Positions 1 to 13,799 of a stretch of DNA of 13,799 nt are shown piece by piece (within the stretch, counting starts at the first letter, position 1; each line of letters begins with the position of its first letter). Position numbers and translations under genes: made by a program. This DNA comes from Verrucomicrobiota bacterium. GTDB taxonomy: Bacteria > Verrucomicrobiota > Verrucomicrobiia > Verrucomicrobiales > DEV007. A model generated the notes under the pieces. It saw nothing but the letters and a program-made list of their open reading frames with translations. It was not told the DNA's origin and ran no database searches. Location: NCBI GenBank assembly GCA_045046875.1, contig JASFYY010000061.1, positions 1 through 13,799 of the forward strand, in the 5' to 3' direction.

Positions 1-164
1 GGCAGACGACGATTGGTAAGGGCAGCACGGTGGGGGCGAATGTTTTTCTGCGCCAGAGCGTGCCGGAGGGATCTTTTGTTTCCAACGAAGGAGAGTGTTT
101 GCGGGTGATCAATAAAAGCACGGGTGCTATTTTGCATGAATTTTCCGATACCCCGGCGATTTGA
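1..164 (+). CDS. cysE: Serine O-acetyltransferase (CysE/EpsC-type), C-terminal fragment; 5' end lies outside the window
   Basis: Manual translation of frame 3 gives QTTIGKGSTVGANVFLRQSVPEGSFVSNEGECLRVINKSTGAILHEFSDTPAI*, TGA at 162-164. This matches the hexapeptide left-handed beta-helix end TxIGxGSx(V/I)GxNV(F/W)LxxSVPxxS of serine acetyltransferases. Not in the ORF track. Confidence 0.75.
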   Translation, partial: QTTIGKGSTVGANVFLRQSVPEGSFVSNEGECLRVINKSTGAILHEFSDTPAI

Positions 165-216
165 TTTTGCTGGTTTCGAGCATGCTATACGACATTTTTA
201 CCCATAAGATCTAAAC

Positions 217-242
217 CGCGGATTTCACGGATGAACACGGAT
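217..242 (+). repeat. Triple heptamer direct repeat C(A/G)CGGAT
   Basis: CGCGGAT (217-223), CACGGAT (226-232) and CACGGAT (236-242), separated by 2 and 3 nt, in the cysE-sprT intergenic region. Confidence 0.75.
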
Positions 243-305
243 AAAAAGAAAGTGAAAGTTAGCCTATGTGCCTCATCCTCCAGCATTAGCTCTAGGTGTG
301 TATAT

Positions 306-316
306 TGTGGTAAAGT
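306..316 (+). promoter_or_regulatory. Putative extended -10 promoter for the SprT gene
   Basis: TGTG-g-TAAAGT (TRTG-n-TAnnnT), about 30 nt upstream of ATG 348. No convincing -35. Confidence 0.45.
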
Positions 317-347
317 GTGAGTTTTGAATGATAAAGGGTTAAAGTAG

Positions 348-998
348 ATGGAGTTGTCTTGTCGTCAGTTGGAGCTTTTTTCTGACGAGGAGGTAATTGC
401 TGACGTTTTGGTGAGTGAAGCGGGCTCGTCGGAAGAGCGGGAGAGTAAAACGGATGAGGCATCGTGTGAGCTTTTACTGACGGGGCTCGATGAGGCTTGT
501 TTAACCAGGCATGTGGCTAGCTGGCTGTTGCCTCTGCAACTTGCAGAATTGATGGGAGGTGTCCATGTGAAATGGAATTCACGGCTGCAAACGACGGCAG
601 GACGAGCTCACTATGCGGAAAGTCGAATTGAGTTGAACCCACGTTTGATAGAGATCGCGGATTTGGCGGAAATCGAGCAAACGTTGAAGCATGAATTGGC
701 CCACTTGGTGGCTTATGAACGCTGCGGCAAATTACAGCGGCGGCGCTTGCAGCCGCACGGAGTGGAGTGGCGTGAAGCGTGTGTGGATCTGGGCATTTCT
801 GGAGAAGCACGTTGCCACGAATTGGCTCTGCCGGGACGGCGTATACGGAGAAAATTTGCCTATACTTGCCCAGCCTGCACAGCGGTGATCGAAAGGGTGA
901 GGAAAATCAAGGGTTATGTTTCTTGTTACCCTTGTTGCAGGCAATACAGCGCCGGTCGCTACGACCGACGTTTTCAGTTGCTTGAGACGCGCTTGTGA
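348..998 (+). CDS. SprT-like zinc metalloprotease with C-terminal Zn-ribbon
   Basis: Contains WNSRLQTTAGRA, IELNPRL, HEXXH motif TLKHELAH, downstream PHGVEW (third His ligand) and CPAC...CYPCC zinc ribbon, all typical of the SprT family. Confidence 0.92.
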   Translation: MELSCRQLELFSDEEVIADVLVSEAGSSEERESKTDEASCELLLTGLDEACLTRHVASWLLPLQLAELMGGVHVKWNSRLQTTAGRAHYAESRIELNPRLIEIADLAEIEQTLKHELAHLVAYERCGKLQRRRLQPHGVEWREACVDLGISGEARCHELALPGRRIRRKFAYTCPACTAVIERVRKIKGYVSCYPCCRQYSAGRYDRRFQLLETRL

Positions 999-1004
999 AA
1001 TTTG

Positions 1005-2456
1005 TCAGAAATCCAAATAGATCTCTGTTCTGCGGTTTTGGGCGCGGCCGGCGGGGTTGTCGCTGCCGTCGGATTTGAAGTTGGGTTTGAGTGGCATGGT
1101 TTCGCCGAAGGCTTGGGTGACGATTTGATCCGCGGCGACGCCGAGCTCGATGAGGGCGTTTCTAACTGCGCTGGTGCGACGCTTGCTGAGGGCGACGTTG
1201 TAGTTGTCTTCGCCTTTGGCGTCGGCATGGCCGTTGATGTGCAGCTTGCGTTTTTTGTCTTCGCCGAGGATGGCGGCGACGATGGCTAGCTGTTTGCGGG
1301 TGCGAGCGCTGACTTGTTCGTTGTCGAATTCAAAATAAAGCACCAGGGAATCTCCTCCTTGGGGGTTTTTGTGGATTGGGGTGTAGGCGACGTCGCCGCC
1401 TCCGGCGGCCATGGCGGTCAGTGAGATAAGTTTGGAAAAGGTGAGCCCGGCAATCGTCCAGCGACCTTTTTGATCAGCGCTCATTTCCAGTCCAAATTCG
1501 GACTTTTCCTTGTTCGATTCGACCCGGGTGATGGCCCAGGTCAGGTCATCACGGCTGAGGGTGATGACGAGTGGCTTGTCGGTCTTGAGCCGGAACTCGC
1601 CTTCTTCGAGGGCGATCAGCAGTGCGGCGAGTTTTTCATTGTTGAGCCGTTCAGGATCGGTGAGGGATCGGGCGGTTTTGATATCGCGGTTGATGACAGC
1701 TTTGGAAAAAGCGTAAGCAACCATCATGGCGTCGGGTAGTTCGGAGTCTTCCATATCAGAGCCGGTGAGTGCCCCGGTTTTGATGGGGGTGCCGGTGCTG
1801 TTTGCGGGATTTGAAGAACTGGCCGCCGCCATGGATTTTTTCATGGCGAGTGGCGGACGTATTTTAAGCACTTTCCAGGCGCCTTTGGCATCCTTATCCA
1901 GATCGGTGAGGATTTCGATGACTTCTCCAGAGGAGGTGAGCAGTCGTAGCGCCCAGCGGGTGCTGTTCTGGCTGCGGCCAATGGCGGAGAGCGCCTGCTG
2001 TGGGTCGATTTTTAAATCCGTTCGTTTTAACAGAGCGGTCAAGCGGGCTTTGGCGGATGCGCTGAGGGTATTTTGTCCGCTGAGTTCAAAAAAGAGCGCG
2101 GTATTTTTGTCTTGCACTGCTTTGGCCAGGGCATCCATCAAGGCTTTTTCAGAGGTGAAGCCTCCTGCCGGTTTGGCCGGAGCGGGGGCTTTCGAGGGTG
2201 TTTTTTTGACTAAAGGTTTTTGAGCGGCGTTTTTGAGCGCTGCCATGGTTTTGTCAGCTTTGGATTTGGTTGCGGCTTGCTGGTTCTGATCCTTATCGGA
2301 TTGCGCTTTGTTGGTTGCGGGTTGTGAGTTGGCAGCGGCGGGCGTGGTGGTGGTTGCGGGATCAGGGCTGGCATCTTTGTTGAACAAGATGAAATACGAA
2401 GTGATGGCTCCGACCAGGATGATTCCGAAAAAGACGATGGCTTGTATTTTGTTCAT
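1005..2456 (-). CDS. Membrane-anchored OmpA-C-like (peptidoglycan-binding) domain protein
   Basis: N-terminal hydrophobic helix (aa ~4-25), Ala/Pro/Lys/Thr-rich linker and two similar alpha/beta domains. C-terminal OmpA-like motifs are LYFEFD, INGHAD, NYNVALSKRR, AFGETMP and GRAQNRRTEI. Confidence 0.9.
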   Translation of the reverse strand: MNKIQAIVFFGIILVGAITSYFILFNKDASPDPATTTTPAAANSQPATNKAQSDKDQNQQAATKSKADKTMAALKNAAQKPLVKKTPSKAPAPAKPAGGFTSEKALMDALAKAVQDKNTALFFELSGQNTLSASAKARLTALLKRTDLKIDPQQALSAIGRSQNSTRWALRLLTSSGEVIEILTDLDKDAKGAWKVLKIRPPLAMKKSMAAASSSNPANSTGTPIKTGALTGSDMEDSELPDAMMVAYAFSKAVINRDIKTARSLTDPERLNNEKLAALLIALEEGEFRLKTDKPLVITLSRDDLTWAITRVESNKEKSEFGLEMSADQKGRWTIAGLTFSKLISLTAMAAGGGDVAYTPIHKNPQGGDSLVLYFEFDNEQVSARTRKQLAIVAAILGEDKKRKLHINGHADAKGEDNYNVALSKRRTSAVRNALIELGVAADQIVTQAFGETMPLKPNFKSDGSDNPAGRAQNRRTEIYLDF

Positions 2457-2509
2457 GATGCGGAGGATGGGCTAGACGAATAAAGGCTCTTGCAACGCTT
2501 CGTAGGTGG

Positions 2510-2538
2510 AATATAGAGCAGGTAAGAGCAGTGGACAA
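2510..2538 (-). promoter_or_regulatory. Putative sigma70 promoter of the OmpA-domain gene
   Basis: Minus strand TTGTCC (2538-2533), 17-nt spacer, TATATT (2515-2510), about 50 nt upstream of ATG 2456. Confidence 0.6.
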
Positions 2539-2568
2539 GCCCCGGCTGTCTGGAAAACTTCTGCTTGA

Positions 2569-2596
2569 TTGAGATATGACGGGAGCGTGTTATACT
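2569..2596 (+). promoter_or_regulatory. Putative sigma70 promoter of the rseP-ispG-trmB operon
   Basis: TTGAGA (2569-2574), 16-nt spacer, TATACT (2591-2596), with extended -10 TG at 2588-2589. Back-to-back with the OmpA-gene promoter. Confidence 0.65.
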
Positions 2597-2648
2597 CGGA
2601 GGCAATGCTGCGGTCGAGTCTGGACGACCTGCTTTAAATTTTTATATT

Positions 2649-4154
2649 ATGGATACGATTTTGAACATTCTCCGTGTGATTGGAGTGATTTTTATGGTGG
2701 TGATGACCTTCAATCTGCTGATTGTGGTGCATGAATGGGGGCATTTTTTGGCGGCGCGCTGGCGGGGGCTGCAGGTGGACCGTTTTCAGATTTGGTTTGG
2801 CAAACCGCTGTGGAAAAAGACGGTTAACGGGGTGCAATATGGTTTGGGATCGATCCCGGCAGGTGGTTTTGTGGCTTTGCCGCAGATGGCTCCAATGGAG
2901 TCGATCGAGGGACAGAATGTGGGTGAGGATGGTGAAGAGGAGGAGCCGCGGGAATTGCCACCGATTTCTCCACTGGATAAAATCATCGTGGCTTTTGCCG
3001 GCCCCTTGTTCAGCTTTTTACTGGCGGTGTGTTTTGCGGTGGCGGTGCATTTCATCGGCAAACCGGTTAATGAAGCGAGTTCAACGACGGTGGTGGGAGG
3101 GACGGCTCCGGGCAAACCTGCCGCTCTTGCGGGTTTGAAAGCGGGAGACAAGATTTTAACAATCGATGGGCACAAGGTGGAGAGTTTTTTGGGGATGATC
3201 AATAGTGTGCAGTGGAATATTGCTTCGGGAACCAGTAACCCCATCATCATAGAGGTAGAGCGTGAGGGGGAGGGCAACAAGACGATTAAGGTTCAAATGC
3301 CTAGTGAGAAGGAGAAGGCTGCTGATGCAAAAAAAGTATCTTGGCTTAAGTCCCTATTGGGAAGGCCTGAGTTGAGAAAGATTGGGATAGGGCCTCAAAT
3401 AACACCGATTATTCTAAAGCTTGTTGACCCGGGGCCAGGCCAGGAAGCAGGATTAAAAGCGGGCGATATTGTGGATAAGGTTAATGGAGTGAAACTGATT
3501 TCTCTATCTGATTATGATGTTATCAGAAAAGAAAACATCGGGAAAACCTTGAATTACTCCATCATTCGAGGTGCGGATAAACAAAAATTAGAGATATCAG
3601 TCGAACCCAGACTTCCTGTGGCACCTGATGATGTTAAAGACCCTCTGTGGGGGGTGGTTATGGATGGTGCTGGCATTCGAGGTATGGCTTATCCAGGCAT
3701 ATTAGAACAGGTCTCCAATAGTCTGAGTATGATGAAAAATACTCTGGGTGCGATTGTTACTCCGAAATCGGAAGTGAGCGTGAGTCATCTGAGCGGTCCG
3801 GTGGGCATCATGAACCTGTATTACAATTTATTCAGCATGGAGGGTGGCTGGAGATTGGTTTTGTGGTTCAGCGTGATCATGAATATCAATCTGGCGGTTT
3901 TGAATATGTTGCCGTTTCCTGTTTTGGACGGGGGTCATATCACGATGGCCTTTTTTGAATGGGTCAGTCGTAAACCGATGAAATTTCGGGTGCTTGAAAT
4001 GGTGCAGACGGCGTTTGTGATTCTACTGTTAGGTTTCATGGTTTTTGTTTCGATCAAGGATGTCAAAAATGTGAGCGACCAGGTGCAAGGCAGCGGCAAG
4101 GGCGTAGAGCTGAAATTTGCCCCGAAAGAAGCGGCGGCGAGTGAGGCCAAGTAA
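2649..4154 (+). CDS. rseP: RIP metalloprotease RseP (site-2 protease, M50) with two PDZ domains
   Basis: HEWGH in TM1, FQIWFG, IPAGGFV, AGPLFS, two GLKAGD-I PDZ signatures, SGPVGI and NMLPFPVLDGGH (NxxPxxxLDG). It lies upstream of ispG, a common arrangement. Confidence 0.96.
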   Translation: MDTILNILRVIGVIFMVVMTFNLLIVVHEWGHFLAARWRGLQVDRFQIWFGKPLWKKTVNGVQYGLGSIPAGGFVALPQMAPMESIEGQNVGEDGEEEEPRELPPISPLDKIIVAFAGPLFSFLLAVCFAVAVHFIGKPVNEASSTTVVGGTAPGKPAALAGLKAGDKILTIDGHKVESFLGMINSVQWNIASGTSNPIIIEVEREGEGNKTIKVQMPSEKEKAADAKKVSWLKSLLGRPELRKIGIGPQITPIILKLVDPGPGQEAGLKAGDIVDKVNGVKLISLSDYDVIRKENIGKTLNYSIIRGADKQKLEISVEPRLPVAPDDVKDPLWGVVMDGAGIRGMAYPGILEQVSNSLSMMKNTLGAIVTPKSEVSVSHLSGPVGIMNLYYNLFSMEGGWRLVLWFSVIMNINLAVLNMLPFPVLDGGHITMAFFEWVSRKPMKFRVLEMVQTAFVILLLGFMVFVSIKDVKNVSDQVQGSGKGVELKFAPKEAAASEAK

Positions 4155-4187
4155 TAGGGAGCTCTTGGCAGGGATTTAAATATAGCC

Positions 4188-5972
4188 ATGAAATACTGTC
4201 CGAGTTATTTCAAATATTCATCGCGCTCCACTCGCGAAGTGTTGGTGGGGGGCGTGGGGATTGGTGGAGATCATCCCATCCGGGTGCAGTCGATGCTGAC
4301 CAGCGATACACGGGATGTGGAGGCTTGTGTGCAGGAGGCTTTGGCTTTGGTTGAGGTGGGTTGTGAGATCGTGCGAGTGACGGCTCAGACGAGGAAGATC
4401 GCTCAGAATTTGCAAGGCATCGTGGAGGGGATTCGCGCGGCGGGCAGTGAGGTGCCGATTGTGGCGGATATTCATTTTAAGCCGGATGCGGCGATGGAGG
4501 CGGCAAAATGGGTGCAAAAAGTTCGGGTGAATCCGGGTAATTATGCGGATAAAAAGAAGTTTCAGGTGCTGGAGTATTCCGATGAAGAGTATCAGGAGGA
4601 GCTCGAGCGCATTGACGAGGCCTTTTCACCGCTGGTGAAACGCTGTCAGGAAAACGGGGTGGCGATGCGCATCGGCACCAATCATGGATCCCTGAGTGAT
4701 CGCATTATGAATCGCTACGGTGATACGCCCTTGGGCATGGTGGAGAGCGCTTTGGAATTTGCGCGGATTGCCAGGAGCCATGATTACCATGAGCTGATTT
4801 TTTCGATGAAAGCGAGCAATCCCAAGGTGATGATCGAAGCTTATCGCTTGTTGGCAGCTCGCTTGCAAGAAGAGGGGGCGGATTGGAATTACCCACTGCA
4901 CCTCGGGGTGACCGAAGCCGGAGACGGTGAGGACGGGCGGATCAAAAGTGCGATTGGGATAGGATCATTGTTGGCGGATGGCATTGGGGATACGATCCGG
5001 GTGAGTTTGACTGAGGATTCGGTTCACGAGATTCCCGTGGCGCAGGCTTTGGTGAAGTGGATTGGAGCGGAAGGGGCTCGATTTGATTTGGATGGAGAGT
5101 ATTTTGATGAAGATCAATTGAGTTATGATCCGTTTGTTTTTAATCGCCGTCCATCGAAGCAGACGAACGTTGATGCGTATGATTTGGGTGGTGAGCAGGC
5201 GGTTCGTATCGTGAGTACGGCGAAGGTGTTTGATGAAGTGAAGGGGAGACTGGAATCTCTTGGGGAGTTTCAACCGGAGATTGTTGTGGAAAATGCGGGC
5301 ACTGCGATCCGTATGCTTGATCCGACCGATGCAGCGGCGGTGGAGCAGATCAATGCTTTGTCTGAAGAGGTGTTGGTTGCGGTGGCTGATGAAACGGCTT
5401 TACCGGTGGTAGCGGCTTACCGGCTTTTGGCATCAGTGCTTGAAGTGAGGCATCCGATTTTGTTGAAAGATATTTTTTCGGATGAAGAGCAGGCGGATTC
5501 TGATGCGGCTTTGTTGGCGGGCAGTGCGCGCATAGGCTCACTGTTGTGCGATGGGATTGGTGACGCGGTTTGGGTTCGTGGTGAGAAGGAGGCTGAGGCT
5601 TCTTTGCGGTTGGCGTATAATATTTTGCAATCGGCGGGCACGCGGATTTTTAAGACCGACTATGTGGCTTGTCCTTCATGCGGGCGCACTCTATTTGATC
5701 TGCAGACGACTACGCAGAGGATTAGGGAAACTACAGGTCATCTCAAAGGCGTGCGCATCGCGGTGATGGGTTGCATTGTGAATGGACCGGGTGAAATGGC
5801 GGATGCTGATTTTGGTTATGTGGGAGGGGCCCCGGGTAAGATCAATCTTTATGTGGGCAAGGAGGCGGTGAAATTTAACATCGCCGAGGCTGAAGCGGTT
5901 GACCAGTTGGTGGGGTTGATCCGTGAACACGGCAAGTGGGTGGATGCTCCGGTGATGGCGAGTGAAAAATGA
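4188..5972 (+). CDS. ispG: (E)-4-hydroxy-3-methylbut-2-enyl-diphosphate synthase, long three-domain form
   Basis: IRVQSM, VADIHF, RVNPGN, RIGTNHGSLS, HLGVTEAG, GIGDTIRVSLT, and [4Fe-4S] ligands CPSCGRT...MGCIVNGPGE. At 594 aa it has the extra central domain seen in PVC, Bacteroidota and plastid IspG. Confidence 0.98.
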   Translation: MKYCPSYFKYSSRSTREVLVGGVGIGGDHPIRVQSMLTSDTRDVEACVQEALALVEVGCEIVRVTAQTRKIAQNLQGIVEGIRAAGSEVPIVADIHFKPDAAMEAAKWVQKVRVNPGNYADKKKFQVLEYSDEEYQEELERIDEAFSPLVKRCQENGVAMRIGTNHGSLSDRIMNRYGDTPLGMVESALEFARIARSHDYHELIFSMKASNPKVMIEAYRLLAARLQEEGADWNYPLHLGVTEAGDGEDGRIKSAIGIGSLLADGIGDTIRVSLTEDSVHEIPVAQALVKWIGAEGARFDLDGEYFDEDQLSYDPFVFNRRPSKQTNVDAYDLGGEQAVRIVSTAKVFDEVKGRLESLGEFQPEIVVENAGTAIRMLDPTDAAAVEQINALSEEVLVAVADETALPVVAAYRLLASVLEVRHPILLKDIFSDEEQADSDAALLAGSARIGSLLCDGIGDAVWVRGEKEAEASLRLAYNILQSAGTRIFKTDYVACPSCGRTLFDLQTTTQRIRETTGHLKGVRIAVMGCIVNGPGEMADADFGYVGGAPGKINLYVGKEAVKFNIAEAEAVDQLVGLIREHGKWVDAPVMASEK

Positions 5973-5982
5973 AGAGTGGTGA

Positions 5983-6606
5983 GTGATGAGTTCTGGGGAA
6001 TTTAAACCGTTTGCTTTGGAGTTGTATCCTGAGAATTTGTTTCAGCGTCTTGCTGTGGGAGATTTGTTTGGGGAGACGGAGTCGGCGCTGGAGATTGATC
6101 TGGGTTGTGGGGACGGGCGTTTTTTGCAGGCGATGGCGGAGCAGTTTCCGCAAAGCAATTATCTTGGCATCGAGCGCTTGCTGGGGCGGGTGCGTAAGGT
6201 TTGCCGGCGCAGTGAGCGTGCGGGTTTAAAAAATGTAAGGGCTTTGCGTCTGGAAACCACCTATGCGGTGGAGTGGTTGTTGCCTCGTGCTTGCGCGCAG
6301 CGGGTGCATTTGTTGTTCCCGGATCCCTGGCCGAAAAAGAAACATCACAAACGTCGTTTGATGGCGCAACCGGAGTTCTTGAAGTCGGTGGCAAATTTGC
6401 TGGAAGAGGGTGGTGAGTTTTTGTTCAAGACCGATCACGAAGATTACTTTGAAGTTGCGCAGGAGGCGGCGGAAATTTGCCCTCACTTCAAAGTAATGGA
6501 TTGGCCGGAAGATGCTTTTTTCTATGCCGAGACGGATTTTGAGCGTCAGTGGAAAGAGGTGGGGCGTCGTATTCAGGGTTTGCGTTTGCTCAAGACGAGC
6601 GTTTGA
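5983..6606 (+). CDS. trmB: tRNA (guanine-N7)-methyltransferase (m7G46)
   Basis: EIDLGCGDG SAM motif, GIER, FPDPWPKKKHHKRR, KTD and TDFE. Start is GTG 5983 or ATG 5986. Confidence 0.96.
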   Translation: MMSSGEFKPFALELYPENLFQRLAVGDLFGETESALEIDLGCGDGRFLQAMAEQFPQSNYLGIERLLGRVRKVCRRSERAGLKNVRALRLETTYAVEWLLPRACAQRVHLLFPDPWPKKKHHKRRLMAQPEFLKSVANLLEEGGEFLFKTDHEDYFEVAQEAAEICPHFKVMDWPEDAFFYAETDFERQWKEVGRRIQGLRLLKTSV

Positions 6607-8948
6607 TCGCCGAGGTAGCCTTGCAGCTTCAGGGCGTCGGATCCGATGAGGATTTCGACGCATCCACTTTGTTGCTGGTCGAATAAGTGGATGCCGCGTT
6701 TTTTCACCATGGCTCGCCAAGCCGGGGTGATCTGCTCATTGGCGGGAAAAGCCCGTTGGCTCGAGATGATCGCTTGCGGGTTCACGGTGGCGATGAATTC
6801 CTCCAGTCCGGACAGATCGGATGCGTGGTGACCTTTGATGATCAGATCACTGGCAAGTTGTTGGTTTTGATGCTGAAGCAGCCATTTTTCGATTTCGAAA
6901 CCGGCATCTCCGAGCAATAAAATCCGCCATCCCTCACAGTGCATGCGTATTACAAGGTGGTTGTCGTCTGCTCGCGGACCGGGGGCTTGGTCGCTGGGTG
7001 GGTATAATATTTCAAATTCGATTTGCGGGTCGGGGTTAAGCCGGTTTCCTGCAGTGAGGGGGATCAGGGATATTTGTTGTTTTTTCAGACTGGGTATTAA
7101 AGGGCGAAGCGTTTGTGAATCAGTCAATAGCGGAGGTAGGTAAATTTGCTCGAGTTGGTAGCGGGGTAGGATCAGCGAAGTGGCGCCAATGTGTTGATGA
7201 TCGTTGTGAGTCAGGAAGAGACTGTTCAGGCGATTGATGCTGCGAAATCTGAGGAAGGGGTGAGTGACATATGGGAAGTTGCGCGCATTGCCAGTATCAA
7301 TAAGGAAGGAGTTTTGTTGAGGCAACCAAGTGTTGGGGCGATAGCTTGAGATGACTTGGCAGGCGCCGCTGGATTGGGTGTCGATCACGGCAATGTAGAC
7401 GGGTTGCTCGGCGCTCACCGGAGGTGGGGTGAAGCTGAAGTGAAAATGCCCGCCTGGCAGACTGGCAAAAAAGGCGGTGATCAGGCTGCAGCTTTTGGCG
7501 GCGAGCCAATTAGCGTTGTTGAATAAAACGGATATAAAATTCATTTGCGCCAGGCTGGTGCAGAGGCTCATCACGGCCAGGCTGAGAACCACCATGGCGG
7601 CGGGGACGAGAAAGCAGTTGGCGAGGATGGACACCGGTGTGACCAGTTGGAAATGATATATGATCAGCGGTAGGGAGCCCAGCCAGGCTGCTAGTGAGAG
7701 GCTGAAATAGTTGCTGGAGGCGTGGCCGAATTGGCTGAATAAAAGCTGGGAGCGGGGGATGAGGTGACGCGGAATAAAAGGGTCGAGGGCAAAAGGGCGG
7801 CCGAATATTCCCATGAACAGAGGGGTGAGACCGGCGATGGCCGCTAATACGGCGAAGGAGAGTTGGAATCCTGGCAGGAATAATTGCTGGGTGTTATAAG
7901 CGAGCAACAACAGGGCGGCCAGACCGAGGCTGTTGATCAATCGCGGGCGACGTCCGACGGCGAAGGAAAACAATACAATGGTTCCCATCATCGCCGCCCG
8001 GCAGGCGGAGGGGCGTAGGCCGGTGACGGTGGCGTAAAAAAGAATGGCGGGTATGATGAGCCATATGGCGGCGCGGCGGGGAATGCGCAGGAGCTTGAGC
8101 AACTGCCAGACGATCAGGCCGAACAGTCCGATGTGAAGGCCGCTGACGGCAAAAATATGCAAAGCTCCGCTGAGGCGGAATTGTTCTTCGATGACTTCGG
8201 GCGTGTCTTCGCGGGTGCCGAGCACCATGGCGCGAATGATGGAGGCGGTTTCCGGGTCATTTTCGAGATCAGCGGTGATGGCGGAACCGAGCCAATCACG
8301 GCTGCGGTGAGCGAGGCGGATAATGGCATGGCCACCTCCGCTCGACAAGCGTCGGACGGAGTGCCCGCTGTGGCAGTGGAGTTCTGCGGCGACGGCATTG
8401 GCGCGACGATAAAAATCTGCTGCAGAGAAAGCCCCGGGATTTCTGGCCTGGGCTAAGGGCTGGAGTTGTCCGCTGATTTGTAGTCGGTCGCCGTAAGCGA
8501 GATTGTGTAGTTCTCTGGGCAACAGATCAATACGAACCCGGAGATGATGGCGGGTGGAAAAAATCTGATCCCCAAGGGTCAGGGAATCGAGGCGCAGTAG
8601 AAAACCGGCGCTGCGTTTGCCTTGACTGAGAGAAGGTTCGTTGATCACCTGTCCTCGGACTGAAACTTGTGAAGAGGAGGGGTGGTCAGGGGAGGCTTTG
8701 GCTTGCACGAGGGACGCAGCAGGAAAACTGTCTATCCAACGTAGTTGCAAAGTGTGGATGAAAGCGAAGCAGGTGGCGCTCAAAAGCAGGATGGGCAATA
8801 TGTTGTTCCGATAAAAAAAACCCAAAAAACTCAATGCCAGGATGCCTGTGGTGAGTGCTGCGGGCGGCAGTTGATAGTGGTCGGCCAGGAGTATTCCTGC
8901 GATAGCAGTCAGAGCGATCAGTGCCAGAGGATCACGGGAAAGCCACAT
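6573..8948 (-). CDS. comEC: ComEC/Rec2 DNA-uptake channel (OB fold + Competence domain + metallo-beta-lactamase-like domain)
   Basis: RNPGAF, HIFAVSGLHIG, PSACRAAMM, PGFQLSF, SILAN, IDTG and LLGD motifs. ATG at 8948 (MWLSRDP) is preferred over the ORF-track start 8993. The 3' end overlaps trmB by 34 bp. Confidence 0.93.
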   Translation of the reverse strand: MWLSRDPLALIALTAIAGILLADHYQLPPAALTTGILALSFLGFFYRNNILPILLLSATCFAFIHTLQLRWIDSFPAASLVQAKASPDHPSSSQVSVRGQVINEPSLSQGKRSAGFLLRLDSLTLGDQIFSTRHHLRVRIDLLPRELHNLAYGDRLQISGQLQPLAQARNPGAFSAADFYRRANAVAAELHCHSGHSVRRLSSGGGHAIIRLAHRSRDWLGSAITADLENDPETASIIRAMVLGTREDTPEVIEEQFRLSGALHIFAVSGLHIGLFGLIVWQLLKLLRIPRRAAIWLIIPAILFYATVTGLRPSACRAAMMGTIVLFSFAVGRRPRLINSLGLAALLLLAYNTQQLFLPGFQLSFAVLAAIAGLTPLFMGIFGRPFALDPFIPRHLIPRSQLLFSQFGHASSNYFSLSLAAWLGSLPLIIYHFQLVTPVSILANCFLVPAAMVVLSLAVMSLCTSLAQMNFISVLFNNANWLAAKSCSLITAFFASLPGGHFHFSFTPPPVSAEQPVYIAVIDTQSSGACQVISSYRPNTWLPQQNSFLIDTGNARNFPYVTHPFLRFRSINRLNSLFLTHNDHQHIGATSLILPRYQLEQIYLPPLLTDSQTLRPLIPSLKKQQISLIPLTAGNRLNPDPQIEFEILYPPSDQAPGPRADDNHLVIRMHCEGWRILLLGDAGFEIEKWLLQHQNQQLASDLIIKGHHASDLSGLEEFIATVNPQAIISSQRAFPANEQITPAWRAMVKKRGIHLFDQQQSGCVEILIGSDALKLQGYLGDQTLVLSKRKP

Positions 8949-8987
8949 TTTGCGATAGTTGCAGCTTGTTGATGAAAAGAGTGAATC

Positions 8988-9015
8988 CAGCACAAGGTGA
9001 TTTTGTGCTGTTTTT
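8988..9015 (+). terminator. Intrinsic-terminator-like hairpin on the + strand
   Basis: CAGCACAA-ggtgatt-TTGTGCTG is a perfect 8-bp stem followed by TTTTT. No + strand gene ends nearby, and the nearest (trmB) is 2.4 kb upstream. Confidence 0.45.
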
Positions 9016-9230
9016 GATCAATTTGGAATCAAAAAGGACTTGGCAGGGCTGTAAATTTGGCGTAGGAAATAGCTCGCGAGAGCGTTACGCCGGTCGGAAA
9101 GACCAGTGGAAACCAAAGAAGTGACCGGAAAATGAGAATTTTCCTTAGTTCAGCGAAGAAAATATTTAACTTTTGTTAAATTGTTCTTGGCTTTTTCAGT
9201 GGTTTTCGTTGAGACTTCATCCAGTGAAAT

Positions 9231-9304
9231 GCGGGTATAGCTTAGTGGTAAAGCTCCAGCCTTCCAAGCTGATTACGTGAGTTCGATTCTCACTACCCGC
9301 TCCA
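9231..9304 (+). tRNA. tRNA-Gly (anticodon TCC), CCA encoded
   Basis: Acceptor GCGGGTA/TACCCGC, D arm GCTT-AGTGGTA-AAGC, anticodon arm CCAGC-CTTCCAA-GCTGA (TCC at 9263-9265), 4-nt variable loop, T arm GTGAG-TTCGATT-CTCAC, discriminator T, then CCA. Confidence 0.97.
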
Positions 9305-9336
9305 TTTTACTGTTGATTTTGGATCGATGCCCCGTG

Positions 9337-11226
9337 ATGAAAGCTTTGCGTTTAATTTATTGCCTGACTGTGATGGGCGCAGTCTGGGCGGCACCCGTTC
9401 TGCGGGCAGCGGCGCAAGAGGACGGAGCGACCAAGTTGTCGCAGGGGGGGCATGATTGTTCGCAAGTGGCGGAGGCTTTGTTGAAAGCGATTGAATTAGA
9501 CCCTTCTCGATTGAACGAGTTTTTCAAGCAAGCGGTCTTGGAATCAAAACATTGCACCTGCGAGTTGTTGGCGGCGGCTATTTCGGCTAGTGATGGTAGT
9601 GAGAAAGCGGTTAAAGGAATTGTTAGCACCGCTTTGCAGAATGCGGGAGAAATGGCTTCGGCGATCGCTGAATGCGCGGCGATCGCAGCACCGACCCGGA
9701 TGCAGGCAATTCGAGAGGCTTTTGCGGAGAGGGTGGAAGGGGTGGCGGGGAGCGAAAAAAAATCATTCGACCCTGGTGATAAAACCATGCGTCCGGCAAG
9801 TTCTTCGTCTGGTTTGGGGCGGATGATAGGAAAATGGATGCCGGGAAGGAAATCAAAAGACGAGGTCAAGGAGGAGGATAGGGGCGAAGCTGCGGTGGTG
9901 TCGCCGCCGATGAATGAAGTTGCCGACACAAAAGATCGGGGGGCTGATGCGCATAGTGCGGAGGCGGGGGGAGGGACGGCGTCGCCAGAGGAGACGGTTG
10001 AGTTGGGTGTTGCAACTGAGGGGAGAGATGTTTTGGAAATGTCGCCGGATGTTCTGGGTGTTTTGAATGATACTTTTGTTTTTGACTATGTATGGCCGGC
10101 GATCAGCGGATTGGTTCGCGAGTCAGGGCAAGCCGAAAAAAGTGATCAGGCTCGCTGGTCGGCTTATGCAGATAACGGTTTTGACTCGAACGTCAATACA
10201 GCGCCCAGTGGGGATGCTCGTGATTCCTATTTTGTAGGTGCAGGGGTGGCCAGTTATTTTTCGAGCTTCACTAGAAATACGCGTTTTGATGTCAGGGGGC
10301 GTTTTGGTTTTCGTTACAACGAGAACACGCCGGTGGATTTGGAGAATTTGATTTATCGCGGGCGGTTATTAGCGACTTTGCAGCATGAGCTGAATGATAG
10401 GGGCTCCTTGTCGAATCAAACGGGCATCACTTATGATGCGGAGCCGGATTTTCTTGCTGGAGAAACAACGAGTTTCCGGACGGATCAGTATATTTTTGCC
10501 TACAACCGCTTGGGCTTTGTTTATCGATGGGCCGAGCATTTTGCGACACGCACCTATTACACGGTATCGACGATTCAGTATGAGAGCGGGAGCTTGAGCC
10601 TGCAGGAGGCCCGCTGGCGACATTTGATTGGTCAGCGATTTGATTATGTGTGGAATGAGCAGCAGGTGGCTTTTTTGGAATACCGGTATGGGCAAAGTAA
10701 TTTCCAAAACGTGGCCAATGACAGTCAGTCCCATTATTTTATCGGAGGACTGGATTACCAGCTGTCGACTGATGTGAAGGCGTCGCTGGCGGGCGGAGCG
10801 GAGAGGCGCAGCTTCGAGCGTTTTTCAAATTTGTGGAGACCTTATGCGCAGGCGTCGTTTCAATCACAGTGGTCTCAGCATACTGAGCTGCGTTGGGGTG
10901 CGCGGTTGGGGCTTGAGGATGCTGAGTTGGGAGATTTTAGGGATCGTTATAGTTTCCGTACCGGCTTGTCGGTGGATCAGCAGTTGAGTGATCGGTTAAA
11001 GGCGTCGCTTGGTTTTTTCTATCTGCGCAGTGAGTTTGATAGCGGAGCGGAGGGCGTCTCCGGGTACACGGATGATGCGCTGATGCTGCAACTGGGGTTG
11101 AGTTACGCTTTGTTGCCAAATACGGATCTGTATTTGGTTTATGACTTCACGACTTATGATTCAGCAGATCCTTTGCGGGACTATGAACGCCAGCAGGTGA
11201 AGATTGGTTTGAATTCTAAATTTTAG
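9337..11226 (+). CDS. Outer-membrane beta-barrel protein (about 18 strands, BBP2/EpsX-like) with N-terminal 4-Cys helical domain and low-complexity linker
   Basis: ATG 9337 gives a Sec signal peptide (MKALRLIYCLTVMGAVWAAPVLRAAA-QED). The ORF-track start 9277 lies inside the tRNA. From about nt 10153 there are alternating amphipathic strands starting with GFDSNV and ending in a C-terminal Phe (QVKIGLNSKF, BAM beta-signal). Confidence 0.82.
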   Translation: MKALRLIYCLTVMGAVWAAPVLRAAAQEDGATKLSQGGHDCSQVAEALLKAIELDPSRLNEFFKQAVLESKHCTCELLAAAISASDGSEKAVKGIVSTALQNAGEMASAIAECAAIAAPTRMQAIREAFAERVEGVAGSEKKSFDPGDKTMRPASSSSGLGRMIGKWMPGRKSKDEVKEEDRGEAAVVSPPMNEVADTKDRGADAHSAEAGGGTASPEETVELGVATEGRDVLEMSPDVLGVLNDTFVFDYVWPAISGLVRESGQAEKSDQARWSAYADNGFDSNVNTAPSGDARDSYFVGAGVASYFSSFTRNTRFDVRGRFGFRYNENTPVDLENLIYRGRLLATLQHELNDRGSLSNQTGITYDAEPDFLAGETTSFRTDQYIFAYNRLGFVYRWAEHFATRTYYTVSTIQYESGSLSLQEARWRHLIGQRFDYVWNEQQVAFLEYRYGQSNFQNVANDSQSHYFIGGLDYQLSTDVKASLAGGAERRSFERFSNLWRPYAQASFQSQWSQHTELRWGARLGLEDAELGDFRDRYSFRTGLSVDQQLSDRLKASLGFFYLRSEFDSGAEGVSGYTDDALMLQLGLSYALLPNTDLYLVYDFTTYDSADPLRDYERQQVKIGLNSKF

Positions 11227-11232
11227 CACGGC

Positions 11233-12963
11233 TCACATTCTCTCAGTGGTCTGGATGCCGAGCAGGTCGAGCCCTTTTTTGAGCACTTTGCTGGTGGTAT
11301 CGCAGAGCGCAAGACGGGTTTCGCGAACCTGGTCTTCCGAGCGTAATACGGGGCAATGTTCGTAAAAAGAGTGAAAGGTGTTGGCCAGTTCGTAGAGGTA
11401 GTTGGCGAGCAGGTTGGGGCGGAAGTCGGTGAGCACAGTTGGCACAGCTTCGGCGTATTGGGCAAGTTTCAGAGCCAGCGTTTTTTCGGCGGGTTCGGTG
11501 AGTTGCACCGAGTCGATGCCTTCGAACTCGCTACCGAGTTTTCTGAAAATGGCGCGGGTGCGCACGTAGGCGTTGATCAAGTAAGGCGCGGTATTGCCTT
11601 TGAGCGCCAGCATGTTGTCCCAATCGAAGATGTAGTTGGTTAGGCGGTTTTGGGAGAGCTCGGCGTATTTGACTGAACCGATGCCGATAATTTTTGAGAT
11701 TTCCTCCATTTCATCAGCGGAAAGGTCGGGGTTTTTTTCACCGATGATTTTACCTGCGCGTTCGACAGCTTCGTTCAATACGTCGGTCAGACTGACGGTA
11801 TCGCCGGAGCGGGTCTTGAAACGTTTGCCGTCTTTGCCCATGATCGAGCCGAAGGGGATGAAGTTGAGCTTAGTATCGAGTTCGCGTTTTTTTGCCACCG
11901 CGAAGATCTGGTCGAAGTGCAGTTTTTGTTCGGCTCCGACGACGTACCAGATATCATCGGCGGAGAAGGACTCGACCCGGTATTCGATGGTGGCGATGTC
12001 AGTGGTGGCGTAGTTGAAGCCGCCGTCGCGTTTTTGGATCATGCAGGGTGCGCGCTCTGCCAGGTTGGGATCGTCGGGAAAAAAGATGCACAGGGCGCCG
12101 TCGGATTCTTCCGCCAGACCAGTGTTTTTTAATTCCTCGACCAAGGGGGCGAGGCGATCGTTATAAAAAGATTCGCCTAACCAGTGATCAAATTTCACAT
12201 CGAGCAGGGCGTAGATTTTTTCCAAACTATTGCGCGAGAGTTCGACGCATTGATTCCAAATAGCGAGATTTTCTTCGTCACCTTGTTGAAGCTTGACCAG
12301 TTCGGTGCGGCAGGATTCACGCACGCTGTCGTCGCTGCAGGCTTCGTTGACTTTTTTATAAATCTCGAGCAGTGCTTCGATGGGATCTGCGTCGAGTGCG
12401 TCTTGATCGAGGAAGTTTTTCCAGCCATAAATGATCATGCCAAACTGGGTGCCCCAGTCGCCGATGTGATTATCGGTGATGATCGTGTGTCCCAGCGCAC
12501 GCGAAACGCGAGCCAGGCAATCGCCGATGATGGTGCTGCGGATGTGGCCGACATGCATGGGTTTGGCGATGTTGGGCGCGGAAAAATCTATGACAATGGT
12601 CTTGCTGAGATCGGCACTTAGTTGGGGGAGTCCGAGGCGCTCGGGATCGTTGATTTGTGCTATCAGACCCGCTTCGAGTGAGGCGGCGGTGATACGGAGG
12701 TTGATGAATCCGGGGCCGGCGATTTCAGCGGGTTGGCATAGCTCGCCGGGTTCAAAGTGTTCGATGATCTCCGTTGCTAGCGCACGCGGATTGGTTTTCA
12801 GGCGCTTGGCTAGCACCATGGCGACATTGCTTTGGTAGTCACCGAAGCGGGCGTCGGTGGCTGCGCCGACTTGAATAGCGAGGTCGGCCGGCAAATCAGC
12901 AGCGATGCTGGTTTTTTCGAGAGCGGCGCGGAGGAGCGTTTCGATTTGGTCGGGATAGGTCAT
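11233..12963 (-). CDS. argS: Arginine--tRNA ligase
   Basis: FGDYQSN, AGPGFIN, DFSAPNIAKPMHVGHIRS (HIGH), NHIGDWGTQFG, RFKTRSG, GNTAPYL, FHSFY, and a C-terminal ERM. Confidence 0.99.
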   Translation of the reverse strand: MTYPDQIETLLRAALEKTSIAADLPADLAIQVGAATDARFGDYQSNVAMVLAKRLKTNPRALATEIIEHFEPGELCQPAEIAGPGFINLRITAASLEAGLIAQINDPERLGLPQLSADLSKTIVIDFSAPNIAKPMHVGHIRSTIIGDCLARVSRALGHTIITDNHIGDWGTQFGMIIYGWKNFLDQDALDADPIEALLEIYKKVNEACSDDSVRESCRTELVKLQQGDEENLAIWNQCVELSRNSLEKIYALLDVKFDHWLGESFYNDRLAPLVEELKNTGLAEESDGALCIFFPDDPNLAERAPCMIQKRDGGFNYATTDIATIEYRVESFSADDIWYVVGAEQKLHFDQIFAVAKKRELDTKLNFIPFGSIMGKDGKRFKTRSGDTVSLTDVLNEAVERAGKIIGEKNPDLSADEMEEISKIIGIGSVKYAELSQNRLTNYIFDWDNMLALKGNTAPYLINAYVRTRAIFRKLGSEFEGIDSVQLTEPAEKTLALKLAQYAEAVPTVLTDFRPNLLANYLYELANTFHSFYEHCPVLRSEDQVRETRLALCDTTSKVLKKGLDLLGIQTTERM

Positions 12964-13067
12964 GGCAAGAGGCGGTAGCGGTTCAGGCTGTAGGTGATTA
13001 GAAAAAAGGAGGTGTCTGATGTAAGCTCTGAGGGCTTTCCCAGGCGATTTAGACAGTGGCTGAGTTT

Positions 13068-13538
13068 TTACACTCGGGCTGGAGCGGGTTCGGCGAGAAC
13101 CCGGATAATGTCATGGGCTCCCCGTGCTGCGGCCAGTTGCTTGCGCACATCGCCATTGTTGAGCTTTTTAGCAATGGCGGCCAGAGTTTTCAAGTGAAGA
13201 GTGTATTGACTGCGCGGCACAATGAAAAGCACTACGTAGTGAACCGGAGCATTGTCCAAAGCACAAAAATCGATTCCTTCGTTGGATCTTCCAAAAACAG
13301 CAATGACATCGTCGATATCATCTAGAAAAGCGTGAGGAATGGCGATGCCCGCACCGATCCCTGTGCTGCATTGGTCTTCACGGTTGCGGAAAGCTTCGAG
13401 CACAGGAGCGCGCTTAGCCGAGGAAAGATCATCACATTTAATGAGATGATCTACCAGTTCTTCGATCGCAGGCCAGTGTTCAGCGGCCTTCATGTTTGCG
13501 ATCACCCGCTTGGGCGATAATAATTCTGCCAGTTTCAT
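13068..13538 (-). CDS. Stand-alone PTS EIIA component (fructose/mannitol/Ntr family, PtsN-like)
   Basis: REDQCSTGIGAGIAIPHA (phospho-His motif), GIDFCALDNAPV and HLKTLAAIAK. Start is likely ATG 13538 (MKLAELL), and ATG 13556 is possible. Confidence 0.92.
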   Translation of the reverse strand: MKLAELLSPKRVIANMKAAEHWPAIEELVDHLIKCDDLSSAKRAPVLEAFRNREDQCSTGIGAGIAIPHAFLDDIDDVIAVFGRSNEGIDFCALDNAPVHYVVLFIVPRSQYTLHLKTLAAIAKKLNNGDVRKQLAAARGAHDIIRVLAEPAPARV

Positions 13539-13569
13539 GCTGGTCGTGTGGCGCATTTAAGCGTTCGCG

Positions 13570-13609
13570 AGCATAAACAGCTTGTGAGACTTCGCAAGCG
13601 GCTTTTTTT
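13570..13609 (-). promoter_or_regulatory. Putative sigma70 promoter of the PTS EIIA (-argS) unit with A-tract UP-like element
   Basis: Minus strand A7 (13609-13603), TTGCGA (13597-13592), 16-nt spacer, TATGCT (13575-13570). Confidence 0.55.
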
Positions 13610-13680
13610 GTGGGATGCATTATTTTTGCGAAGTAGGGAAGATGACAAAGATTGAGTTTATGGCATTCAAATATTTTTTA

Positions 13681-13705
13681 ATGATTGGGGTCTGACTCCA
13701 TTCAT
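13681..13705. repeat. Imperfect 25-bp palindrome with GGGGTC-T-GAC(T)CC core
   Basis: ATGATTGGGGTC-T-GACTCCATTCAT has 10 of 12 positions complementary (one G/T, one T/T). Confidence 0.65.
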
Positions 13706-13799
13706 ACTTTGTGCTTGTGTTGTTGGGAGGGGGTTGATAGGGTGGTTTTTATGAGAAAGACGCGGGGATTTTTGTTGGGTGAGGCGGGGCAGACGAATT

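What the first reader, a model, noticed from the sequence alone, without database searches (positions are those of the whole stretch)
348..998. SprT protease with an N-terminal beta-clamp-binding-like motif (QLELF): candidate bacterial SPRTN analogue for DNA-protein crosslink repair
Seen: the protein begins MELSCR-QLELF (nt 366-380), then an acidic, probably disordered spacer (SDEE...SSEERESKTDEAS), then the SprT HEXXH protease and a basic segment with a CxxC/CxxC Zn-ribbon. An extended -10 (306-316) and a weak AAAGGG just upstream support ATG 348, so the motif is probably translated. Known: QL[S/D]LF-type pentapeptides in flexible tails dock proteins on the bacterial beta clamp (DnaN). Human SPRTN is an SprT protease plus Zn-binding domain, recruited through a PCNA-interacting motif to cleave DNA-protein crosslinks, whereas most bacterial SprT proteins have no assigned function. 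Inference: this could be a replisome-tethered, DNA-activated protease, meaning a bacterial replication-coupled crosslink-repair system.
Basis: partly seen in the sequence, partly recalled or inferred. Interest (0 to 1): 0.8.

Follow-up and report, generated by a model that had tools for sequence, protein, structure and literature searches.

The report
Spartan-like protease with clamp-binding motif
This bacterial gene encodes a small zinc protease shaped like the human DNA-repair protease Spartan, and its floppy front end carries a conserved peptide of the kind that hooks proteins onto the DNA-copying sliding clamp, so it may be the so far undemonstrated bacterial enzyme that cuts away proteins stuck on DNA.

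Summary
Observation confirmed. ORF 348-998 encodes a single-copy SprT-like zinc protease of Verrucomicrobiales. QLELF (366-380) must be translated if the first in-frame start is used: a stop precedes ATG348, and in 6 of 6 genus genomes ATG sits six codons before Q, with synonymous change inside the motif. A pentamer or hexamer clamp motif lies in the hypervariable tail of 56 of 88 divergent relatives (1.9 expected). The peptide models into the canonical pocket of the host DnaN (0.65; best control 0.04; mark reached by 116 of 157 solved, 2 of 215 mismatched pairs; may be memory). A published QLELF peptide binds two bacterial clamps. Human SPRTN is the top fold match for the protease half only. 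Lineages lacking this clade often carry a YgjP-type zincin with a similar motif. Against: the promoter and RBS evidence is not conserved, no repair-gene context or SOS box, the motif is lost in several lineages, and the gene is linked, once fused, to cysE. Clamp docking is likely (about 0.85); crosslink repair is inferred only (about 0.45). Not found in ten literature searches; this scan noted the same idea in five other genomes.

The parts
348..998 (+). Gene for a 216-aa SprT-like zinc metalloprotease, single copy in the genome
   Evidence: 37 of 41 genomes of the order sampled have a match
366..380 (+). QLELF, predicted beta-clamp-binding motif (aa 7-11)
381..479 (+). Disordered linker (aa 12-44), acidic here, variable in length and charge in relatives
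480..827 (+). Minigluzincin protease subdomain (aa 45-160), closest solved fold human SPRTN
690..704 (+). HELAH zinc-binding and catalytic motif (H115, E116, H119); third ligand H137 at 756-758
   Evidence: invariant in 42 aligned sequences; HExxH in 120 of 120 and HGxxW in 119 of 120 homologues
828..995 (+). Basic C-terminal metal-binding domain, CxxC-x15-CxxCC (C174, C177, C193, C196, C197), invariant Y172 and R183; putative nucleic-acid-binding module
3..164 (+). 3' end of a cysE/epsC-type serine O-acetyltransferase gene, the usual upstream neighbour
165..347 (.). Intergenic stretch enlarged in this genome only; holds a dispersed repeat (about 204-260), the -10-like element (306-316) and AAAGGG (333-338); not conserved

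Best explanation
A cytoplasmic SprT-family zinc protease that docks on the beta sliding clamp by QLELF at the tip of a 35-residue flexible tether, touches DNA with its basic C-terminal zinc domain, and cuts proteins trapped on DNA near or behind the replication fork (covalent crosslinks or tightly stuck proteins) into short peptides that excision repair or bypass polymerases can handle. Shown by sequence: the motif is translated and selected, the active site is intact, the zinc domain is strongly basic. Predicted: binding in the DnaN pocket (about 0.85). Inferred by analogy with SPRTN: DNA activation and crosslinked substrates.
For: Start and selection: ATG six codons before Q in 6 of 6 genus genomes; over all pairs the motif codons show 30 synonymous and 5 non-synonymous differences against 8 and 61 in the five codons before and 6 and 64 in the five after. 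Breadth: 56 of 88 scorable 50%-identity representatives carry Q-phi-x-[LFM]-[FW] or the hexamer form in the tail, 1.9 expected from shuffled tails, 1 of 88 in the catalytic cores, 52 of the 56 within the first 20 residues; host background for a slightly wider pattern in the first 20 residues is 29 of 4223 ORFs. Both known motif forms occur (QL[SD]LF and Q-phi-x-L-x-L: PMC3919608 and bioRxiv 10.64898/2026.05.27.728225, passages seen). [quoted passage not shown] Model of residues 1-30 with host DnaN: score 0.65 in three runs, best of 3 controls 0.04, mark reached by 116 of 157 solved and 2 of 215 mismatched pairs, runs agree in at least 94% of contacts, partner pLDDT at least 55; residues 7-11 touch DnaN 171-176, 241-246, 319, 357-365, the host equivalents of the subsites described for E. 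coli (His175, Asn320, Met362, Pro363, Arg365; PMC6511837 passages). Host MutS ends in QLSLFS. Fold: SPRTN is the top match (Foldseek E 9.4e-4; VIA Z 10.9, rmsd 2.7, 110 aligned; profile E 1.1e-5). C-terminal domain net charge median +10 in 120 homologues. In 201 genomes of the class this clade (32) and YgjP-like zincins (88) overlap in 4, 14 expected, and one YgjP clade carries a like N-terminal motif (27 of 48 rows, relaxed pattern), which suggests one job done by two clamp-docked zincins.
Against: No biochemical or genetic datum exists. The complex model resembles many solved clamp-peptide structures and may pass from memory. Neighbours show no repair or replication genes; the common neighbour is cysE (50 of 116 loci, some of them the same genomes fetched twice). 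No SOS box of either pattern tried in the window's 400 upstream bases. The motif is missing in 18 of 111 tree rows, in several separate branches, and from the CysE-SprT fusions; 9 of 29 loci from the wider class lack it. The clade was found in only 32 of 201 genomes of the class. The fold match covers residues 43-160 only, and archaeal abylysin/selecase follow at Z 9.3. E. coli, which has an SprT-like gene (control), shows no clear proteolytic crosslink repair according to a 2026 review. The SprT/YgjP complementarity follows the family tree, so it counts as very few independent events.
Confidence: 0.45

Rival explanations
1. It docks on the clamp but does another fork job: regulatory cutting of a specific clamp-bound or DNA-bound protein (a translesion polymerase, a repressor, as the ssDNA-activated zincin PprI/IrrE does; recalled), or it is a metal-dependent nuclease or nucleotide hydrolase rather than a protease (YbeY-like zincins; UTP pyrophosphatase activity reported for E. 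coli YgjP, recalled).
For: All clamp evidence fits equally. The zincin fold is shared with YbeY (Z 6.4), PprI (Z 5.7) and ArdC (Z 4.6), though these lie near the background of that search. SPRTN itself also regulates translesion synthesis (PMC9240642 passages).
Against: The best fold and the only significant profile match in the PDB is SPRTN; HExxH plus HGxxW is the gluzincin protease layout and is nearly invariant.
Confidence: 0.33
2. The motif binds something other than DnaN or acts in cis (autoinhibitory pro-peptide, degradation tag, membrane-seeking amphipathic tip); the protease is unrelated to replication.
For: In some branches the motif runs on into an amphipathic stretch (QLEFRW-TSWF, QLDFF-SRLL) and departs from the textbook consensus. 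It is lost repeatedly.
Against: Q at position 1 is invariant in the 42 chosen rows and the alternation of 5- and 6-residue forms is the clamp signature; the single-chain model does not pack the tail on the protease; the same pentapeptide binds two clamps in vitro.
Confidence: 0.12
3. The protease serves cysteine or sulfur metabolism, for example by controlling CysE, and the clamp motif is incidental.
For: cysE/epsC lies directly upstream on the same strand in 50 of 116 loci, with one gene between in 4 more (in two of these a cysteine-desulfurase-type aminotransferase cluster was seen); three in-frame CysE-SprT fusions exist and lack the Q motif.
Against: The three fusions form one clade (SH-aLRT 91, quick tree), so one event, easily made from adjacent genes. 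More than half of the loci have other neighbours. No cysE within the short flanks of 70 YgjP loci. It does not explain selection on the motif.
Confidence: 0.07

Closest known systems
Human SPRTN (Spartan/DVC1), PDB 6mdw, 6mdx
   Same: SprT metalloprotease subdomain (VIA Z 10.9, rmsd 2.7, 110 aligned, 20% identity) followed by a zinc-binding subdomain and basic residues; a short linear motif for the sliding clamp in a disordered tail (PIP box in SPRTN; PMC9240642 passages).
   Different: Motif is N-terminal and of the bacterial DnaN type; no UBZ, SHP or long C-tail; 216 against 489 aa; the zinc domain is a CxxC/CxxCC ribbon that gave only Z 2.2 against the SPRTN ZBD.
Yeast Wss1 (WLM domain), PDB 5xbn, 5ln5
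   Same: Minigluzincin fold (Z 6.4 and 6.2), DNA-dependent crosslink protease as a functional model.
   Different: Wss1 lacks the zinc subdomain and is recruited through SUMO and Cdc48; weaker fold match.
Bacterial SprT equivalogs NF003421 (PRK04860) and NF003339 (PRK04351)
   Same: PF10263 domain plus a SprT-type zinc ribbon (PF17283 weakly in 34 of 57 C-terminal domains).
   Different: Scores 57 and 50 bits, far under the cut-offs 175 and 113; the match starts at residue 73-75, leaving the tail with the motif outside. A separate clade with no intermediate scores in the class sample.
Known beta-clamp clients (DnaE, PolC, Pol I, Pol IV, MutS, Hda)
   Same: Pentamer or hexamer motif in a flexible terminus; QLELF is identical to the B. 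subtilis Pol I core.
   Different: All are polymerases, repair nucleases or ATPases; no protease client appeared in my searches.
Archaeal minigluzincins abylysin, jannalysin, selecase
   Same: Protease core fold (Z 8.4-9.3).
   Different: About 105 residues, no zinc ribbon, no tail.

Membership tests
SprT-like family (PF10263) | Score over the Pfam gathering cut-off | tested here: met
   64.3 bits against 25.6
SprT-like family (PF10263) | HExxH with a downstream third His | tested here: met
   H115, E116, H119, H137 invariant in 42 rows; 120 and 119 of 120
NCBIfam SprT equivalogs (PRK04860, PRK04351) | Score over the curated cut-off | tested here: not met
   57 against 175 and 50 against 113 bits
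Beta-clamp-binding motif | Q-phi-x-L-F pentamer or Q-phi-x-L-x-L hexamer | tested here: met
   QLELF fits the general form quoted; E at position 3 departs from QL[SD]LF
Beta-clamp-binding motif | Lies in a flexible, exposed segment | tested here: met
   pLDDT 47-55 over residues 1-40, no secondary structure
Beta-clamp-binding motif | Conserved against a divergent background | tested here: met
Beta-clamp-binding motif | Physical binding in the DnaN pocket | not testable with these tools
   A model supports it (0.65, best control 0.04; 116 of 157 solved and 2 of 215 mismatched pairs reach the mark) but may rest on likeness to solved complexes
SPRTN-type DNA-protein crosslink proteases | SprT metalloprotease subdomain | tested here: met
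SPRTN-type DNA-protein crosslink proteases | ssDNA-binding ZBD subdomain (Y179, R185, W197 in SPRTN) | tested here: inconclusive
   Domain folded alone (pLDDT 92): 6mdx 156-214 aligns at Z 2.2, rmsd 3.7, 41 residues, tied with unrelated ribbons; no Foldseek match under 0.001. Invariant Y172 and R183 exist but were not mapped onto SPRTN residues
SPRTN-type DNA-protein crosslink proteases | Basic DNA-binding region | tested here: inconclusive
   Net charge +11 in aa 161-216, median +10 in homologues; charge is not binding
SPRTN-type DNA-protein crosslink proteases | UBZ, SHP and PIP motifs in a long C-terminal tail | tested here: not met
   The protein ends with the zinc domain at aa 216; it is not a SPRTN orthologue in architecture, at most an analogue
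SPRTN-type DNA-protein crosslink proteases | DNA-activated proteolysis and a crosslinker phenotype | not testable with these tools
   needs biochemistry and genetics

The most novel reading that the evidence does not exclude
Bacteria have a dedicated replication-coupled crosslink-protease pathway: a zincin protease docked on DnaN by a short motif, supplied in Verrucomicrobiae by either this SprT clade or a YgjP-type clade in mutually exclusive fashion, and functionally ancestral or parallel to eukaryotic SPRTN-PCNA.
Probability: 0.4. Interest if true: 0.9.

Novelty: new variant of a known kind. Interest (0 to 1): 0.7.

Why it matters
A review dated October 2026 states that there is no clear evidence in bacteria for dedicated proteases that repair DNA-protein crosslinks (PMC13705206, passages seen; SprT, Wss1 and clamp do not occur in its main text). 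A small, soluble, single-gene candidate with an intact active site, a SPRTN-like fold and a clamp motif whose exact core is known to bind DnaN makes that question testable with a peptide assay and two point mutants. Even if the substrates are not crosslinks, a protease client of the beta clamp would be a new class of clamp partner and would give a first functional handle on bacterial SprT and YgjP-like proteins.

Tried and rejected
Promoter and RBS as support for the start: present but not conserved. Motif rarity in the host proteome: at chance level. SOS control: TGTTC-N4-GAACA (recalled from Erill et al. 2016, which I did not see) has no match with up to 2 mismatches in window 1-400 and its five perfect genome matches are not at lexA or recA; CTGT-N8-ACAG, which matches upstream of host lexA and recA with one mismatch, is absent from window 1-400 and found once among the relatives' upstream stretches scanned; the contig starts inside cysE, so this genome's cysE promoter was not seen. 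Repair-gene neighbourhood: none among the 24 commonest neighbour clusters sent to Pfam, 8 of which had no family. Fold of the zinc domain: no clear match, which shows neither difference nor novelty. Longer fused forms by word search: none scored, although fusions exist, so that search is weak. Phage collection: no match. Expression: no RNA holder listed, no evidence either way. Host DnaE, DinB and RarA could not be found with my short recalled patterns, so only MutS served as an in-genome positive control. SprT versus YgjP profile comparison: only the 35 columns around HExxH align, probability 14%, so these are distinct families. The intergenic repeat does not fold better than shuffles (z 0.91). 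The careful tree did not finish; the quick tree was used. Earlier-finding look-ups by sequence, place and YgjP words returned nothing.

Full report
What is there. The frame 348-998 (+) encodes 216 aa starting MELSCRQLELF. A TAG at 345-347 directly precedes the ATG. The protein is PF10263 SprT-like (64 bits, cut-off 25.6) but scores well under both NCBIfam SprT equivalogs. It is the only copy in the 5.6-Mb genome. Named relatives are Verrucomicrobiales and other Verrucomicrobiota. It has three parts: a disordered tail (aa 1-44), a zincin protease subdomain (45-160) with H115-E116-H119 and H137, and a basic CxxC-x15-CxxCC domain (161-216, net +11). HExxH was found in 120 of 120 listed homologues, HGxxW and the cysteine pattern in 119 of 120. 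There is no hydrophobic signal stretch at the N-terminus (read from the sequence).

Is the motif more than chance? In one proteome, no: QL[SDET][LF]F occurs 16 times against 10.4 in shuffles, QLELF twice against 2.0. Across relatives, yes. In all 6 genomes of the genus an ATG lies six codons before Q; pairwise, the five motif codons differ 30 times synonymously and 5 times non-synonymously, the five codons before 8 and 61 times, the five after 6 and 64 times. Among the 150 best 50%-identity representatives, 88 could be scored (62 dropped: no active-site match, tail under 20 or over 140 residues, or no plausible first residue); 56 of 88 carry a pentamer or hexamer motif in the tail, 1.9 expected from shuffles, 1 of 88 in the cores, and 52 of the 56 sit within the first 20 residues. 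A slightly wider pattern hits the first 20 residues of 29 of 4223 host ORFs. With wider patterns the count was 65 of 78 parsed GTDB loci (80 fetched) and 20 of 29 loci from the wider class. The variants (QLELF, QLDFF, QLSFEL, QLELDF, QLLLPF) span both published forms, QL[SD]LF and Q-phi-x-L-x-L (PMC3919608 and bioRxiv 10.64898/2026.05.27.728225; passages seen).

Does it fit the clamp? The host DnaN keeps the pocket motifs ATDGRRL and MPMR invariant over 27 sequences. Residues 1-30 folded with it scored 0.65, 0.65 and 0.64; the best of 3 controls scored 0.04; the mark is reached by 116 of 157 solved complexes and 2 of 215 mismatched pairs; runs agree in at least 94% of contacts and the partner's pLDDT is at least 55. 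The most confident contacts are Q7-F11 with DnaN 171-176, 241, 246, 319 and 357-362, equivalent to the subsites described for E. coli (PMC6511837, passages). Many clamp-peptide complexes are solved (one search lists 39 related clamp sequences), so this pass can come from memory: it shows likeness, not binding. [quoted passage not shown] Host MutS ends in QLSLFS, so the host uses the ordinary code.

Does it look like SPRTN? The protease half does: 6mdw/6mdx lead the Foldseek list (E 9.4e-4), the exhaustive alignment (Z 10.9, rmsd 2.7, 110 residues, model 43-160) and the profile search (E 1.1e-5); archaeal minigluzincins follow at Z 8.4-9.3 and Wss1 at 6.4. The zinc domain, folded alone, gave no clear match; SPRTN's ZBD appears at Z 2.2 among unrelated ribbons, and PF17283 matches 34 of 57 members weakly. 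Its role in DNA binding is therefore inferred from charge (median +10 in 120 homologues) and from SPRTN, where ZBD and basic region gate the protease (PMC7534798, PMC9240642, bioRxiv 10.64898/2026.04.29.721615; passages). It works like SPRTN at best; it is not a SPRTN by architecture.

Distribution and context. 37 of 41 genomes sampled from the order match, but only 32 of 201 genomes sampled from the class hold this clade (E under 1e-60; three more weak matches). The small-genome genus g21 has a different SprT subfamily in which I saw no such tail by eye. On a quick tree of 111 cores the motif is spread over all main branches (90 rows) and absent in 18 rows on several branches; three CysE-SprT fusions form one clade (pattern widened on these data). 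Neighbours vary and include no repair genes; cysE/epsC is directly upstream in 50 of 116 loci. No SOS box was found.

An unexpected parallel. In the same 201 genomes, YgjP-like zincins (PF01863) occur in 88 and overlap the SprT clade in only 4 (14 expected). Of 70 YgjP loci fetched (about two thirds of the places listed) 66 were parsed: 13 carry the motif by the pattern (1.2 expected) and 28 by a pattern relaxed after seeing the data (3.0 expected), 27 of them in one 48-row clade and 1 in the other 18-row clade. The YgjP copies I examined from three of the four double genomes fall in the motif-poor clade; a second copy in G397 and the partial copy in G407 were not examined. This is the pattern of non-orthologous displacement, but it follows the family tree and may be one or two events.

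How it most likely works. DnaN left on DNA at or behind a stalled fork binds QLELF; the tether lets the protease reach nearby protein; the basic zinc domain engages DNA and licenses cleavage; trapped protein is cut to a peptide that excision repair or bypass can process. Motif translation, selection and an intact active site are shown by sequence; clamp binding is predicted (about 0.85); DNA activation and crosslinked substrates are inferred (overall 0.45). Rivals: clamp-docked with another job (0.33), motif with another receptor (0.12), cysteine metabolism (0.07).

Novelty. Ten full-text searches (listings and abstract starts seen) gave no paper on a bacterial SprT with a clamp motif; most subscription journals are outside that library, and supplementary tables of motif surveys were not read and could list such proteins. 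A 2026 review says there is no clear evidence for dedicated crosslink proteases in bacteria (PMC13705206, passages); PMC7511601, PMC7782752, PMC6219452 and PMC6511836 (passages) add nothing on bacterial SprT. This scan has noted the same idea in five other genomes; these are unchecked notes and not independent support. Verdict: a real, conserved feature; a new variant of a known kind; interest 0.7.

Noticed in passing
window:204-260: A dispersed repeat with the core CACGGATGAACACGGAT in the cysE-sprT gap; 33 other BLAST hits in the host genome, absent at this place in five genus relatives; no stable fold.
   Followed up: partly
L187 (G009), L188 (G010), P0139: In-frame CysE-SprT fusion proteins of about 500 aa, one clade; the Q motif is gone (P0139 keeps SLDLF in the linker).
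   Followed up: yes
L229-L285 (for example L255:162-989:-, L243:1363-2124:+): YgjP-like (PF01863) zincins of other Verrucomicrobiae lineages carry N-terminal clamp-like motifs (QLDLF, QLNLF, QLDFLF, QQDLF) and almost never share a genome with the SprT clade.
   Followed up: partly
L033:1501-2595 (host DnaN): The pocket reads TDGRRL, with Arg174 where E. coli has His175, invariant in 27 relatives; in the model it touches E9 of QLELF and may explain the clade's preference for Glu at position 3.
   Followed up: no
G000:C124:12600-12640 and G000:C2 upstream of recA: Host lexA and recA carry CTGT-N8-ACAG-like boxes with one mismatch, not a perfect copy of the pattern I recalled for Verrucomicrobia.
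   Followed up: partly
L291 (G000:C100:18614-21673): AddB-like nuclease with QIFLDW near its N-terminus, a possible further clamp motif.
   Followed up: no
L290 (G000:C65:14315-15652): KpsS-like capsule protein begins MTHQIELDF, a motif look-alike in a protein with no evident link to DNA; a reminder that single matches mislead.
   Followed up: partly
L097, L103: A class-V aminotransferase (cysteine desulfurase type) sits between cysE and sprT.
   Followed up: no
window:1005-13556: The rest is housekeeping: OmpA-domain protein, RseP-type M50 protease, ispG, trmB, ComEC/Rec2, a beta-barrel porin, argS and a PTS EIIA protein; strong positive GC skew throughout.
   Followed up: no
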